A model generated the notes under the pieces. The model searched no databases. It was not told where the DNA came from and worked only from the letters and a program-made list of their open reading frames with translations. From Promethearchaeota archaeon (lineage in GTDB: Archaea > Asgardarchaeota > Lokiarchaeia > Sigyniarchaeales > SOKP01), in NCBI GenBank assembly GCA_030603385.1, contig JAUVXW010000001.1, positions 192,001 through 256,000 on the forward strand: a DNA stretch of 64,000 bases. Direction: 5' to 3'. The translations under genes and the position numbers were made by a program. This document shows positions 1 to 64,000 of the stretch, piece after piece; within the stretch, counting starts at the first letter, position 1, and each line of letters opens with the position of its first letter.

Positions 1-1
1 T

Positions 2-172
2 TGAATCCTAGATTTCGAATTCCACCTTATCTCCTATATCCAACTTGCGGAATCCCGACATATCTATATTAGAGAAGTGGACGAATATATTTTCTTGACC
101 ATCAACATTAATGAATCCATATCCTTTTTTTGCATTAAACTATTTAATAAAACCTTTTAATCTATCAGACAT
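2..172 (-). pseudogene. Cold-shock domain (CspA-like) gene with two in-frame TAG codons; runs off the window edge
   Basis: Manual translation from ATG 172: [55 protein letters not shown]. It has RNP1 (KGYGFI) and RNP2 (IFVHF); TAG at 142-140 and 10-8. Confidence 0.8.
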
Positions 173-342
173 TTGCGTTTCTCCAATTTTAGTTATAGCA
201 AATTAATTAAAATAACAAAAAAGCTTCTCATCTATAACGTAAAATAAAATTATATAGGAAAAGAAATTTTACTTTTAAATTTTTTTTAAATAAACTCTCA
301 TATCTTAGATAAAATCAATAAATAATAATTTACTAGATTTAA

Positions 343-1707
343 GTGAATATGATTTTTGACAAAGTTCTACAAATTTATCAGGAATATTATATATGCGTCC
401 ATTGTCTTGGTAGAATGTTTTCTCTTTTAGCATCACAAACAACAAACCAAAAAAGAGGAGACTCTTTATTACTTTCATTAACTATGGAAAATCATAGAAA
501 GTATTTATCGAATAATAATCAGGAACAAAAAAAGGCAATATTTTATTTAAAATTATTAGCCGAAAAAGCTAAATATTTACCTGCTCAGACTGTATTAAAA
601 AATGAGGGAATCGAATATACACTAAAGAATACAAACCGATCTTGTCATCTTTGCAATAACATTTTTTCAGAAATTGAGAAGTATGCTAAAAAAGGTATAG
701 AAGTTCTTGAAGGAATTGAATTTAATAACTTCTTAGTTGGATCAACTCCAGACTCTCAAATAATAAATAAGGAGGATAGATTTAAAGCTGAATTTAACAT
801 TTTAGAAGCAGAATCTTTTAAAAGTCATTTCAATCGTGTAGTCGGCAAAATTCTGATGGAAAAACTTAAGAAACCTCCTGAATTCAATAATCCAGATGTT
901 TTATTAGTATATTTTATAGGTTATGAATTATTTAGTATCAAATTAAACCTGAAATCTCTTTTTATTTTTGGAAGATATAATAAATTAATGAGGGGAATCC
1001 CCCAAACTCACTGGTTTTGTAGAAATTGCATGGGAAAAGGATGTAAAATATGTAATTTTACTGGAAAACAATATTTAATAAGTGTAGAAGAATTGATAAG
1101 CCCAGAATTCATTAATGAATCAGAAGCTAAAGATTCTAAGTTTCATGGTGCTGGAAGAGAAGATATAGATGTGAGGATGCTAGGTTTAGGAAGACCATTC
1201 ATTCTCGAATTAAGAGATCCCAAAACTCGCAAATTAGATCTATCTAAAATAGAGAAAATTGTAAATCGAAAGAAGAAGAAGAAGGTTAGAATTCAAAAAT
1301 TAAGATATAGCAGTAAAAGAGAAGTGATCAGACTTAAAACAGAAGCAAAAGATACTAAAAAAGTTTATAAATCTTTAGTAGGATCTGACAATAAGATATC
1401 TAAAGAAGAATTTGAAGAAAAATTAAATAAATTGAAAAATACATTTGAAAATCAAGAAATCCATCAACGAACACCCAACAGGGTTTCCCATCGGCGTGCT
1501 GATAAAATTAGAAAGAAATATGTCTATAAAATAGAAGGGAAATATGTAAAATCTAATTTATTTGAATTTACAATCAAAACACAAGGGGGAACTTATATAA
1601 AGGAACTTATTAACGGCGACGATGGGAGAACATCTCCTTCTTTTTCAGAAATCTTTAAAACACCACTAACATGCAAAGAGTTAGATGTACTAGAAATCTT
1701 AATCTAA
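343..1707 (+). CDS. pus10: tRNA pseudouridine(54/55) synthase Pus10
   Basis: N-terminal CxxCLGR, GRYxKxxRGIPQT, HGAGREDIDVRMLG and QGGTYIKE motifs; lies upstream of rpl21e as in other archaea. Confidence 0.95.
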   Translation: MNMIFDKVLQIYQEYYICVHCLGRMFSLLASQTTNQKRGDSLLLSLTMENHRKYLSNNNQEQKKAIFYLKLLAEKAKYLPAQTVLKNEGIEYTLKNTNRSCHLCNNIFSEIEKYAKKGIEVLEGIEFNNFLVGSTPDSQIINKEDRFKAEFNILEAESFKSHFNRVVGKILMEKLKKPPEFNNPDVLLVYFIGYELFSIKLNLKSLFIFGRYNKLMRGIPQTHWFCRNCMGKGCKICNFTGKQYLISVEELISPEFINESEAKDSKFHGAGREDIDVRMLGLGRPFILELRDPKTRKLDLSKIEKIVNRKKKKKVRIQKLRYSSKREVIRLKTEAKDTKKVYKSLVGSDNKISKEEFEEKLNKLKNTFENQEIHQRTPNRVSHRRADKIRKKYVYKIEGKYVKSNLFEFTIKTQGGTYIKELINGDDGRTSPSFSEIFKTPLTCKELDVLEILI

Positions 1708-1936
1708 GATTGATACTAAATAAAACATTTATATAAAATCAAAAAATAAATAAACAATTATTTCATAATTGTTTGGTGCTTTTAACTCGTTCTATAGTAG
1801 ATCTATAAGGTATGAAATTATGGCTTCTAAGAATATTAAGTTTAATAAAAAAGTAAATAAATCATGTAATATGTTATAATTTAATTAGAGCCTGTATAAC
1901 AACTCCTTTGGGCTTTATTAAGAACAGGAAAAAATC

Positions 1937-2242
1937 ATGACTTCTCACAAGGGCTATAGGAAAAAAACTCGCCAAAAGCACAGAAAAAACGTTCGTAAAC
2001 GAGGACTTGGAAGTATTGAAAAATATTTAATAGATTATGAAGTAAATGATAAAGTTGATATAATTACTGACTCCTCTCAACATAAGGAAGGGATGCCTCA
2101 CTTTCGTTATCACGGACGTACTGGCACGATCGTTGGCCAACGAGGGCGCTGTTATATAGTGGAAGTAAAATTAGGGAACTCAACAAAAACTCTAATTATT
2201 GGTACAGAACACCTAAGATTAAATCCTGTTTCTATAAAATAA
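1937..2242 (+). CDS. rpl21e: 50S ribosomal protein L21e
   Basis: SHKGYRKKTR, GMPHFRYHGRTG, EHLR. Confidence 0.97.
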   Translation: MTSHKGYRKKTRQKHRKNVRKRGLGSIEKYLIDYEVNDKVDIITDSSQHKEGMPHFRYHGRTGTIVGQRGRCYIVEVKLGNSTKTLIIGTEHLRLNPVSIK

Positions 2243-2261
2243 AATATATATCAATATTGGT

Positions 2262-2633
2262 ATGGCAATGTCTGGACGAAAAATAGACGAAAAACCGGTT
2301 TCCATCCCGGAAGTAAAAGAAATGATGGAATATGTAAAGGAACAAATGGAAGAAGTTGATTCTGAAGAAGGGATGTCTCATTTTCAAGAAATTACTTATA
2401 ATTATGTTAATAAATTTGCCAAAATAGATGTCACAAAGGCAAAAAAAATAAAAAAGTTTCTTATGGATAAGTATGATTTTGAAGAAATTTATACGATTAA
2501 TATTATTAACATCTTTCCAAAATCAGTTCCGGAGCTTAGGGTTATACTTGAAAAATCTTTTACAGGAAAAACATTAAATGACGAACAGTTAGAAGTTGTT
2601 TTAGAGGAGCTAGAAGAAATCGAATCATCTTAA
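2262..2633 (+). CDS. rpo4: RNA polymerase subunit F (Rpo4)
   Basis: PVSIPEVKE, YVNKFAK, IINIFPKSVPELRVIL; conserved rpl21e-rpoF-DUF655-ksgA context. Confidence 0.9.
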   Translation: MAMSGRKIDEKPVSIPEVKEMMEYVKEQMEEVDSEEGMSHFQEITYNYVNKFAKIDVTKAKKIKKFLMDKYDFEEIYTINIINIFPKSVPELRVILEKSFTGKTLNDEQLEVVLEELEEIESS

Positions 2634-2756
2634 TTTAGATCGAAGAATTTATAAATCTATATTGTTTTAAATTTTAATGTACTACCCCAATTCATTAAGT
2701 AGTTTATAAAAATTAAAATTTTAAAATGGCTAACGGAAAAGTAAAAATTAAAATTA

Positions 2757-3407
2757 TTGGTAATGATGGAAAGAAGAGATCGATACAGAGGTCCTCCTCG
2801 CAGAAGAGGTTATCAAAGTGGTCCCAGAAAGAAAAAACAGTTTATAAAAAAATTTCGGGAAATTGTAATCTTAGATCTTCTTTTGCATGGTCATCCCGAG
2901 GAAGATAGACCAAGCTGGGCAAAAAAACCGATAGCCCAAGTTCTTACTTTTCCAGATTTTGTTCTTTATGAAGTTAAAATAAATAAAAACTCTGATATTA
3001 AAGTTCAAGAACAAAAAACCTATGAGGGATTTTTAAACGAAGATAAATTAAGAGAAGTCTTAAAGAAAATCGATTTTAATGATTTAACTAGCACATCAAA
3101 AGCGTTAATTCTGCCCATTCTTGAAAAGGAGGTTTTAAAATATGAGGAAGAATTTATCAATTTCTTTAATAACTCTACTTCGATTACACCTAGAATGCAC
3201 GCTTTAAAATTACTACCAGGGATAGGTCAAAAACATATGTGGGAAATCCTTGAAGCAAGAGAAAGACAAAAATTCGTAACATTTCAAGATATTTCTGACA
3301 GAACGAGTATATCAAATCCAGCCAAACTAATTTCTCAAAGAATTATAAAAGAACTCCAACGAGATGTAAAGTACTACCTTTTTAGTAAAACTCAAAAATA
3401 TGAATAA
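2757..3407 (+). CDS. DUF655 putative RNA-binding protein
   Basis: FINFFNNSTSITPRMHALKLLPGIGQKHMWEIL (HhH motif); operon context. Confidence 0.9.
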   Translation: MVMMERRDRYRGPPRRRGYQSGPRKKKQFIKKFREIVILDLLLHGHPEEDRPSWAKKPIAQVLTFPDFVLYEVKINKNSDIKVQEQKTYEGFLNEDKLREVLKKIDFNDLTSTSKALILPILEKEVLKYEEEFINFFNNSTSITPRMHALKLLPGIGQKHMWEILEARERQKFVTFQDISDRTSISNPAKLISQRIIKELQRDVKYYLFSKTQKYE

Positions 3408-3412
3408 ATAAT

Positions 3413-4255
3413 ATGAATTTTAAAGATGTACAACTAATCCTTAATCAATTGGATTTCAAGCCTAAAAAACATTTAGGTCAAAATTTTTTAACCAACACAA
3501 ATATATTAGAAAAAATAATAAATTTGTCTGAGATTTCAAGAGAGGATATTATATTAGAAGTTGGACCTGGTATAGGTGCATTAACAGAATCATTAATAGA
3601 AAAAGCAAAGAAAGTATATGGAGTTGAAATTGACCCGATTCTTAGCAAATATCTTTCAGAAAAATTCTCAATATATAACAATATTGAAATAATTAATGAT
3701 GACATCTTAAAAGTTGATATACCATCACACAATAAGGCTATATCAAATGTTCCATATAAGATAACTGGGCCTATCTTAGGAAAAGTGTTTTTCAAAAAAA
3801 ATCCTCCTCAAGGGATATTGACTATTGAAAAAAGTATTGCAGACCGAGTTTTTTTATCTGAAAATTATAAGAGATTTTCTAGAATTAGCATAGGTTTAAA
3901 TTCTTTTATGGAACCAGTTGTAAAATATTCAATTCCGCGAAATAGCTTCTATCCTATTCCAAAAATTGATCTTACTCTTATTAAAATTGTTCCCAAAGAA
4001 AGTCTAAATCCTATTTTATTGAAGGAAGAATCAGTTCAATTATTTTTAAAATTTATTGCTGGAATCATGCCATACAAAAATAAAAACATCGTTAATGCCC
4101 TCTACTTTTTTTTTAAAGCTAATAATGACCCTTACCATACAAAAGTGAAAATTTTAGAAATTTTACACGAAAATAACTATGAAAATAAAAAATTATTTAA
4201 CTTTAAAATTGAAGAATTTATTGAACTAAGCAAAATTTTTTTATTCCTAAATTAA
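3413..4255 (+). CDS. ksgA: 16S rRNA adenine dimethyltransferase KsgA/Dim1
   Basis: KKHLGQNFL, LEVGPGIGALT, SNVPY. Confidence 0.95.
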   Translation: MNFKDVQLILNQLDFKPKKHLGQNFLTNTNILEKIINLSEISREDIILEVGPGIGALTESLIEKAKKVYGVEIDPILSKYLSEKFSIYNNIEIINDDILKVDIPSHNKAISNVPYKITGPILGKVFFKKNPPQGILTIEKSIADRVFLSENYKRFSRISIGLNSFMEPVVKYSIPRNSFYPIPKIDLTLIKIVPKESLNPILLKEESVQLFLKFIAGIMPYKNKNIVNALYFFFKANNDPYHTKVKILEILHENNYENKKLFNFKIEEFIELSKIFLFLN

Positions 4256-4268
4256 AACTACTGAGGAT

Positions 4269-4964
4269 TTGATAACAATTAAATTTGTACCCGATCCTTT
4301 AATCGAATGTGATTTGAAGAATGTTTATTATCCCTCTGATGATTCATATTTATTAATTGATTATTTTAGGAAAAAAATAAATGATGATCTATTTGATGGA
4401 ATTAAGTTAGAAGAAATTGAAAATGTATTAGATATGGGTACTGGTACAGGTATCATCGCAATTTTTTTTCAAATACTTAAATCTCTCTACCCAAAATTCA
4501 ATCCTAAAATATATGCCTCTGATATTTTAGAAGATTCAATAATTTGTGCTAAAAGAAATGAAATTCTTAATAAAAGCAAAAATAAAATTACATACTTTCA
4601 ATCTGATTTATTTAAATCTTTTCCAGAATCTTTAAGATCTAAATTTAATATTATAGTTTTTAATCCCCCCTATTTACCCTCCTCCCCATTAATAAAGGAA
4701 AATATAAATAAAAAAGGTATTGATCATAGTTGGGAGGGAGGTTATAAAGGGATTGAAATACTAATTGTTTTCCTTAAAGAACTAAAGAGATTTCTAAATT
4801 ATGAGAACGCTCATTTTGTCTATTACATAAGTTCTAGTAGGTCAGATATAGATGAGTTAGAAAAAAGAATAATTAACGTTGGATATAAGAATGAAAAACT
4901 AGAAAAAATACATATTTTCTTCGAAGATATTATTTTAAACCGATTGCAATATATTAAAGACTAA
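4269..4964 (+). CDS. HemK2/Mtq2-like N5-glutamine methyltransferase
   Basis: VYYPSDDSYLL, LDMGTGTG, FNPPY, WEGG. Confidence 0.88.
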   Translation: MITIKFVPDPLIECDLKNVYYPSDDSYLLIDYFRKKINDDLFDGIKLEEIENVLDMGTGTGIIAIFFQILKSLYPKFNPKIYASDILEDSIICAKRNEILNKSKNKITYFQSDLFKSFPESLRSKFNIIVFNPPYLPSSPLIKENINKKGIDHSWEGGYKGIEILIVFLKELKRFLNYENAHFVYYISSSRSDIDELEKRIINVGYKNEKLEKIHIFFEDIILNRLQYIKD

Positions 4965-6241
4965 AAAGGTCTTCTATTTCTTCTTTTTTCTAATAGTGAA
5001 ATCCCCTCCATATGCAAAATTCTTATCAGATTATTCAACAAAAGATCAACCTCATTTGGCTTAAACACAGAACGTTTATGTGCCTCAATTTGAGGAATAG
5101 GTAATCCATAGTGTTCATTTAAACTTGATATAGGTAGTAAAATTGAAGAAATTAAATCTGCTTTTTTAGAAGCTTCTTCAATAGAATCTTTTTCATCCAT
5201 AAAAAATTCGATTCTACAAGGTGTATCATATATAGTTGTTTTAAGATAAAATGCATAAAATGAAAGTGGAAAATAATACGGAATTTCCTTTTTTATCCCG
5301 GTGTCTCTTATTTTATCGATCTCTCGTTTACAATTAAAAATACAGCTCCTTTCAGACTTTTTCAGTATTCTATTAAATAAATCGATGTCTGAGAAATATC
5401 TAATAACTTCTCTATAATTTAATTTAATAAAATCGCTCAACTTTGAATAACTTGGCTTTAATAACTGAATTGAGTCACATAAAAGATTTGATAATGCAGA
5501 TGTTCTTGTATCCTTAATTGAGCCAATTAGGATAATACCCTTTTCTTTGCAATTTGAATATAATTTGTGATATTCTTTTAATAAAATATCATATTTTATC
5601 GATATCTCAGGATCTTTAGAAAATAATAAATTTATGGGCATAATAACTATGGATCCATCAATTATTATGAGATCAATATCATTAGATTTTTTTATCATCT
5701 CATTAAGTAAATTGATTTCTAAGTATCTCATGTCCATTGAAACTTTAGCATCAACAGTACTCTCATCTCGATTAAAAAAATCCCCCTGAACAAAATAATT
5801 ATTAAACCCACTCAAATCTGGGAAATATTCAATATTTGCAACATGGTTTTCTTTAAAATAGTATTTTACAGCGATTCCTTTTAAAAATGAGAAATCCGCA
5901 TTCATGAATTTCTTTGTCACTGAGCTTCCATCAACGCTTACGATGTTTAAACCTCTTAAATTCGAAGATAATAATGATTTCTTTAGAAATTTTTCTTTAA
6001 TATAAAATCTTGGAGATTTTATAAAATCTGAAAAATCTAACTCGTCTAGATTTTTCAAGATAATCTTAGAAAATGTTTTCTTTAATTTTTCAAGCTCAAG
6101 ATATTCTTTAGCAATAATTTTTAAATCTTTTAATAAAATTTGTTCTTTTGTCAAGCCCATATTACTTCTTAATGCACTTTTACTATTAGGAAGTGTTAAT
6201 TTATCATTATTAAGATTAATGGGATTTTCTCTTATTGTCAT
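4961..6241 (-). CDS. nurA: NurA-family 5'-3' nuclease
   Basis: VSVDGS, IIIDGS, GSIKD, YGLPIPQIEAH motifs. Confidence 0.8.
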   Translation of the reverse strand: MTIRENPINLNNDKLTLPNSKSALRSNMGLTKEQILLKDLKIIAKEYLELEKLKKTFSKIILKNLDELDFSDFIKSPRFYIKEKFLKKSLLSSNLRGLNIVSVDGSSVTKKFMNADFSFLKGIAVKYYFKENHVANIEYFPDLSGFNNYFVQGDFFNRDESTVDAKVSMDMRYLEINLLNEMIKKSNDIDLIIIDGSIVIMPINLLFSKDPEISIKYDILLKEYHKLYSNCKEKGIILIGSIKDTRTSALSNLLCDSIQLLKPSYSKLSDFIKLNYREVIRYFSDIDLFNRILKKSERSCIFNCKREIDKIRDTGIKKEIPYYFPLSFYAFYLKTTIYDTPCRIEFFMDEKDSIEEASKKADLISSILLPISSLNEHYGLPIPQIEAHKRSVFKPNEVDLLLNNLIRILHMEGISLLEKRRNRRPF

Positions 6242-6335
6242 TACAAGAACTAAAAAATAGGGATAATAATAATAATAATGAGATATTTAATTTTTTGATT
6301 TTTTAAGGTTAAATGAAAAGCAAATTTATAATAAA

Positions 6336-6977
6336 ATGACAATACAATTAGGAGAAAACCCTTGGATTTTAATAGGGTTAATATTACTGGAGATACTCCT
6401 CGTTATTATACCTGCTTATATTTCTAGTAAAATTGAGAAAAAAACCTTTAAAAAATTATTGTTTGAAATGGGGTTTCAGAAGAATGATGATATTTTGATT
6501 AAAGTTATCGCTGGATTAAGTATTGGCGTCATATTTTTCTCATTTGGAGATTTCATTCTCATCTTTTTTCGACATATAATAATAGAAAATTTGTTTGGCA
6601 CTAGATTTATTGAAGTAGGACAAGAAGGAGTAATTAGTACTCTCCCCATCATGCCCAATATGATCCAAATAATCATTCTTGTGATACTACAAATAGTTAT
6701 AATTGGTCCTTGTGAGGAAGCCTTTTTTAGAGGATTTATCATAAAAAAAATTAATATAAAAATAAAATTAGCATATTCTGTTATAATTTCATCGATCTTT
6801 TTTGCACTCTATCACGTTCCCCCTTTTATAGTCCCTTTAACTACAACTATAACCTATTTTGGCTATTATTTTGCATTTGGCGTTTTATTAGCTTTGATTT
6901 TCATATTTTTTGAATATTCATTAATCCCTTGCTCAATATCCCATTCTTGTCTTAATATCCTTTTATTATTGGTATGA
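6336..6977 (+). CDS. CAAX protease (CPBP/Abi) membrane protein
   Basis: EEAFFRG, FALYH and SHxxxN motifs; multiple TM segments. Confidence 0.9.
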   Translation: MTIQLGENPWILIGLILLEILLVIIPAYISSKIEKKTFKKLLFEMGFQKNDDILIKVIAGLSIGVIFFSFGDFILIFFRHIIIENLFGTRFIEVGQEGVISTLPIMPNMIQIIILVILQIVIIGPCEEAFFRGFIIKKINIKIKLAYSVIISSIFFALYHVPPFIVPLTTTITYFGYYFAFGVLLALIFIFFEYSLIPCSISHSCLNILLLLV

Positions 6978-7119
6978 TTTTTGCATAGGATGAAATATTA
7001 AATTTAAATTAAACAAAAATTAATTAATATTAGGTATATTATTTCATAAGGTTTTATTTGAGCTTTTAAAATAGTATTACTCTTAAAAGCTAAGAAAAAT
7101 TCCTGAAGCAAATCGATCG

Positions 7120-7647
7120 TTGAGGAGAATGACAGAGTACGATTATACGTTCAAATTAATGATGTTGGGTGATGCTTCAGTAGGAAAAACATCACTCACT
7201 CTTAGATATATCTCAGGATACTTCAGGCAAGACTTAAAACTGACACTAGGGGTTGATTTCTATTCTAAAACAACACTCTTTAACGATAAGAAAGTTAAAT
7301 TACAAATCTGGGACTTTGGTGGTGAAGAACGATTCAGATTTCTACTTTCTCAATATAGTAAAGGAGCAAATGGTGCATTCTTTCTTTATGATATAACAAA
7401 TCCAATGAGCCTAGAACATTTACCCGAATGGACACAAATAGTTCGAGAGAATGCGGGAGACATCCCAATATTGTTAATTGGTTCAAAAAAAGATTTAGAT
7501 GAATTTCGAGCAGTTCCGCAAGAAGATGGAATATTAGCAGCTAAAAAATACAATCTTACTTCTTTCATTGAATTATCTTCGAAAACAGGAGAAAATGTTG
7601 AGAAAGCATTTGATGTATTGACTGAGTTTCTTTTTGAAGATTATTAA
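7120..7647 (+). CDS. Rab-like small GTPase
   Basis: G1 GDASVGKT, TLGVDF, G3 WDFGGEERF, G4 SKKD, G5 SSK; the true start may be ATG 7129. Confidence 0.93.
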   Translation: MRRMTEYDYTFKLMMLGDASVGKTSLTLRYISGYFRQDLKLTLGVDFYSKTTLFNDKKVKLQIWDFGGEERFRFLLSQYSKGANGAFFLYDITNPMSLEHLPEWTQIVRENAGDIPILLIGSKKDLDEFRAVPQEDGILAAKKYNLTSFIELSSKTGENVEKAFDVLTEFLFEDY

Positions 7648-7755
7648 TATCAAAGAAGTGAAAATCTATCTTTTAAGTTTCTTGTTTTAAGTTTGAAATG
7701 CTACTTACAGATTATAATAATATAATTTAAATCTAATAAGATTAAATTGATCATT

Positions 7756-8268
7756 ATGAATGAAGAAGAACCGCCTAGACCTAAAGGAATAGATGCAAAC
7801 ACTAAAGCACCTCAAATAGATACTGTAGATATTTATGAAAACCAAATTAATTTAAGTGAACTTCTCAAGGATTATGAGGGGGTATTAATAGATTTTTTTC
7901 GAGGGAACTGGTGAAGTCATTGTAAAACCCATTTAAAATTATTAACAGAAAATTTATCTGAATTCAAAAAGCGTAACATAAAAATTATCTCAATTGCAAG
8001 TGATAGTGTAAGGCTTCTGAGAACTTTTAAAGAAGAAAATAATTTTGAAGTCGATATGGTCTCTGATCGTGGCGCAAAAATAGCTAAAGAATATGATGTT
8101 TACTGGTTTGCCCCTGGAGGAGGAAAAGAATACAAAATAAAACAAGCAGTTCCAAGCAAATTTTTAATCGATAAAGATGGTATTATTGTATGGAAATATA
8201 TCGGTAAAGATAAAACAGATAGACCTTCCATTGAAATGATGACATCAATTATTGATGAATATTTATAA
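7756..8268 (+). CDS. Peroxiredoxin-like (AhpC/TSA, thioredoxin fold) selenoprotein, 170 aa, UxxC; TGA at 7912-7914 read as Sec
   Basis: ATG 7756 is in frame with the 8056 ORF: MNEEEPPRPKGIDANTKAPQIDTVDIYENQINLSELLKDYEGVLIDFFRGNW-U-SHCKTHL...QAVPSKFLIDKDGIIVW. The only internal stop is at the first Cys position of CxxC, and a SECIS follows. Confidence 0.92.
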
Positions 8269-8340
8269 AATCCTAATTAAGAATGATTCGTGCGTGAAAA
8301 AATGAGACGCCCGAGGACGACCTTGCAAGGGGCGGGATTT
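8268..8340 (+). promoter_or_regulatory. Eukaryote-like SECIS element in the 3' UTR of the selenoprotein gene
   Basis: GC-rich island: AUGA 8283-86, stem UUCGUGCGU/ACGCCCGAG (8287-95/8307-15), A-rich loop GAAAAAAUGAG, GA 8316-17; closing helix AAAUCCU/GGGAUUU. Confidence 0.85.
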
Positions 8341-8429
8341 AATCTTTTTTATTTTTTTTAATAATTTTCTTAGAAAATTTTTTATTTGTCATTTATTATG
8401 TATTGCTCAAAACTTAGTTTACAAAATCT

Positions 8430-10088
8430 GTGAAAATTATGTTTAATCGAGCATTTAAAAACTTCTTGACTAAGAAACCTTCAAAAGTGGATTTATATCC
8501 ATATTTATATTCAATTTCTTTTGGAGAATTAGGAAAACCTAAAGAAGAGATTAGAACTGAACCAATTAAATGTAGTAATTGTGGTGCGATCTTCACTGAT
8601 ACTGACTTAATTCAAGTAGATTCACAAAAGGGTTCTTATTATGTATGCGAATTCTGTGGGACAATTAATACAATAGACAAATCTAAGATTGAGAAAAAGC
8701 TCCCAAATGACATAGATATTATTTTAATAGAAGCGTTAAAAAAAGGACCAAAAAAAGAAGAAAAGATAACAAAAATGGATAAAACTGAGGGAGATCTTTA
8801 TATTTCTGTAATCGATATCTCTGGTAGTATGAGTGGTGCTAAAATTGAAGCTGTTAAGAAATCATTAATTCAAACTTTAAAAGATTTCAAGATTAATTCT
8901 CCTTCCACTAAATACTTATTAATCGCATTTGAGAGCTCAGTTTACTATTATTTAAAACATGATAAAAATCCTCTTAACTTTAGTGGAGATTTACTCTTTT
9001 CTTTAGAAAGAATAAAAGATCAGTTGATTAAATCAATAAAAAAGGAAAAGTTTTTAGGTTCCATAGGAGAATTCGCTGATGGTTGGATAAGAAAAGTTGA
9101 AGATCTTAGATCGATGGATATGACCGCCTTGGGGCCCGCACTATATTTTGCAATTAATTCTTTTGAATTATTCAAACATACAGGAAGAATTACATTACTA
9201 ACTGATGGATTGGCAAATCAAGGGATAGGTAATTTATCTGGTACCAGTCCTGGTGCTGAAAAATTTTATGAAAATATGGCAGAATTATGTAATCAACACA
9301 AAATTATTGTTGATGTTGTAGGAGTATCAACTTCTGGAGATAATAATGAAATGGGGTTACAAACCTTAGGAAAACTCACAGATAAGACTGGTGGAACATT
9401 ATATTTAATATCAAGTGAAGAGATGGAAGAGATCTTCTCCGAACTTAGGCAAATGAGGTATATAGGAAAAGATGTAAAGGTTAAAGTTATTGTTCCCCCA
9501 AGCATTATTATCAAGAATATTACGGGAGCATACAGTTCTAAAAGTGCTATTAAAGGTTCTGAAATAAACTTAGGGGCAATTACAGAGGATAGAGAATTAT
9601 TCTTAGAACTAGAATCCGCTAAAGAACTAGTTGAAAAAGAAGAAGTTCCTATACAACTTCAAGTAGAATACATTGATAACGATGGTCGCAAAAGAATGAG
9701 AGTTATTAATGATCGGGTAAAGGTGACTAAAGATGAAAATAAATTTAAATCTCAATATAACCAGAAATTTAACGTTATGATGAATATTCAAACTGCCGGA
9801 CGGAGTTATTACGCAGGAAAAGCTAAAGAATCAAAAGCACGATTGAGAAGTTTAAGAGATGAAATGTTGGGTGAAATGAAACATTTAAAATCAGTTAATA
9901 TGACTTTCGCGGAAAAAGATTTTACTGAGGGATTAGCTTTTCTAGACGACGAATTAGAAGAAATTGAAATGGAAGAAGTAAAGGGAACTCAAGCACCCAC
10001 ACTGAGTTTTTTGGCTGTAAAAGGTCAAAAACGAGCAAGAATGTCATCAGGTGCCCTAAAAAAGCGGATGGAAAAAAAGAAAAAATAA
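8430..10088 (+). CDS. Sec23/Sec24-like Zn-finger + vWA domain protein
   Basis: PIKCSNCGA...YVCEFCGTIN zinc finger; vWA MIDAS DISGSM, TALGPAL, LLTDGLANQG, TGG; C-terminal beta-sandwich and helical region. Confidence 0.75.
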   Translation: MKIMFNRAFKNFLTKKPSKVDLYPYLYSISFGELGKPKEEIRTEPIKCSNCGAIFTDTDLIQVDSQKGSYYVCEFCGTINTIDKSKIEKKLPNDIDIILIEALKKGPKKEEKITKMDKTEGDLYISVIDISGSMSGAKIEAVKKSLIQTLKDFKINSPSTKYLLIAFESSVYYYLKHDKNPLNFSGDLLFSLERIKDQLIKSIKKEKFLGSIGEFADGWIRKVEDLRSMDMTALGPALYFAINSFELFKHTGRITLLTDGLANQGIGNLSGTSPGAEKFYENMAELCNQHKIIVDVVGVSTSGDNNEMGLQTLGKLTDKTGGTLYLISSEEMEEIFSELRQMRYIGKDVKVKVIVPPSIIIKNITGAYSSKSAIKGSEINLGAITEDRELFLELESAKELVEKEEVPIQLQVEYIDNDGRKRMRVINDRVKVTKDENKFKSQYNQKFNVMMNIQTAGRSYYAGKAKESKARLRSLRDEMLGEMKHLKSVNMTFAEKDFTEGLAFLDDELEEIEMEEVKGTQAPTLSFLAVKGQKRARMSSGALKKRMEKKKK

Positions 10089-10112
10089 AAGTAGAAGTGA
10101 TTTCTCAAGCAC

Positions 10113-11141
10113 TTACTCAGAAATTTCAAGTATAGCTCTTCCTACGAATTCTCCTCTCTCCAATTCCTCAAAAACTTCATTTATCTCTGAGAGCTTCGCG
10201 GTTCTGCCTACATGAGTTTTTACTTTACCCTCTGCTGCTAACTGAACTAGTTCTCTCATTTCCTCAACAGTACCAACTAGGGACCCAATTATATGAAGTC
10301 CTTTTAATATAAAGCCAAATGGATCGACTGATATTGACCCTTCACTGAAAGCAGGTAATCCTACTGCGATTAGGACCCCCCCACGCTTGAGCAACTTCAA
10401 ACCGAGTTCAAAACCAGCTACTTTTGATGAGAATACTATGCTTGCGTTCACACCCTTGTATTTCTTGGAGATTGTCTCTATCGCTTCACTAACATCTATA
10501 GCATCATCTGCACCCATTTTTCTGATGAAATCTAATTTCTTAGGGCCTATATCGACTCCAATGACTTTATATCCAAAGGCTTTGGCTATCTGTACACCAT
10601 AATGGCCAAGTCCTCCTGCAGCTCCAATAATAGCTATCGATTTACCCATTTGAATTCCGAAGATAGTAAGTTTTTTGATTGCACTATATGCCGTTAAACC
10701 AGCACACGCTAATGGTACTTCTGTATTATCGATTTCATCAGGTAGTTTTACTAAAGCTTTCGCCCAGACAGATATATATTCACCATAAGCACCTATCAAT
10801 TGCCTTTGCTGTGAACAGAGCATAGGTTTACCAGCAAGACAATGTTCACAAGCACCACACCAGTATGCACCTGCAGTACCACCTAGACCTAATATCACTC
10901 TGTCTCCTTTCTTTACAAATCTCTCAGCACCAGGTCCTAGATCTTCTACTATTCCTATCGCTTCATGTCCCAGTGGAAATGGTGGTTTAACTACTGGCCA
11001 ATCACCATTAGAGAGATGTAAATCTGAATGACAAACACCCGCCGTAGAAATTTTAACTAAAGCCTCTTCGTGTCCTGGAGAAGGTTTAGGTATATCTTTA
11101 ATACTTATACTACCAATTTTTTCAACTATAGCTGCTCGCAT
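10113..11141 (-). CDS. Zn-dependent alcohol dehydrogenase (MDR family)
   Basis: GVCHSDLH, GHE, CGACEHC...C, GAAGGLG. Confidence 0.95.
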   Translation of the reverse strand: MRAAIVEKIGSISIKDIPKPSPGHEEALVKISTAGVCHSDLHLSNGDWPVVKPPFPLGHEAIGIVEDLGPGAERFVKKGDRVILGLGGTAGAYWCGACEHCLAGKPMLCSQQRQLIGAYGEYISVWAKALVKLPDEIDNTEVPLACAGLTAYSAIKKLTIFGIQMGKSIAIIGAAGGLGHYGVQIAKAFGYKVIGVDIGPKKLDFIRKMGADDAIDVSEAIETISKKYKGVNASIVFSSKVAGFELGLKLLKRGGVLIAVGLPAFSEGSISVDPFGFILKGLHIIGSLVGTVEEMRELVQLAAEGKVKTHVGRTAKLSEINEVFEELERGEFVGRAILEISE

Positions 11142-11287
11142 TATAATTTTTCCTTTCTCTTCTTTTTAAAAACTATAAAATATCGAATTTTTCTGTATAT
11201 TATATCTGAATATTTAATCTTTTCTTAAGTTGGTTATTTTCAAAAGTAAAAAAAAATTTTTAAATCCATATAGTACTAATTCTAATA

Positions 11288-12124
11288 CTATTGATTCTTT
11301 TCAAATATTCCTTGAATCACCTCAATTCGTCCTTCCTTGAGGTTACGGACAATATTCCTCCATTTTGTAGAAGGATCCGCGACTATGAGACCAAGACTAA
11401 TTGGTTGAGGATTTTTAGATCGAGGTTTGCTTCTCGCACGCTCGATTCCTTCAAGTATTTCTTTTGTTTCATCCTTCCATGAAAGTTCTTTAAATCCGCT
11501 ATTACTGATAAGTTGACGAAGTTCGCTAGCTGTGAAGAGAAAATTGATATCAGGATTATTTGCCCATATCACAGGGAAGTGTATAGGTGTAATCGAACCA
11601 GCGCAGATTGTGTTAAGTGCTAAACGACCCTTTGGATAGAGAACACGCTTAGATTGAGAGAGAACTCGTTCCTTGTTCTCGATGTTCATTAAGACATGTT
11701 GCATAAACACAATATCGAAGATCTCATTATCAAAAGGCATATTTAGCGCATTTCCCTGCCGAATTTCTATTTTATTACTTAATCCTACCCTATCGTTAAT
11801 AATTTCTGTGGCATTGCAATATTCTTCACAGAGTTCGAGTCCTATAATATGACATCCAAACTCAGAAGCTAATGTCCGAGCAGGACCCCCAATACCGCAC
11901 CCAATATCAAGTACTCTCATACTTTCATTAAGGCCAACGGCTCTAGCAAGTTCTATGGTTGCCGATCTTCCACGCAGATGAAGCTCCTCAATTGGAGCAA
12001 GAATATCTTGAATTAATCTTGCAGTATCTAAACCTTCACCTTCTAATATCGCGAGAATTTTCTTACCGAGATCTGACTGTCCGTATTGGGCATTTATAGC
12101 TTTTTCGTAGTTCAAACTAAACAA
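11288..12124 (-). CDS. Class I SAM-dependent methyltransferase
   Basis: VLDIGCGIGG, GNALNMPF. Confidence 0.9.
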   Translation of the reverse strand: MFSLNYEKAINAQYGQSDLGKKILAILEGEGLDTARLIQDILAPIEELHLRGRSATIELARAVGLNESMRVLDIGCGIGGPARTLASEFGCHIIGLELCEEYCNATEIINDRVGLSNKIEIRQGNALNMPFDNEIFDIVFMQHVLMNIENKERVLSQSKRVLYPKGRLALNTICAGSITPIHFPVIWANNPDINFLFTASELRQLISNSGFKELSWKDETKEILEGIERARSKPRSKNPQPISLGLIVADPSTKWRNIVRNLKEGRIEVIQGIFEKNQ

Positions 12125-12383
12125 ATCCTTCTTGTTTGAATACTACAATATCATATCTTTAAAAAAAGTTATGTAATTAAAAAAAATAAATATATGAAAT
12201 AATGTTTCACTTATTTTTTTCTTTTGATTAAGAAAAGGCTTATTCCCATAACACCGGTAGATCTCCTCATCAAGAATAAAGATGGTAAAGAAAAGGTTTT
12301 AGAAAACTACAATACCATATTTTTAAAAAAAGTTATTAAAAAAAAATAGATAAAAAATTTGTATGTTAGCAACATAAAATTGG

Positions 12384-12590
12384 CTATATTAAACTAATAG
12401 CAATTTTCATGTCAGCTGCTGTTACTTTCTTTCTGCCAGAGTGTTTTGCAATGTCAAGCGCGCAACCAGTTAGACCTTTAGCATATTCTTCTAAATAATC
12501 CATTAATTTATCAACTGCAGCTCGACTTACGATTTCTGCTCCGGCTTTTTTCATTAGAGCCCTTAATGGACTCCATGCAAATGCTGCCAT
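12384..12590 (-). CDS. Archaeal histone
   Basis: PLRALMKKAGAEIVSRAAV...AKHSGRKKVTAADMK histone fold; GGAGG RBS upstream. Confidence 0.96.
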   Translation of the reverse strand: MAAFAWSPLRALMKKAGAEIVSRAAVDKLMDYLEEYAKGLTGCALDIAKHSGRKKVTAADMKIAISLI

Positions 12591-13157
12591 TTTTTTATTC
12601 CTCCACTAATTTTTAATTTAAGTTTGTTTTATTTAAAATTAAATACTTTGATAAAATTGATGTATTTATAATTCTAAATTGTTTTTTCTTGTATATAAAT
12701 GTGTTGGTTGTTTTTTTATAACCGAGCAATTTGATCAACTAGATTTAATCGACAAAAAAAAGTGGGATAGAAAAAAAACTTTTTTTTTATTAGTAAATTC
12801 CAATAATATGATCTGATCAAAATCTGAGATCATTTGGGGCACTTTATGATCTTGAACCAGTAATTTCATTATGAAATGGTCAAAATCTATAACCAAACCT
12901 CATTAGATCTTTTATGAAATAAATCTTCGAGCAAGCTAACAGCCTAAATATTCGTATAAAAATATAGTGAAGCGGAAAATCTCTCCATTACTTTTGAAAA
13001 TAAGGATAGAGATTTGTTAAACAATAGTAGAATTGCATTACGGGCGATTATAAAAGATGAAAAAGTCTATAATCTACTTTATCCAATATTGGCTCAAAAG
13101 GTCTCGAAGAGATATTAAATATAAATAAGTAAAAATATTATTAGATTAGAATAATAA

Positions 13158-13173
13158 TGTATACTAGTATACA
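13158..13173. promoter_or_regulatory. Perfect 16-bp palindrome TGTATACTAGTATACA, probable TA-operon operator
   Basis: Lies 15 nt upstream of the antitoxin ORF; TA operons are typically autorepressed through palindromes. Confidence 0.6.
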
Positions 13174-13187
13174 AAGATACAAAAAAG

Positions 13188-13472
13188 GTGATTTTCATAA
13201 GCACCATACGGATTGATAAAAAACATTTAAAATTGTTGGATAAATTGATTTCTCATTTAATATTACGAGGAAATAAAATAAGCAAGAAGGATTTTGTAGC
13301 AAAGCTGATAGAGGATGCAATGATAGCTGAAGGTCTTGAAGAAAATGAATCTTCAGATTCAATAATGGATGATCACGCATGGAAGGGATTGGAAGATGTT
13401 TTTGAGTTAGGTATTGAAGATTTATCGGAAAAAGTCGATGAATTCTTATATCAGTTAAATGAGGAAGAATAA
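13188..13472 (+). CDS. Putative antitoxin (VapB-like, N-terminal DNA-binding region, acidic C-terminus)
   Basis: Small gene directly upstream of the PIN toxin; C-terminal DLSEKVDEFLY-type tail. Confidence 0.7.
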   Translation: MIFISTIRIDKKHLKLLDKLISHLILRGNKISKKDFVAKLIEDAMIAEGLEENESSDSIMDDHAWKGLEDVFELGIEDLSEKVDEFLYQLNEEE

Positions 13473-13884
13473 AATGGCTGTTTTTTTAGATACAGGATTT
13501 TTATTAGCAGTTAAGAACAAAGATGATAAAAATTTCCAAATTGCACAATCTTGGATGAGGAGGTTTCTAAAAAATGAATTCGGGGAGATATTTACATCAA
13601 CATTAGTGTTTAATGAATTGGTGACCTTAGCATTGGTAAGAATAAAACGTCCTGATTTTGCGATAAATCTAGGAAATTATATTTTGAAGAGTAGAAAGAT
13701 AAAGATTATTAGTCTTACGGATGACGATTTTAAGAATTCTTGGGAGATCTTTCAAAAATATAAGGAAAAAAGATTATCTTTTACTGATAGCTCCATTTTA
13801 ATTCAGTGCAAACGTTTAAACTGCAATTTTTTAGCTACCTTTGATAAACATTTTAAAGGTTTAATACCCTCAAATTTAAATTGA
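13459..13884 (+). CDS. vapC: VapC PIN-domain toxin
   Basis: VFLDTGFL, ELVTL, LSFTD, LATFDKHF; likely start ATG 13474. Confidence 0.9.
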   Translation: MRKNKMAVFLDTGFLLAVKNKDDKNFQIAQSWMRRFLKNEFGEIFTSTLVFNELVTLALVRIKRPDFAINLGNYILKSRKIKIISLTDDDFKNSWEIFQKYKEKRLSFTDSSILIQCKRLNCNFLATFDKHFKGLIPSNLN

Positions 13885-13972
13885 TCTCGCTATTATTAGT
13901 AGTAGTACTTGTTTAGGGGGGGCAACACGGGGGAGGGAGATTAAATTTATAGATACGTATTACTAAAAAATA

Positions 13973-14740
13973 TCATTTTAGTTTTCTTGCTTTAATAATG
14001 AATCTATGATCATTCGAGTCTAATTCTAAATATCCCCTTTCATCGATATGCGAGTGAATTTCCAGTAATTTATTATAATATTTCTCTATAGAAAAACCAG
14101 GTAGTTCCCAAGGAACAGCTTTAAGGTGATAAACTATAGCTCCAACATCAAAAATTCTTGTTGATGTGATATTTTCTTTTCTTTCTAATATCTCAAAACC
14201 AGTCGTTTCTAATTTGTTTACTGCATAATCTAGATTCCATTCTATTTCAATTTCTAGTTCTTCCCTTCCAGTTAAAAGAAGCCTGAGTTTTGAGTCGTTT
14301 TTATCTCCAACTTGTTGAGTAATGAAAATTCCGTTAGATTTGAGAACTCTATATATTTCTATTTGGGAGTAAAATTCATGGCGATTAATGATTAAATCAA
14401 ATTCTTCATCCTTGAAGGGAAGGTGCTCATCATCTTTGCAATAAAATACCTTCGCACCTAAAGGTTCTAATTTTTTTTTAGCAATAGACACGTTAGGTTC
14501 ATATTTTTCAGTAGCACAAGTATGTTTTGGTAAAGGTACAAGGGATGATAAAAATTCACCTCCTCCTGTTCCCATGTCTAGAAGAGATTCAGACTTCCTT
14601 ATAAGAGGTAAAAGCATACTTGTATAACTCCAAGTTAAAGGAGCATTTACGATCCTATCACTAATATACGAAAAATCCCACCCTGAGAAAGGATGATCAG
14701 CTTCTGAAATAAGAAAATTAAATAGTTCATTACTTCTCAT
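13973..14740 (-). CDS. SAM-dependent methyltransferase
   Basis: FSGWDFS, LLDMGTGGGE, LPFKDEEFDLIINRH. Confidence 0.9.
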   Translation of the reverse strand: MRSNELFNFLISEADHPFSGWDFSYISDRIVNAPLTWSYTSMLLPLIRKSESLLDMGTGGGEFLSSLVPLPKHTCATEKYEPNVSIAKKKLEPLGAKVFYCKDDEHLPFKDEEFDLIINRHEFYSQIEIYRVLKSNGIFITQQVGDKNDSKLRLLLTGREELEIEIEWNLDYAVNKLETTGFEILERKENITSTRIFDVGAIVYHLKAVPWELPGFSIEKYYNKLLEIHSHIDERGYLELDSNDHRFIIKARKLK

Positions 14741-14874
14741 AAAAAATCACACAAAATTTAATTATAGCAAATTCAAGCTTCTAATTATTTCAAAATTCTT
14801 TCTTTAAACAATATTATCTGTATTAATAATTTTTAAAAAGGATTTATGTTAAAATGTAATATATTTAGAAATAA

Positions 14875-16068
14875 TTGAATTTAAAAATGAATTATGATGT
14901 AGTAGTTTCGGGAGCAGGTCCGGCAGGTTCTAAGTGTGCTGAAGTTATAGCAAAAGCGGGTTATAAAGTTGCTTTAATTGAAAAAGATATAAATTATCGA
15001 AAGCCATGTGGTGGGGGGCTCCCTAGAGCTAGCATATATAAATATTACCCGCAATTGAGGAAATTAGATTTGGTTAAAAAAAATGCAATTTTAATGTTTT
15101 CTGCCGATCATCATAAACTCGAACACTCTTATAAAGATTCTGAAGATAACCCAATTGTAATAGATAGGTTGGAGTTTGATAATTTAGTGAGAAATGTAGC
15201 AGTTGAGGCTGGAGCGGAACTCTTTGATAAGAATATATCATACGACTTCATATATAAAGATCAAAAAAGAGTTGGAATTAGAACAAAAACGCCCTTAGGT
15301 GTAAAGGAATATTTAGCTAATATAATTATTATTGCAGATGGAATGAGCTCTAAACTAGCTAACAAATCGGGATTAAGGGGGAAATGGAAACCTCTAGAAA
15401 TAGGCATAGGTAAAGTCGAGATTTTAGAGGGTCACAATAATTTAAATGAGAGGTGTACATATTTCTTTTTTAAAGAATATGGGTATAACTGGATCTTCCC
15501 AATAGATAAACAGAAATTCAATATTGGGTTAATTACGTATTACGAGAGTAATTTAAAATATAACTTAAATAATCTGTTTAAGGAATTCCTCCATGAGGTG
15601 CGTAATAAAAACCTGCTGTTAGAAAAAGATTATAAAGTAATATGGTCAGCATCATTTCCTGAGCCAGCAACGGGAGTTTTGGAAAAAAGTCTTTATGGTG
15701 ATAATATAATTCTTATAGGTGACGCAGCGGGATTTGTTGCTCCTATCAGCGGAGAAGGTATTCATGGTGCCATTGTCTCTGGTCAAGTAGCTGGAGAAAC
15801 TTCTATAGGTGCTATAGAAAAAGAAGATTTTACAGTGAATTCTCTTAAGGAGTTTAAAAAACATCCAAAAATTAGAAAGATTATTAGAATGTTTAAATTC
15901 CAACATAAATTTGTAAATTTCATTTACGAAAACGAGGGTGAAAACATTAATAAAGCCTTTAAGATGGCAGAAGAGAGTAGTGAATTTAAACAAATAATTA
16001 TAAATACCTTTATTTTCGGTCAAACACCCCCTAAAGATTTTATTTCGCAAATAAAAGGTATGAATTAA
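14875..16068 (+). CDS. Geranylgeranyl reductase family flavoprotein, paralog 1
   Basis: GAGPAG, KPCGGG, ADG, YNWIFP, GDAAGFVAPISGEGI. Confidence 0.9.
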   Translation: MNLKMNYDVVVSGAGPAGSKCAEVIAKAGYKVALIEKDINYRKPCGGGLPRASIYKYYPQLRKLDLVKKNAILMFSADHHKLEHSYKDSEDNPIVIDRLEFDNLVRNVAVEAGAELFDKNISYDFIYKDQKRVGIRTKTPLGVKEYLANIIIIADGMSSKLANKSGLRGKWKPLEIGIGKVEILEGHNNLNERCTYFFFKEYGYNWIFPIDKQKFNIGLITYYESNLKYNLNNLFKEFLHEVRNKNLLLEKDYKVIWSASFPEPATGVLEKSLYGDNIILIGDAAGFVAPISGEGIHGAIVSGQVAGETSIGAIEKEDFTVNSLKEFKKHPKIRKIIRMFKFQHKFVNFIYENEGENINKAFKMAEESSEFKQIIINTFIFGQTPPKDFISQIKGMN

Positions 16069-16117
16069 ATATTTTATAAAAGAAGAACTCAATATCATTA
16101 AAACAGGTGTTATTAGC

Positions 16118-17302
16118 ATGTATGATGTAATAGTTTCAGGAGCTGGTCCAGCAGGATCCAGATGTGCAGAAATTTTAGCTCGGAATGGTTTTAATGTTGC
16201 ATTAATAGAAAGGGATACTAATTGGAGAAAGCCATGTGGGGGTGGCTTAAGTGCACGAATCATGAATAAATATTATCCACAACTAAGAAAGTTAAATCCT
16301 GTATTAAAAAAGGGCGGATTTATGTTTTCTGCTGATTTTCATAAAATAGAATATAATTGGGAAGGTTTTGGGGGAGATTCAGTCGTAATGGATCGATTAG
16401 AATTAGATAATTTGATTAGAGATATTGCAGTTGAAGCTGGAGCAGAACTTTTTGATAAAAATATTTCATTTGACTTTATCATTAAAAATCAGAAAAAAAT
16501 TGGAATTAAAACGAAAACTACATCTGGAACTAAAGAGTATTTAGGAAAAATAATAGTAATAGCTGATGGAATGAGTTCTAAATTAGCAGTAAAATCCGGT
16601 TTGAGAGAGCGTTGGAAAATTGAAAATATTGGATTGGCAAAATGCTCGATCATTGAAGGTAAAACAGATTTTGATGAGACGAAATCCTATATTTATTTTA
16701 GACCTTATAAAGGATATGGATGGGTTTTTCCTATAGATGATAAACGAATTAATATTGGTTGTGGTACATTTGAAGAAGATAATCTTAATTATAATTTAAA
16801 TCAGATTTATGATGATTTTATAAATAATCCTAATATTAAACAGTATTTTTCTGGATCTAATTATAAAAATAAATGGACAGGAGCGTTTCCACTTCCCGCG
16901 AAAGGGATATTAGAAAAGAGTTTATATGGAGATAATATCATGATCGTTGGTGATGCTGCTGGATTTGTGTCCCCAATTAGTGGGGAAGGTATTCATCCAA
17001 GCATAGTGTCTGGACAGGTCGCTGCTGAAACGGCAATTAAAGCGATTGATGAGGATGATATTTCTAAGAAATCTTTAAAGTCTTACAAACAACATCCCAA
17101 TATTAAGAAGATAATTAGGAATTTCAAATTAAAACGTTCAATGGTGGAATTTTTTTATGAAAATGAAGGAAAAAATCTTGATATAATGTTTAAATTAGCG
17201 GAAGCTGATGAAGATTTTAAAACTCAGGTTATAAATATGTTCTTTTCTAACGCTGCTCCTTCAAATGAATTTTTTACAAAAGTTAGAGCTTCAAGTATGT
17301 GA
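16118..17302 (+). CDS. Geranylgeranyl reductase family flavoprotein, paralog 2
   Basis: GAGPAG, KPCGGG, YGWVFP, GDAAGFVSPISGEGI; visibly similar to the upstream gene. Confidence 0.92.
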   Translation: MYDVIVSGAGPAGSRCAEILARNGFNVALIERDTNWRKPCGGGLSARIMNKYYPQLRKLNPVLKKGGFMFSADFHKIEYNWEGFGGDSVVMDRLELDNLIRDIAVEAGAELFDKNISFDFIIKNQKKIGIKTKTTSGTKEYLGKIIVIADGMSSKLAVKSGLRERWKIENIGLAKCSIIEGKTDFDETKSYIYFRPYKGYGWVFPIDDKRINIGCGTFEEDNLNYNLNQIYDDFINNPNIKQYFSGSNYKNKWTGAFPLPAKGILEKSLYGDNIMIVGDAAGFVSPISGEGIHPSIVSGQVAAETAIKAIDEDDISKKSLKSYKQHPNIKKIIRNFKLKRSMVEFFYENEGKNLDIMFKLAEADEDFKTQVINMFFSNAAPSNEFFTKVRASSM

Positions 17303-17414
17303 TTCACAAAATTAAATTTATAGAATTTTTTTATAAATTTTTCGCTCTCCAAGGTTTTAAAAGAGTGGGATTGGGTTTTTTTATTTAAAAACAACTCTAA
17401 AAATTGTGTATCAA

Positions 17415-17582
17415 ATGGGAACTGAAATAGAATTTATTCCTCGAATTGAATTATTGACCTGTCCATTTATCGAAAAATGTGAACTTCCAAAATTACGATT
17501 TTTATGTAAAATTCCTGAATGCAAGAATTGCATCGAATATAGGGATTGGTTAAAAAAACTAAAGTCCAGAATTCTTTATTAG
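17415..17582 (+). CDS. Small Cys-rich protein (55 aa), below the ORF-track cutoff
   Basis: MGTEIEFIPRIELLTCPFIEKCELPKLRFLCKIPECKNCIEYRDWLKKLKSRILY; 5 Cys; fills an intergenic gap. Confidence 0.6.
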   Translation: MGTEIEFIPRIELLTCPFIEKCELPKLRFLCKIPECKNCIEYRDWLKKLKSRILY

Positions 17583-17712
17583 ATTAAATTTAGATTTAAA
17601 ACAAAACCACTCACTTCTAAGTTCGGTATAGATAGATAAAATAATTATATAATCTATTATACTTAATCTTAGTTTAATGGAGATTAAATATTTGTAAGGA
17701 GAACTTTAAAAC

Positions 17713-18765
17713 ATGGGTGAAATCAATCCTAAAATTTTAGTAGTTTCTGATATTCATTTAGGTTCCTTGGATAGCGAAAAAGATTTATTTATTCAATTTT
17801 TAAGAAAAATTGTTAATGGAGAGTTTGAAACTGAATTAAAAGCCCTTATAATATTAGGAGATTTTATTGATTTATGTACAGATATTCCTAAAACTCTTTT
17901 AAAAAGGGAGCAAATCCAAGAAATATTCACTCTTTTACTAGAAATCAAAAGGAATATAAATCTCGTTTTTGTACTTGGAAATCATGAAATCCCTGTTACG
18001 GGAGATTACGATGAGAAATTTAAACGTCGAAAAGAAAAATTTTTGAGAAGGTTTAAGAGTAGCAAATTCGGTGAGTTGTTTGATAATGAGATTTACTATC
18101 AATATTTATTATTAAAAAAGTTAAACAACGAGGACATGCTTTTGTTATATGATACACGAGATCAAATTGAGGATAATCCTGTTAACAAGATAAGAATTGA
18201 TGGACTTGAATTAGAGGAGGATTATAGATGTTTTATGACGCATGGTTATCAATTCGATGGTGATGTATATCGCTTTTTTGTAGGACAGATATGGAAATCT
18301 TTAATCTCTAACAATAAATTTGAAATAAAAGAGACTTATGATTATTTTTGGAACGCAGTAATTAAAAATGGCAGAAAAATTAAACCTATTACATTTAGAA
18401 AGATGAAAGAAGAATTGGCTAACTTGAAAAATGAGTCAATAGAATCACAACATACCCTTTTCTCAGGATTAAATATTTTAGAATTTAATCTAATTAAAGC
18501 AAACATGCGTGTATTGAAAAAATGGGAACACGCTAGTAAACCTGATTACTATTTTGATGAGATAAAAAGGTTCTTAGAGGATGACGAATATGATTTATCA
18601 AAAATAAATCATTTAATATACGGACATTCGCACCATAAGGGAATGTATAAAGGAACGGTAAATGGCCATTCAATAGAAATTATTAACGATGGCTCATGGC
18701 AACATATGCATCCTTCCTATGTAGAAATTCTTAATCGGGGTAAAATCAATTTAAAATCTCTATAA
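17713..18765 (+). CDS. Calcineurin-like metallophosphoesterase (LpxH-like)
   Basis: DIHLG, GDFID, GNHE, THG, GHSH, NDGSW. Confidence 0.92.
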   Translation: MGEINPKILVVSDIHLGSLDSEKDLFIQFLRKIVNGEFETELKALIILGDFIDLCTDIPKTLLKREQIQEIFTLLLEIKRNINLVFVLGNHEIPVTGDYDEKFKRRKEKFLRRFKSSKFGELFDNEIYYQYLLLKKLNNEDMLLLYDTRDQIEDNPVNKIRIDGLELEEDYRCFMTHGYQFDGDVYRFFVGQIWKSLISNNKFEIKETYDYFWNAVIKNGRKIKPITFRKMKEELANLKNESIESQHTLFSGLNILEFNLIKANMRVLKKWEHASKPDYYFDEIKRFLEDDEYDLSKINHLIYGHSHHKGMYKGTVNGHSIEIINDGSWQHMHPSYVEILNRGKINLKSL

Positions 18766-18922
18766 GCTTAACCTTTTTTAAAGATTATGTAAAATTAACA
18801 ACAATTGTTAGTTTTAGAGATCAGTTGTACATTTAAATAATGTTCACAATTTATAAATCTCAACTTTTATTTTAAATTATTAATCTTAAAATATTTAATT
18901 CATTAGAGTTTAGATTTTATTA

Positions 18923-19531
18923 ATGACAACACAAGATACTCCAATCTTTAAGGTAAATGATGGTAATAAGCCGATCTATATTTTAAAGATCGTAATTTTA
19001 GGCCAGGAGCGTGTAGGAAAGACATGTATAGCCAAACGCTTATGTTTTAATACTTTCGAAGTTGAAACAAAGGAAACGTTGGGAATCGAGTTCTATACCT
19101 ATGACCTTCCCATTACAGTAAGCGGAGATGAAACTTTTGTTAGAATTAGCATATGGGATTTTGGTGGCCGGGAGCAGTTTAAAAAATTATTTCCATATTA
19201 CATTAATGGTGCCAATGGTATATTTATGGTATTCAGTTTAGTGGATCTTCAAACCTTACTAAGATTAGATTGGTGGTATGAAAGATTAGGTGAATATAAT
19301 CATGCGGAAACTCCAAGAATGTTTGTTGGCGCCAAAAATGATATTATTGGAAATGTTGACGATAAGACGCGAGTAGATAAATTAGTAGTAGATAGATTTA
19401 TGAAACGGCACGCTGAAAGTGATTTTTACAAATGCTCTTCGAAGGAAAATTTTAATATTAAGAAAATTTTTAAAGAGCTAGTTATTAAGATTTTAGAGAA
19501 GAATAAATTAGATTACGAACGAATTGGTTAA
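18923..19531 (+). CDS. Rab-like small GTPase
   Basis: GQERVGKT, TLGIEF, WDFGGREQF, AKND, SSK. Confidence 0.92.
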   Translation: MTTQDTPIFKVNDGNKPIYILKIVILGQERVGKTCIAKRLCFNTFEVETKETLGIEFYTYDLPITVSGDETFVRISIWDFGGREQFKKLFPYYINGANGIFMVFSLVDLQTLLRLDWWYERLGEYNHAETPRMFVGAKNDIIGNVDDKTRVDKLVVDRFMKRHAESDFYKCSSKENFNIKKIFKELVIKILEKNKLDYERIG

Positions 19532-19667
19532 AGTAAAGTAATCTTTTTTCCTACTAAAACCACAAATGAACTTTTTCTAAGGGAACGTATAATAGTTGAT
19601 ATATTTCAAGAAGAAATACTACCAACTAAAGAGGAACTTTCTGAATTAATGAGTAGAACATTCATAA

Positions 19668-20645
19668 TTAAATAAGGATTACAATTACACCAAAAATAGT
19701 CAGAATTACACCAATAAAGCCAAATTTAGAAATTTTTTCCTTGTTTACAAAATAAGTTAATGGAAGGGAAAATAGAGGGCTTGCACTTGCGATTAATGCT
19801 ACAACATCAGCTCCTGCTACATGTACGGATTCAGTATATAGATGTGCTCCAAGTGAAGTTCCTATAATTGAAGCACTTATTAATAAAACCCATGTACGGA
19901 GAGATTTCTTTTTATTAGCGAAATTATTGTTTTCTTTATTTAAGTAATTCTCCCTCCACACCATTGAGCTCAAGATCAATAAAGCAAATGGGAACCGGAT
20001 TACATTTCCTATAATAGAACTAAGTTCTTCTACTTGGATAATCTTATCTATTCTGACAATAGCAACTTCAATCATAACAGCCCCAATAGCCCAACCTAGA
20101 GATGCAGCAAAACAAAAAATAATTGCTTTAACTATATCTTTTCTAAATATTTCTTGAAATCTGATTTTAATTGTTTGTTTTGCGATAGAGTTTTTATTAT
20201 CGTTTGAATTCTCAGAGTTTATTTTGGCTTTACCAATTATAATGATTCCAACACCAATTAGGAGGAGTGAGAAAATTAAATTAAGTTTAAATGGTCTATT
20301 GAGAAAAATTAGAGATAGTATGAATGTAAATAGTGGAAAAGTCATCGAAATAGCAAGTGCAATAGTTGTTCCTAGTTTTTTTTGAGCAGTAAAATAAGCT
20401 GTATCCCCTATCACTTGACCAAAAACGAAACTAAAAATTAACAACACCCATAATTCCAAGGGGATTATAAAAATAAGGTTTAACTGATTTAAAAAGAAAA
20501 CTATAAGGATGAAGGTTAATGTACCTACAGCTGTTCGAAAAAAATTGATAAAAGTTGGGCTAGCTTCATGCTCTGTTTTGCGAAAAATAACATTAGACGC
20601 AACAAATGTTAACACAGCTAAAATTGCGATGATTTCTCCTGGCAT
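19668..20645 (-). CDS. DMT/EamA family transporter
   Basis: Two roughly 5-TM repeats, PLF...L.E motif. Confidence 0.88.
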   Translation of the reverse strand: MPGEIIAILAVLTFVASNVIFRKTEHEASPTFINFFRTAVGTLTFILIVFFLNQLNLIFIIPLELWVLLIFSFVFGQVIGDTAYFTAQKKLGTTIALAISMTFPLFTFILSLIFLNRPFKLNLIFSLLLIGVGIIIIGKAKINSENSNDNKNSIAKQTIKIRFQEIFRKDIVKAIIFCFAASLGWAIGAVMIEVAIVRIDKIIQVEELSSIIGNVIRFPFALLILSSMVWRENYLNKENNNFANKKKSLRTWVLLISASIIGTSLGAHLYTESVHVAGADVVALIASASPLFSLPLTYFVNKEKISKFGFIGVILTIFGVIVILI

Positions 20646-20711
20646 TGTACACGTAAATTAAAGAACACATAAATTGTTTTCCATTAAAATGACATTATAA
20701 ATGGATAAATA

Positions 20712-22184
20712 CTAATTATTTTCTTTACTAAGTTGTGATATTTTTTTTCCAAATTCAAATAATTTTAAGAAGGATTTAGCCGCTGCTTCAAGAGAGGGAT
20801 AAACAAGGAAATTATCCTTAAGAAGCATATCAACAAAAATTTTGCCAGATTCACTAGGATACTGATGTAAAATGATCATCATAGTTTTATTTTGTTTTTC
20901 TACATAATCTCTTATTTCTAATAAGTTATTATAATACCCTTTAAAGCGTCTACCTTCTATATCTTTCCAAGCATCTGTTTCTAATATTATCAAACTTATG
21001 TTTTCATCAATTGCAGCCTTGGTCACATCTACAAGTTCTTTTTGATATGTTACAAATGGTAAATCTAAAGGATTTGACAAACTACCTATTCGTATTGGAT
21101 AGATATTAGTGAGTTTTTCCAAAGTTTCACCTTTAAAGTGAGGGACTTCAAACCCCATTTCTATTAAGGTATCCGTTGCTAAGATTCCAAACCCACCAGA
21201 CCATAATATAATTAAGACCCTTTTATTGCTTGGATATTCAATCTCCCTTTCAAGCTTCTTGAATCGTTTAAAATAAGAAGAAAATAAATAAGTATCATCA
21301 ATTAATTCATCCAGAGAGGAAGAAGCCTCAATAATAGGCGTTTGCTTAAACACAGCATTCCATATATTCTTCTTAGTTGCCATAGATCCTGTATGTGATA
21401 ATACTGCAGTTTGGCCTCTTTCAGTTTTTCCTCCTCTCATAAATAAAACTGGTTTTTTCATACCTTTTAAAACTTTAAATAAATTTTTTCCTTCATCCTT
21501 ATGAATTGGGGAAATTCCTTCAAAGTATACGCAAATTACATCCGTATCCTTATCATCATTCAAATATTGTAAAACCTCAGAAATTTGAATATCAACACAA
21601 TTACCAATACTTACTCCAATTGAAAATCGAAGGTGATATCTCCTAGATCCAAATTTAATCATTTTTGAATGTAAATCTCCCGATTGAAAAATCAGACCAA
21701 TATTTCCATGTTCTTCTGGAAATGAAGAATAGTAAGCTGTTTTTCCTTGTGGACTATAAATTCCCATGCAATTTGGACCGATACTTCTTGTATTTTTGTA
21801 ATCATCTAATATTTCTTTTATTTTGTATTCAATTTCAGTACCAGTTTTATCAAATTCACCTGTTCCTGCAGTAAATATATGAATAAAATTCACTTTCTTT
21901 TTTGAAAGAACCTCTTGTAAAGCTTGAACAAGAAGGTCTCTTCTAATAGATAATATCAAAAGATCAATTTTATCTACGGGAATTTCATCAATGGATTTAT
22001 AGCACTTAAGCCCTAAGAAACTTTCCTCTTTGGGAGAAACTAAATATAAATTTTCTAGATTAAATCCCTGTCTTCTAAATCCTTTTACAAAGAAATCGAC
22101 AGTTCTACTAACTCTATATATGACAACATTTTTTGGTTTAAACAGCAATTCTAAAGATTGGTTATTATCATCTGACTCCAACAT
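20712..22184 (-). CDS. Acyl-CoA synthetase (NDP-forming) alpha-like, CoA-binding protein
   Basis: IGPNCMG, QSG, SIGN, SHTGS (phospho-His), SGGFG, NPLD. Confidence 0.88.
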   Translation of the reverse strand: MLESDDNNQSLELLFKPKNVVIYRVSRTVDFFVKGFRRQGFNLENLYLVSPKEESFLGLKCYKSIDEIPVDKIDLLILSIRRDLLVQALQEVLSKKKVNFIHIFTAGTGEFDKTGTEIEYKIKEILDDYKNTRSIGPNCMGIYSPQGKTAYYSSFPEEHGNIGLIFQSGDLHSKMIKFGSRRYHLRFSIGVSIGNCVDIQISEVLQYLNDDKDTDVICVYFEGISPIHKDEGKNLFKVLKGMKKPVLFMRGGKTERGQTAVLSHTGSMATKKNIWNAVFKQTPIIEASSSLDELIDDTYLFSSYFKRFKKLEREIEYPSNKRVLIILWSGGFGILATDTLIEMGFEVPHFKGETLEKLTNIYPIRIGSLSNPLDLPFVTYQKELVDVTKAAIDENISLIILETDAWKDIEGRRFKGYYNNLLEIRDYVEKQNKTMMIILHQYPSESGKIFVDMLLKDNFLVYPSLEAAAKSFLKLFEFGKKISQLSKENN

Positions 22185-22773
22185 TTTCCTCAGATTTTAG
22201 TATTAATTTTGTATTACAATTATAACAATATATAGGAGTTGAATTAAATTCTGTTCCACAATTAGGACACTTTGATCTTATATTGCTTATGATAACGTTT
22301 AAATCCTCTATTTGTTCCTCAATTTTAACTTTTGTAATCTTTTTTAATGTCAAAGATATTCCTATGGAAACTATGACAATTAATAATATTAGTAAGATCG
22401 AATGTAGAATATGAAAAGAAAATTTGGAATCAAAATAATCTCTTGAATAACGGTAAAGAAAAATATACACAAAAAAATTTGGAAAGAAGAAAGTCATTAT
22501 ATTCATTGAATAAGCTTTTTTAAATTCATTATATAAGAAAATAGGAATGATTGACACCAAGATCCAAATAAAGTACATAAATAACAAACCAGATAAATCA
22601 TTAAATAAAACATAATTCGCTATGAATTGGGTAATCCTTTTCTGAGCACTTGAAGCATCAATATCAAAAATTATATTAAACTGATAGCCAAAATAAAATA
22701 TAAATAAACTCAGAATAAGAATCTGAATAATAAAGAGAATAATTTTACTCCGAAAAAAATCGATTATCTTCAT
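22168..22773 (-). CDS. Membrane protein with C-terminal zinc ribbon
   Basis: About 4 TM segments, then CPNCG...CYNC. Confidence 0.75.
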   Translation of the reverse strand: MKIIDFFRSKIILFIIQILILSLFIFYFGYQFNIIFDIDASSAQKRITQFIANYVLFNDLSGLLFMYFIWILVSIIPIFLYNEFKKAYSMNIMTFFFPNFFVYIFLYRYSRDYFDSKFSFHILHSILLILLIVIVSIGISLTLKKITKVKIEEQIEDLNVIISNIRSKCPNCGTEFNSTPIYCYNCNTKLILKSEENVGVR

Positions 22774-22940
22774 TATTAATTATTTAAATTATAACCAAAA
22801 ATTAAACTCTTTTAAACTTCAATTGAAATTCTCGCTGAAAATGATAAAATTTTTATTTTTAAATAAAACCACTTAGTATTTTCTTCTAATAGGTTCAACT
22901 CATATTTATTAAAAAACTCTGAAGGTGATTTCTTTATCTA

Positions 22941-23963
22941 TTATAACGTGTGATTATTTCTTTTCTTTTTTAATGTTCTATACACAGTACCTATTATTAA
23001 AATAAATAATGAACTAACTAGGAGTCCAATGTCATATCCTGGAATCTTTACGCTACTCGTATTTCGCTCTGGACATTCTATTAATGGATAATTATCTTGA
23101 TTTCCTGCAGAGCCAGAAATATTATAGGGAATATCCCCAATACCATCATCATCCACATCATTGTAAGGATAATCATCCCAATAATTTCCTATAATTCCAT
23201 TATCCCAATAATTGTTAATACCATCATCTAATGCATTAGAAGTATTATTAAGACAATTTAAGTATACCTGATTATTCGAAGTATTAGAATATAAAGCGAT
23301 CCCATAATTTCCATTATCCTTGATAATATTCTCCGAAATGACATTATTCTCACAACCAGGATGCAAACATATTCCAACATCTAGGTTACCTGACACAATA
23401 TTGTGTGAAATTGTATTATTACGAGTGTGACCACCCGAAGCATCTAATATTATTCCAAAAACTAATCCGTTTGAAGCATTATTATTTGAAATTATATTGT
23501 AGCTTGAATTTCCCATATATATTAATGCTCCTGTATTTACTGCCATACTATTCTCCGTTATTTTACCATTAGAAACATTCCCTAGTACAATTCCTGGATA
23601 TCCAGATGATATGAAATGGCAATCTTTTATTATAAAATACTTCATAGAATTGCTAATAATTAAGGGGATGGTAGGAATGCTGGGAATATTGAAGATATGA
23701 TTCTTTATAATAAATGGATTACTTGATGTTCCAGATCCAGTACAATAACCTTGATCTTTTGCCCAGCTCCAATTTGTAAGGCTCCCAGGAAGGTCGTTTA
23801 TCCATATTGGAGTATCATATATTGTAGAAATTTGTGGAATATCTTTTCTAGAAATTTCCTCAGATTTATGATGTATAATGTATGGAATGCTGAAATAGAG
23901 AGGAGGTATAAACAAAGTCACTATTAGTGAATAAACTAAGAATCTTTTTGCATTTATTTTCAT
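22941..23963 (-). CDS. Cell-surface NosD/CASH beta-helix protein with IPGY-TM-basic (Loki-CTERM-like) anchor
   Basis: N-terminal TM, GSGTSSNPFII, Asn-rich beta-helix repeats, GNYWDDY...DGIGDIPY...DNYPL, C-terminal IPGY + TM + KKKR. Confidence 0.85.
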   Translation of the reverse strand: MKINAKRFLVYSLIVTLFIPPLYFSIPYIIHHKSEEISRKDIPQISTIYDTPIWINDLPGSLTNWSWAKDQGYCTGSGTSSNPFIIKNHIFNIPSIPTIPLIISNSMKYFIIKDCHFISSGYPGIVLGNVSNGKITENSMAVNTGALIYMGNSSYNIISNNNASNGLVFGIILDASGGHTRNNTISHNIVSGNLDVGICLHPGCENNVISENIIKDNGNYGIALYSNTSNNQVYLNCLNNTSNALDDGINNYWDNGIIGNYWDDYPYNDVDDDGIGDIPYNISGSAGNQDNYPLIECPERNTSSVKIPGYDIGLLVSSLFILIIGTVYRTLKKKRNNHTL

Positions 23964-24216
23964 TAATCTAAACCGATTTAAGTCTTAAATTTTATTTGGA
24001 TTATAGTTTAATCAAATGATTTTATTTATTAATATTCCTATTATTAACTTTTTTTGAAATTCTATTTCAATAACTGGTCAGTCTTTTAATAAACTCCTTT
24101 TTTAACGATTTTGAATTCAATTTTTCTATTAACATAGATGCAATCCTAAGGTTCTTCTTTTCCAAAAAACTGTTAATTAGGATTGTTAGAGTTGCATCTA
24201 AATTAGTTTTTTATTA

Positions 24217-24507
24217 ATGTATGATATTACAAATGCTCAAACGTTAAAGCGATTATCTGAGTGGGTTCAACTAGCGAAGAACTATAAAGAGGATGTCCCA
24301 ATTTTATTAGTGGGAAATAAAATTGATTTGGAACAGAAAAGAGAAGTCTCTAAAGAGCAAATTGAAAGATTTAAAGTAAATAACAAAATATCAGAATCGA
24401 TGGAGATCTCTCTAGAAACGGGAGAAAATGTGGAAGAGATGTTTTTGAGACTTACAAAAATGCTTCTAAACAAATTAGATGGGAAAAAAAGGAAAAAAAG
24501 GAAATAA
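24217..24507 (+). pseudogene. C-terminal half of a small GTPase (5'-truncated)
   Basis: YDITN, PILLVGNKID (G4), EISLETGENVEE (G5); no G1-G3 in the upstream sequence. Confidence 0.8.
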
Positions 24508-24824
24508 TAGAATTCCTTTAGCAATATTAAAATGAGGATATATATTGGATGTTTCAAGGATAATACAAGGAAATCTTGTTTTATAAGAATAGAAACTCAA
24601 AAATATATAAGATACATTAACTTTTACGATAAAACCAAATTATGGGATATAAAAAAATACAGAGATGGTAAGGAAACTATAGAGAAAAAAGGAACCAAAT
24701 GGATAAATATAAGGAAGGTAAATATAAGGAGTTGAATAAATAAATGAGTGAATTAAGAGAGAAAGTTTTAAGACAAAATGCAATTATAAAACCTTTTTAA
24801 GAAAAGAGCAGGAAGTGAGTAAAA

Positions 24825-25433
24825 TTGGATGATAAAATCAAGAAATTATTGAATTCTGTGAGAGAACTTGGAGATAAGTTAAGAAATGAATCTTTAAAAA
24901 AAAGAGAGAGATTGAAACTCGAAAGGGAATGGAAATTAAAAGATCAGGAGTTAATGAATTATACGAGAAAACTTGAAATGAAAATGAGGGAATCAGAAAT
25001 GGATAGGAGAACTGAAGAGATAAAGAGACTTAGGGAAGAATATAAAAAAATAATGAAAATATCATATAATTCACATCCTAATATAGATCACAGTTGGAAT
25101 CCTTTAAGAATACAACGTACAATTGAAGAAGTATATAAGAAAGCTCAAGAAAAAGAGTTGGATAAAAACAACTTAATGAAAGAGAGTCCTATGATAAAAG
25201 TAAAAGATGAAAAATTTAAAAGATGGCTATTGCGTTATCGATTTAAGGAATTAGCAAAAATAACTCCTGATCCGAAGGCAGTTAGAACTATGCTTTTGGC
25301 TTTTAAAGATTGGGATGAAGGGAAAATTGATATGGAGATGTTAAAAAAAATTTTTGACGAATGTAAAAATCCAAAATTTAATCCTGATGAATTTTTGAAA
25401 AAATATCCTATATTTAAACCAAAAAAGAAATAG
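24825..25433 (+). CDS. Hypothetical charged coiled-coil protein
   Basis: 202-aa ORF rich in K/E; overlaps the start of the next ORF. Confidence 0.6.
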   Translation: MDDKIKKLLNSVRELGDKLRNESLKKRERLKLEREWKLKDQELMNYTRKLEMKMRESEMDRRTEEIKRLREEYKKIMKISYNSHPNIDHSWNPLRIQRTIEEVYKKAQEKELDKNNLMKESPMIKVKDEKFKRWLLRYRFKELAKITPDPKAVRTMLLAFKDWDEGKIDMEMLKKIFDECKNPKFNPDEFLKKYPIFKPKKK

Positions 25434-27685
25434 TGAGTTCAGAATCGCAAAAGCAAAGCCATTCAACTGAAGAAGCTGATAATAAAAGCGAAAGTGAAAC
25501 GGTTTCAAAGAATACGTTAGATTTAAGAGAAAAATACAGGCAAAAAACAGGGAAGAGACCGATTTACAATAAAAAGGAGACTAAAGGTTTTCTCTCGTGG
25601 TTAGAAAGACAAAAGAAATTAGCCCTAAAAATGAAACAAGAAAAGAAGGAAGAACAAATCGGGGAAACAAAGGAAGCGTGGCAAATCCTCTTAGAAAAAT
25701 GGGTATGGGAAGCTAACGGATCTAAAATCTCAAAAGAAGTTAATGAAGAGCTTATAGATATTATTAGGAAATATTAAAAGTTTAGAAATATATATCTGAA
25801 ATTGATTAATTTACTCGAAAAAAGAAATCTAACTAAAGAAGAAGATGAAGCTATTGAAAAATTGTTTAAAAAACTTGAACAAGTAAGTCGAATTCAAGCG
25901 AATATGTTTACAAATCTCAGAGCCTTTCGATCATTATATAATCAATATCATATATGGGACATGAATCGAATTTTAAAAGAGCGTGAATAATTCATAAAAC
26001 ACCTTAATCAGAAGTTACAGAATCTTAAAATTGATGAAGCGACCCCGCAAGTTGTTAAAAAATATTGGAAGGAGATTTTAAAAGAAAATTTACATAAAAT
26101 AACAACTTTAAGTTTGAATCAAAAATCACAAATTGTTAAGATCATCCAAAAAGATACATTAAATGAAGAAGACAAGAGAGAATTCGTCTCAGTTCTAAAA
26201 AAACTTCCAATAGAGGATTTGATTTCGTTATTAGGAAAGGATTTTGAAAAACACTCAAAAAATTATGTAAAATGGGATTGGGACTTCTATGAATATATTA
26301 AAAAAGATATGCTTACTTCTTACATAAAGAAAAATGAATCAATTTTGTTTTTAGAAAAAAATGTTTCTGTAGAAACACAGAATGACAAACGCACGGATTA
26401 TTCTACCCTTCAATTTATTGATAATCTTATTAGGGAAATCACAAATATTGCTCCTTCAGACTTAGTCAGGATTAGTGGTAAGAGTGCTGGTAAGATTTCG
26501 TTAACTTGGGTCAGTAAAAATATATTTAAGAGACCTGGTGGCTATTTATCAAAAGTTCGCCAGTGGATTTTAAATCCTAACAATGATAATTATAATCCAG
26601 AATTTAAATTCGCTTTATCTGATTTAGATACTGTGATGGAAAGCTTAAAGTATTATGCTAGAGAGTGGCGAGAATCTATTAAGGAGTGTTGTGTAATTTT
26701 TGATTTATATTCTCTTTTAAATAACTTAAAACAAGTTCCTAATCAACAATTTCATATTTATAACCCAAATCTCAACTTTAGGTTCTTTAGTAATATTAAC
26801 GATAGAGTCAATAGTAAAAAAACCAACTATTGGCTTGGGTTTTTATGTGCAGATGGCTATACCCAAAAGGGATATTCATTAGGTATAACTTTATCACGTA
26901 AAGATCGAGATCAATTAATTAGATTTTGTCAGGATATAGGTTTAAATCCTTCACAAAAGGTAAAGAATTTTGAGAGGGAACTCAATGGAAAAATATACGA
27001 ACAATCAAGAGTGACATTTGGTTGCAAGCCTATGATTATTAATCTCTTAGAATTAAATTATAAGGAAGTTCCAGAGTTTATTAAAATTTCTAGGGACGCT
27101 TCAAATGATTCAGATGCATTAGCTTGGTTATTTGGATTATATGACGGTGATGGTCAACAAGGAAAGACTTCAATTTACTCTACTAAACGTCAACTTTTAG
27201 AACAAATCAGAACTAGTTTTAACGTTCCTAATGAAGTGTATAAAGCTAAAGATCCAAGAATAGAGTTAGATGTCTACGGATATCCTAAACTTGACTCACA
27301 TGGTGACCCTGTATTAACTAAGACTCTTTATGTTTTACGCTTGGGTCCAAGTTTATTTAATAAAATTATGGATAATTATAGAGATAGTATGCCAAGAAAG
27401 AGGAAATACTTTGATGAAAGAATAGATGCTGCAATAAAATTAAAAAGATTATTCAGTAATAAAAGAGAACTTCTTCAAGGCTTAGTGGACCAGCTTCCAA
27501 CCACTCAAATCTTGTTAATATTACAAAAAACCATTGGTGTATCTCGAAACGCGTTATATAATTTGATAGTTGAATGGAATATTGTTCTTCCTCCTGTTGG
27601 ATATTGGAATACTAAAGAGGGGAAGAGTAAAAAACAGTTCCCTCAGTGGTTTATTGATACCGTGGGTTATATTGGTGAAATATAG
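25433..27685 (+). pseudogene. About 750-codon gene with C-terminal two-motif LAGLIDADG-like domain, interrupted by two in-frame TAA
   Basis: ORFs 25433, 25802 and 26114 are in one frame, separated only by TAA 25775-77 and TAA 25988-90; motifs YWLGFLCADG and AWLFGLYDGDG; the 26114-27685 part is still open. Confidence 0.7.
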
Positions 27686-27870
27686 CTAAAATTATAAATT
27701 TGAAAATCACAAATTTTTTATCTTTTGGTGTATTTTTTTTCTTACAGTGAAAAGCTTGTCACCTTTTTTCTTTAAAAATTGTCTTATTAAAATTATAAGA
27801 GGATGTTTTCTTCCATGAAGGATCCTTTTGTTCTTAAAAAAAATAACGCTTATAGAGGTATTTTAAATAT

Positions 27871-27876
27871 GGAGGT
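27871..27876 (+). promoter_or_regulatory. Shine-Dalgarno GGAGGT of rpoA'
   Basis: Ends 9 nt before ATG 27886, supporting it as the true start. Confidence 0.75.
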
Positions 27877-27885
27877 ATGTAGTTC

Positions 27886-30873
27886 ATGAGCTATACGTTC
27901 TCACGCACTAAAATGATAGAAAAAATCAAGTTTGGTTTGCTTAGTCCAGATGAAATTCGTAAGATGTCTGCTGCCCGAATTATTACGGCTGACACTTATG
28001 ATGAGGACGGACTCTGAATTTTATTTCGGAATTCAGACGTAATTCCCATCCCATCTGGCTTAATGGACCAACGGCTCGGAACGATTGAGCCTGGTCAAAG
28101 ATGTCAGACATGTGGTAATTTAGTTTCAAATTGTATGGGTCATTTTGGCCATATAGAATTAGCACGTCCCGTTATTCATGTAGGATACTCAAAGAAAGTT
28201 TTAAAAGTGTTACGCAGTATCTGTCCGGATTGCTCTCGTTTAATGCTAACTGAAGAGGAAAAAGAGGAATTCAGACAAGAGCAAATAAAACATAGAAAGA
28301 TTTTTTTCGAGGGGGATGAAGAAGCTTCGAAACTCGTATTTAAACGTGCCAGAAAAGCTAAAAATTGTCCTTATTGCGGTACTAAGAAGAAAAAAATTAT
28401 TATTGAGAAACCTACCACATTTTATGAAGAAGAAGAAGGAAAAGGTTCCCGCAGAATAACACCTATAGAGATTCTAGAACGTCTTAAGAAGATGAGTGAT
28501 GTTGATCTTAGAATCTTAGGTATTTCCCCTGAAAATGCTAGACTTGAGTGGGTAATTTTTACCGTGCTCCCTATCCCCCCTGTATGTGCAAGACCATCAA
28601 TTACTTTAGATAGTGGTATCCGTTCTGAAGATGATCTAACACATAAATTAGTAGATGTTATACGAATTAATCAAAGATTAAGAGAAAATATTGATGCAGG
28701 AGCACCTCATTTAATTGTAGAAGATCTTTGGGAATTATTACAATATCATATTACCACATATTTTGATAATCAAGTTTCTGGGATACCACCTGCAAGACAT
28801 CGTTCTGGAAGAGCCCTTAGAACCCTAACTCAAAGATTAAAAGGTAAAGAGGGTAGATTTAGAAGTAATTTAAGTGGCAAAAGAGTGGATTTTTCTGCGA
28901 GAAGTGTAATTTCGCCTAATCCATATATAAGTATAAATGAAGTAGGTGTACCTATAGAGATAGCGAAAATTTTAACTATCCCCACTAATGTTAATGATTG
29001 GAATATTGAAGAAATGAAACAAATGGTCCTAAATGGACCTGTTCATCATCCTGGAGCTAATTACATCATACGGAGTGATCGTAGAAGAATTGACCTACGT
29101 TATGTTAAAAATAGAAAAATTATTGCAGATATGTTAGCACCAGGATTCACTGTTGAGCGTCATTTGGATGATGGAGACTTAGTATTATTTAATCGTCAAC
29201 CATCGCTCCATAGAATGTCGATAATGGCACATGAAGTAAAAATCATGGAAGGGCGAACTTTTAGATTAAATTTAACTGTATGCCCTCCTTATAACGCTGA
29301 TTTCGATGGAGATGAAATGAATTTACATGTACCTCAAAGTGAAGAGGCTCGAACAGAAGCAGAATTGCTTCTTAAAGTACAAAACCACATATTGTCACCC
29401 CGTTTTGGAGGTCCAATTTTAGGAGGAATTCAAGATTTTATTTCAAGTGTTTTTCAATTTACGAGTAAAAACTCTCTATACAATAAAAAAGAGGCATTAA
29501 ACTTATTTTATATTGGAGGGATATTTGAAGATAAACCTGATTTTAGTTTAGAACAATTAACTCCTATAACAACTGATCCAGAACCTTTATATTCTGGTAA
29601 AGATATATTCAGTAGCTTATTTCCTGATGATTTAAACTTAAAAGTTAAATCAAAATTTTGTAAAAAATGTGACGTATGTGAAGAAGAAAACTGCGCTTAT
29701 GATGCTTATGTTGTAATTAAAAATGGAAGGCTAATAACTGGAACAATAGATGAAAATTCCTTCGGTGCTATGCAACCAAATAGTATCTTGGCGCGAATTA
29801 TTAAGGATCATGGAAATGCGCGTGGTAGACAGTTTTTAGATAGCGCTACTAAACTGTTGCTGGGCGTTATTCGGAAAAATGGTATGACAATGGGATTGGA
29901 TGAGGTTTATGTACATGGTCATGCATATGATGTAATTGAAAAAATATTAAAGGACGGAAATGAAGAGTCTAACAAACTAATAAAAGCCTTTCGTGAAAAT
30001 GATACTACTATTCTTAAAAGAGCACCTGGCCGTTCTATGAGAGAAACTTTGGAATTGAGAATACGCGGGGCATTGGCAGAGGCCCAAAAAGAAGCAATAG
30101 AATCAGCAGCTGATTTCATAGGAGATGAAGCACACTCAGTTATTATGACTAAATCTGGAGCAAGAGGAAATTTATTAAACTTAGGAATGATGTCTGCTGT
30201 TGTGGGACAACAAGCTATAAGAGGTGAAAGAATTAACAGAGGTTATGTAGGGAGTAGGAGAACATTACCTCATTTTAAAGTTGACGACCTTTCACCAAAA
30301 TCTAGAGGTTTTGTATCTTCATCTTATCGAAATGGGTTAAAACCTGTAGAATTCTTCTTTCATGCAATGGGTGGGAGAGAAGGACTCGTTGATACAGCAG
30401 TAAGAACATCTCAGAGTGGATATATGCAGAGAAGATTAGTAAATGCATTACAAGATATGGTTGTAGAAAATGACGGAACTGTTAGAAATTCTGACAAGAA
30501 CATAATTCAGTTTAAATTTGGCGACGATGGTATAGATGCAATGCATACTGATCATGGTTCAGCAGTAAATTTGGATGTGTTATTATTAAAAGCAAAAGCT
30601 CTTGATGTAGGAGAGATTCGTGAAGAAATTAAGCAAGAATCTATCTCTCGAAAAGCTACTTCTAAAGCAAAAAAAGCTATTGATGTGAAACCTAAGGAAA
30701 AGGCTCCTCCAAAAGAAAAGCCCAAAAAAGAAATAAAACCTAAAAAAAAAGAAAAGGTTCATGATGAAGATACATCGATAAAGCAATTTGAAGACGAAAC
30801 TGGAAAGAAGGCTATTTGGAGAGGGAAAGAAACAAAAGCTTATATAGATTGGAAGCAAGAAAAATTAGGATAA
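27886..30873 (+). CDS. rpo1N: RNA polymerase subunit A' (Rpo1N), two exons (27886-28012 + 28043-30873), about 985 aa spliced
   Basis: Exon 1 encodes [42 protein letters not shown]; exon 2 [12 protein letters not shown]..., [28 protein letters not shown]. Confidence 0.95.
28013..28042 (+). other. Predicted 30-nt BHB intron in rpoA' mRNA
   Basis: In-frame TGA 28015-17 inside hairpin CUGAAUU/AAUUCAG; central helix ACGG/ACGU (3 of 4 bp), bulges ACU and AAU; excision gives DEDG-L-PIP. Confidence 0.8.
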
Positions 30874-30925
30874 GATAGAAATCAGAACATTTTGTAGTGT
30901 AAAATAAAATTTGTAAGGTTTATAG

Positions 30926-32125
<1,200 letters not shown>

Positions 32126-32216
32126 AACTCTTTTTGAAAGAATAAAATACACCAAAAAAAACTTAAACATTAAATTATTATTATTACTAATTATATAGAC
32201 ACGATTTGAAAATATC

Positions 32217-32588
32217 ATGGCAAAGAAGAAAATTGAAGGCATTACGGAAAAGGTTGATTTATCGCGCAAGAAAAAGAAGGAATTTGATGTTGATACAAAT
32301 ATTAGAGTAGCATATAAAACTGGTAAATTTGTCTATGGGAGAAATAGTGTATTAAAACATCTTAGAGAAAGTCTCTTCAAACTATTAATTATCGCAAATA
32401 ATTGCCCCGCAGAATTTGAAAGTCAATTAAACTATTACATTTCCCTTATGAAGGATAAAATATATATTCATAAGTATAAAGGATCTTCTTGGGATCTCGG
32501 TTTAGCTTGTGCGAAACCTTACATGATCTCTGTTATTGGAGTTGTTCATGAAGGAGATTCAGATCTCTTAACTTTAAAGACTATATGA
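32217..32588 (+). CDS. rpl30e: 50S ribosomal protein L30e
   Basis: KTGK, IIANNCP, GSSWDLGLACAKPY, EGDSDLL. Confidence 0.95.
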   Translation: MAKKKIEGITEKVDLSRKKKKEFDVDTNIRVAYKTGKFVYGRNSVLKHLRESLFKLLIIANNCPAEFESQLNYYISLMKDKIYIHKYKGSSWDLGLACAKPYMISVIGVVHEGDSDLLTLKTI

Positions 32589-32615
32589 AAATAATTACAA
32601 TTATGGATTTTATTT

Positions 32616-33092
32616 ATGCTAAAAAAAAATATTAAGATTGATAGAGAAGCAATGGAACTTATCTCGTTGTTTAATAATATCTCAGGAGCAATTATAAAGG
32701 ATTGTCTAGTATTTAGAAATCTGGAAAATAATTCTGAAGTTATTATCTTTCTTGTAAAGGAAGAAGATGTAGGAAAGGCTATTGGAAAAGCAGGTGAACA
32801 TGTTAAAGATTTAAAATCAAAACTTAATAAAAAAATTGATGTAATTGCGTTTTCAGAAGATCTTAATAAATTTATTCAAAATATTTTACAAACTACCAAA
32901 AATTCTATCGTGGTTCAAAATATTGAAATAAAAGATAGCAGAAACTTAAAGAAAACAGTTATTATAACTGTACGACCTCAAGATCGTGGAAAAGCAATTG
33001 GTAAAGAAGGATCCATGATAAGAAAAATCAAAGAACTAGTTCTAAGGTATTTTGACGTTGATAACGTAATTATTAATACGAAAAATATCTGA
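32616..33092 (+). CDS. nusA: Archaeal NusA (two KH domains)
   Basis: GKAIGKAG and GKAIGKEG KH motifs; position in the operon. Confidence 0.94.
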   Translation: MLKKNIKIDREAMELISLFNNISGAIIKDCLVFRNLENNSEVIIFLVKEEDVGKAIGKAGEHVKDLKSKLNKKIDVIAFSEDLNKFIQNILQTTKNSIVVQNIEIKDSRNLKKTVIITVRPQDRGKAIGKEGSMIRKIKELVLRYFDVDNVIINTKNI

Positions 33093-33156
33093 TTCTTATT
33101 GCTTAAAAATTATACTTCAAGAAATCCCTTCTGAGAAAGCAAAAATCTCATTATGA

Positions 33157-33363
33157 TCTGGAAGTGATCATCTAGTGTTTCAGGCTTCTATAAAAAAAGC
33201 AGAGAAGAAAGGTTTTCAAGTAACCTGCTTTCTATCAAATAAGGATTCAAAATATATACATTCTAAAAAGGATATACCTGAATTATGTTCTGTTGAAAAT
33301 CTAAATGGATGCATAGAAATTTGTTATAATGCAATAAAAAGCCTTGATCTGAGAATTGAATAA
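33157..33363 (+). pseudogene. C-terminal remnant of an M28-family peptidase
   Basis: The frame reads *SGSDHLVFQ...YIHSKKD (SDH and H-x3-D motifs), preceded by TGA 33154-56. Confidence 0.55.
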
Positions 33364-33476
33364 ATTATTTTTCTTTTCTTATAGATGAATTAAAATCAAA
33401 ATTAGCAGGGAATTAATTCATATACATAAATTTTAAGTTCTAGGATATATTTTTTCTCAATATACATATTTTAGAT

Positions 33477-33917
33477 TTGGTGAAGAAATTGCCAAAAGGA
33501 CTATATGCTGCGAGAAAGCTTCAAGCGAATAGGAAAAAGTTTAGATGGTCAAAGAAAAAATATAAAAGGAGAAAACTTAAGCTAAAACAGAAATCCGACC
33601 CATTGGAAGGGAGTTGTCAAGCCCTCGGGATAGTACTTCAAAAAGTTGGCCGAGAGAGTAAACAACCTAATTCAGCTATTAGAAAATGCGTGAGGATTCA
33701 ACTGAAGAAAAATGGAAAAAGTGTGACAGCCTTCCTTCCGGGAGATGGGGCGCTTAATTTCATTGAAGAACACGACCGAGTCATAGTTGAAGGAATTGGT
33801 GGAGCCAAAGGAAGAAGTATAGGCGATCTTCCTGGAGTACGTTACAGGGTAGTTAAAGTAAATGGTGTAAGTTTAGAAGCTCTTTTAGCTGGAAAGAAAG
33901 AAAAACCTTTACGTTAA
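33477..33917 (+). CDS. rps12: 30S ribosomal protein S12 (uS12)
   Basis: [25 protein letters not shown]. Confidence 0.98.
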
Positions 33918-33939
33918 TGAGATAATGGGATAAGGAAAT

Positions 33940-34557
33940 ATGAGCAAAACGAAAAATGAAATTAAGTTTTTTAATAAATGGTCTTTTGATAACGTCACTG
34001 TCAGAGATCGGACACTCGAGAATTATATCAACTTAAAACCGATAATAATTCCTCATTCTGCTGGAAGACATGAACATAGAAGGTTTTGGAAATCTACCAA
34101 AGTATCAATACTTGAACGATTTGTAAATAGATTACTTTCTCCCGGATTTATTGGAAGTAGAATTAGGGGACGTAAAAGTTCATTTAATTCTGGCAAGAAA
34201 GGAAAATTATTGACAAGTATAAAAAATGCATTTGTTTTAATTGAGTTAACTACAGAGCAAAACCCGATTCAAGTTTTCATAGATGCGATAATGAATACAA
34301 CACCTAGAGAAGAGACTACTCGTATCGCGATGGGGGGCATCAGTTATGCGTCAGCAGTAGATATCGCGCCGCAACGCAGAGTTGACTTGGCTTTAAAGTA
34401 TCTATCTCAAGCTATTGCTGCAAGGTCGCATTCTAATGAGAAACAGTTTGAAGAGAACTTAGCACAAGAGTTGATATTAGCAGCAAATAATAGTCAAGAA
34501 TCTAGGGCTGTAAAGCGAAAAGACGAAATAGAAAGAATCGCAGTTTCAGCTAGATAA
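33940..34557 (+). CDS. rps7: 30S ribosomal protein S7 (uS7)
   Basis: PHSAGRH, PREETTRI, AVDIAPQRRVD, ERIAVSAR. Confidence 0.98.
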   Translation: MSKTKNEIKFFNKWSFDNVTVRDRTLENYINLKPIIIPHSAGRHEHRRFWKSTKVSILERFVNRLLSPGFIGSRIRGRKSSFNSGKKGKLLTSIKNAFVLIELTTEQNPIQVFIDAIMNTTPREETTRIAMGGISYASAVDIAPQRRVDLALKYLSQAIAARSHSNEKQFEENLAQELILAANNSQESRAVKRKDEIERIAVSAR

Positions 34558-34986
34558 AGATCCTCATAATAAAAAATCAGCAGATTAACTAGTTTAAGAA
34601 GATTCTGAGGATACTAAGGTTCAAACTATACTCTAGCTCATATAAATAATTAATCTTATTCTTCAGTATTAAAAAAGGATTTAAATTATTTAGATTAGGT
34701 TTAAAATTTCTTTTACTTAAAAGATATACCAATTTCTTTTTTATATTAGTAATAAATTATAGTTATTAAGGGATATTTTAAATCATTAATATGAAGAGGT
34801 GATGATACATTAAGGTGTTAAAGAAAAGGCAATGGTTAACAATAAATGAAAAAATGGCAGATATGAGCCCAAAAGAATACTATGAAGAAATTTTTAAAGA
34901 AATTATACAGAAAATTAATGAAAATGAAAATAGGACTAAAAAATATATTAGTATAAAAAAATAAGGAAATTAAGAATAATTTATTT

Positions 34987-36453
34987 TTACAAACAATAAT
35001 CTATAATAGTGTCCATAGTTGCAAAAGCAAGGTAAGCTCCAATGGGAATCAATGGAATCCAAAACTCGTTACGATCAAAGATCTCTACTTGAAGAATTAA
35101 CATTACAAAACTCAGCAGTAAAAATAGTGTCCATATCCCTAAAGTTCTTGTTTTAATTGGTCTTTTAATAAAGTAATTAGTACCTAAAGCAATAATGGCG
35201 TAATTTAGAATGATTATAAGAGGTATTGGAATCCAGAAACCTTGAGCCCAAAAAATAAACAAAAGTATTGACGTAAAAACTATGAAAAAGTTGATGTAAA
35301 AGAGTGTACGTCTTACTAAATCTTTGTTTTGATCTATTTTATACCAAAGTATCCCGAATGAAATAAAAAAGACCCAAACAGTGATTAGTTCTAATATTTC
35401 TTCAAGCCCAAAACCGGTCTCAATAGCATAATGAGTACCCCCATAAGCAAAAATCATTCCATACCCTAAAATTTGCGTAAGTAGAATATGATATGTTGAA
35501 TTCCCAATCAATGTAACTGCTCGCGAAATTCGCCCATCTGATTTTTTGGGTAAGAATCTCATTGCAAGTAAAAATAGAAAGGCAGAGTATGGAATAATTA
35601 AGAAATGATAATCTCCTCTTAAAAGTGGAACGTCATCAATCATAATCCTAAAGCCAAAAAATTGATGTGCACCAATAAACGCTAAACTAATAGGGTATAT
35701 AATCCACATAAAGAAATTTCTATTATGTTCTAGTTTATATCCAAATGAGAACCACATACCTAAACCAATAGCAGAAAGATAAAATAAAGTACAGGTCATG
35801 AACATATTTAGAATATGTACTTCTTCCCATGAGGTAATTTCTCCAATTAAGAAAAATACAGTTAATTGCATTGCAATCTCAACAACAAAACAAAGAAATA
35901 ATGATAAAATTGGCTTTTTTGTAAATGCTTTATAGAGTAAAGGTAAGATTAAGATAGACTGGAAAAGTATTGGAAGAAACCAATTTCCAGGGCCCCAAAA
36001 AGGTAAAAAACCTATAAATAAGTTTATAAATCCATGACTTGGATAATATTGTCTATGATACATCGCTGAGATATTAAAACCATACATAAATAAACCTATA
36101 AAAGTTGAAACCGCGTATAAGATAAGAAATGGGACAATGTACCGCAAAATTTTGCTTTTAAAATAATTCCAAGAATATAAATCTCTTAGTTTCAGTGTCT
36201 CTCTTCTCTGAAATGATTTACCTGCATTAAATCCCAATATTACTAAAAATACAGGAATTGAGATTCTTTCCCATAGGGTTACACCGATATCGCTTTTTAT
36301 ACTCCAAGATACAATATGATCGAAAATTACTAGAAAAATCATAGCTGCTTTCAAGACGTCCACTTGAAAGAATCGCGATTCATCAGATATCTCTTTATCT
36401 GTCTTAATTAATGCTAATTCACTAATTTGTTTTTGATCTGTCATATAACTCAA
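34987..36453 (-). CDS. Acyltransferase-3 family membrane protein
   Basis: RFFQVDVLKA...VIFDH, PVFL..G, RILRY..PF, WFL, STYHILLTQ. Confidence 0.8.
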   Translation of the reverse strand: MSYMTDQKQISELALIKTDKEISDESRFFQVDVLKAAMIFLVIFDHIVSWSIKSDIGVTLWERISIPVFLVILGFNAGKSFQRRETLKLRDLYSWNYFKSKILRYIVPFLILYAVSTFIGLFMYGFNISAMYHRQYYPSHGFINLFIGFLPFWGPGNWFLPILFQSILILPLLYKAFTKKPILSLFLCFVVEIAMQLTVFFLIGEITSWEEVHILNMFMTCTLFYLSAIGLGMWFSFGYKLEHNRNFFMWIIYPISLAFIGAHQFFGFRIMIDDVPLLRGDYHFLIIPYSAFLFLLAMRFLPKKSDGRISRAVTLIGNSTYHILLTQILGYGMIFAYGGTHYAIETGFGLEEILELITVWVFFISFGILWYKIDQNKDLVRRTLFYINFFIVFTSILLFIFWAQGFWIPIPLIIILNYAIIALGTNYFIKRPIKTRTLGIWTLFLLLSFVMLILQVEIFDRNEFWIPLIPIGAYLAFATMDTIIDYCL

Positions 36454-36735
36454 TAAATTTGTGTAATTATAAGAATATCATAATCATATTTTATTCAGAA
36501 AGAAATATAAAAAATAAGGAGTCCAATTATTATTGTCAGAATGAAGTAAATAAAATAGGAATGAGGAACCTTTGATCCTATTCTACAAAACTTGTGACTC
36601 TACTTATTAGTTCTCGCAAAATAAACCAAGATATCACCTGTATATTACCTAAATTAATTCTAAGATTAAAAAAATCCTAAATTTTTATATAATAGATAAT
36701 CATATTATTTAGTTAAGCAGATTTAAAGAATATGT

Positions 36736-38751
36736 ATGGTTTCGATAAGTAAAGTGGATTCCGACAAAAATAATAATTTTTTAGAGAGGCAACTAAAGAC
36801 ATTAGGTAAAAAGATAAGAATAGATATTTTGAAAAAACTAAAAGTTGCTCATAACCATTTTTCCTTTTCGAAACTCCAAAAAGAAGTCCTGGAACATAAT
36901 TTTTCTTCTGTAAATTTCTCTTTTCATTTAAATGCATTAAAAAAATGTGAACTTATTGATTCATCAGAAGAAGGATATTATATAACGAAATTAGGGAAAC
37001 AAATTTTAAATAATATATTATCAATAGAACAGATCCTCACAGATAGATCCAAAACAAGAATGATTAGGACATCTAAATATTCTAAAGAATTATTTGATTC
37101 AAACAAAATAGAAGAATATCTTGTTGTTGAAGGTGAATTAGATGTTTTTTTAGCTAGACAAATTGCTCGAGAAGTTGAAGAGCGTTTAGCTAAAACAAAT
37201 ATTGAATATTTAACTGCTCCATTAATGCGAGAGTATATAAACGCTATTTTATTAGAAAATGGTTTAGAAGAGGTAAGACATAAGCTTACTAGATTAGGAA
37301 CTCCCCCTTATGAAGTATTTAAATTATTCAATTCAAAAGAAAAAGAAATGACACCAGAAAAATTTATAAAAAGACTAGGTTCTGATGTTTCTGAACAATT
37401 TCTACTTTTAAATCTCCTTCCCAAAAATCTCGCAGATTTATATTTAACAGGAGAAATAGCTCTCCTACATTTAAATTATTGGAGTTTAAGGCCTCTAAGT
37501 ATTTATTTAAACACTGATTCTGTTATTAAGTATATTTTAAAGAATAAATCAAATGTATCAAATAATTTTGAAAAAACCGAAGATTCCATAAAAATAATTT
37601 TAGGTTTCTGTGATTTTCTAAATAAATTTAAACGATTTTACTCTGAAGATTTATTGTTAGGAGATTTTAATAACCATTTTCTCACAAATTTAAATTTACC
37701 AGCAAATAAGTCTTATATCATCGATTTATTAACCTCCCAAATGCTCAGTTTTAATGAAAGCTTTAATGATGGTCAATCACATTTATCCTTAGGATTTAAT
37801 AACACACAGTCTCCAACTAATGCTAGTATTTTAACGGACCAACCAGTAACACAAATCTTATATTCTTTTATTGAGAAGTCAGTAAAGAACAATGGGCCAT
37901 TATTGTTGTTTGGATACTCAGATTTTGTTGCTCAAAATTCAACAAGGGATATTCTTAATGATCTTTTTTCTCATTCCCTAAAAAATAATGTAATTCTCCA
38001 AGATAATGGTTTTTTAAATTTGCAAAATTCTACAATAATAAAAATTTTAGATCCAAAACAAAACAAAATCATTTTAGATAAGATTTTAATTAATTTGCAT
38101 ATGATTTCAGTAGAAGCAAAGCAAAATGATGACACATTTATTGAATTGTTACAGGACAAAATGGAATCGATTTTTAAATTATTCAATTTTAAGAAAAACC
38201 TTGTAAACAAAAAATTAAGTACGGTTAATGATTGGATTAAAATAATCCCGCAGGTATTTGGTGAAAAAGAAGATTGCATAATAAAGGATTCAATAAAGTC
38301 AATAAGTTTTTTTGGATTAAATAAAGCAATTCTAAATCATTGTGGTATAGAACTTGATAGAACGGAAACTAGTACTTCATTTGCATTAAATATCTTATCT
38401 TTTATGAAAAAACTTATTGAAGAAAAGAATGAATTAGAAAATGAATACTATACTTTGACGCAACCCCATAATGATAAATATTTACAAGATTGCTGGAATA
38501 ATGGAATCTCACATAGTGGACACAACATTTACTATTATTCATCTAAAATTATTAGAGAGAACTCTACTTTATCTTTAGTTAAAAAAATTTCCCTATTTAA
38601 AAAATTTGAAAATATATTAAATGGGGGGTCAATATTTGATCAATCTATTAATGCAAATGATATCTCCCTTAACAATTATCTAAAAATGTTAATTGATTCA
38701 AAAATTAATGCTTTTTCTTTAAGTAATTTTGAAAATTATGTAAGAAATTAA
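36736..38751 (+). CDS. ArsR-type wHTH + ATP-cone + degenerate NrdD-like domain protein
   Basis: RIDILKKL...FSFHLNALKKCELI (wHTH); IRTSKYSKELFDSNKI...LTAPLMREYINAILLENG...TRLG (ATP cone); SISFFGLN; no C-terminal RxxGY. Confidence 0.7.
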   Translation: MVSISKVDSDKNNNFLERQLKTLGKKIRIDILKKLKVAHNHFSFSKLQKEVLEHNFSSVNFSFHLNALKKCELIDSSEEGYYITKLGKQILNNILSIEQILTDRSKTRMIRTSKYSKELFDSNKIEEYLVVEGELDVFLARQIAREVEERLAKTNIEYLTAPLMREYINAILLENGLEEVRHKLTRLGTPPYEVFKLFNSKEKEMTPEKFIKRLGSDVSEQFLLLNLLPKNLADLYLTGEIALLHLNYWSLRPLSIYLNTDSVIKYILKNKSNVSNNFEKTEDSIKIILGFCDFLNKFKRFYSEDLLLGDFNNHFLTNLNLPANKSYIIDLLTSQMLSFNESFNDGQSHLSLGFNNTQSPTNASILTDQPVTQILYSFIEKSVKNNGPLLLFGYSDFVAQNSTRDILNDLFSHSLKNNVILQDNGFLNLQNSTIIKILDPKQNKIILDKILINLHMISVEAKQNDDTFIELLQDKMESIFKLFNFKKNLVNKKLSTVNDWIKIIPQVFGEKEDCIIKDSIKSISFFGLNKAILNHCGIELDRTETSTSFALNILSFMKKLIEEKNELENEYYTLTQPHNDKYLQDCWNNGISHSGHNIYYYSSKIIRENSTLSLVKKISLFKKFENILNGGSIFDQSINANDISLNNYLKMLIDSKINAFSLSNFENYVRN

Positions 38752-38778
38752 AAATTAGAAGTGATATCTTCGGTTCCT

Positions 38779-39696
38779 TTATTCTATCATTAATTCTGCT
38801 AAAAGGGCTTTTCTCATCGGAATACCATAAGAAGCTTGTTTAAAATAAATTGCCTTTTCAGAATTATCAACACCAGGAGAAATTTCTGTTATTCGAGGTA
38901 AAGGATGTAATAAACGAAATTCATCCTTTGTGTTTTCAAGATCATTTTCTCTAAAAGTGTAAAAATCTTTCACTTTTTCATATTCTTCTAAATCAATAAA
39001 CCTTTCTTTCTGAACTCGGGTCATATAAAGTACATCTAATATGTTTAAAATCTTTCTGTAATCCGTTATTTCCTTATATTTCATATGTCGTTGTTGTAAG
39101 AAATCTTTATCTCGATTTCTCATTTTCAATTCGACAGGACTTATGAAATAAATATTAACATCAAAATTAGATAAAAGAATTGAGAGTGAATGGACTGTTC
39201 TGCCATACTTAAGGTCTCCCATTAATCCTATATTCAAGCCATTCAATGTGCCGAATTCTTCAGTTATGGTTAAGAGATCTAATAATGCTTGAGTGGGATG
39301 TTCTCCACTTCCAGAACCCGCATTAATGACTGGGACCTGTGCGAATTTTGAAGCCATTCTCGCAGCACCTTCAAGCGAGTGCCTCATCACAATACAATCA
39401 CAATAATTTTCTACTGTCCTAATTGTATCCGCAATACTCTCGCCTTTTTTAATGGAGGAAACATCTCCAGAATGAAACCCAATTACATTCCCTCCTAATC
39501 TATACATGGCAGATTCAAAACTAAGTCGAGTACGAGTAGAAGGTTCGAAAAACAAGGTTGCAAGAATTTTACCCCTCAGAAGATTTGAGTTTCTTTCACT
39601 TATCATTTCTTTGCCTTTATTCAAGAAATACGCAATATCTTCTCTATCAAATTGCTTTGCACTTATTATTCCTTCGGCAAATTTCTCATGAAGCAT
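38779..39696 (-). CDS. pyrB: Aspartate carbamoyltransferase catalytic subunit
   Basis: FFEPSTRTRLSF, HPTQ, GDLKYGRTVHSL, HPLPR. Confidence 0.98.
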   Translation of the reverse strand: MLHEKFAEGIISAKQFDREDIAYFLNKGKEMISERNSNLLRGKILATLFFEPSTRTRLSFESAMYRLGGNVIGFHSGDVSSIKKGESIADTIRTVENYCDCIVMRHSLEGAARMASKFAQVPVINAGSGSGEHPTQALLDLLTITEEFGTLNGLNIGLMGDLKYGRTVHSLSILLSNFDVNIYFISPVELKMRNRDKDFLQQRHMKYKEITDYRKILNILDVLYMTRVQKERFIDLEEYEKVKDFYTFRENDLENTKDEFRLLHPLPRITEISPGVDNSEKAIYFKQASYGIPMRKALLAELMIE

Positions 39697-39856
39697 TTAA
39701 ATTCTCATTTATAATGTTTTTATTAACATTATGAAAGTAAGATTTAAATTTTTTATTATTAAACTATGGTTTTTCAAAAGAAATAGGCTAAACTAATAAA
39801 ATTTAAAATTTATAAATAATTAAATTAGTTAATTAGATAAAATTAATATTTTAAAT

Positions 39857-40138
39857 ATGAAGTACCCTAAAACCACAAGGAAATATTGCCCCAGTTGTCG
39901 TTCACATCAGATACATAATGTTTCATTGTACAAAAAGGGCAAAGAACGTGCTCTTAATCATGGAAGACGTCGATTAGAGAGGAAGAAAAGAGGTTATGGA
40001 AGTTTTCCAAAAGAGATTTTTAAAAAAAACGCAAAAACTAATAAAAGAAGCACTCCTGTTTTAGAATGTACTAAGTGCAATAAGAAGCAATACGCCAAAT
40101 CCTATCGTGTTAAAAGACTTGAATTACAAGAAGTATAA
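39857..40138 (+). CDS. rpl44e: 50S ribosomal protein L44e
   Basis: YCPSC..H, RGYG, LECTKC. Confidence 0.96.
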   Translation: MKYPKTTRKYCPSCRSHQIHNVSLYKKGKERALNHGRRRLERKKRGYGSFPKEIFKKNAKTNKRSTPVLECTKCNKKQYAKSYRVKRLELQEV

Positions 40139-40159
40139 CCAATAAGGAGGTAAAAATTA

Positions 40160-40366
40160 ATGGCAAACAATAAAAAATCAAAAATTCTAATACCGCAACC
40201 AAAAAGTAGGTTTTTACGTGTGAAATGTTTAAATTGCGGAAACCAGCAAATTATTTTTGGATGTTCGGCAACTGATGTGGAATGTTTAGTGTGTGGAAAA
40301 ACTTTACTCCAATCCACGGGTGGTAAAGCTCGAATTCTTACTAAAATTTTAGAAGTTCTTTCTTAA
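40160..40366 (+). CDS. rps27e: 30S ribosomal protein S27e
   Basis: [23 protein letters not shown]. Confidence 0.97.
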
Positions 40367-40485
40367 TTACAAATTTTTGCGTTCTATTCCTTCTTGATTT
40401 AATAAGTTCGTGAAACCGAACTTTCACGATTAAACTTCAATATCGTAGTAATATAATTATTTAGTTTTCCAGATAAAAAATTTTA

Positions 40486-40818
40486 TTACTCTTCACGCCA
40501 CGTGTGTTTACACTTTACACATCTAAAAAAATGAGTACTTGGCTCATCAGAGCTTCTAATTTGTATATGCCAAGTTTCAGCCTCCTTATGTTGACATTTG
40601 GGGCAAATTTTTTTAACTATAGGATGAATAGAAATTTTATCTTCTTTGTTAACTATTATCAGATTTTTTTCTAAAGCTTCTTTCTTCTTCTGAACACTTT
40701 CAAAATCTATTGCAGTGTCTAGATTTTCTTGATAACCACACTTACATGCAAGATATCCGTTTCCATCTTCCGTTTTTTTGCGTAAAAGATTTGAACACTC
40801 TGGACAGAATTGTACCAT
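40486..40818 (-). CDS. tfs: Transcription factor S (TFS/RpoM-like)
   Basis: FCPEC, CPKC...QIRSSDEP..FFRCVKC..WRE. Confidence 0.93.
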   Translation of the reverse strand: MVQFCPECSNLLRKKTEDGNGYLACKCGYQENLDTAIDFESVQKKKEALEKNLIIVNKEDKISIHPIVKKICPKCQHKEAETWHIQIRSSDEPSTHFFRCVKCKHTWREE

Positions 40819-40843
40819 TTGTTATATCCTATAGTTTTTCTTA

Positions 40844-41161
40844 TTATTCATATTCCTTTTTTAATTCATAAAGCTTTAGATAGTATTTAAAATTTAATTT
40901 ATTCATGTCTTGGATGATTTCTGCCACAATTGTTTTTCCTCCATCCATACTAATGACAAGTTCACCAATGACATTAATTAAATCATTTTTCTTATTTCTA
41001 AAATCAAGATTTTTAATATCAACATTAATTTGTCCGGTTTTATCATCTAAAATGAGGTGTTCTTTTTCAATAAGATCTTTTATATAACCAGTTACTTGAA
41101 TTCTAACATCATTATTTTTGATATCTTTTATCGTTCTTTGTTTCGCAGATTGTGATGACAT
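40844..41161 (-). CDS. Single OB-fold protein, RPA small-subunit (Rpa3/RPA14)-like
   Basis: VTG, LDDKTGQI, VIG, AEIIQD followed by a C-terminal helix; located by PCNA and primase. Confidence 0.7.
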   Translation of the reverse strand: MSSQSAKQRTIKDIKNNDVRIQVTGYIKDLIEKEHLILDDKTGQINVDIKNLDFRNKKNDLINVIGELVISMDGGKTIVAEIIQDMNKLNFKYYLKLYELKKEYE

Positions 41162-41339
41162 TTTTTCTTTAAAAAACTCAAAATTTAATACTACTATACA
41201 TTGAAAATTTAGGATAAGTATAAATAATTAATTTAATACATAGAATTGATTTTATTAAAAGACTAATATTAAACATTATTAATAATGCTAATAAAACATT
41301 ATTATCTTAATTATAATTGAATAAAGGTACTGAAAGAAT

Positions 41340-42143
41340 ATGAGCTTTACGTTAAAATTGGAAAATAGTCGGATATTGAAAGGGATTGTTGAAACTCTTG
41401 CCAGTATTATAGATGAAACTGAGTTTCGAGTCACTCCTAAAGAGTTTACAATTTCAGCGATGGATCCTAGTAGAATCTGTTTATTAAAATTATCGTTAAA
41501 AAAGGATGATTTTGATGATTATCAATGTAGTAAAGAATCAAAAGTTGGTTTAAATTTGGATGATCTGGATAAGATCTTGAAGAGGAGTGCTGCTAATGAT
41601 TCGGTTGAGATTGACTTTAACGAAACTGACCAAAAAATAAAAATAAAAATGCAAAGGGAAGGAGTATCACGAACAAGAACATTTAGTCTAGCTTTATTAG
41701 ATATTGATATCGAAGAAATTCCAATGGATAATTTACTAAAGATAGAATATCCATCGAGTTGGGTATTAGACCCAGATTTTTTAGTAGAGGCAATAAAGGA
41801 TGCTGAAATTTATTCCGAAATTCTTAATATAAACGCCAATGAAGGACAGGGACTCATTTTTAGCTCATCAGGGCAAATTGGTGAAATGGAATACGATCTC
41901 AATGAAGATGATTTAATCGAGAGTGAACTCCAAGGTTCAAGCAGCGGGGCTTATTCCTTAACATTTCTTAAAGCTATTTTAAAAATTGCTTCAATTACAG
42001 AGAAATTGGAAATATCTTTAAAGACTGATCATCCCTTGAAAATGAATTTTGATCTTCTTGAAGGTGGAAAACTAAGCTACTTCCTTGCACCAAGAGTAGA
42101 AGAAGAAGAATTTGATGAAAACGAGGATATGGACGAATTTTAA
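41340..42143 (+). CDS. pcn: DNA polymerase sliding clamp PCNA
   Basis: AMDPSRICL, YSLTFL, YFLAPR. Confidence 0.97.
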   Translation: MSFTLKLENSRILKGIVETLASIIDETEFRVTPKEFTISAMDPSRICLLKLSLKKDDFDDYQCSKESKVGLNLDDLDKILKRSAANDSVEIDFNETDQKIKIKMQREGVSRTRTFSLALLDIDIEEIPMDNLLKIEYPSSWVLDPDFLVEAIKDAEIYSEILNINANEGQGLIFSSSGQIGEMEYDLNEDDLIESELQGSSSGAYSLTFLKAILKIASITEKLEISLKTDHPLKMNFDLLEGGKLSYFLAPRVEEEEFDENEDMDEF

Positions 42144-42265
42144 TCAGCTCCTTTTTTATTAAAATTATTATAAAACCAATTAACTCGTAATAATTAAAAC
42201 AAAATATCAATCATTTTCAAATAGATTAATTTATTTCCTTTTTAAAAAGTGAGGTAACAGGAGCT

Positions 42266-43459
42266 TTGAGCATTCCAACTGAATTAATAAATCGTTATCC
42301 ATGGCTCCCATCGTTAAAAAAACATTATTCTGAAATTGCTTCAAGATCTCCATCTATGTTCATTTCCGAAGTATTTTCAAAAGACTTTGGGAGTGATTTA
42401 AAAGAAAGACTTTTAGATTTATTTGAAGCAGCTTTCGATAATTTGGAAGAAATTTCTGATTACAAAAGTGATAGGTTAAATGTATATGTATATTTATTAT
42501 TAAATATCTTTCTCTATGCTTTAGATAATCAAATGATTACTAATCGATTAGCCAATCTCTATTCTAAAATAACCTATAACGAGTTAATCAAAGAAAATAA
42601 TGATGCTAATCTCTATAACATATGCCAAGATCTAGGGTTAAAAATAAGGTATTATGAACCACCAATTAATTATGGCGTGAATATTGTAAAAGATCATCAT
42701 CAAAAACTTGAGACTAATTTCACAATTCATTTTATTGATTATTTAAGTCTTGCATCAAACTTAAGAGATGAATACAGAAAATTAGCACATAATTCTCTTT
42801 TAGAGGGTTATGTATTCATTCAAAACAAAAGACTAATTCGTCTAATTCAAGAATATGTAAGAAATAAACTTCTTATTAAAGAAGCTGAGGATAAAGAATC
42901 ATTAAAAGCATTTTTAAAAGAAGTTTCAGATATTAAAGATTTCAAAGAGATACTTGAAAAAGTTTTAAATACGTGGACAGAACGAAAAGAAGAGTTTGAA
43001 TACACATTTAAAATTAATTTTGAAAGTGAAACAGAATTATTAACATTATTTCCTCCATGTGTAAATGAAATACTGAAGAAAACACAAGAAGGCCAAAATC
43101 TAATTCATAACGAAAGGCTTTTTATTGTTTGGTTTTTACTTGCTCTTGAATATCCCGTGGAGAAGGTTGTGGATTTATTTTCAACATTACCTGATTTTAA
43201 CAGAGAGAAAACTACCTACCAAGTCAATTATGCAAAAAAGAAAAATTATATTCCATATAAATGCTTAACATTAAAGTCTCTAAATTTATGCTTAGCCGTA
43301 AAATATAAGGATGAGCTATGTTTAACTGGTTATGGTTCAGTTGAACCTAGTGAAAGAAAAAAAATAGCTCATCCCTTATTTTATACTCGGATAAAGAAAT
43401 ATAGGGCCTCTAGAGATGAGAATTACAAAAAAAAAGAATTAGCCAAAGAAAATGAGTGA
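42266..43459 (+). CDS. priL: DNA primase large subunit
   Basis: RYPW, FPPC, HNER, PDF...T.YQ, YKC.TLK...LC...C...HPL (Fe-S Cys). Confidence 0.93.
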   Translation: MSIPTELINRYPWLPSLKKHYSEIASRSPSMFISEVFSKDFGSDLKERLLDLFEAAFDNLEEISDYKSDRLNVYVYLLLNIFLYALDNQMITNRLANLYSKITYNELIKENNDANLYNICQDLGLKIRYYEPPINYGVNIVKDHHQKLETNFTIHFIDYLSLASNLRDEYRKLAHNSLLEGYVFIQNKRLIRLIQEYVRNKLLIKEAEDKESLKAFLKEVSDIKDFKEILEKVLNTWTERKEEFEYTFKINFESETELLTLFPPCVNEILKKTQEGQNLIHNERLFIVWFLLALEYPVEKVVDLFSTLPDFNREKTTYQVNYAKKKNYIPYKCLTLKSLNLCLAVKYKDELCLTGYGSVEPSERKKIAHPLFYTRIKKYRASRDENYKKKELAKENE

Positions 43460-44738
43460 TATCGCATATCTAAAACGCCTATTCCGAACATATTATAAAG
43501 AGAAGAGATCAGAAATCCCCACCGTAAGTTTATTTGACAATCGAGAATTCGGTTATATTCCATGGGATAAACAAATAATAATGAAAAGACACATGAGTTT
43601 TAAAAGTCAAGATAGTATAACAAAACATTTAATTAATGAGGGGCCCAGACATGTTTATTTTAGTGGTGCTCTTTATGAACAACCAGAAATCCAAGATATG
43701 GACGGGAAAGGCTATCAGGGTTGCGATTTTATTGTTGATATTGATGTAGATCATTTTTATACTCCTTGTAAGGAAGATCATGATTTCTGGTATTGTAAGG
43801 AATGTGGAAAAAGCGGATTGGGAATGGTACATAAGTGTCCCAAATGTGGTAAATCAAAAATTAAAACATTAGCATGGATTTGTGATAAATGTTTAGATGT
43901 CGCTAAAGGAGAAATAATTAAATTGATTTATGATTTTTTAATTCCTGATTTTGGGATAAGCTTAAGCCAAATGAGGATAGCTTTTTCAGGGCATCGAGGT
44001 TATCACTTGAAAATTGAAAGTGAACAAATTAGAAATCTGTCCAGTAATGAGAGGAGGGAAATTGCAGATTATGTATCAGGAGAAAATATCTCCCTTGAAA
44101 TTTTAGGCTTACAGAAGAAGAGTGGAACTTTTTATAGTTTTTCAGGTGATACCTATGGGTGGCCAAAGAAGATTATTAGAAAAACTTATGAAATACTGAA
44201 AAAACCTAATTCAGAAATTCATGAATTGTTATCAGAAAAAGAAAAATTCGATTTTAGCGATAATTATATTAAGGGCTTTCTAAATTCTAAGCAAGATTTT
44301 ATTGATAAGATTGCTAATAATAAATACTTTATATTACCCTCAATTGAGGGTTTTGGAATGACTAATTGGAGAAAATTTTTCACAGGAATAGTTCATGAAG
44401 TTGGAGTAGAAATTGATACTCCTGTAACTATTGATATCCATAGACTGATCAGGTATCCTGGATCTTTACATGGAAAGACTGGGTTTAAAGTCCAAGAAAT
44501 ATTTCCTGATGAGCTTGATGATTTTAATCCCTTAGATGAAGTAAATGAAAAACTAGATCCAATTGTTTTTGAAAGCAAGGTGCAAACTACTCAGAAATTG
44601 GAAGTATTAGAGGCACAAGTACCAGCCACAAAAATCAAAGGGAAAACTTATGGACCTTATACTAAAGGTGAAATAATCGAAGTCCCTCATCATATTGCTA
44701 TATTCCTTTTATGCAAAGAAGTAGTAAAAACCATATAA
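43452..44738 (+). CDS. priS: DNA primase small subunit
   Basis: REFG, DID, FSGHRGYH, ID..VT.DIHRLIRYPGSLHGKTG. Confidence 0.96.
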   Translation: MSDIAYLKRLFRTYYKEKRSEIPTVSLFDNREFGYIPWDKQIIMKRHMSFKSQDSITKHLINEGPRHVYFSGALYEQPEIQDMDGKGYQGCDFIVDIDVDHFYTPCKEDHDFWYCKECGKSGLGMVHKCPKCGKSKIKTLAWICDKCLDVAKGEIIKLIYDFLIPDFGISLSQMRIAFSGHRGYHLKIESEQIRNLSSNERREIADYVSGENISLEILGLQKKSGTFYSFSGDTYGWPKKIIRKTYEILKKPNSEIHELLSEKEKFDFSDNYIKGFLNSKQDFIDKIANNKYFILPSIEGFGMTNWRKFFTGIVHEVGVEIDTPVTIDIHRLIRYPGSLHGKTGFKVQEIFPDELDDFNPLDEVNEKLDPIVFESKVQTTQKLEVLEAQVPATKIKGKTYGPYTKGEIIEVPHHIAIFLLCKEVVKTI

Positions 44739-44799
44739 GTTAAAAATTTATTTACATGAACACTAGTTTAGTATATTAAAGTGAAAAGTTTCGATATTA

Positions 44800-45468
44800 A
44801 TGGATTTAAAAAAAGATTATGAGAATCTTTATCAGCATTGGCTTAATGAATTCCAACAAGTAGATTTAACTAAATTAAATCAGAAACTTTTTGATAAATA
44901 TAGTAAACTTTTAAATTCTATTGATAATCATCAAGAAAATGGAACTGATAATATTAAATTCCAAGTATTTGAATCTTATAAAAAAAATATTAACTATTTA
45001 TACGAAGATCTTTTAAGGATGAGAGAGCTTAAAATTATCAATACCGCTCTTGCTCTTAAAGAAATTAATATTGGTAATGTTATTGAAGCTGAAAAATTAC
45101 TTTACCAAAATTTAGTAAGTTCAATTAAAGGATATAAAAAAGTAAAAGCTATTTCGATTTTTGAAGGTGGAGAAGAATTAAAAACTGAAGAAATTATTGA
45201 ATCTAAAGTTGAAATTGAACCAGAAATTGGACAATCAGAATTATCCTTAAAAGAAAAAGAATCTATTATCTCTGAAATAGCCAATGAACAAAAGACAGAA
45301 CAAGTGGATTTTACTTTATTAAGATTTGTAAGGAAAACACCACCATTAGTTGGAATTGATCTTATTAATTATGGGCCATTCGAAGAGGAGGATATTGCTT
45401 ATATTCCCTCTCAAAATGCTATTATCCTTGTATTAGAAAAATTTGCAGAAAAAGTAGAAATCCCTTAA
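44800..45468 (+). CDS. GINS subunit (Gins15-like)
   Basis: Helical A domain (R..KII), C-terminal B domain PPLVGIDLINYGPFEEEDIAYIP..NA; follows priS. Confidence 0.85.
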   Translation: MDLKKDYENLYQHWLNEFQQVDLTKLNQKLFDKYSKLLNSIDNHQENGTDNIKFQVFESYKKNINYLYEDLLRMRELKIINTALALKEINIGNVIEAEKLLYQNLVSSIKGYKKVKAISIFEGGEELKTEEIIESKVEIEPEIGQSELSLKEKESIISEIANEQKTEQVDFTLLRFVRKTPPLVGIDLINYGPFEEEDIAYIPSQNAIILVLEKFAEKVEIP

Positions 45469-45471
45469 TAA

Positions 45472-45657
45472 TCAGTTAAATTTTTTTTCAAATTCTTCTT
45501 TAAAATAGATTAATCGATATTTACCATATTTATCCATTAAAGAAAATTTTGGAGGTCTTGGATTTACCAACTGACCCTTACAGTAACGACACTTTGAATT
45601 AGGGTTTGCTAAACCGTATCTCTTACAGCTACTACACTTCTGTAAATATTTTGTCAT
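45472..45657 (-). CDS. nop10: H/ACA RNP protein Nop10
   Basis: KC..C...C..C.G...PPKFS..DKYGKYR; downstream of aIF2a. Confidence 0.92.
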   Translation of the reverse strand: MTKYLQKCSSCKRYGLANPNSKCRYCKGQLVNPRPPKFSLMDKYGKYRLIYFKEEFEKKFN

Positions 45658-45685
45658 AGGATAGTCAAATATATTAATTTAGGAT

Positions 45686-46507
45686 CTAGTCTCTTATGAA
45701 TTCAAATGTACCATTATACTGACCTGTTTTTTGTTCAATAATATCTAAAGCATCAGACAATATATTTTCTGCGTCTAAATAGTCTTTTGTTATAACTTCT
45801 AATCGGTAAAATGGTGCAGCTAAATAATTAATCGTAATATTACGAGTTAACTCTGAGTCAATGACTTTTAAAGCTTCAATTAATGATTCTTTAATTTGCT
45901 CTATTCCATTTTCTGAATTAAATGATAGCTTAACTTTCCCAGATATACTTACTGTTGAAATTTCTACATTCTCATCTACTATTTTTAATAATACCGTTCT
46001 AATTTCGTCAGTAACTCCTTCTAAATTGCTTAAAATCTCTTCTCCGTGTTCCTTCAGATTCTCTATAGCCTCCTGATAAGTATCAAAAAAATCTAAGACA
46101 GGAAATCCAATTAATTCATAAGCTTCATCGAGATTCATGTTAACTCCTTCAGTTTCTGTAAGGAATTGCAATAAATTCTCATATTTCACTGCATATTTCC
46201 ATTCTTTTAGCCTAATCTCTTTCTGAGCTGAATTTACTCTTCTTAATGACATATCGACGTGACCTTTTTCTGGATCAACGCGTAATACACGTAATACTAT
46301 TCTCTGGCCAATTCGAACAAAATTTCTTATATTCTTAATCCACCTAGAGCTTATCTCTGATATATGTATCATTCCTCTTGCTGTTTCCTCAGAATATAAG
46401 CCTTCATAGTCAACCAGATCAACGTAAACATATTGCTTTTGAACTTCAGTAACCTTTGCTATGACAAACTCCCCATCCTTTGGAAATTTTGCTCTACTTT
46501 TTACCAT
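45686..46507 (-). CDS. eif2a: Translation initiation factor 2 alpha
   Basis: S1 domain IHISEISSRWIKNIR, VLRVDPEKGHVDMSLRRV, APFYR. Confidence 0.96.
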   Translation of the reverse strand: MVKSRAKFPKDGEFVIAKVTEVQKQYVYVDLVDYEGLYSEETARGMIHISEISSRWIKNIRNFVRIGQRIVLRVLRVDPEKGHVDMSLRRVNSAQKEIRLKEWKYAVKYENLLQFLTETEGVNMNLDEAYELIGFPVLDFFDTYQEAIENLKEHGEEILSNLEGVTDEIRTVLLKIVDENVEISTVSISGKVKLSFNSENGIEQIKESLIEALKVIDSELTRNITINYLAAPFYRLEVITKDYLDAENILSDALDIIEQKTGQYNGTFEFIRD

Positions 46508-46805
46508 AATATTAAATAAATATTGTTTATTCTTTTTCTTTTTTTCAATTATTACGTTATTTAACGATCAATAGTTTTTTATTTTTATTATCTTATTCCC
46601 TTGGAGATTAGAAATAATATCAAAAAAACTTATTTGAGTTTGGTATTTGTATAAGAATTAAATTATAAGATGAAAAAGACCTTAAATTTAGTAGAATATA
46701 GAAAAAAATATAAACTCAACAACATTAAAAAATAACATCTAATGAAAATTATTTTAATTTAGAAATTTAAAATTAAAAGAAATAAATCATAATTAATAGA
46801 GGAAA

Positions 46806-48113
46806 TTGATTAAAATGGTTGATAAACCGCATTTAAATCTTGTGATCATTGGACATATCGATCATGGCAAATCTACCATGATGGGGGCGCTTCTTATCGA
46901 AACTGGAGCAGTTACTGATAGAGAGGCTCGTGAATTAGAAAAACTCGCAAAAGAATACGATAGAGATTCTTGGTCTTACGCTTTTGTTTTTGACAAGCTA
47001 AAAGAAGAACGACAGCGTGGAATCACAATTGATTTAGCTTTTAGGAAATTTGAAACCCCAAGTCGATACTTTACCATAATAGATGCTCCTGGCCACGCAG
47101 ATTTCGTCAAAAACATGATAACTGGCGCCAGTCAGGCAGATGCTGCTATACTTGTCGTCTCCGGGAAGAAAGGTGAAATGGAGGTTGGAATTGCAGCAAA
47201 TGGACAAACACGTGAACATGCATATTTAGCACAAACTTTAGGTGTAAAGCAACTTGTTGTTGCGGTAAATAAAGCTGATGTTTATGATTATAGTGAAGAT
47301 CGGTTTAATGAAGTTAAAGAATCTGTCGGTGATCTTCTAAAAAATATTGGTTTTAAACTTAAAGACGTACCTTTCGTGCCTACAAGTGGTATGGCAATGG
47401 AGAATCTTTCGAAAAAGAGCGATAAATTGTCATGGTATGATGGTCCAACCTTAATTGATGCAATTGATAACTTTACACTTCCCGAGAAACCAACTGGTAA
47501 ACCTTTAAGACTTCCGATTCAAGATTCCTATAGTATTAAGGGAACGGGTGTTGTACCTGTGGGTCGAGTAGAAACAGGTGTATTGAAGAAGGGCGATAAA
47601 ATAGTAATCATGCCAACTGGCTTCGAAGGAGAAATTAGAACTATTGAAATGCATCATGAGGAAATCTCTCAAGCTGAGCCTGGAGATAATGTTGGTATAA
47701 GCATCCGTGGAATTACCCTGCAAGATGCAGGTCGGGGAGATTGTTTAGGGCATCCTAGTGATCCTCCTACTGTAATTAACCCAAGTGGAAAATGGACGGG
47801 GCAGATAATAGTCATTTGGCACCCAACAGCCATTGCGCAGGGATACACACCTGTCGTCCATGCACACACAGCCCAAGTTGCCGCAAAGTTTGTAAGTTTA
47901 GTTAAAAAACTAGATCAGAAGACAGGGGCTGTAATAGAGGATTCCCCTAAGTTTCTTAAAAGAAATGAATCAGCTATCGTTGAGTTATCTCCAATCAAGA
48001 AAATGTGTCTCGAGAAATATAACGACTTTCCTGAAATGGGCCGATTCGCTGTACGTGATATGGGAAGAACAGCATGTGTTGGAATAGTTAAGGATATTGA
48101 CACGGGAGAATAA
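46806..48113 (+). CDS. tuf: Elongation factor 1-alpha
   Basis: GHIDHGKST, ERQRGITID, DAPGH, NKAD, GRFAVRDMG; likely start ATG 46815. Confidence 0.98.
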   Translation: MIKMVDKPHLNLVIIGHIDHGKSTMMGALLIETGAVTDREARELEKLAKEYDRDSWSYAFVFDKLKEERQRGITIDLAFRKFETPSRYFTIIDAPGHADFVKNMITGASQADAAILVVSGKKGEMEVGIAANGQTREHAYLAQTLGVKQLVVAVNKADVYDYSEDRFNEVKESVGDLLKNIGFKLKDVPFVPTSGMAMENLSKKSDKLSWYDGPTLIDAIDNFTLPEKPTGKPLRLPIQDSYSIKGTGVVPVGRVETGVLKKGDKIVIMPTGFEGEIRTIEMHHEEISQAEPGDNVGISIRGITLQDAGRGDCLGHPSDPPTVINPSGKWTGQIIVIWHPTAIAQGYTPVVHAHTAQVAAKFVSLVKKLDQKTGAVIEDSPKFLKRNESAIVELSPIKKMCLEKYNDFPEMGRFAVRDMGRTACVGIVKDIDTGE

Positions 48114-48120
48114 AGAAATC

Positions 48121-48143
48121 TTTTTTTTTTGAACTTTTTTATT
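48121..48143 (+). terminator. Oligo-T terminator after EF-1a
   Basis: T10 run plus further T tracts just after the stop codon. Confidence 0.5.
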
Positions 48144-48328
48144 TTATACTTATTTTGATTTATAGGTTTTTGTAATTTTATTGTATAATTCTGAATTTTT
48201 TTTTAAGCTATTTTTGGATTCAGCTTAGCTTTATATTGGAATATTCCCATGTTATATGAATATTATTTTAATTCTTGAAGCTTTAATCACCTTTTCTTAG
48301 TAAGAAGATTCTAATAAGAGAAGGTTGA

Positions 48329-48811
48329 TTGGAAGTTCACGCGACAAAAACAAAAATATGTTTTGTAGGGCAAAGTGGAGTTGGAAAATCTTCATTGTTA
48401 TCATTACTTCAAGGAAGGAAAATCTCAAAGAAGACAAACCCAACTGTGGGATTAGAAATAGAAGATTCTGTTTTAAATGGAAGCAAAGTTAATGTCTGGG
48501 ACTTTGGGGGTCAAGAACGTTTTAGATTCATGTGGCAAGATTTTTTGAAAGGAGCGGGATTAGCAATACTAGTATGCGACTCTACTGAAGATAGTATCGA
48601 AAAGACAAAAGAAATCTATAGAAAGTTTTCACGTTATATAGGTTCAAAAATAATTGCGATAGCAAATAAACAAGATCTTCCTGATGCTTTAAGTGCTGAA
48701 CAAGTTGAAGAAAAATTAGGTATCCCCACTTATGGAATGTCTGCGATAAGAGTAGATCTACGTGGAAGAATTAAGCGTATTTTAGAATACGAAATTGATA
48801 GTAACAAATGA
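48329..48811 (+). CDS. Arf/Ras-superfamily small GTPase
   Basis: GQSGVGKS, PTVG, WDFGGQERFRFMW, NKQD, SA. Confidence 0.9.
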   Translation: MEVHATKTKICFVGQSGVGKSSLLSLLQGRKISKKTNPTVGLEIEDSVLNGSKVNVWDFGGQERFRFMWQDFLKGAGLAILVCDSTEDSIEKTKEIYRKFSRYIGSKIIAIANKQDLPDALSAEQVEEKLGIPTYGMSAIRVDLRGRIKRILEYEIDSNK

Positions 48812-48819
48812 TTTAATAA

Positions 48820-49380
48820 TTAGAACAATTTTCCAATTAAATGTGCCAGGCGAAGACACTCTGGTAATTTAGAATCAATTGTACTCTTTTGTATTAATAA
48901 TTCTACTTCAGAAATTTCTATACCTTTTAAATGAAAATAAAGATTTGAGATTCCCCCAGCAGTTTGAATTCTAGTTTTGTATAGATTTCCAGCACTTATT
49001 ATGTAATGGATTTTTTCTCTATAATCTTCTGGAAATTTTTTAATTAGAGCATTGATAACAGAATCGAGATTAACTTTTTGATCATTAAATGCAATTATAG
49101 GTTTTTTAAATTCATTGTAAATTTGTTCAAGGCTAATGATATTGAAACCTCCAAATGTTATTGTATGAGTAAGTACATATTGGATATGTTTCTCATTTTG
49201 CCGTACAAGTTCAATTATTTTTTCAGTTGCATTATTTCCATCAATATTAATTTCTGTTCTTATTACATTTACCAGCCTAGTACCTTGGCATACAACTCCA
49301 ATCAGTTGAGTTGTCTTAAGTCCAGATTTTAAATCAAAGGTTGAATCATCTATTCCAATAGTAATAGGATTATCTTTCAT
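48820..49380 (-). CDS. DUF99 (EndoV-like) protein
   Basis: IGIDD, ITFGGFNI, PECLRLAH. Confidence 0.88.
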   Translation of the reverse strand: MKDNPITIGIDDSTFDLKSGLKTTQLIGVVCQGTRLVNVIRTEINIDGNNATEKIIELVRQNEKHIQYVLTHTITFGGFNIISLEQIYNEFKKPIIAFNDQKVNLDSVINALIKKFPEDYREKIHYIISAGNLYKTRIQTAGGISNLYFHLKGIEISEVELLIQKSTIDSKLPECLRLAHLIGKLF

Positions 49381-49384
49381 TGCA

Positions 49385-49837
49385 TTATTTCTTAGGTAGA
49401 AGTTCCTTAATATAATTGAAAAGATTAGTAAAAGCTTCTATAGCACTCTTTATCTCTTCATTTCTAATATTTAAATCTCCCCTTAAATTCTCTGATAAAT
49501 AGTTAATTATTTCATATAAAGAAACTTTTTTGCTGAGCCAGACATAGGCGACTAAGGCTTCAGCTGTATCAGCAAGATCATGTGCATCAGCTCGAGTTTT
49601 TGCGAAGTTCTTCATGTTGGCATTTTTCAACGCGTTAGCTAAAATTTTTTTACTAACTTTTACTCCAGTTCTTAAAATTTTGTTATTTGGGCTGTTTTTA
49701 GTTAAATATATCGATTTTGCCATGGAATAAGTGAGATTTACAATTCCATCTCCTATTTTTGCTAACCCTTTATCTGTCCCTATCGCTTTTTGGGATTTAT
49801 TCAGGTCTAGATCTCTAATTAAAAACTCATAATCCAT
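49385..49837 (-). CDS. Archaeal RNase III-like domain protein
   Basis: DKGLAKIGD..VN, KV..KILA.AL, AD..EAL..Y.W. Confidence 0.75.
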   Translation of the reverse strand: MDYEFLIRDLDLNKSQKAIGTDKGLAKIGDGIVNLTYSMAKSIYLTKNSPNNKILRTGVKVSKKILANALKNANMKNFAKTRADAHDLADTAEALVAYVWLSKKVSLYEIINYLSENLRGDLNIRNEEIKSAIEAFTNLFNYIKELLPKK

Positions 49838-49895
49838 TAAGGTAAGTTGAATTATGGCTTCTTATAAAGTTTGCATATAAAGATTATAAAAATAG

Positions 49896-50393
49896 TTAAG
49901 TAAGTTTTTGGAATAGTTTTTGGACCTCGATAACTTCTTCCCTTAGAGATTCAATTGCTTCAAACAAGATATCTTTGATTTTACCCTTATCAAGGCGAAT
50001 AAAGATTTGGGCTGGTACTATACCTGTTACTTTGTACGCTGCAGCGTTTACACCCTCGGTTTTTAATAAATGTTTCACGAGAATATTACAGAAATCATGT
50101 GATTGGCCTTCAATAATTAATTCGTAATCATTCTCACCAACTGTTTTAGTTAAGTTTAATTTGAGGTGCTTATAATCTGGAAATCTAGCTTCCTCTTCTA
50201 TTTCAAATTCTTCTTCTTCTTCATCAATATCAGCGTCATCTGCTGATGAAGGAACAACTTCTTTTTCTTTTTTCTCACTTAATTTAGGGTATTCACTAAT
50301 ATCATCATCAATTAGCTCATCTTCTAAATCATCTAATTCATCTTCTTCTTCTGATTTAACTGCTTTTTTCTTAGCCATTACAAAAAACACCAA
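49896..50393 (-). CDS. rpo11: RNA polymerase subunit L (Rpo11) with acidic N-terminal extension
   Basis: IEGQSHDFCNIL...GV..AAY; csl4-adjacent context. Confidence 0.8.
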   Translation of the reverse strand: MVFFVMAKKKAVKSEEEDELDDLEDELIDDDISEYPKLSEKKEKEVVPSSADDADIDEEEEEFEIEEEARFPDYKHLKLNLTKTVGENDYELIIEGQSHDFCNILVKHLLKTEGVNAAAYKVTGIVPAQIFIRLDKGKIKDILFEAIESLREEVIEVQKLFQKLT

Positions 50394-50467
50394 ATAATTA
50401 GGAATTTATAATATAAAATATTTAAAATAAAATAAAATTTTTATGGTTTTGTAAGAAAAGTCAATTC

Positions 50468-50686
50468 TTATAGATATTGATTTGCAAGGTTTTTTAATCT
50501 TTCAGTTGCTAGATTTTGAAGATCTCGTGAACCAAATAAAGTAATCTTTATGTTTTTTCCCTCAACTCTCGCATTTAAATTGAGATAATTTATCTTTTTT
50601 TGCACATTTTCAAGGAATTCAATAACATTGTCTAAAGAACCACTATTATTATAGAAATGAATGACTTTTTTACCTACTTTTTTCAA
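50468..50686 (-). CDS. Small hypothetical protein (possibly DUF2067-like N-terminal domain)
   Basis: Co-oriented between csl4 and rpoL; IKITLFG motif. Confidence 0.5.
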   Translation of the reverse strand: MKKVGKKVIHFYNNSGSLDNVIEFLENVQKKINYLNLNARVEGKNIKITLFGSRDLQNLATERLKNLANQYL

Positions 50687-50751
50687 ATCTAAACACTTTA
50701 CAATATATATAATGGTTGCTATAAAATAATTTTAAGTTAAGTTAAAAAAAA

Positions 50752-51363
50752 TTAAAATCTTAAAGGTTCAGAAACATTCCTATAGTCATTTGCCATTTTT
50801 CTCGTCTCGGTGTTCCCACATCTTTCACATCTTAACTTATTATAACCAATTTTATCCAGAGGTGTTCCACAAATAACACAATCTGCATAAATTACACCAA
50901 GATCATTCCTGCTTGTACTTAAATTAAATTCGTTATAATTTAAGCTGATTACACGAGCTCTTATAATATCAGTAATTTGAAATGCATCTTGTATTTTTTC
51001 AATAAATCTATCTGAGATTTGAGAGACATGAATGTTACCAAAATAGCTTGAATTAAAATGAATTTTCTGATTTATCGTGTAAAAATTTGTACCAACTGAA
51101 TACTGCCGTAAAAATAAAATAGGACCAATAACGATATCTCCAATTTTTACAGTTTTTCGGTCTTTTTCTTGATGAGTTTTTATTTCAATTTTTCTTTTTT
51201 CATTGTCAATATCAATAAATCCTGATTTAGTCGCATAAATTTGTCCATCTTTAACAAAGGTTGATTGCTTATCAGGCAGAAACTCCTCAACGACTCCAAG
51301 ATACTGACCTGTGAGAACCAGATCGTCATTTTTTAAAGATTTTTTATCCAAAAGTATCAACAC
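50752..51363 (-). CDS. csl4: Exosome RNA-binding subunit Csl4
   Basis: G..LG..EEF, S1 domain IHVSQI...DIIRARV, LGVIYADC..CG...C..CG..E.RK. Confidence 0.93.
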   Translation of the reverse strand: MLILLDKKSLKNDDLVLTGQYLGVVEEFLPDKQSTFVKDGQIYATKSGFIDIDNEKRKIEIKTHQEKDRKTVKIGDIVIGPILFLRQYSVGTNFYTINQKIHFNSSYFGNIHVSQISDRFIEKIQDAFQITDIIRARVISLNYNEFNLSTSRNDLGVIYADCVICGTPLDKIGYNKLRCERCGNTETRKMANDYRNVSEPLRF

Positions 51364-51465
51364 TAATCTTTTAATTTCCCAATTTCTTTCTTTATTAAGA
51401 AAATATTATTAAATAAAATAAATAAATTTAATGTATTAGTCATAAAAGAGTAAATATTTTTACGG

Positions 51466-52116
51466 ATGAAAATCAACAAAAAAGAATTAATCTCTATCAT
51501 CCAAAACACTGAAACATTTACTAAACCTAAAATTGAATTGGAACAATATTGCATTGATGCAATTAGTGCTGTTGATATTATATTATTCGCCGGTTTAGAA
51601 TATAATGATATTAATAATAAATTTATTGTTGATCTTGGCTCAGGAACAGGAAGATTATCTATAGCAAGTGCTTACTTAAAAGCGAATTCAGTTTTAAGTG
51701 TTGATATAGATTTTAACGCTTTAAATGTTTTAAAAAAGAATATACATGCCCTGAGATTAGAAAATATCATATTTCCTTTATGTACTGATGTAGGTAATCT
51801 TGAATTTTCAAAGAAGCACTTCTTCAATAATTTAAAAATCACTACTATAATGAATCCTCCTTTTGGAGTTAAAAAAAGAGCTGCTGATCGTATTTTTTTA
51901 GAAAAAGCTTTCTCTTTTTCAAATGTGGTTTATTCTATTCATCTAGCTGGAGACAAGGTTTTTAGATTTATCTCTAAGTTTTGTGAGAGATTTAATTGGC
52001 ATATTGATAATTTCTTTCCTTATAATTTGAGTCTAAAAAGAACCTTTCAATTTCACACAAAAAAAACTAAATATATTAATGTCAATGTATTTAGGTTTTT
52101 AAAAAATAGAATATAA
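51466..52116 (+). CDS. METTL5-family RNA methyltransferase
   Basis: PKIELEQY, DLGSGTG, MNPPFG, AD..FL, VYSIH, FH. Confidence 0.92.
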   Translation: MKINKKELISIIQNTETFTKPKIELEQYCIDAISAVDIILFAGLEYNDINNKFIVDLGSGTGRLSIASAYLKANSVLSVDIDFNALNVLKKNIHALRLENIIFPLCTDVGNLEFSKKHFFNNLKITTIMNPPFGVKKRAADRIFLEKAFSFSNVVYSIHLAGDKVFRFISKFCERFNWHIDNFFPYNLSLKRTFQFHTKKTKYINVNVFRFLKNRI

Positions 52117-52137
52117 ATTTATTAAATAATTAAATTC

Positions 52138-53442
52138 TTATTGAAATTTCTTCCATGAGTCTAAATTTTTAGGGTAAATCGCCTTACTTTCTAGCAGTTC
52201 CTCAATTCTTAGCAATTGATTGAACTTGCATGTTCGATCTGATCTACATGTAGCTCCTGTTTTAAGCTGCCCTGTACAAAGTCCAACTGCTAAATCTGCA
52301 ATGAAGGGATCCTCAGTTTCTCCAGAACGGTGAGATACCATAACATTAAATCCATTATTGAAGGACATTTTACACGCATTTATAGCTTCTGTAAGAGAAC
52401 CGATTTGATTCACTTTCAGTAATAAAGCATTTCCCGCTTTTTCATTTATAGCTTTTTCTAAGATTTTTATATTAGTTACCGTTAAATCATCGTCTACAAC
52501 TTGCATTGTTTTATCAATTTTAGCAGTTAAATTTGTAAAACTTCTAAAATCTTTCTCGTCAAATGGATCCTCAATTGATTTAAATGGGTAATCCCGAACT
52601 AAATCGAGATAATATTGTAATAACTCTTCTTCACTTAGTTTTTTTCCATCAATGTTATAAATGCCATCTTCATAAAATTCACTCGCTGCCGCATCCATTC
52701 CTAAAACAAAATCAGTGCCCATTAAAAATCCTGCTTCTTCGATTGCTTCAATTATAATATCAACAGCTTCGGATGTTAAAGATAAGTTCGGGGCGAAACC
52801 TCCTTCATCTCCAACATTAATCGCGGAGGGGCCATACTTTTTAGCTAATAAGGTTTTTAATGTTTGGTATACTTCAGCTACATTCTGTATAGCTTCTGAG
52901 AATGATTTAGCGCCTATGGGTAGAACCATAAATTCCTGGATTGATATATTATTTCCCGCATGTTTTCCTCCATTGATAATATTACAAGATGGCAATGGTA
53001 AGAGATAATCTTGTCTTGTCTTATTGAATGCTAATTTATGAATATGAGCAAATAATGGTATTTCGGATAAATTTGCAGCTAGCTTAGCAACTGCTAATGA
53101 AACAGACAATATAGCATTAGCTCCTAAATTACTCTTATTTTCAGTTCCATCAATGATTATCATTTCTTCATCAATTTTTGACTGTTCTCGTACATCAAAA
53201 CCTAACAGTTTTTTACTTAGTATCTCATTGACATTAGATACTGCTTTTGTGACGTGTTTACCTTTAAAAGCTTTGCCACCGTCTCGTAGTTCAAGTGCTT
53301 CTAAAACACCAGTAGATGCCCCAGAAGGAACTGCTGCTCTTGCATATATTTTTCCTGCATAAACCTCTGATTCCACAGTGGGATTTCCTCGTGAATCTAA
53401 AATCCATCTTGACTTTATATTTGTTATTTTGAATTCAGTCAT
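52138..53442 (-). CDS. eno: Enolase
   Basis: DSRGNPTVE, PSGASTG, NGGKH, GDEGG, LLKVNQIG, SHRSGETED. Confidence 0.98.
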   Translation of the reverse strand: MTEFKITNIKSRWILDSRGNPTVESEVYAGKIYARAAVPSGASTGVLEALELRDGGKAFKGKHVTKAVSNVNEILSKKLLGFDVREQSKIDEEMIIIDGTENKSNLGANAILSVSLAVAKLAANLSEIPLFAHIHKLAFNKTRQDYLLPLPSCNIINGGKHAGNNISIQEFMVLPIGAKSFSEAIQNVAEVYQTLKTLLAKKYGPSAINVGDEGGFAPNLSLTSEAVDIIIEAIEEAGFLMGTDFVLGMDAAASEFYEDGIYNIDGKKLSEEELLQYYLDLVRDYPFKSIEDPFDEKDFRSFTNLTAKIDKTMQVVDDDLTVTNIKILEKAINEKAGNALLLKVNQIGSLTEAINACKMSFNNGFNVMVSHRSGETEDPFIADLAVGLCTGQLKTGATCRSDRTCKFNQLLRIEELLESKAIYPKNLDSWKKFQ

Positions 53443-53548
53443 AAATATCCTATAAGTTTTTTTTTTTAGATATGAATATTAATAAGGAATTAAGGAAATT
53501 TAATTCTTAATATAATCTATTAAAAGTTAAATTCATCTATTAAAAAAT

Positions 53549-54520
53549 ATGTCTCTTGAGAATAGACCTTTCGTTGAAAAATATCGTCCCAGATTTTTAA
53601 GTGAGGTTGTAAATCAAGAAGGTATCATTAAACGTTTGAAACAATTTGTTAAAGATAAGTCTATGCCTCATCTCATTTTTGCTGGTCCAGCTGGTACAGG
53701 TAAAACAACTTCTGCGCTAGCAATGGTTCGAGAATTATATGGGCGAAAGATGGCAAGGAATAGGACATATTTAGAATTAAATGCCAGTGACGCAAGAGGT
53801 ATAGATGTCATAAGGACATTTATCAAGGATTTTGCCAAAGCATTACCAGCTATAGACATTCCATATAAAATATTGATCTTAGATGAAGCAGACAACATGA
53901 CATCTCCTGCTCAACAAGCTTTAAGGAGAACAATGGAAAAATATACAAAAAATTGTCGGATGATTTTAATCTGTAACTATTCAAATAAAATTATTCCGCC
54001 TATTCAATCAAGGTGTGTTGTGTTTCGATTTTCATCCTTAAGCAACACTGATATCAAAACCAGGGTGAATTATGTAGCAAAACAAGAAAAGATAATCCTA
54101 ACTCCCGGAGGTCTAAATGCGTTAGTAGATGTTTCTAGAGGTGATTGTAGAAGGGCTATAAATTACTTACAATCATGTGGCACGATCTCTAAAAAAATTG
54201 ATAATGATATTGTTTTTAGAGTTGCTGGAGAAGTCCCTCCTGGAAAGATAAAAGATATTTTAAAGGCTGCTTTAGAAAGACAATTACAATTATCAATTAA
54301 ACTATTAAATGATTTAATCAATGATTATGGGCTCTCAGGACAAAATATTATTAAAAATATTTATAGAGAAATTTATGACTTAAATATTTCTGAAGATTTG
54401 AAAATTGAACTAACTAAGCTTTTAGCTGAATTTGAATATCGCCTAAGTCAAGGTGGAACGGAAGAAATACAGTTGCAGGCATTACTCTCTAAAATCGTGA
54501 TGTTGCAGGAGGCTGAATAG
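53549..54520 (+). CDS. rfcS: Replication factor C small subunit
   Basis: VEKYRP, GPAGTGKT, LELNASD, DEAD, SRC; no intein. Confidence 0.97.
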   Translation: MSLENRPFVEKYRPRFLSEVVNQEGIIKRLKQFVKDKSMPHLIFAGPAGTGKTTSALAMVRELYGRKMARNRTYLELNASDARGIDVIRTFIKDFAKALPAIDIPYKILILDEADNMTSPAQQALRRTMEKYTKNCRMILICNYSNKIIPPIQSRCVVFRFSSLSNTDIKTRVNYVAKQEKIILTPGGLNALVDVSRGDCRRAINYLQSCGTISKKIDNDIVFRVAGEVPPGKIKDILKAALERQLQLSIKLLNDLINDYGLSGQNIIKNIYREIYDLNISEDLKIELTKLLAEFEYRLSQGGTEEIQLQALLSKIVMLQEAE

Positions 54521-55366
54521 TTGATGCTTAAAATTAAAAGATTCTTTATTTTTTAAAAAGAAACTTTCCATTCTTCCCTTAGATCTTAGATCCTCACTTA
54601 ATTTAACTTTTTCTTCATAAATAATGTCCCATAATATTAATCCCCTTGGATCAGCTGGTTGATAAGAAAAGATTTTCAAGGGATCGAGTAATTGAATGAA
54701 ATCGTTATATAAAATCTCACCAATTCCCAACTCTAAAATTTTCTTAACCATGCGGCGAACTTGTTGCCTTAAAAACCCTTTGCTTTTAAACTGAAAAATT
54801 AAAAAATCACCCTCAATTGATAATTTTACTGATTCCATATCTCGTTTAGTATTTACTTCGTTCTTACTTCTTTTTGAGAAATTAATAAAATCATGTCGCC
54901 CTTCTAAGGCTCTACAAGCTTTATGCATGATTTCAATATTTATAGAGCTAATATTCTGAAGATGCGAAAGTGGTTTTGGCACGAGATATATATAATGGCG
55001 TAATATCGCATTATATCGAGAAGAGAAATCTAAAGGCACTTTTGTATATGCCCAGATCCCTATATCATAGGGTAAAGCTGAATTAATTTCCATTAAAACT
55101 GGTTCTTTTTCCAATATACAAGTAAAATAAGCGCCACGAGCAGATACAAGTCTATCTGTTCTGCTCGCCGCCTCAAATCCTGAAAGTTTAATGTTGTGAA
55201 TATATTTTTTTTTCATTAATGCTTTTAAAATACAATCTTCTATAGTCAGAAAATTAGATTGTCTTTGAGATCCGAAAAATTTCGATTTTCCTATATAATA
55301 TATTTTAAAAAGGTACTTGCTTTTTTCCATAGTTTTTATATCAACAATATTTAGTACTTCAATCAA
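54482..55366 (-). CDS. truA: tRNA pseudouridine synthase TruA
   Basis: GSQRQ, SRTD..VSA, R.Y.Y, HDF.NF, FLRQQVRR. Confidence 0.93.
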   Translation of the reverse strand: MIEVLNIVDIKTMEKSKYLFKIYYIGKSKFFGSQRQSNFLTIEDCILKALMKKKYIHNIKLSGFEAASRTDRLVSARGAYFTCILEKEPVLMEINSALPYDIGIWAYTKVPLDFSSRYNAILRHYIYLVPKPLSHLQNISSINIEIMHKACRALEGRHDFINFSKRSKNEVNTKRDMESVKLSIEGDFLIFQFKSKGFLRQQVRRMVKKILELGIGEILYNDFIQLLDPLKIFSYQPADPRGLILWDIIYEEKVKLSEDLRSKGRMESFFLKNKESFNFKHQLFSLLQHHDFRE

Positions 55367-55531
55367 AGATGTAAAAAATCTAAAACATTTTTATTTTATT
55401 GATACGATTTTGATTTTTACAATGTGTTGGATTAAAGAAAAACATTTTAATCTGAAGGATATTTTTTATATTCAAAATTTAATTATGGTTTATAAATTAA
55501 CAATTTTTATTAAAATTTTAAATGAAATGCC

Positions 55532-58500
55532 ATGGTCAAGATCATTGCTTCACTAAGAAATTTCCGTGATCGCATCAGAACCTCAATAAGCATAAAAACG
55601 CAAAATGTCTTATTTTTCTTCGCAATTTTTATGGTTGTATTCTTAGCCATTTTATTAAGGATCAGTCCAATTATTAGAGGACCACGATTAATTAAAGCGT
55701 TTGATCCTTGGATACAATGGTATAACGCAGAATATTTATCGGAACATACTTTATACGAATATTTTTCATGGCGTGATTTTAAGAGCTGGTATCCAACTGG
55801 ATTTAACCGTGGATCTCTACGTCCAGGTTTGACCTTTACAGTTGTTATTATATATAAAATATTAACCTTTTTTGGAATTCCTATCTCACTGTATGATATA
55901 TGCTATTTTTTCCCTGCAATTATAGGCGGTCTAACGGTATTAGTCATTTATTTCTTAGGAAAAGAAATTCTTGATCGAGGGACTGGACTAATTGCTGCTT
56001 TTTTTCTAGCCTTTAATCCCGGTTATATGCAGCGTACAATGGCAGGATTCTTTGATAATGAAACAATTGGTGTTTTTGCTACTCTATTGACATTTTTATT
56101 TCTTTTAAAAGCTATAAGAACTGGAAGATTTCTATTTTCTATTCTTGCTGGTCTTTCCTTAGGGTATTTGTCTCTAAGTTGGGGTGGTTATCAATTTGTT
56201 TACTTAATTATCCCATTACTTTGTATTATATTAATCCTTACTGAAAAATACAATGAAAATATACTAATTTCTTATGCTGTTGTAGAAGGAACTGGTTTGT
56301 TAATCTTTTCTTTATATACAGGTTTTAGTTATGATTCCTTATTCTCAGATTTAGAAATAGGTGGCATTTTTCTATTTACCATAATTTTAATTATATTTCA
56401 TATAATACAAACAAAAAAAGCCGAACAACCATCTTTATATAAAAATATTATAAATTTTGTAAAGTGGGGTTTTGTACCCGCATTAGTAATTGGTGCAATG
56501 ATTATATGGATTGCTCCTGATATTCTTCCTTTTGGTTTTGGTGGGCGGTTTCAAACGATCCTTAACCCTTTATTTCGCGAGGATGTAAGTCTAATAGCTT
56601 CAGTTGCAGAACAGATGCCAAGTTCATGGAGTGTTTTCTATTATAATACATTAATTCCATTAATTTTAACACCTCTAGGTGTTTATTTCTGTTTTAAAAT
56701 TTTAAATGCTCCAGAAATTTTCCTAATTGCGTTTGTAATTCTTATGTTCTATTTTACAGGAAGTATGATTCGGATTATATTAATGTTTTCACCTGCAGTT
56801 GCTTTGATGGGGGCATATGGATTAGTAAGTATTTTAAAAATTTTTGGTAGTTTTTTAGGAGAAAGGAGAGAGGGCATTAGTAGAAAACGTAAAAGACAAT
56901 TAAAAAGCACAATAGGGAATTCTGAAATCCTTGCTATATTTATGGTTGTTGGGTTTTTAGGTGTCGCTCAAATTGTTCATTCAACAGATATTTCAATTGA
57001 CCAATTTTCTTATAGTCAAATATCACCGGCGGGTGTTATTCATGATTGGGAAGAATCTCTGATGTGGATGAGATCTAACTTAGAAGGGACTGATGTAGTT
57101 GTATCTTGGTGGGATTACGGCTACTGGCTTACCCCAATAGGCAACGTCACTACAGTTAATGATAATGCAACCATGAATTCAACTAGAATCGGTTTAACAG
57201 GTATGGCTTTAATGCAGACTGATGAAATTTACAGTGCAAAAGCATTTCGTAGCTTAGGTGCAGATTATGTCTTAGTTTATTTTGGTTTAATGATTAGTGG
57301 ACTAGGAGGAGATGAAGGAAAGTGGCCTTGGATGGTAAGAATTTGCAATGACAGATATGCAAGTTATAAAAGGTTAGGTATGGAGGAAGATAATTGGGGT
57401 GAAGATTTTGTATTTAACGAAAGTGAGTACCAAAATCCTGATACTGGAAGAATGGGTGCTAAGTGGTTTAATAGTCAGTTAGTTAAGTTGATGTTTTATG
57501 GTGTCCCAACTAATCCGGCTGATATAGAGCAAGGAGACATAAGGGCGACTTATGTTAATACAATTAACAATGAAAATAATCCTACTGATGATGGTAAATT
57601 ATGGAAAGATTATATCCCTAACAATGGATTATATGATTTTAACATATTTTATCCAATATATATCTCAGCTTTAGGTTTAGTTAAACTTTATAAAATTGAC
57701 TATACAATCTTAGAATCTAGTTTTATGATAGAAGAAGCAGAACTTTTTGAAACTGGATATGCTACATTCAACCTAAAAAATACTGGTACGAAAGATTTAA
57801 CCATAAAAAGTGTTGAAGTAAATGGAATTGAATATGATTTTGTAATGCGTGAAAGTGGTGATCCTACTATAGTCGAAAGTGGTGATTCAGAAATGGTTTG
57901 GGTAGACATTAAATCGAAGGGTACAACTTTTCAGGAAGATGATGTTGTACATATTAATGTAACTGCAGAATCTGTAGCATTACAAGGAAAAAAATATGAA
58001 TTTTCGAATGTTACGAAAAATTTCTTTGTAAAAGAACCGGAACAAGGCGCTATTAGAATTAATAAGGAAAACAGTAAAGTAATCCAAAAAGATTCTTCAA
58101 CAACTGACATATATCTTGAAGTAGAAAACATTGGAGATACAATTGAAGTCTTGGAAAGGTTCTATCTCAATACCGATACTGTAGAAAATAGAATTAATCC
58201 TAATAACATTGATTATCTAAGTGGTTCATCTATTTTAAAACCAGGAGAAAAAGTAGATGTATATATAAATGATGTTTTTACTGACTTTTACCCTATTAGG
58301 AATTATAATAAGATTGGAGTTGCCAGTCCTAATAATGTAAGTGATGAGGTGTTATTTACTTCAACTATGGAAAATTATTCTATCTCTATCTTAAGTAAAG
58401 AGAGAATAATCTCCCCCGAAGCTTTAGCAGCAATTAATAGTAATGATAGAAAACATATTCCTATTAATTTCAATTTGTCTCATGGCTTTACTTATGAAAA

Positions 58501-59455
58501 TGGAAGTACAATACTTAAAATTAATGTGAAGAATACTGGAGATATTATATTTGGGATAGATTCAATTTATTTAACAGAATCTTTGATTGAAGTTGATTTT
58601 GCTGATTTCTATACAGAAAGTGGAAGTCTACTTTTGGATAAAGACGATGAGGATTTTATAATTATTGAAGCAACTGACTATGGGGATTTTGAAATCAATG
58701 ATGAGATTTTAGTTTGCATCACTGGAAGCTTCGGGACAACAGTGACTTCAGATATAGGCTATATTCATACAATAAAAGATGAACCAGATATTCAAATAAT
58801 TGAAAATATCGATAATACAATGACATCCTATATTTATGCAAATGAAACGGGGAAATTAGTAATTAAGAACACTGGAGATGAAACAGTAACAATTGATAAA
58901 ATATATGTAAATTCCTCTTTAACTAGTAATGTTACATATCTCTATGGAAATCCTTCTTTAGATGTTCAAGAATGTGCAATAATATCATTCGATATTCCGA
59001 ACTTGATGATAAATAAATCAAATGAGATGATTGTAAATGTTACAACAGCAATTCCATCAGTATATACTAATACAACATTAAATGCTTATGTGGATCCCGT
59101 ATATTATGATATAACAATTGATGATGATGGCACTTCTATAGAAAGTTCTTTTAACATGACTTTATTATTTACTAACACTGGAGAGTTCAATGTTACAATT
59201 GAGTCTGTTTATGTAAATGATACTTATATACCATTATCTCAACTTTATGCTTATTTTAATGATACTTGGGTACCATTAACTAGTAGTAATATAGAGGCTT
59301 TTGAAATTGGTGCTGGAAATTCAATGGAATTAACAATCAGTGTTAATGATCTCGAATTGATAACAGGACTAACGATTAATGTTGATGATGAAATAGTAAT
59401 CACTATACGAACAGAAGAAGGTGCGGAGATTATTCATGAAGAAATTGTTACATAA
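55532..59455 (+). CDS. aglB: Oligosaccharyltransferase AglB/STT3 with long repeated C-terminal extracellular extension
   Basis: FDPW, DNE, SVAE, WWDYG, DN.T.N motifs; multi-TM N-terminal half. Confidence 0.95.
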   Translation: MVKIIASLRNFRDRIRTSISIKTQNVLFFFAIFMVVFLAILLRISPIIRGPRLIKAFDPWIQWYNAEYLSEHTLYEYFSWRDFKSWYPTGFNRGSLRPGLTFTVVIIYKILTFFGIPISLYDICYFFPAIIGGLTVLVIYFLGKEILDRGTGLIAAFFLAFNPGYMQRTMAGFFDNETIGVFATLLTFLFLLKAIRTGRFLFSILAGLSLGYLSLSWGGYQFVYLIIPLLCIILILTEKYNENILISYAVVEGTGLLIFSLYTGFSYDSLFSDLEIGGIFLFTIILIIFHIIQTKKAEQPSLYKNIINFVKWGFVPALVIGAMIIWIAPDILPFGFGGRFQTILNPLFREDVSLIASVAEQMPSSWSVFYYNTLIPLILTPLGVYFCFKILNAPEIFLIAFVILMFYFTGSMIRIILMFSPAVALMGAYGLVSILKIFGSFLGERREGISRKRKRQLKSTIGNSEILAIFMVVGFLGVAQIVHSTDISIDQFSYSQISPAGVIHDWEESLMWMRSNLEGTDVVVSWWDYGYWLTPIGNVTTVNDNATMNSTRIGLTGMALMQTDEIYSAKAFRSLGADYVLVYFGLMISGLGGDEGKWPWMVRICNDRYASYKRLGMEEDNWGEDFVFNESEYQNPDTGRMGAKWFNSQLVKLMFYGVPTNPADIEQGDIRATYVNTINNENNPTDDGKLWKDYIPNNGLYDFNIFYPIYISALGLVKLYKIDYTILESSFMIEEAELFETGYATFNLKNTGTKDLTIKSVEVNGIEYDFVMRESGDPTIVESGDSEMVWVDIKSKGTTFQEDDVVHINVTAESVALQGKKYEFSNVTKNFFVKEPEQGAIRINKENSKVIQKDSSTTDIYLEVENIGDTIEVLERFYLNTDTVENRINPNNIDYLSGSSILKPGEKVDVYINDVFTDFYPIRNYNKIGVASPNNVSDEVLFTSTMENYSISILSKERIISPEALAAINSNDRKHIPINFNLSHGFTYENGSTILKINVKNTGDIIFGIDSIYLTESLIEVDFADFYTESGSLLLDKDDEDFIIIEATDYGDFEINDEILVCITGSFGTTVTSDIGYIHTIKDEPDIQIIENIDNTMTSYIYANETGKLVIKNTGDETVTIDKIYVNSSLTSNVTYLYGNPSLDVQECAIISFDIPNLMINKSNEMIVNVTTAIPSVYTNTTLNAYVDPVYYDITIDDDGTSIESSFNMTLLFTNTGEFNVTIESVYVNDTYIPLSQLYAYFNDTWVPLTSSNIEAFEIGAGNSMELTISVNDLELITGLTINVDDEIVITIRTEEGAEIIHEEIVT

Positions 59456-59609
59456 GAGACACCGCGGATATACTTCAATTTTTTTTTTACTGCTTTTTTT
59501 TTAGAAAAAATCAAAAGATATTATTCATTAGAATATCTATAGACTTATCTTTTATATATTATATTTTGTATAAATTAAAAATTAATTAAACATAATAAGT
59601 AAAAGTTAT

Positions 59610-61646
59610 ATGATTATGGACTTTCAATTACAAACTGATTTTGAACCTGCTGGTGATCAACCCTTAGCTATTCAAACTCTAACCAAGAATATTAAAAATG
59701 GTAAAAGGTTTCAAACCTTATTAGGTGCCACTGGGACAGGAAAAACTTTTACAATTGCTCAAATAATACAAGAAGTTCAGAAACCAACATTAGTAATGTC
59801 TCCTAATAAAACATTATGTGCTCAATTGTATAATGAGTTTAAAGAACTCTTTCCTGAAAATGCCGTTCACTACTTCGTTTCTTACTATGATTATTATCAG
59901 CCAGAAAGAATATTTCATTAAGAAATATCTCTGGAAGCATATATGCCTGTTTCAGGGATGTTTATAGAAAAAGACTTCAGTGTGAACGAAGAAATAGAAA
60001 GATTACGATTGGCTGCCACTCACGCTATCAGAACAAGAAAAGATGTTATAATAGTTGCTTCTGTTTCTTGTCTTTATGGAATTGGGAACCCGGAGGTTTG
60101 GACAGCAGTTTCTCTCAGTTTAGAAACAGGGCAAGCTATTAACCGAGGGGAAATGTTGAAAAGACTTATTAGTATTAATTATGAAAGAAATAATATCGAT
60201 TTTAAACCAGGTATAGTAAGGGTAAGAGGAGACATTATAGATATTTGGCCAGCATATTTAATTAATGCTATACGAATTTCACTTTTTGGGGATGAGATTG
60301 AATCAATTCAAGAGATACATCCAATTTCAAGTGAAGTATTAAATGATTTACCTAATTGCCGAATTTTCCCTGCTACTCATTTTATAATTCCAGAAGAGAA
60401 TAAAGTTAAAGCTCTTGAATCAATAAAGATTGAATTGAAAGATCAACTTGATAAATTTAGGAAAGCGAAAAAGTATGCCGAGGCACAGCTATTAGAAAGA
60501 CGCATTAAATTTGATCTGGAAATGTTAAGAGAAATGGGTTGGTGTAAAGGTATAGAAAATTATTCTAGGCATTTAGATAGAAGAGCTCCTGGTTCTCCTC
60601 CCATGACATTAATCGACTACTTCCCAGAAGATTTTCTTATTGTAGTTGATGAATCTCATGTTTCAATTCCTCAAATTCACGGGCAAATAGGTGGAGATAG
60701 ATCTCGTAAAAAAAATCTTGTGGATTATGGTTGGCGTTTACCAAGTGCCTATGATAATAGGCCCCTTACTTTTGATGAATGGGAAGATAAAATTAAATAC
60801 TCAATCTTCATGAGTGCTACACCCGGAGATTATGAATTAAAGAAAAGCGGGGAAATTTCAGCAGAACAAATAATTAGACCTACTGGTCTCGTAGATCCTC
60901 AAGTTGAGGTAAGACCTGCGAAGAATCAAATTGATGATTTGTTAGGAGAAATTAGAAAAGTCGTAGACAATAATGGTAGAGTTTTAGTTACTACACTTAC
61001 AAAGAGAATGGCTGAAGATATTGCGGATTATTATTCCGAGTTGGGGGTTAAGATAGAGTATTTACACTCAGAGGTAGATACTGTAGAAAGATTTGAGATT
61101 TTAAGGCAATTAAGATATGGAACTCATGATGTCATAGTTGGGATAAATCTATTGAGAGAGGGATTAGATCTACCTGAAGTTAAATTAGTTGCGATTTTAG
61201 ATGCTGATAAACTTGGATTTCTACGCGATAAAAGGTCTTTAATTCAAACAATTGGAAGAGCTTCTAGAAACGTAGAAGGGAGAGCAATTTTATATGGGGA
61301 TAGAATGTCTGAAGCGATGAAAACGGCAATAGACGAGACCAATAGGAGGAGGAATATACAGATTGCGTACAATGAGAAAAATAATATTACACCCCAAACA
61401 ATTAAGAAAAATATTTTAAAATCTTTATCTGAGGAAAAAGAATATAAAGAAAGAGAAGTGAAAAGATTAAAGCAAAGCGTTAAAGCGAAAATAGAAAGAT
61501 TACAAGAGGAAGGGGATATTGAGATTGTGATTGAATATCTTGAAAATAAGATGTATATGGCTGCTAAGGAACTTCGATTTGAAGACGCAGCATATTTGCG
61601 TGATAAAATTAAGGAGATAAAAAAGGCTTATAAAAAAACATCATGA
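59610..61646 (+). CDS. uvrB: Excinuclease ABC subunit B, two exons (59610-59906 + 59937-61646), about 668 aa spliced
   Basis: [26 protein letters not shown]|[27 protein letters not shown]-terminal UVR domain; both ORFs are in one frame. Confidence 0.95.
59907..59936 (+). other. Predicted 30-nt BHB intron in uvrB mRNA
   Basis: Central helix CCAG/CUGG (4 of 4 bp), bulges AAA and AAG, inner stem GAAUAUUUC/GAAAUAUCU with TAA in the loop; excision gives QPE-AY. Confidence 0.88.
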
Positions 61647-61687
61647 AATTTATCTTTTAATATTAACTGATTAAATTAGGAATCATT

Positions 61688-61756
61688 ATGAGCGAGAATT
61701 CGATTATTATCAAAGGAGCTAGACAAAATAATCTCAAAAATATTAATGTCATTTAA
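61688..61756 (+). pseudogene. uvrA: 22-codon N-terminal stub of uvrA
   Basis: MSENSIIIKGARQNNLKNINVI* matches the UvrA N-terminal I.I.GAR.NNLKN motif; directly after uvrB. Confidence 0.8.
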
Positions 61757-61852
61757 ACTCTCTTAGTCTTTTATAGTTGAAAAAGCTATATATAAAAATA
61801 ATCTATATATATCTATTGAATAATATATTCAAATTAAAAAAAGGAGAAAAAA

Positions 61853-62614
61853 ATGGTAAGTGATGTTTTAATTTATGAAGTTAAAGATCAAATAGCATAC
61901 ATTACATTAAACAACCCAAAGCGAAATCTACTAGACCCTCCTTTATGCAAAGCTTTGGGAGAAGCATGGGAGCATTTTGCGGATGACCCCGAAAGCAGAG
62001 TAGCAATTCTCAGTGCAAATGGTCCGGACTTTAGTTTTGGCGCAGATCTTAGACACAAGGGCTTATTAAAAGATCTTCGTAAAGCATTTCCCCCGAATGG
62101 TACCAAAATCCTGAAACCCATCATCGGAGCTGTCCATGGAACTGTTGCTGGAAGTGGATACGGAATTGTAATTCGCGGTACAGATATAACCTATGCTACA
62201 GAAGATACACAGTTTATCTTTGGAGAAGCCTGGGTCGGAATAGTTGGTGGAATTTTGGAATATTCACCTTACATGCCCTTTAAGATAGCTATGGAATTTT
62301 ATATGGGAGGGCAACCAATGAGTGGTAAACGGGCTTATGAAGTGGGGTTAGTCAACCATGTAACAAAAAATAGACAAGAACTCATGGAAGAAGCTACCAA
62401 AATGGCTGAAATACTACGTGACAATGCGCCATTAACATTAAAAGCGATTAAATACGGGCACTACAAGAATATGGAGCCTGCAGCAAGAAAAGCGACGCGT
62501 TTAGCGCAGGAGGAATTTAATGCGTTTATTCAACCTCAATTAGATAGCGAAGACCTGCAGGAAGGTATCGCAGCGCTTAAAGAAAATAGAAAGCCAATAT
62601 TTAAAGGACGCTAA
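61853..62614 (+). CDS. Enoyl-CoA hydratase/isomerase (crotonase) family
   Basis: ITLNNPKRN, FSFGADL, KPIIGAVHG..AGSG, A..VGLVN, E.RKP.FKGR. Confidence 0.93.
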   Translation: MVSDVLIYEVKDQIAYITLNNPKRNLLDPPLCKALGEAWEHFADDPESRVAILSANGPDFSFGADLRHKGLLKDLRKAFPPNGTKILKPIIGAVHGTVAGSGYGIVIRGTDITYATEDTQFIFGEAWVGIVGGILEYSPYMPFKIAMEFYMGGQPMSGKRAYEVGLVNHVTKNRQELMEEATKMAEILRDNAPLTLKAIKYGHYKNMEPAARKATRLAQEEFNAFIQPQLDSEDLQEGIAALKENRKPIFKGR

Positions 62615-62874
62615 CAACTTGGATCGGTATTTTTTCTCGAGACAAGAAATAAAAGAACTATTAAGAAGATCGGTAAGAATTGGCACTGATTTATTATTAG
62701 TTCTCTTACTATTTTATTTTTGAAACTACTTTCATTTTGAATCTGGATGAACATGTATATACCCTAATAGTTATTCTTATTAACAAACGTATCTATAAGA
62801 AAAAAAAATGTTTATTGGATATCTTAGCGTTTGTTTTAATTTAAAAAAACCTAAGAATTTAACTTAAAAAAAAA

Positions 62875-63984
62875 TTAAATTAAACTAAAAAGATCTATGC
62901 TTATTCCTTTAGGGTATTCGTCTCTTTCTTTGACCATTTTAATTGCGTTATTAGGACAATTCACAGCACAGATTCCACATCCTATACACACTTCTTCTCT
63001 GACTTTCATTTTTTCGTCTGATAAATCCGGTTTATTTGGCCAAATATGATAAATTGCTTCATTTGGGCATTTTTTCATACATGTTTCACATTTTGTACAG
63101 AGTTCCATATCAAATTCAGGAGTAAAATTGGTTTGATTTACACCCTTATAATGATGTAATTTTGCGGGGAAAAGTACTCCACAATGGCAACTGCAACAAT
63201 TACAAATCCACCTTGAGGTGTCCTTACTGGTATCCGCAACAGTATTATGAACAAGTCCCGCTTTCTCAGTATCTCTAATAAAGTCAATGGCTTCTTCCTT
63301 AGTTAATCTTTTTGCCCCTTGAGCGATCTGTCTTTCGGCTGCTTCTCCAGTTAAAAAACAACCCATTTCAGCAGGTGCTAGTTCACAGGGCTCACCCGTA
63401 TATTCACCAATTAACCGACATTGACAAGGAATGACAGCAAAAGATTTATTTTTATCGATCATATCTTTAACTACCTCAAAAGGAAGTACTTGAGTTTGAA
63501 CATCTAAAGATTTATTAACTTTAATTAACTTCTCCTCAGAGTCATATGGAAGCAAAGGACGGAATCCTCTTCTGATATTATCAACTTCTTCTAAATCTGG
63601 TGTCCTATTCTTAAAAATGTATCGGTAAATCTCCGCAACTTTGTGAAGATTTTCTTGGGAATCCTTACGTCTTATGAAATACATTTCAAATATACCCGGT
63701 ACAAGAGGTATTAATCTATAATCTGAACCAGATTTTAAAATAGTACCATTTCTTGCCGATCTTCTTAATATTTCTTCTATTTCTTCTTCTGAAATACCTG
63801 ATTTTTCCGCTAATTCTTTTCGTGAGATTTTTATACCAACATTATTAAATTGAGACAGAATTTTAATCTCATCTTCGTCCCAGAAAATTTTCATTAGTTT
63901 GTATACTTTTTTGTGTTTAGGAGCAGTTATTCTTCCAATTTGTAGTTTTTGTCTTACAATTTCATAATAGTCAACTTCAGTCAT
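62875..63984 (-). CDS. 4Fe-4S ferredoxin-domain protein
   Basis: PCQCR, ICNCCSCHC, and two CxxCxxCxxxCP motifs. Confidence 0.9.
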   Translation of the reverse strand: MTEVDYYEIVRQKLQIGRITAPKHKKVYKLMKIFWDEDEIKILSQFNNVGIKISRKELAEKSGISEEEIEEILRRSARNGTILKSGSDYRLIPLVPGIFEMYFIRRKDSQENLHKVAEIYRYIFKNRTPDLEEVDNIRRGFRPLLPYDSEEKLIKVNKSLDVQTQVLPFEVVKDMIDKNKSFAVIPCQCRLIGEYTGEPCELAPAEMGCFLTGEAAERQIAQGAKRLTKEEAIDFIRDTEKAGLVHNTVADTSKDTSRWICNCCSCHCGVLFPAKLHHYKGVNQTNFTPEFDMELCTKCETCMKKCPNEAIYHIWPNKPDLSDEKMKVREEVCIGCGICAVNCPNNAIKMVKERDEYPKGISIDLFSLI

Positions 63985-64000
63985 AAAATAATTGAGGTTT

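Follow-up and report, generated by a model that had tools for sequence, protein, structure and literature searches.

The sole rpoA' gene of the source genome (G000), which encodes the largest RNA polymerase subunit, was found to be interrupted by a stop-containing insert of 30 nt at positions 28013-28042 of the window, the term used here for the whole 64,000-nucleotide stretch of DNA that was analysed. Judged from the sequences of this locus and its relatives, the insert is very probably an archaeal BHB intron that lies within the rpoA' coding sequence and is spliced from the mRNA. Its limits are defined by the absence of the insert in relatives and by homologues at the same codon; limits of 28014-28043 are equally possible, owing to a T/T ambiguity, and leave the product unchanged.

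Exon 1 spans 27886-28012 (127 nt; + strand, as are all rpoA' features given here) and comprises codons 1-42 and the first base of codon 43, with a start codon and peptide that are identical in relatives. The sequence-only reading of this DNA had placed the true start at ATG 27886 behind a GGAGGT ribosome-binding site and had described an in-frame TGA within an insert of ten codons. Both claims were borne out, as a Shine-Dalgarno-like GGAGGT was read at 27871-27876, 9 nt upstream of the start codon, and the TGA lies in the reading frame at 28015-28017, in the 5' arm of the inner helix of the intron. Exon 2 covers 28043-30873 including the stop codon, as given by its translation and by Pfam Rpb1 domains 1-5, and its codons at 28043-28062 (PIPSGL) precede its first ATG at 28063. 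The gene is followed by rpoA'' (30929-32125, + strand) and further downstream by L30e (from 32217) and a NusA-like KH protein (from 32616), each identified by a Pfam match. The normal operon that had been claimed for the gene therefore holds on the downstream side, while rpoB is not found upstream in this genus. The region upstream of rpoA' in G000 is a 4.8-kb strain-specific island. A LAGLIDADG-like ORF at 25991-27685 was considered as a homing enzyme and rejected, as it is restricted to G000 and the strains L226 and L233 and other intron-bearing strains differ upstream; its presence in few intron-bearing strains means that it has no consistent link with the intron.

Our comparison set consisted of about 150 related genomes, 145 of them with a match to the gene, and about 125 of these 145 are uninterrupted in this part of rpoA'. 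The insert is absent from all 28 relatives aligned at the site, all of which read DEDGLPIPSG, and removal of the insert from the G000 gene restores exactly this junction. The predicted spliced junction, GGAC/TTCCC (in wider form GACGGAC and then TTCCCATC), encodes G-L-P, and in L010 the genomic DNA itself is identical to it (GACGGACTTCC). Two expectations of the sequence-only reading, that intron-less orthologues would read DEDGLPIP and that canonical cuts would give G-L-P, thus agree with what the relatives contain.

The BHB fold is built partly from exon sequence. The outer helix h joins exon 1 (28000-28006) to exon 2 (28044-28050) by six of seven pairs, one of them G.U, with A28004 and C28046 mismatched. 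In the central helix H, the exon 1 strand ACGG (28007-28010) pairs with the intron strand ACGT (28037-28040) through three pairs and a G28010 x A28037 mismatch, which makes this a relaxed form of the motif. The inner helix h' and its loop occupy 28014-28036, where 28014-28022 pairs with 28028-28036 across the loop 28023-28027 in nine pairs (seven Watson-Crick and two G.U). The two bulges are AC/U at 28011-28013, with a predicted cut after 28012, and AA/U at 28041-28043, with a predicted cut after 28042. All the pairings that had been listed earlier are present in this fold; the A x C mismatch of the outer helix had gone unmentioned. The two predicted cuts coincide with the boundaries obtained from the intron-less orthologues. 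Motifs of at least this quality (central helix at least 3/4, inner helix at least 7 and outer helix at least 6/7 pairs, length 20-45) occur in the G000 genome at 5.3e-6 per position and length, and a motif this rare located exactly at ortholog-defined boundaries is not due to chance.

In all 22 rpoA' introns examined, cuts after the second bulge nucleotide lead to a functional junction, and 21 of 22 introns (those with their ends printed) end in AA. The outer helix is the more variable part, with 2-4 pairs left in strains L225 and L227; a weak helix h, seen in some strains and at the second intron site described below, corresponds to the HBh'-type relaxed motif. The idea that the outer helix of G000 had gained strength from three synonymous changes was dropped, since the same intron is accompanied by a far weaker one in L225 and L227. 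On the pairing found here, such weak central and outer helices would be cut only by an endonuclease of relaxed specificity.

Three homologous introns were found at the same site outside the G000 allele. G048, another species, has a same-site intron of 30 nt with three changes relative to G000, one in the loop and two that convert G.U to A-U so that pairing is kept. Codon and phase are also shared by a 29-nt intron in a metagenome contig (L146), whose 4-bp central helix is fully paired, and by one of 31 nt in G096, from another genus. Both L146 and G096 have G-C at the position where the central helix of G000 is mismatched. Although the frame is shifted by the 29- and 31-nt versions, the spliced products of all site-1 homologues give one common peptide. 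Within this set (n=4) 84.8% of the positions considered are paired, against 32-46% in slid controls, and covariation is weak, since 61 of 500 shuffles reach the score.

These homologues bear directly on translational recoding, in which the insert would be read through at its UGA by selenocysteine, tryptophan or a near-cognate tRNA to give ten extra residues, or would be passed over by a ribosome hop as in phage T4 gene 60. The G000 insert by itself would allow this, as it is in frame, 30 nt long and has a single UGA within a hairpin, and Asgard archaea possess selenocysteine machinery. However, the 29- and 31-nt homologues, like introns of the neighbouring sites, disrupt the frame or hold several stops, and the three insert differences between G000 and G048 would all be non-synonymous (F>I and R>Q when read as protein) while the RNA pairing is kept. 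A hop would in addition need a take-off codon and a landing codon that match. No such pair flanks the gap, and the one GGA further downstream (28028-28030) runs into UAA. We regard recoding of either kind as highly improbable.

Sixteen other genomes of the family strengthen the case for an intron, as between them they have two further rpoA' intron sites some 110 nt downstream. One of these sites lies after HFGH and the next one 4 nt on, with introns of 30-85 nt, and in two genomes both sites are occupied so that twin introns are separated by a micro-exon of 4 nt. Among the introns at these sites, those of 31, 35, 40, 50 and 85 nt disrupt the reading frame or contain several stops, and removal of the site-2 and site-3 introns gives one peptide in all. 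The central helix is complete (4/4) in all of them, in the case of two 35-nt site-3 introns only after the site-2 intron has been removed. In the site-2 set 94.5% of positions are paired (24-55% in slid controls) and in five pairs both partners have changed, one example being exon GGA/GGG with intron U/C; the covariation score was reached in none of 500 shuffles. Compensatory base-pair change is therefore present among these introns. In total, rpoA' introns occur at three sites in 22 instances, distributed over 19 of the 145 genomes and one metagenome contig.

The 5' end of rpoA' is mosaic between strains, showing exchange at the DNA level. We hold it to be an evenly balanced proposition that the first ~80 codons of rpoA' form a hot spot for EndA-type mini-introns in this family, with gain, loss and transfer of introns between species through recombination in which the flanking exon is co-converted, and where twin introns, the second BHB being full only after the first has been removed, would make for a dynamic exon-intron structure and ordered splicing in housekeeping mRNAs of the archaea most closely related to eukaryotes. 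For the G000 intron, movement between lineages by recombination at the 5' end of the gene seems to apply. It is most likely functionless in itself and tolerated because it forms a cleavable motif.

Removal could in principle follow a different route, by another endonuclease or by excision at the DNA level, the BHB-like shape then being a by-product of a small, palindromic mobile element. As a hairpin, the insert resembles a miniature inverted-repeat element, the 5' mosaic would suit such an element, and the BHB conformation (-10.1 kcal/mol) is not the minimum-energy fold (-18.4 kcal/mol, in another register), so that minimum-energy folding of the insert region does not return it. Against this, a repeated element is ruled out by the sole copy in the genome, as a blastn-short search of the entire G000 genome, with the 30-nt insert plus flanking sequence as query, recovered only the insert itself. 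The hairpin is placed asymmetrically, with 1 nt before and 6 nt after it, in nearly all the 29-31-nt introns of sites 1 and 2 (that of L146 is offset by 1 nt), as BHB geometry requires. The four nucleotides preceding the terminal AA complement the local exon each time and covary with a synonymous exon position. DNA contigs of run X1, which may be the source sample of G000, contain no intron-less form of this allele, and ARAGORN and Rfam searches of the window found nothing, so that Rfam families including group I and II introns are unmatched there. This route is very unlikely in our estimate, and splicing of a BHB intron remains the preferred reading.

The intron allele is also present in 10 independent assemblies that were examined (JGI, ENA, NCBI and Logan), the index listing 55 blocks, and all 10 show a 43-aa ORF, then 46 nt, then the long ORF. 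Eight of the ten have an identical intron although exon 1 differs by 6-12 nt. An error of assembly or sequencing, or a mutation that recently inactivated the gene in a single bin, might have been suspected on the grounds that G000 is a metagenome-assembled genome (94% complete, single-copy for rpoA') with 7% estimated contamination. This possibility is negligible and was already refuted by the occurrence of the same insert in G048, in the 10 additional assemblies, which come from different sources and studies, and without differences in the contigs of DNA run X1. The intron has thus persisted in many strains and in two species. Contigs of three RNA runs were compared with the locus, and none spans 27500-28055 of the G000 allele. 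A single RNA contig, from run X15, reaches the site and carries the allele of an intron-less relative; its loose end GTATGACGAGGATGGGTTACC belongs to that relative and is not the spliced form.

Gene callers annotate the locus as two genes, a 43-aa ORF and a 936-aa ORF that starts at position 778 of each locus. The Pfam matches of the two are complementary, residues 9-41 of the 43-aa ORF corresponding to RNA_pol_Rpb1_1 positions 2-34 and the 936-aa ORF from 28063 to positions 44-312 of the same domain plus domains 2-5; an exact look-up of the 936-aa product gave no record. This annotation is what would be expected if the insert were retained and the gene were split or truncated, with exon 1 giving a 43-aa peptide or nothing and the subunit starting at Met 28063, and archaeal RNA polymerase subunits are indeed split elsewhere, as in A'/A''. 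However, position 28063 has no Shine-Dalgarno motif, whereas the real start has GGAGGT. The codons at 28043-28062, upstream of that ATG, are conserved as protein and vary solely synonymously among strains. When only alleles found through exon 2 are counted, the intron-bearing ones differ in exon 1 by 10-27 nt and by just 0-3 aa, as intron-less alleles also do. From these substitution patterns both exons are shown to be under purifying selection. The apparently synonymous-only variation of exon 1 among L225-L234 was not used as evidence, as the argument is circular because those loci were found by their identical peptide. A split gene would further leave unexplained why the insert has BHB geometry and why the sister sites show covariation, and a restart at sites 2 and 3 would lose the conserved zinc-binding N-terminus. 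A split gene is accordingly very improbable, and we return to the BHB intron in considering how removal would proceed.

The enzymes expected for such splicing are encoded in G000. Two EndA paralogues (PF01974) of about 200 aa each have tRNA-splicing endonucleases as their closest matches in the PDB; one of them is closest to 3p1z_B/3ajv_B (E 8e-36), which we take to be the catalytic subunit of a crenarchaeal heterotetramer. The two genes lie in the regions C44:18795-19019 and C9:36254-36502 of G000. An RtcB ligase is present as well (558 bits; C39:18568-19875), and the tRNA introns of G000 have comparable BHB motifs with A-rich bulges. A genome scan was also carried out that combined BHB geometry with the criterion that removal joins two open frames. 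Shifting the cut by -4 to +4 nt left the counts as they were at the true position, since the hits come mainly from neighbouring genes with intergenic hairpins, and rpoA' itself was missed because its exon 1 has just 43 codons. No estimate of a genome-wide intron number was drawn from the scan, as introns were inseparable from gene junctions.

Cleavage, ligation and the identity of the acting enzyme are inferred from these sequences, and the proposed sequence of events is as follows. Within the pre-mRNA, the final 13 nt of exon 1 would form the central helix with the 3' end of the intron and the outer helix with the start of exon 2, while the intron would form its 9-bp hairpin, leaving two 3-nt bulges on opposite strands and 4 positions apart. 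The tRNA-splicing endonuclease, probably an (alpha-beta)2 assembly of the two EndA paralogues, would cut after 28012 and 28042, and RtcB would join the exons to GGAC/UUCCC, with the TGA leaving together with the intron. The spliced mRNA would then encode the full 986-aa subunit reading DEDG-L-PIPSG.

Other classes of intervening sequence do not fit the insert. Group I and II introns have a catalytic RNA core of hundreds of nucleotides; the insert is only 30 nt long and the window has no Rfam match at gathering score. An intein is an in-frame, stop-free element of at least about 130 codons that is removed at the protein level; the insert has 10 codons including TGA, and its 29- and 31-nt homologues shift the frame.

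If the reading is correct, mRNA splicing would take place within core gene expression of the archaeal lineage nearest to eukaryotes, which would bear on the origin of intron-containing protein genes and on their tolerance. At a practical level, rpoA' is annotated as split in at least 10 public assemblies; such genes resemble pseudogenes, and the split annotations distort completeness and phylogenomic data sets. The rpoA' set, with its three sites, length variants, micro-exon and strain mosaics, provides a compact test system for the rules of (alpha-beta)2 endonucleases and for intron spread.

Among known systems, phage T4 gene 60 contains a 50-nt gap that is bypassed in translation and needs matching take-off and landing codons. 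It is similar in that a short, stop-containing hairpin gap in an essential coding sequence is absent from the protein, but the codon match is absent in rpoA' and bypass fails to explain the BHB geometry, the covariation and the twin introns. The HAC1/XBP1 mRNAs are cleaved by Ire1 and joined by tRNA ligase or RtcB under the control of stress. They share with the splicing proposed for rpoA' a small mRNA intron bounded by stem-loops that is removed by an endonuclease and a tRNA ligase without the spliceosome and alters the frame or the product, whereas Ire1 and its recognition motif are different and the rpoA' intron has no sign of regulation.

The BHB introns of archaeal tRNA and rRNA have the same h-B-H-B-h' motif and presumed use of EndA and RtcB; the tRNA introns of G000 also have similar sizes and A-rich bulges, and intron gain has likewise recurred where the motif can form. 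The difference is that the rpoA' substrate is an mRNA coding region, so that excision has to be nucleotide-exact to keep the frame. Asgard tRNA genes are heavily interrupted by BHB introns (bioRxiv 10.64898/2026.10.13.758758; PMC11291895), and most Asgard genomes have two EndA paralogues (bioRxiv 10.64898/2026.10.13.758758). Both of these studies treat tRNA genes only, and protein-gene introns are unreported there.

A close parallel is the BHB intron in the pre-mRNA of cbf5 (pseudouridine synthase) of Crenarchaeota, for which splicing was shown by cDNA (Watanabe 2002; Yoshinari 2006; Yokobori 2009, PMC2738675) and which lies at the catalytic Asp codon in Desulfurococcales and Sulfolobales (PMC2738675). 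In the literature searched, cbf5 is the only gene for which endonuclease-mediated splicing within an archaeal coding sequence has been confirmed (PMC2738675). Both are short introns in archaeal protein-coding sequence with a relaxed BHB formed partly from the exon, both have predicted cuts between the second and third bulge nucleotides that match the exon borders, both show lineage-specific gain and loss, and both occur in hosts with a hetero-oligomeric splicing endonuclease, which is predicted in the case of rpoA'. They differ in that the rpoA' intron is located in another gene and another phylum (Asgard), that rpoA' has at least three intron sites within ~115 nt, with a 4-nt micro-exon in two genomes, and that splicing is cDNA-shown in cbf5 and deduced in rpoA'. 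With rpoA' as its host gene and an Asgard lineage as its host, the intron is one that works like the cbf5 family without being a member of it.

The rpoA' gene, encoding RNA polymerase subunit A', starts at ATG 27886 as the sequence-only reading had placed it, with a GGAGGT motif seen at 9-nt spacing. The translated frame runs for 43 codons to an in-frame TGA (28015-28017), beyond which it is open up to 30873. Pfam aligns the 43-aa piece with RNA_pol_Rpb1_1 at positions 2-34; positions 44-312 of this domain, along with domains 2-5, are matched by the 936-aa open reading frame (ORF) from Met 28063. Both rpoA' and its exon 1 are present once in the 3.9-Mb genome (G000; about 30% G+C), whose DNA was found in marine-sediment and cold-seep metagenome runs. 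The assignment of the gene to its normal operon holds on the downstream side, where rpoA'', L30e and a NusA-like KH protein follow, but not upstream, where rpoB is absent. The C-terminal tail of RpoA' is rich in Lys, Pro and Glu (30600-30870; same region in loci L007, L022 and L023) and differs among species through 18-30 nt tandem repeats; it is through this tail that the 936-aa query matches many unrelated Lys-rich ORFs.

A total of 28 relatives from the same genus and order were found to be uninterrupted at the site, where they read DEDGLPIPSG. Compared with them, G000 carries 30 extra bases at 28013-28042 (28014-28043 gives an equivalent product), separating exon 1 (27886-28012) from exon 2 (28043-30873). 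Deletion of the insert yields the predicted junction GACGGAC/TTCCC, which is the DNA found there in the intron-less allele L010. If the cuts are set after 28012 and 28042, the sequence can pair as a relaxed bulge-helix-bulge (BHB) motif with a central helix of A-U, C-G, G-C and G x A, bulges AC/U and AA/U (slash, cut), an inner helix of 9 pairs and an outer exon-exon helix of 6/7 pairs. Motifs of equal or better quality have a density of 5.3e-6 per position and length in G000, and since the boundaries fixed by the orthologues coincide with such a motif, the agreement is not due to chance. The minimum-energy fold differs from the BHB fold (-18.4 vs -10.1 kcal/mol in the nearest-neighbour model).

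Among the 54 genomes of the genus, all of which were searched, G048 was found to carry the same intron with three changes, namely one loop base and a GG>AA substitution that converts two G.U pairs to A-U. A metagenome contig (L146) contains a 29-nt version with a perfect central helix (AUGG/CCGU), and a 31-nt version occupies the identical codon and phase in G096, which belongs to a different genus of the family. Although inserts of 29 and 31 nt break the frame, the spliced products all give the same protein sequence. The four site-1 sequences are 84.8% paired vs 32-46% in slid controls, with weak covariation statistics. The 43-aa exon-1 ORF, which exists only because the intron supplies the TGA, is recorded in 55 blocks of a public assembly collection. 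In all ten loci retrieved (JGI, ENA, NCBI, Logan), the long ORF follows this ORF after 46 nt, just as it does in G000; eight of them carry the G000 intron unchanged and two carry the G048 variant. The intron was also observed in contigs of the DNA run X1. An assembly artefact is therefore ruled out by G048, the ten loci from several sources and the X1 contigs; the allele is genuine and widespread, and has existed long enough to diverge.

Among intron-bearing alleles recovered through exon 2, to which this comparison was restricted, 10-27 of the 126 exon-1 nucleotides differ but only 0-3 residues do, and the counts obtained for intron-less alleles are the same. Ahead of the first ATG in exon 2, the codons at 28043-28062 contain no start codon and show synonymous changes only among strains (e.g., CCC>CCA, ATC>ATA). 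This conservation at the protein level argues against a restart of translation at Met 28063 and against rpoA' being a split gene. Read-through of the UGA would turn the insert into protein, but all three G000/G048 insert differences would then be residue-changing (F>I, R>Q), while the two in GG>AA preserve RNA pairing; this speaks against read-through. Judged by these substitutions, both exons are still selected as one protein.

Other genomes of the family carry introns at two further sites in the 5' part of rpoA'. Site 2, after the CAT of HFGH, is occupied by introns of 30 nt (G017, G045, G069, G043, G062, G135, G095, G104, G152 and G096), 31 nt (G145) or 40 nt (G089), and site 3, 4 nt beyond it, by introns of 85 nt (G058 and G022), 50 nt (G093) or 35 nt (G043 and G062). 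Their removal gives the same protein sequence in every case. All of them have a 4-bp central helix, which in the two 35-nt introns forms only after site-2 excision. The 29-31-nt introns of sites 1 and 2 share a layout in which a stem-loop-stem is preceded by 1 nt and followed by 6 nt with AA at the end, except for interrupted stems in some and a shift of one nucleotide in L146; their asymmetry is a BHB requirement. For the five site-2 introns at genus level, pairing reaches 94.5% of cells vs 24-55% in slid registers, and five pairs are changed on both sides, with a covariation score matched by 0 of 500 shuffles. One covarying pair joins the third base of an exon Gly codon (GGA/GGG) to an intron U/C. 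At codons ~79-81 of G043 (locus L041) and G062 (L042), twin introns of 30 and 35 nt flank a 4-nt micro-exon, ATAG; because excision of the first intron is needed to complete the central and outer helices of the second BHB, this arrangement implies that splicing would be ordered. In other families of the order, full-length rpoA' searches gave matches containing one TGA and one TAG (G026), one TGA and one TAA (G027), or a ~54-nt gap that splits the match at residue 126/127 (G070), which could be further introns elsewhere in the gene.

The 5' end of the gene shows a sharp mosaic boundary near 28085. Identity between G000 and the intron-less G019 is 97-98% from ~28086 onward, 74-80% over exon sequence 27886-28085 and 67% across the preceding 190 nt; over 27698-28085, G000 is closer to G048 and G060 (84-92%). 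Comparison with strain locus L233 places all 17 differences in 27891-27984 and 28059-28083, leaving a 74-nt core around the intron (27985-28058) invariant; downstream, the two are identical over >530 nt. The 5' end is thus a mosaic in which the intron and its immediate flanks appear to move as a unit. Such a pattern would be expected if the intron was acquired by recombination with co-conversion; a recombination hot spot may also produce it, and selection on BHB-forming exon bases could add to the invariance of the core. Directly upstream of the promoter region lies a 4.8-kb island (22881-27697), which contains Lys/Glu-rich ORFs, a small-GTPase-like fragment, a minus-strand ORF of 347 aa that is beta-helix-like, and a frame of 564 codons that matches LAGLIDADG_3 weakly. 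The island is missing at the same place in G019, G002, G023, G006 and G060, and contig C26 holds a copy of its 25421-26377 segment at 84.5% identity. Upstream genes of this kind occur in only two of the ten metagenome loci (L226 and L233), which rules out the island as a consistent partner of the intron.

Two paralogues of the tRNA-splicing endonuclease EndA, each of ~200 aa, are encoded in G000 together with the RNA ligase RtcB. The first paralogue is nearest to PDB 3p1z_B and 3ajv_B (E 8e-36), catalytic subunits of a crenarchaeal heterotetramer, and the second is more distant (best match 1a79, E 5e-22). ARAGORN found only 18 tRNA genes in this 94% complete genome, which suggests that most are interrupted at non-canonical positions, a situation also reported in other Asgard archaea; the clear intron-bearing ones have BHB motifs with bulges such as AG/U and AA/A. 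Two EndA paralogues are reported for most Asgard genomes, and heavily interrupted tRNA genes are described as well (2026 preprint, bioRxiv 10.64898/2026.10.13.758758).

We consider it highly probable that the rpoA' intron is spliced by the tRNA-splicing machinery, its cleavage and ligation being predicted from sequence. A genome-wide scan of G000 for such introns failed its own control. In the uL11 gene (contig C41, ~68,110-68,150, minus strand), the N-terminal domain is interrupted, with a frame change between ...KALVTGG and ASGGPPIGPAVGP..., with an insert of ~37 nt. The mechanism would be the one known from the cbf5 pre-mRNA intron of Crenarchaeota, which is the single case confirmed within the literature searched (PMC2738675); what is new compared with cbf5 is the gene, the lineage, the multiple sites and the twin introns.

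What the first reader, a model, noticed from the sequence alone, without database searches (positions are those of the whole stretch)
59895..59945. Near-canonical BHB intron splitting the Uvr[11 protein letters not shown] damage-recognition motif
The sequence reads [21 protein letters not shown], so the near-invariant motif at the base of the UvrB beta-hairpin is split by 30 nt. The central helix CCAG/CUGG is perfect, the bulges are AAA and AAG, and the stop sits in the loop AUUAA. Cleavage after the second bulge nucleotide gives CCAGAA|GCATAT = P-E-A-Y exactly. The outer exon-exon helix is weak (a G-C pair). Inference: splicing may gate a DNA-repair gene.
Basis: partly seen in the sequence, partly recalled or inferred. 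Interest (0 to 1): 0.88.

Follow-up and report, generated by a model that had tools for sequence, protein, structure and literature searches.

The report
Spliced mini-intron inside archaeal uvrB gene
The DNA-repair gene uvrB of an Asgard (Promethearchaeia/Lokiarchaeia-type) archaeon is interrupted by a 30-base tRNA-style (bulge-helix-bulge) intron, kept in eight related species, which extends a type of archaeal messenger-RNA intron so far described only for the cbf5 gene.

Summary
Observation confirmed. uvrB (window 59610-61646, +) carries 30 extra bases (59907-59936), including an in-frame TAA, exactly between ...YYDYYQPE and AYMP.

- central helix CCAG/CUGG
- bulges AAA and AAG
- an intron hairpin
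- almost no outer exon-exon helix, so this is the relaxed HBh' form

Cutting after the second base of each bulge restores PEAY.

Evidence from related genomes:
- Eight of 47 species of the genus carry a 29-, 30- or 32-base insert at the same codon junction, in three unrelated sequence types.
- All eight keep the helix and bulges, with compensatory changes.
- All eight regain an open UvrB frame only by the same cutting rule.
- dN/dS is 0.05-0.12.

In the same genome, uvrA, uvrC, the RNA ligase RtcB and two EndA (splicing endonuclease) paralogues are intact. Similar ~30-base introns sit in rpoA1, rnhB and a phosphorylase gene, so constitutive splicing is more likely than damage-dependent gating.

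No RNA data could be obtained, so splicing is inferred. My paper searches found pre-mRNA BHB introns only for crenarchaeal cbf5. First-stage notes on this genome list similar candidates; I checked two of them.

The parts
59610..59906 (+). uvrB exon 1 (99 codons, ends ...YYDYYQPE)
   Evidence: ORF list. Alignment to solved UvrB structures.
59901..59904 (+). 5' strand of the central 4-bp helix H (CCAG). It is exonic: the Pro codon plus the first base of the Glu codon.
   Evidence: Sequence. It pairs with 59931-59934. The third pair covaries, A-U in 5 species and G-C in 3.
59905..59907 (+). 5' bulge AAA. The predicted cut lies between 59906 and 59907.
   Evidence: Sequence. Cutting between the second and third bulge base is the rule stated in PMC2738675.
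59907..59936 (+). 30-nt BHB intron
   Evidence: It is an insertion relative to all solved UvrB structures and to about 39 genus members without it.
59908..59930 (+). Intron hairpin h': arms GAAUAUUUC and GAAAUAUCU, loop AUUAA at 59917-59921 containing the in-frame stop TAA at 59919-59921.
   Evidence: Folds. Five of the six counted inner pairs show changes on both sides among species.
59931..59934 (+). 3' strand of the central helix H (CUGG), intronic
59935..59937 (+). 3' bulge AAG. The predicted cut lies between 59936 and 59937.
   Evidence: Sequence. The same geometry is seen in all 8 species, with bulges AAG, AGG or ACG.
59937..61646 (+). uvrB exon 2 (569 codons plus stop, starts AYMPVSG...)
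   Evidence: ORF list. PDB alignment.

Best explanation
The 30 nt at 59907-59936 are an archaeal bulge-helix-bulge intron of the relaxed HBh' type inside the uvrB pre-mRNA of a Promethearchaeia (Asgard) archaeon.

Proposed mechanism:
1. In the transcript, the last exon-1 bases CCAG pair with CUGG at the 3' end of the intron. The rest of the intron forms a hairpin, and two 3-nt bulges (AAA, AAG) flank the 4-bp helix on opposite strands.
2. The tRNA-splicing endonuclease EndA cuts after the second base of each bulge. Here it is probably an (alpha-beta)2 enzyme made of the two paralogues in the genome.
3. RtcB joins CCAGAA to GCAUAU.
4. The mature mRNA encodes an uninterrupted 668-aa UvrB with the [10 protein letters not shown] motif. 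Unspliced mRNA would give a 103-aa fragment that ends at the TAA in the hairpin loop.

Splicing is most likely constitutive, and the intron a tolerated neutral or selfish insert. It is one of several ~30-nt introns in protein-coding genes of this genome.

What is shown and what is inferred:
- Shown: the structure, its conservation and covariation, restoration of the frame, purifying selection, and presence of the enzymes.
- Inferred: cleavage and ligation in vivo, the subunit composition of EndA, and constitutive rather than regulated splicing.
For: 1. The anatomy is as described and in the right register. The chance rate of such a motif in a fixed register is 1.5e-4.

2. Eight of 47 genus members with a uvrB match carry an insert at the identical codon junction: G000, G019, G060, G002, G008, G021, G046 and G011. 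The lengths are 30, 30, 30, 29, 32, 32, 32 and 32 nt, in three unrelated hairpin sequences. One JGI metagenome contig carries it too.

3. In all eight, the rule 'cut after bulge base 2' gives CC[AG]GAA|GC[N]TA[YC] = PEAY. The remaining ~590 codons held in each locus are then open. The 29- and 32-nt inserts shift the frame if they are not removed.

4. The named structure is kept. Of all cells, 84.8% are paired, against 25-56% when the partner columns are slid. Six of 10 pairs change on both sides, including A-U to G-C in the central helix, where an exonic synonymous CCA-to-CCG change is matched by an intronic U-to-C change. The minimum-energy fold of the G008 version is exactly 4 bp plus a 3-nt bulge plus a hairpin.

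5. dN/dS among intron-bearing genes is 0.05-0.12, the same as against intron-free relatives, with dS up to more than 1.

6. The genome has intact uvrA (1325.6 bits), uvrC (558.6 bits) and RtcB (558.2 bits), plus two EndA paralogues. The 198-aa one is closest to the chains 3p1z_B and 3ajv_B, which I recall (not checked here) to be the catalytic subunit of the Aeropyrum pernix heterotetramer. By my reading of its sequence, the 200-aa one lacks the catalytic His. Asgard archaea are reported to have (alpha-beta)2 EndA with the L1 loop that confers broad specificity (PMC5829648).

7. The same kind of ~30-nt intron restores conserved motifs in three other genes of this genome:
- rpoA1: YDEDG|LPI, window 28013-28042
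- rnhB: GIDEAG|RGP
- a glycosyltransferase-family-3 phosphorylase gene
Against: - There is no RNA evidence.
- The outer exon-exon helix is essentially absent (one G-C pair in the own sequence, none in G008). The motif is therefore not the canonical hBHBh', and it depends on an endonuclease that accepts relaxed substrates.
- The A/U-rich inner helix is weak. The fold z-score is only -1.4 to -1.9 for the own sequence, and its minimum-energy fold prefers a 5-bp helix with a 2-nt bulge. In G060 and G002 the 5' bulge can be absorbed into a longer helix.
- My genome-wide motif scans showed no excess of frame-joining BHB candidates over wrong-phase controls. The claim that this is one of several rests on individually verified genes, not on a statistical census.
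Confidence: 0.88

Rival explanations
1. Programmed translational bypass (ribosome hopping, as in phage T4 gene 60 or yeast mitochondrial byp elements). The ribosome takes off at GAA (Glu), skips the hairpin and lands 30 nt downstream, so no RNA is cut.
For: In the own sequence the take-off codon GAA is matched by a GAA just before exon 2 (CUG GAA GCA). The gap holds a hairpin and a stop. Bypass does not need a gap length that is a multiple of three.
Against: The triplet before exon 2 is GAA in only 4 of the 8 species. It is GAG in G008, AAA in G021, AAG in G046 and GAC in G011, so the take-off and landing match that defines bypassing is not conserved. What is conserved is the 4-bp helix and the two 3-nt bulges, which bypass does not require. 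In T4 gene 60, as I recall, a stop codon directly follows the take-off codon; here none does. Other introns in the genome have unrelated junction codons but the same BHB geometry.
Confidence: 0.03
2. The gene is disrupted, and either is a pseudogene or is expressed as two separate polypeptides: a 103-aa N-fragment and a 567-aa C-fragment starting at the ATG of AYMP.
For: Standard ORF calling gives two ORFs. An ATG (59943) lies two codons after the junction, and that ATG is kept in all eight species.
Against: dN/dS is 0.05-0.12 across both parts, with saturated dS. There is no other frame disruption in ~590 codons in any of 8 species. The break sits inside the most conserved motif. The inserts keep an RNA structure through compensatory changes, which a dead insertion or a simple split would not do. 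That ATG is equally present in intron-free relatives (AYMP), so it is not a feature evolved for a split.
Confidence: 0.04
3. A real BHB intron whose splicing is regulated, for example by DNA damage, so that it gates UvrB production. This is the first reader's inference, and it is a sub-hypothesis of the best explanation.
For: The stop codon in the loop means that unspliced mRNA gives no UvrB. The relaxed, weakly folding motif could make splicing inefficient and therefore tunable. Regulated endonuclease/RtcB-type mRNA splicing exists elsewhere (HAC1/XBP1, from my own knowledge).
Against: Introns of the same size and shape sit in constitutively needed genes such as rpoA1 and rnhB. Thirty-nine of the 47 genus members with a uvrB match, including the sister species G048, have no intron at this site. 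No sensor element is visible in the 30 nt. There are no expression data.
Confidence: 0.08
4. An artefact of assembly or sequencing, or a recoded stop (TAA read as an amino acid) giving a 10-residue insertion in the protein.
For: The own insert is in frame (30 nt) and contains a single stop.
Against: The insert is present in independent assemblies of 8 species and in one metagenome contig. The 29- and 32-nt versions are out of frame, so read-through cannot rescue them. Ten extra residues would sit inside the conserved [10 protein letters not shown] motif.
Confidence: 0.01

Closest known systems
BHB introns in the cbf5 pre-mRNA of Crenarchaeota (Watanabe 2002; Yoshinari 2006; Yokobori 2009, PMC2738675)
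   Same: Both are short introns in a protein-coding gene with a mostly relaxed BHB motif. Both are cut between the second and third bulge bases by a hetero-oligomeric splicing endonuclease. Both show gain and loss among close relatives, and both are too short to encode anything.
   Different: The host gene is uvrB, not cbf5. The phylum is Asgard/Promethearchaeota, not Crenarchaeota. The same site appears to have been occupied at least twice. The same genome has further introns of this kind in other genes, whereas every archaeal pre-mRNA intron I found in the papers read here is in cbf5. Splicing is not shown experimentally here.
Non-canonical tRNA introns of Asgard archaea and Thermoproteales (PMC11291895; bioRxiv 10.64898/2026.10.13.758758; PMC5829648)
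   Same: Same motif, and the same presumed enzymes: (alpha-beta)2 EndA with the L1 loop, plus RtcB. Gains and losses are frequent.
   Different: The substrate is an mRNA, so the exon half of the motif is built from codons (CCN GAA / GCN). There is no tRNA body to help recognition.
Unconventional HAC1/XBP1 mRNA splicing (Ire1 endonuclease plus a tRNA ligase; RtcB in metazoans)
   Same: Both are spliceosome-independent removal of a short intron from an mRNA, by a protein endonuclease that cuts at two stem-loop-defined sites, followed by a tRNA-type ligase. Removal changes the reading frame or product.
   Different: The endonuclease (Ire1) and the recognition motif differ. HAC1/XBP1 splicing is stress-regulated, and no regulation is indicated here. 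This comparison rests on my own knowledge.
Translational bypass elements (T4 gene 60; Magnusiomyces mitochondrial byps)
   Same: Both are a short non-coding gap with a hairpin and a stop inside an otherwise intact ORF.
   Different: Bypass needs matched take-off and landing codons. That match is not conserved here in 4 of 8 species, while the BHB geometry is conserved.

Membership tests
Archaeal bulge-helix-bulge (BHB) intron | 4-bp central helix formed by the end of the 5' exon and the 3' end of the intron | tested here: met
   CCAG (59901-04) pairs with CUGG (59931-34). In the 8 species 93.8% of cells are paired, with an A-U to G-C compensatory change at pair 3. G021 and G046 have a terminal C-A mismatch.
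Archaeal bulge-helix-bulge (BHB) intron | Two 3-nt bulges on opposite strands flanking the central helix | tested here: met
   The 5' bulge is AAA or AAU and the 3' bulge is AAG, AGG or ACG in all 8 species. The minimum-energy fold of the G008 version gives exactly this. The own sequence can also form a 5-bp helix with a 2-nt bulge.
Archaeal bulge-helix-bulge (BHB) intron | Inner (intronic) helix h' stacked on the central helix | tested here: met
   The hairpin is 59908-59930. In the six basal pairs 78.7% of cells are paired, and 5 of the 6 pairs change on both sides among species.
Canonical hBHBh' form of the BHB motif | Outer exon-exon helix h closing the 3' bulge | tested here: not met
   There is only one G-C pair in the own sequence and none in G008/G021/G046 (A opposite C). 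No conserved pairing exists. The motif is therefore the relaxed HBh' form.
Archaeal bulge-helix-bulge (BHB) intron | Cutting between bulge bases 2 and 3 at both sites gives a functional joined product | tested here: met
   It gives PEAY and an open UvrB frame in all 8 species, including the 29- and 32-nt inserts. The joined protein aligns without a gap to solved UvrB structures. The cutting rule is taken from PMC2738675.
Archaeal bulge-helix-bulge (BHB) intron | The host encodes a splicing endonuclease able to cut relaxed motifs, and an RNA ligase | tested here: met
   There are two PF01974 genes (99.2 and 71 bits). One is closest to chains 3p1z_B and 3ajv_B, which I recall to be the Aeropyrum pernix heterotetramer catalytic subunit; the other lacks the His by my reading. 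RtcB scores 558 bits. The heterotetramer architecture and the L1 loop are taken from PMC5829648 and were not verified on these proteins.
Archaeal bulge-helix-bulge (BHB) intron | Spliced RNA (exon junction or excised, possibly circular, intron) observed | not testable with these tools
Programmed translational bypass element | Matched take-off and landing codons flanking the gap | tested here: not met
   The take-off codon is GAA in all species. The landing triplet is GAA in 4, and GAG, AAA, AAG or GAC in the other 4.
UvrB (excinuclease ABC subunit B) | Full-length similarity including the [10 protein letters not shown] motif | tested here: met
   The best match is 9gy7_E at 788.6 bits, over residues 4-673. 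The only gap at the motif is the 10-codon insert.

The most novel reading that the evidence does not exclude
The uvrB intron is one visible product of an ongoing process in Promethearchaeia that seeds ~30-nt endonuclease-spliced introns into protein-coding genes, essential ones such as rpoA1 included. Under this reading there are repeated independent gains (twice at the same uvrB codon junction) and precise losses. Close prokaryotic relatives of eukaryotes would then already tolerate and turn over mRNA introns using the tRNA-splicing machinery.
Probability: 0.45. Interest if true: 0.9.

Novelty: new member of a known kind. Interest (0 to 1): 0.74.

Why it matters
[quoted passage not shown] My six paper searches on BHB, intron, mRNA, Asgard and uvrB terms found no description of BHB introns in Asgard mRNAs.

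A conserved intron that shows covariation in uvrB, together with the same kind of intron in rpoA1, rnhB and a phosphorylase gene of one genome, would mean two things:
- EndA/RtcB splicing of mRNAs is not a one-gene curiosity.
- It occurs in the archaeal lineage closest to eukaryotes, which bears on how cells came to tolerate interrupted protein genes.

There is also a practical consequence. Such genes are called as two ORFs or as pseudogenes by standard annotation, so repair and core-machinery genes of Asgard genomes recovered from metagenomes may be wrongly scored as broken or absent.

Tried and rejected

2. **Genome-wide census of BHB introns that join two ORFs.** I ran five versions:
   - lenient and strict helix and hairpin rules
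   - GC-rich central helix
   - a codon-usage filter on both flanks
   - no start codon near exon 2

   Each was compared with controls in which the deleted length was changed by 1 or 2 nt. None showed an excess over the controls; for example 1588 against 1505-1624, and 92 against 100-105. Adjacent genes and long antisense ORFs swamp the signal, so the number of such introns could not be estimated. One hit (vapB/vapC, C43) was shown to be a false positive.

3. **The search for related loci with the N-terminal exon in genome contigs.** This returned only bacterial uvrB genes, because the patterns were universal.

4. **Metagenome pattern scan.** It gave 15 stretches, of which only one was a true uvrB intron (L230, the G019 type). 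The rest were chance matches.

5. **Mobile-element idea.** The intron has no relative in the genome within 6 substitutions, and shuffled versions behave the same. It is not a multi-copy sequence family.

6. **Rfam and ARAGORN.** No known RNA family or tRNA lies at or near the site.

7. **Other readings.** Read-through or recoding of the stop, an assembly artefact, a pseudogene and translational bypass were considered and rejected (see the rival explanations).

Full report
**What is in the sequence**

The window lies in a ~30% GC genome. Its closest relatives are deposited as Promethearchaeota/Promethearchaeia (Lokiarchaeia-type Asgard) genomes recovered from metagenomes.

Standard ORF calling splits uvrB into two ORFs:
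- a 103-aa ORF (59610-59921) ending ...[12 protein letters not shown]
- a 567-aa ORF (59943-61646) starting MPVSG...

Read in one frame, the DNA gives [21 protein letters not shown]. Aligned to solved UvrB structures (best match 9gy7_E, 788.6 bits), these ten codons are an insertion exactly between QPE and AY. The rest of the protein aligns from residue 4 to 673.

| Element | Window coordinates |
|---|---|
| Central helix, 5' strand CCAG | 59901-04 |
| 5' bulge AAA | 59905-07 |
| Intron hairpin | 59908-30 |
| Loop AUUAA, holding the stop TAA | 59917-21 |
| Central helix, 3' strand CUGG | 59931-34 |
| 3' bulge AAG | 59935-37 |

Only a single G-C pair is available for an outer exon-exon helix. 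Cutting after the second bulge base on each side removes 59907-59936 and joins CCAGAA to GCAUAU, giving P-E-A-Y.

Folding of the isolated RNA is unimpressive. The z-score is -1.4 to -1.9, and the minimum-energy fold prefers a 5-bp helix with a 2-nt bulge. In this genome, a 4-bp Watson-Crick helix plus at least 6 of 7 inner pairs in a fixed register occurs at 1.5e-4 per position and length. Here the position and length are fixed independently by protein homology.

**Comparative evidence**

I searched all 54 species genomes of the genus and 16 genomes of three other families of the order with the exon-1 protein. Eight of the 47 genus members with a uvrB match have an insert at exactly this codon junction.

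| Species | Insert length | Central helix | Bulges (5' / 3') |
|---|---|---|---|
| G000, G019, G060 | 30 nt | CCAG/CUGG | AAA / AAG |
| G002 | 29 nt | CCAG/CUGG | AAA / AAG |
| G008, G021, G046 | 32 nt | CCGG/CCGG, or CCGG/CCGA | AAU / AGG or AAG |
| G011 | 32 nt | CCAG/CUGG | AAU / ACG |

- The first two rows share one hairpin sequence. The third and fourth rows each have a hairpin unrelated to the others.
- One JGI metagenome contig carries the G019-type version.
- In every case the same rule (cut after bulge base 2) yields CC[AG]GAA|GCN TAY, which reads PEAY. After removal, all eight genes are open for the ~590 codons held in each locus.
- The 29- and 32-nt inserts destroy the frame if they are not removed. 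This rules out read-through or a tolerated peptide insertion.

I counted pairs for the named structure on the 8-sequence alignment:
- 84.8% of cells are paired, against 25-56% when the partner columns are slid by 1-3.
- Six of 10 pairs change on both sides.
- The third pair of the central helix switches from A-U to G-C. An exonic synonymous change (CCA to CCG) is matched by an intronic change (CUGG to CCGG).

With only three independent sequence types, these counts are supportive rather than a statistical proof.

**The gene is alive**

Pairwise dN/dS among intron-bearing genes is 0.05-0.12, with dS from 0.18 to above 1. Values against intron-free relatives are the same.

The genome also has:
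- an intact uvrA about 20 kb downstream on the same contig (1325.6 bits)
- an intact uvrC (558.6 bits)
- RtcB (558.2 bits)

**The machinery**

The genome has two EndA genes.
- The 198-aa product is closest to chains 3p1z_B/3ajv_B and 2cv8_A. I recall, without checking here, that these are the catalytic subunit of the Aeropyrum pernix heterotetramer and a Sulfolobus tokodaii EndA. By my reading of its sequence it keeps the Tyr/His/Lys positions.
- The 200-aa paralogue has no His at that place.

This fits the (alpha-beta)2 architecture with the L1 loop reported for Asgard archaea, which is the enzyme type that cuts relaxed HBh' motifs (PMC5829648). It also fits the two-paralogue pattern seen in 44 of 60 Asgard genomes (bioRxiv 10.64898/2026.10.13.758758). 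I did not verify the L1 loop on these proteins.

**History**

A maximum-likelihood tree of the spliced UvrB proteins gives the following picture.
- Seven intron-bearing species fall in one clade of eight (support 100/99). The eighth member, G048, is sister to the intron-bearing G060. It has a perfectly uninterrupted PEAY, which is a precise loss.
- G011 sits in a different, well-supported clade among intron-free species and has an unrelated intron sequence.
- Well-supported branches force at least three changes. The most parsimonious reading is two gains and one loss; a single gain would need about a dozen losses.
- This is a gene tree, so transfer of uvrB between species cannot be excluded.

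**Not a single-gene curiosity**

First-stage notes on this genome listed other candidate BHB introns. I tested some of them and found others in my own scan.
- **rpoA1**, in this window, has a 30-nt insert at 28013-28042 with a 6/7-bp outer helix. The insert lies exactly between YDEDG and PI relative to solved Rpo1N structures.
- **rnhB** (G000:C17, 30 nt) is split inside GIDEAG|RGP. The Pfam RNase_HII match to exon 2 starts at profile position 9.
- **A glycosyltransferase-family-3 phosphorylase gene** (C10, 30 nt) is split ten positions into its a/b domain.
- An AAA ATPase gene (C26, 32 nt) and a zinc-ribbon/LOR-domain gene (C55, 30 nt) are probable cases.

Both bulges start with A in uvrB, rpoA1, rnhB, the phosphorylase gene and the AAA gene, and all of these introns are 30-32 nt long.

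Such introns in constitutively needed genes, together with the precise loss in G048, argue that uvrB splicing is constitutive. Nothing supports damage-dependent gating.

**Rivals**

- **Translational bypass** would explain a hairpin-plus-stop gap of any length. It requires matched take-off and landing codons, and the landing triplet matches GAA in only 4 of 8 species.
- **A pseudogene or a two-polypeptide UvrB** is contradicted by the selection data and by conservation of the RNA structure.
- **An assembly artefact** is excluded by nine independent assemblies.

**Limits**

- No RNA data could be obtained, so cleavage and ligation are inferred.
- The motif lacks the outer helix and is weakly folded in its A/U-rich versions.
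- My genome-wide scans could not separate true introns from adjacent-gene and antisense-ORF background. The number of such introns in the genome is therefore unknown.

**Novelty**

My searches of the paper library found pre-mRNA BHB introns only for crenarchaeal cbf5 (PMC2738675). They found nothing on BHB introns in Asgard protein-coding genes or in uvrB.

Mechanistically this is a new member of a known kind. Its host lineage, its recurrence at one site and its companions in the same genome make it of real interest. Other first-stage notes of this scan flagged similar candidates on other DNA of this genome. They are unverified apart from the two I tested (rpoA1, and rnhB from the rnhB/psmA note).

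Noticed in passing
window 28000-28050 (intron 28013-28042, + strand): rpoA1 (RNA polymerase subunit A') carries a 30-nt BHB intron. It has an outer helix GAUGAGG/UCCCAUC, a central helix ACGG/ACGU (3 bp plus a G-A mismatch), bulges ACU and AAU, and a TGA in the insert. Removal gives YDEDG-L-PIPSG. The ten codons are an insertion relative to solved Rpo1N structures.
   Followed up: yes
L213:637-666 (+) = G000:C17:18136-18165: rnhB (RNase HII) is split inside GIDEAG|RGPVLGP by a 30-nt BHB intron (central helix UGGU/ACCA, bulges AGA and AAA). The Pfam RNase_HII match to exon 2 starts at profile position 9.
   Followed up: yes
L215:772-801 (+) = G000:C10:126771-126800: A glycosyltransferase-family-3 (nucleoside/AMP phosphorylase-like) gene is split by a 30-nt BHB intron (central helix CAGU/GCUG). 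Exon 1 holds Glycos_trans_3N. Exon 2 starts at position 11 of Glycos_transf_3.
   Followed up: yes
L214:767-798 (- strand) and L216:470-499 (+): Two probable further introns. One is 32 nt, just after the Walker B motif (LLIDEIDKAD|IEF) of an AAA ATPase gene. The other is 30 nt, in a zinc-ribbon/LOR-domain gene. Domain continuity across the junction is not proven for either.
   Followed up: partly
L235:800-2689 (- strand) = G004:C107; also G051:C14:27747-29630: In two other species of the genus, uvrB has a ~1.5-kb in-frame insertion near its N-terminus, between query residues ~31 and 53 (1200-aa open frame). In G004 this is an intein with a LAGLIDADG domain (Intein_splicing 77.6 bits, LAGLIDADG_3 70.2 bits). 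In this genus uvrB therefore hosts both protein-level and RNA-level intervening sequences. G051 was not checked.
   Followed up: partly
window 59937-59946: The first ten bases of exon 2, GCATATATGC (codons AYM+P), are a perfect palindrome that folds as a mini-hairpin directly after the 3' bulge. It is present in intron-free relatives too, so it follows from the codons. It might stand in for the missing outer helix. Not tested.
   Followed up: no
L217:148-821 = G000:C43:12347-13020: A vapB/vapC (antitoxin/PIN) gene pair was picked up by the BHB scan as a 38-nt 'intron'. Pfam shows two separate genes, so this is an example of the false positives that dominate motif-only scans.
   Followed up: yes
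whole genome G000: Open frames of 40 codons or more on non-coding (mostly antisense) frames are common in this ~30% GC genome. They were a main source of false ORF-joining candidates. Codon-usage scores separate coding from non-coding 40-codon windows only moderately (5th percentile of coding windows 3.19, 95th percentile of non-coding windows 3.25).
   Followed up: partly
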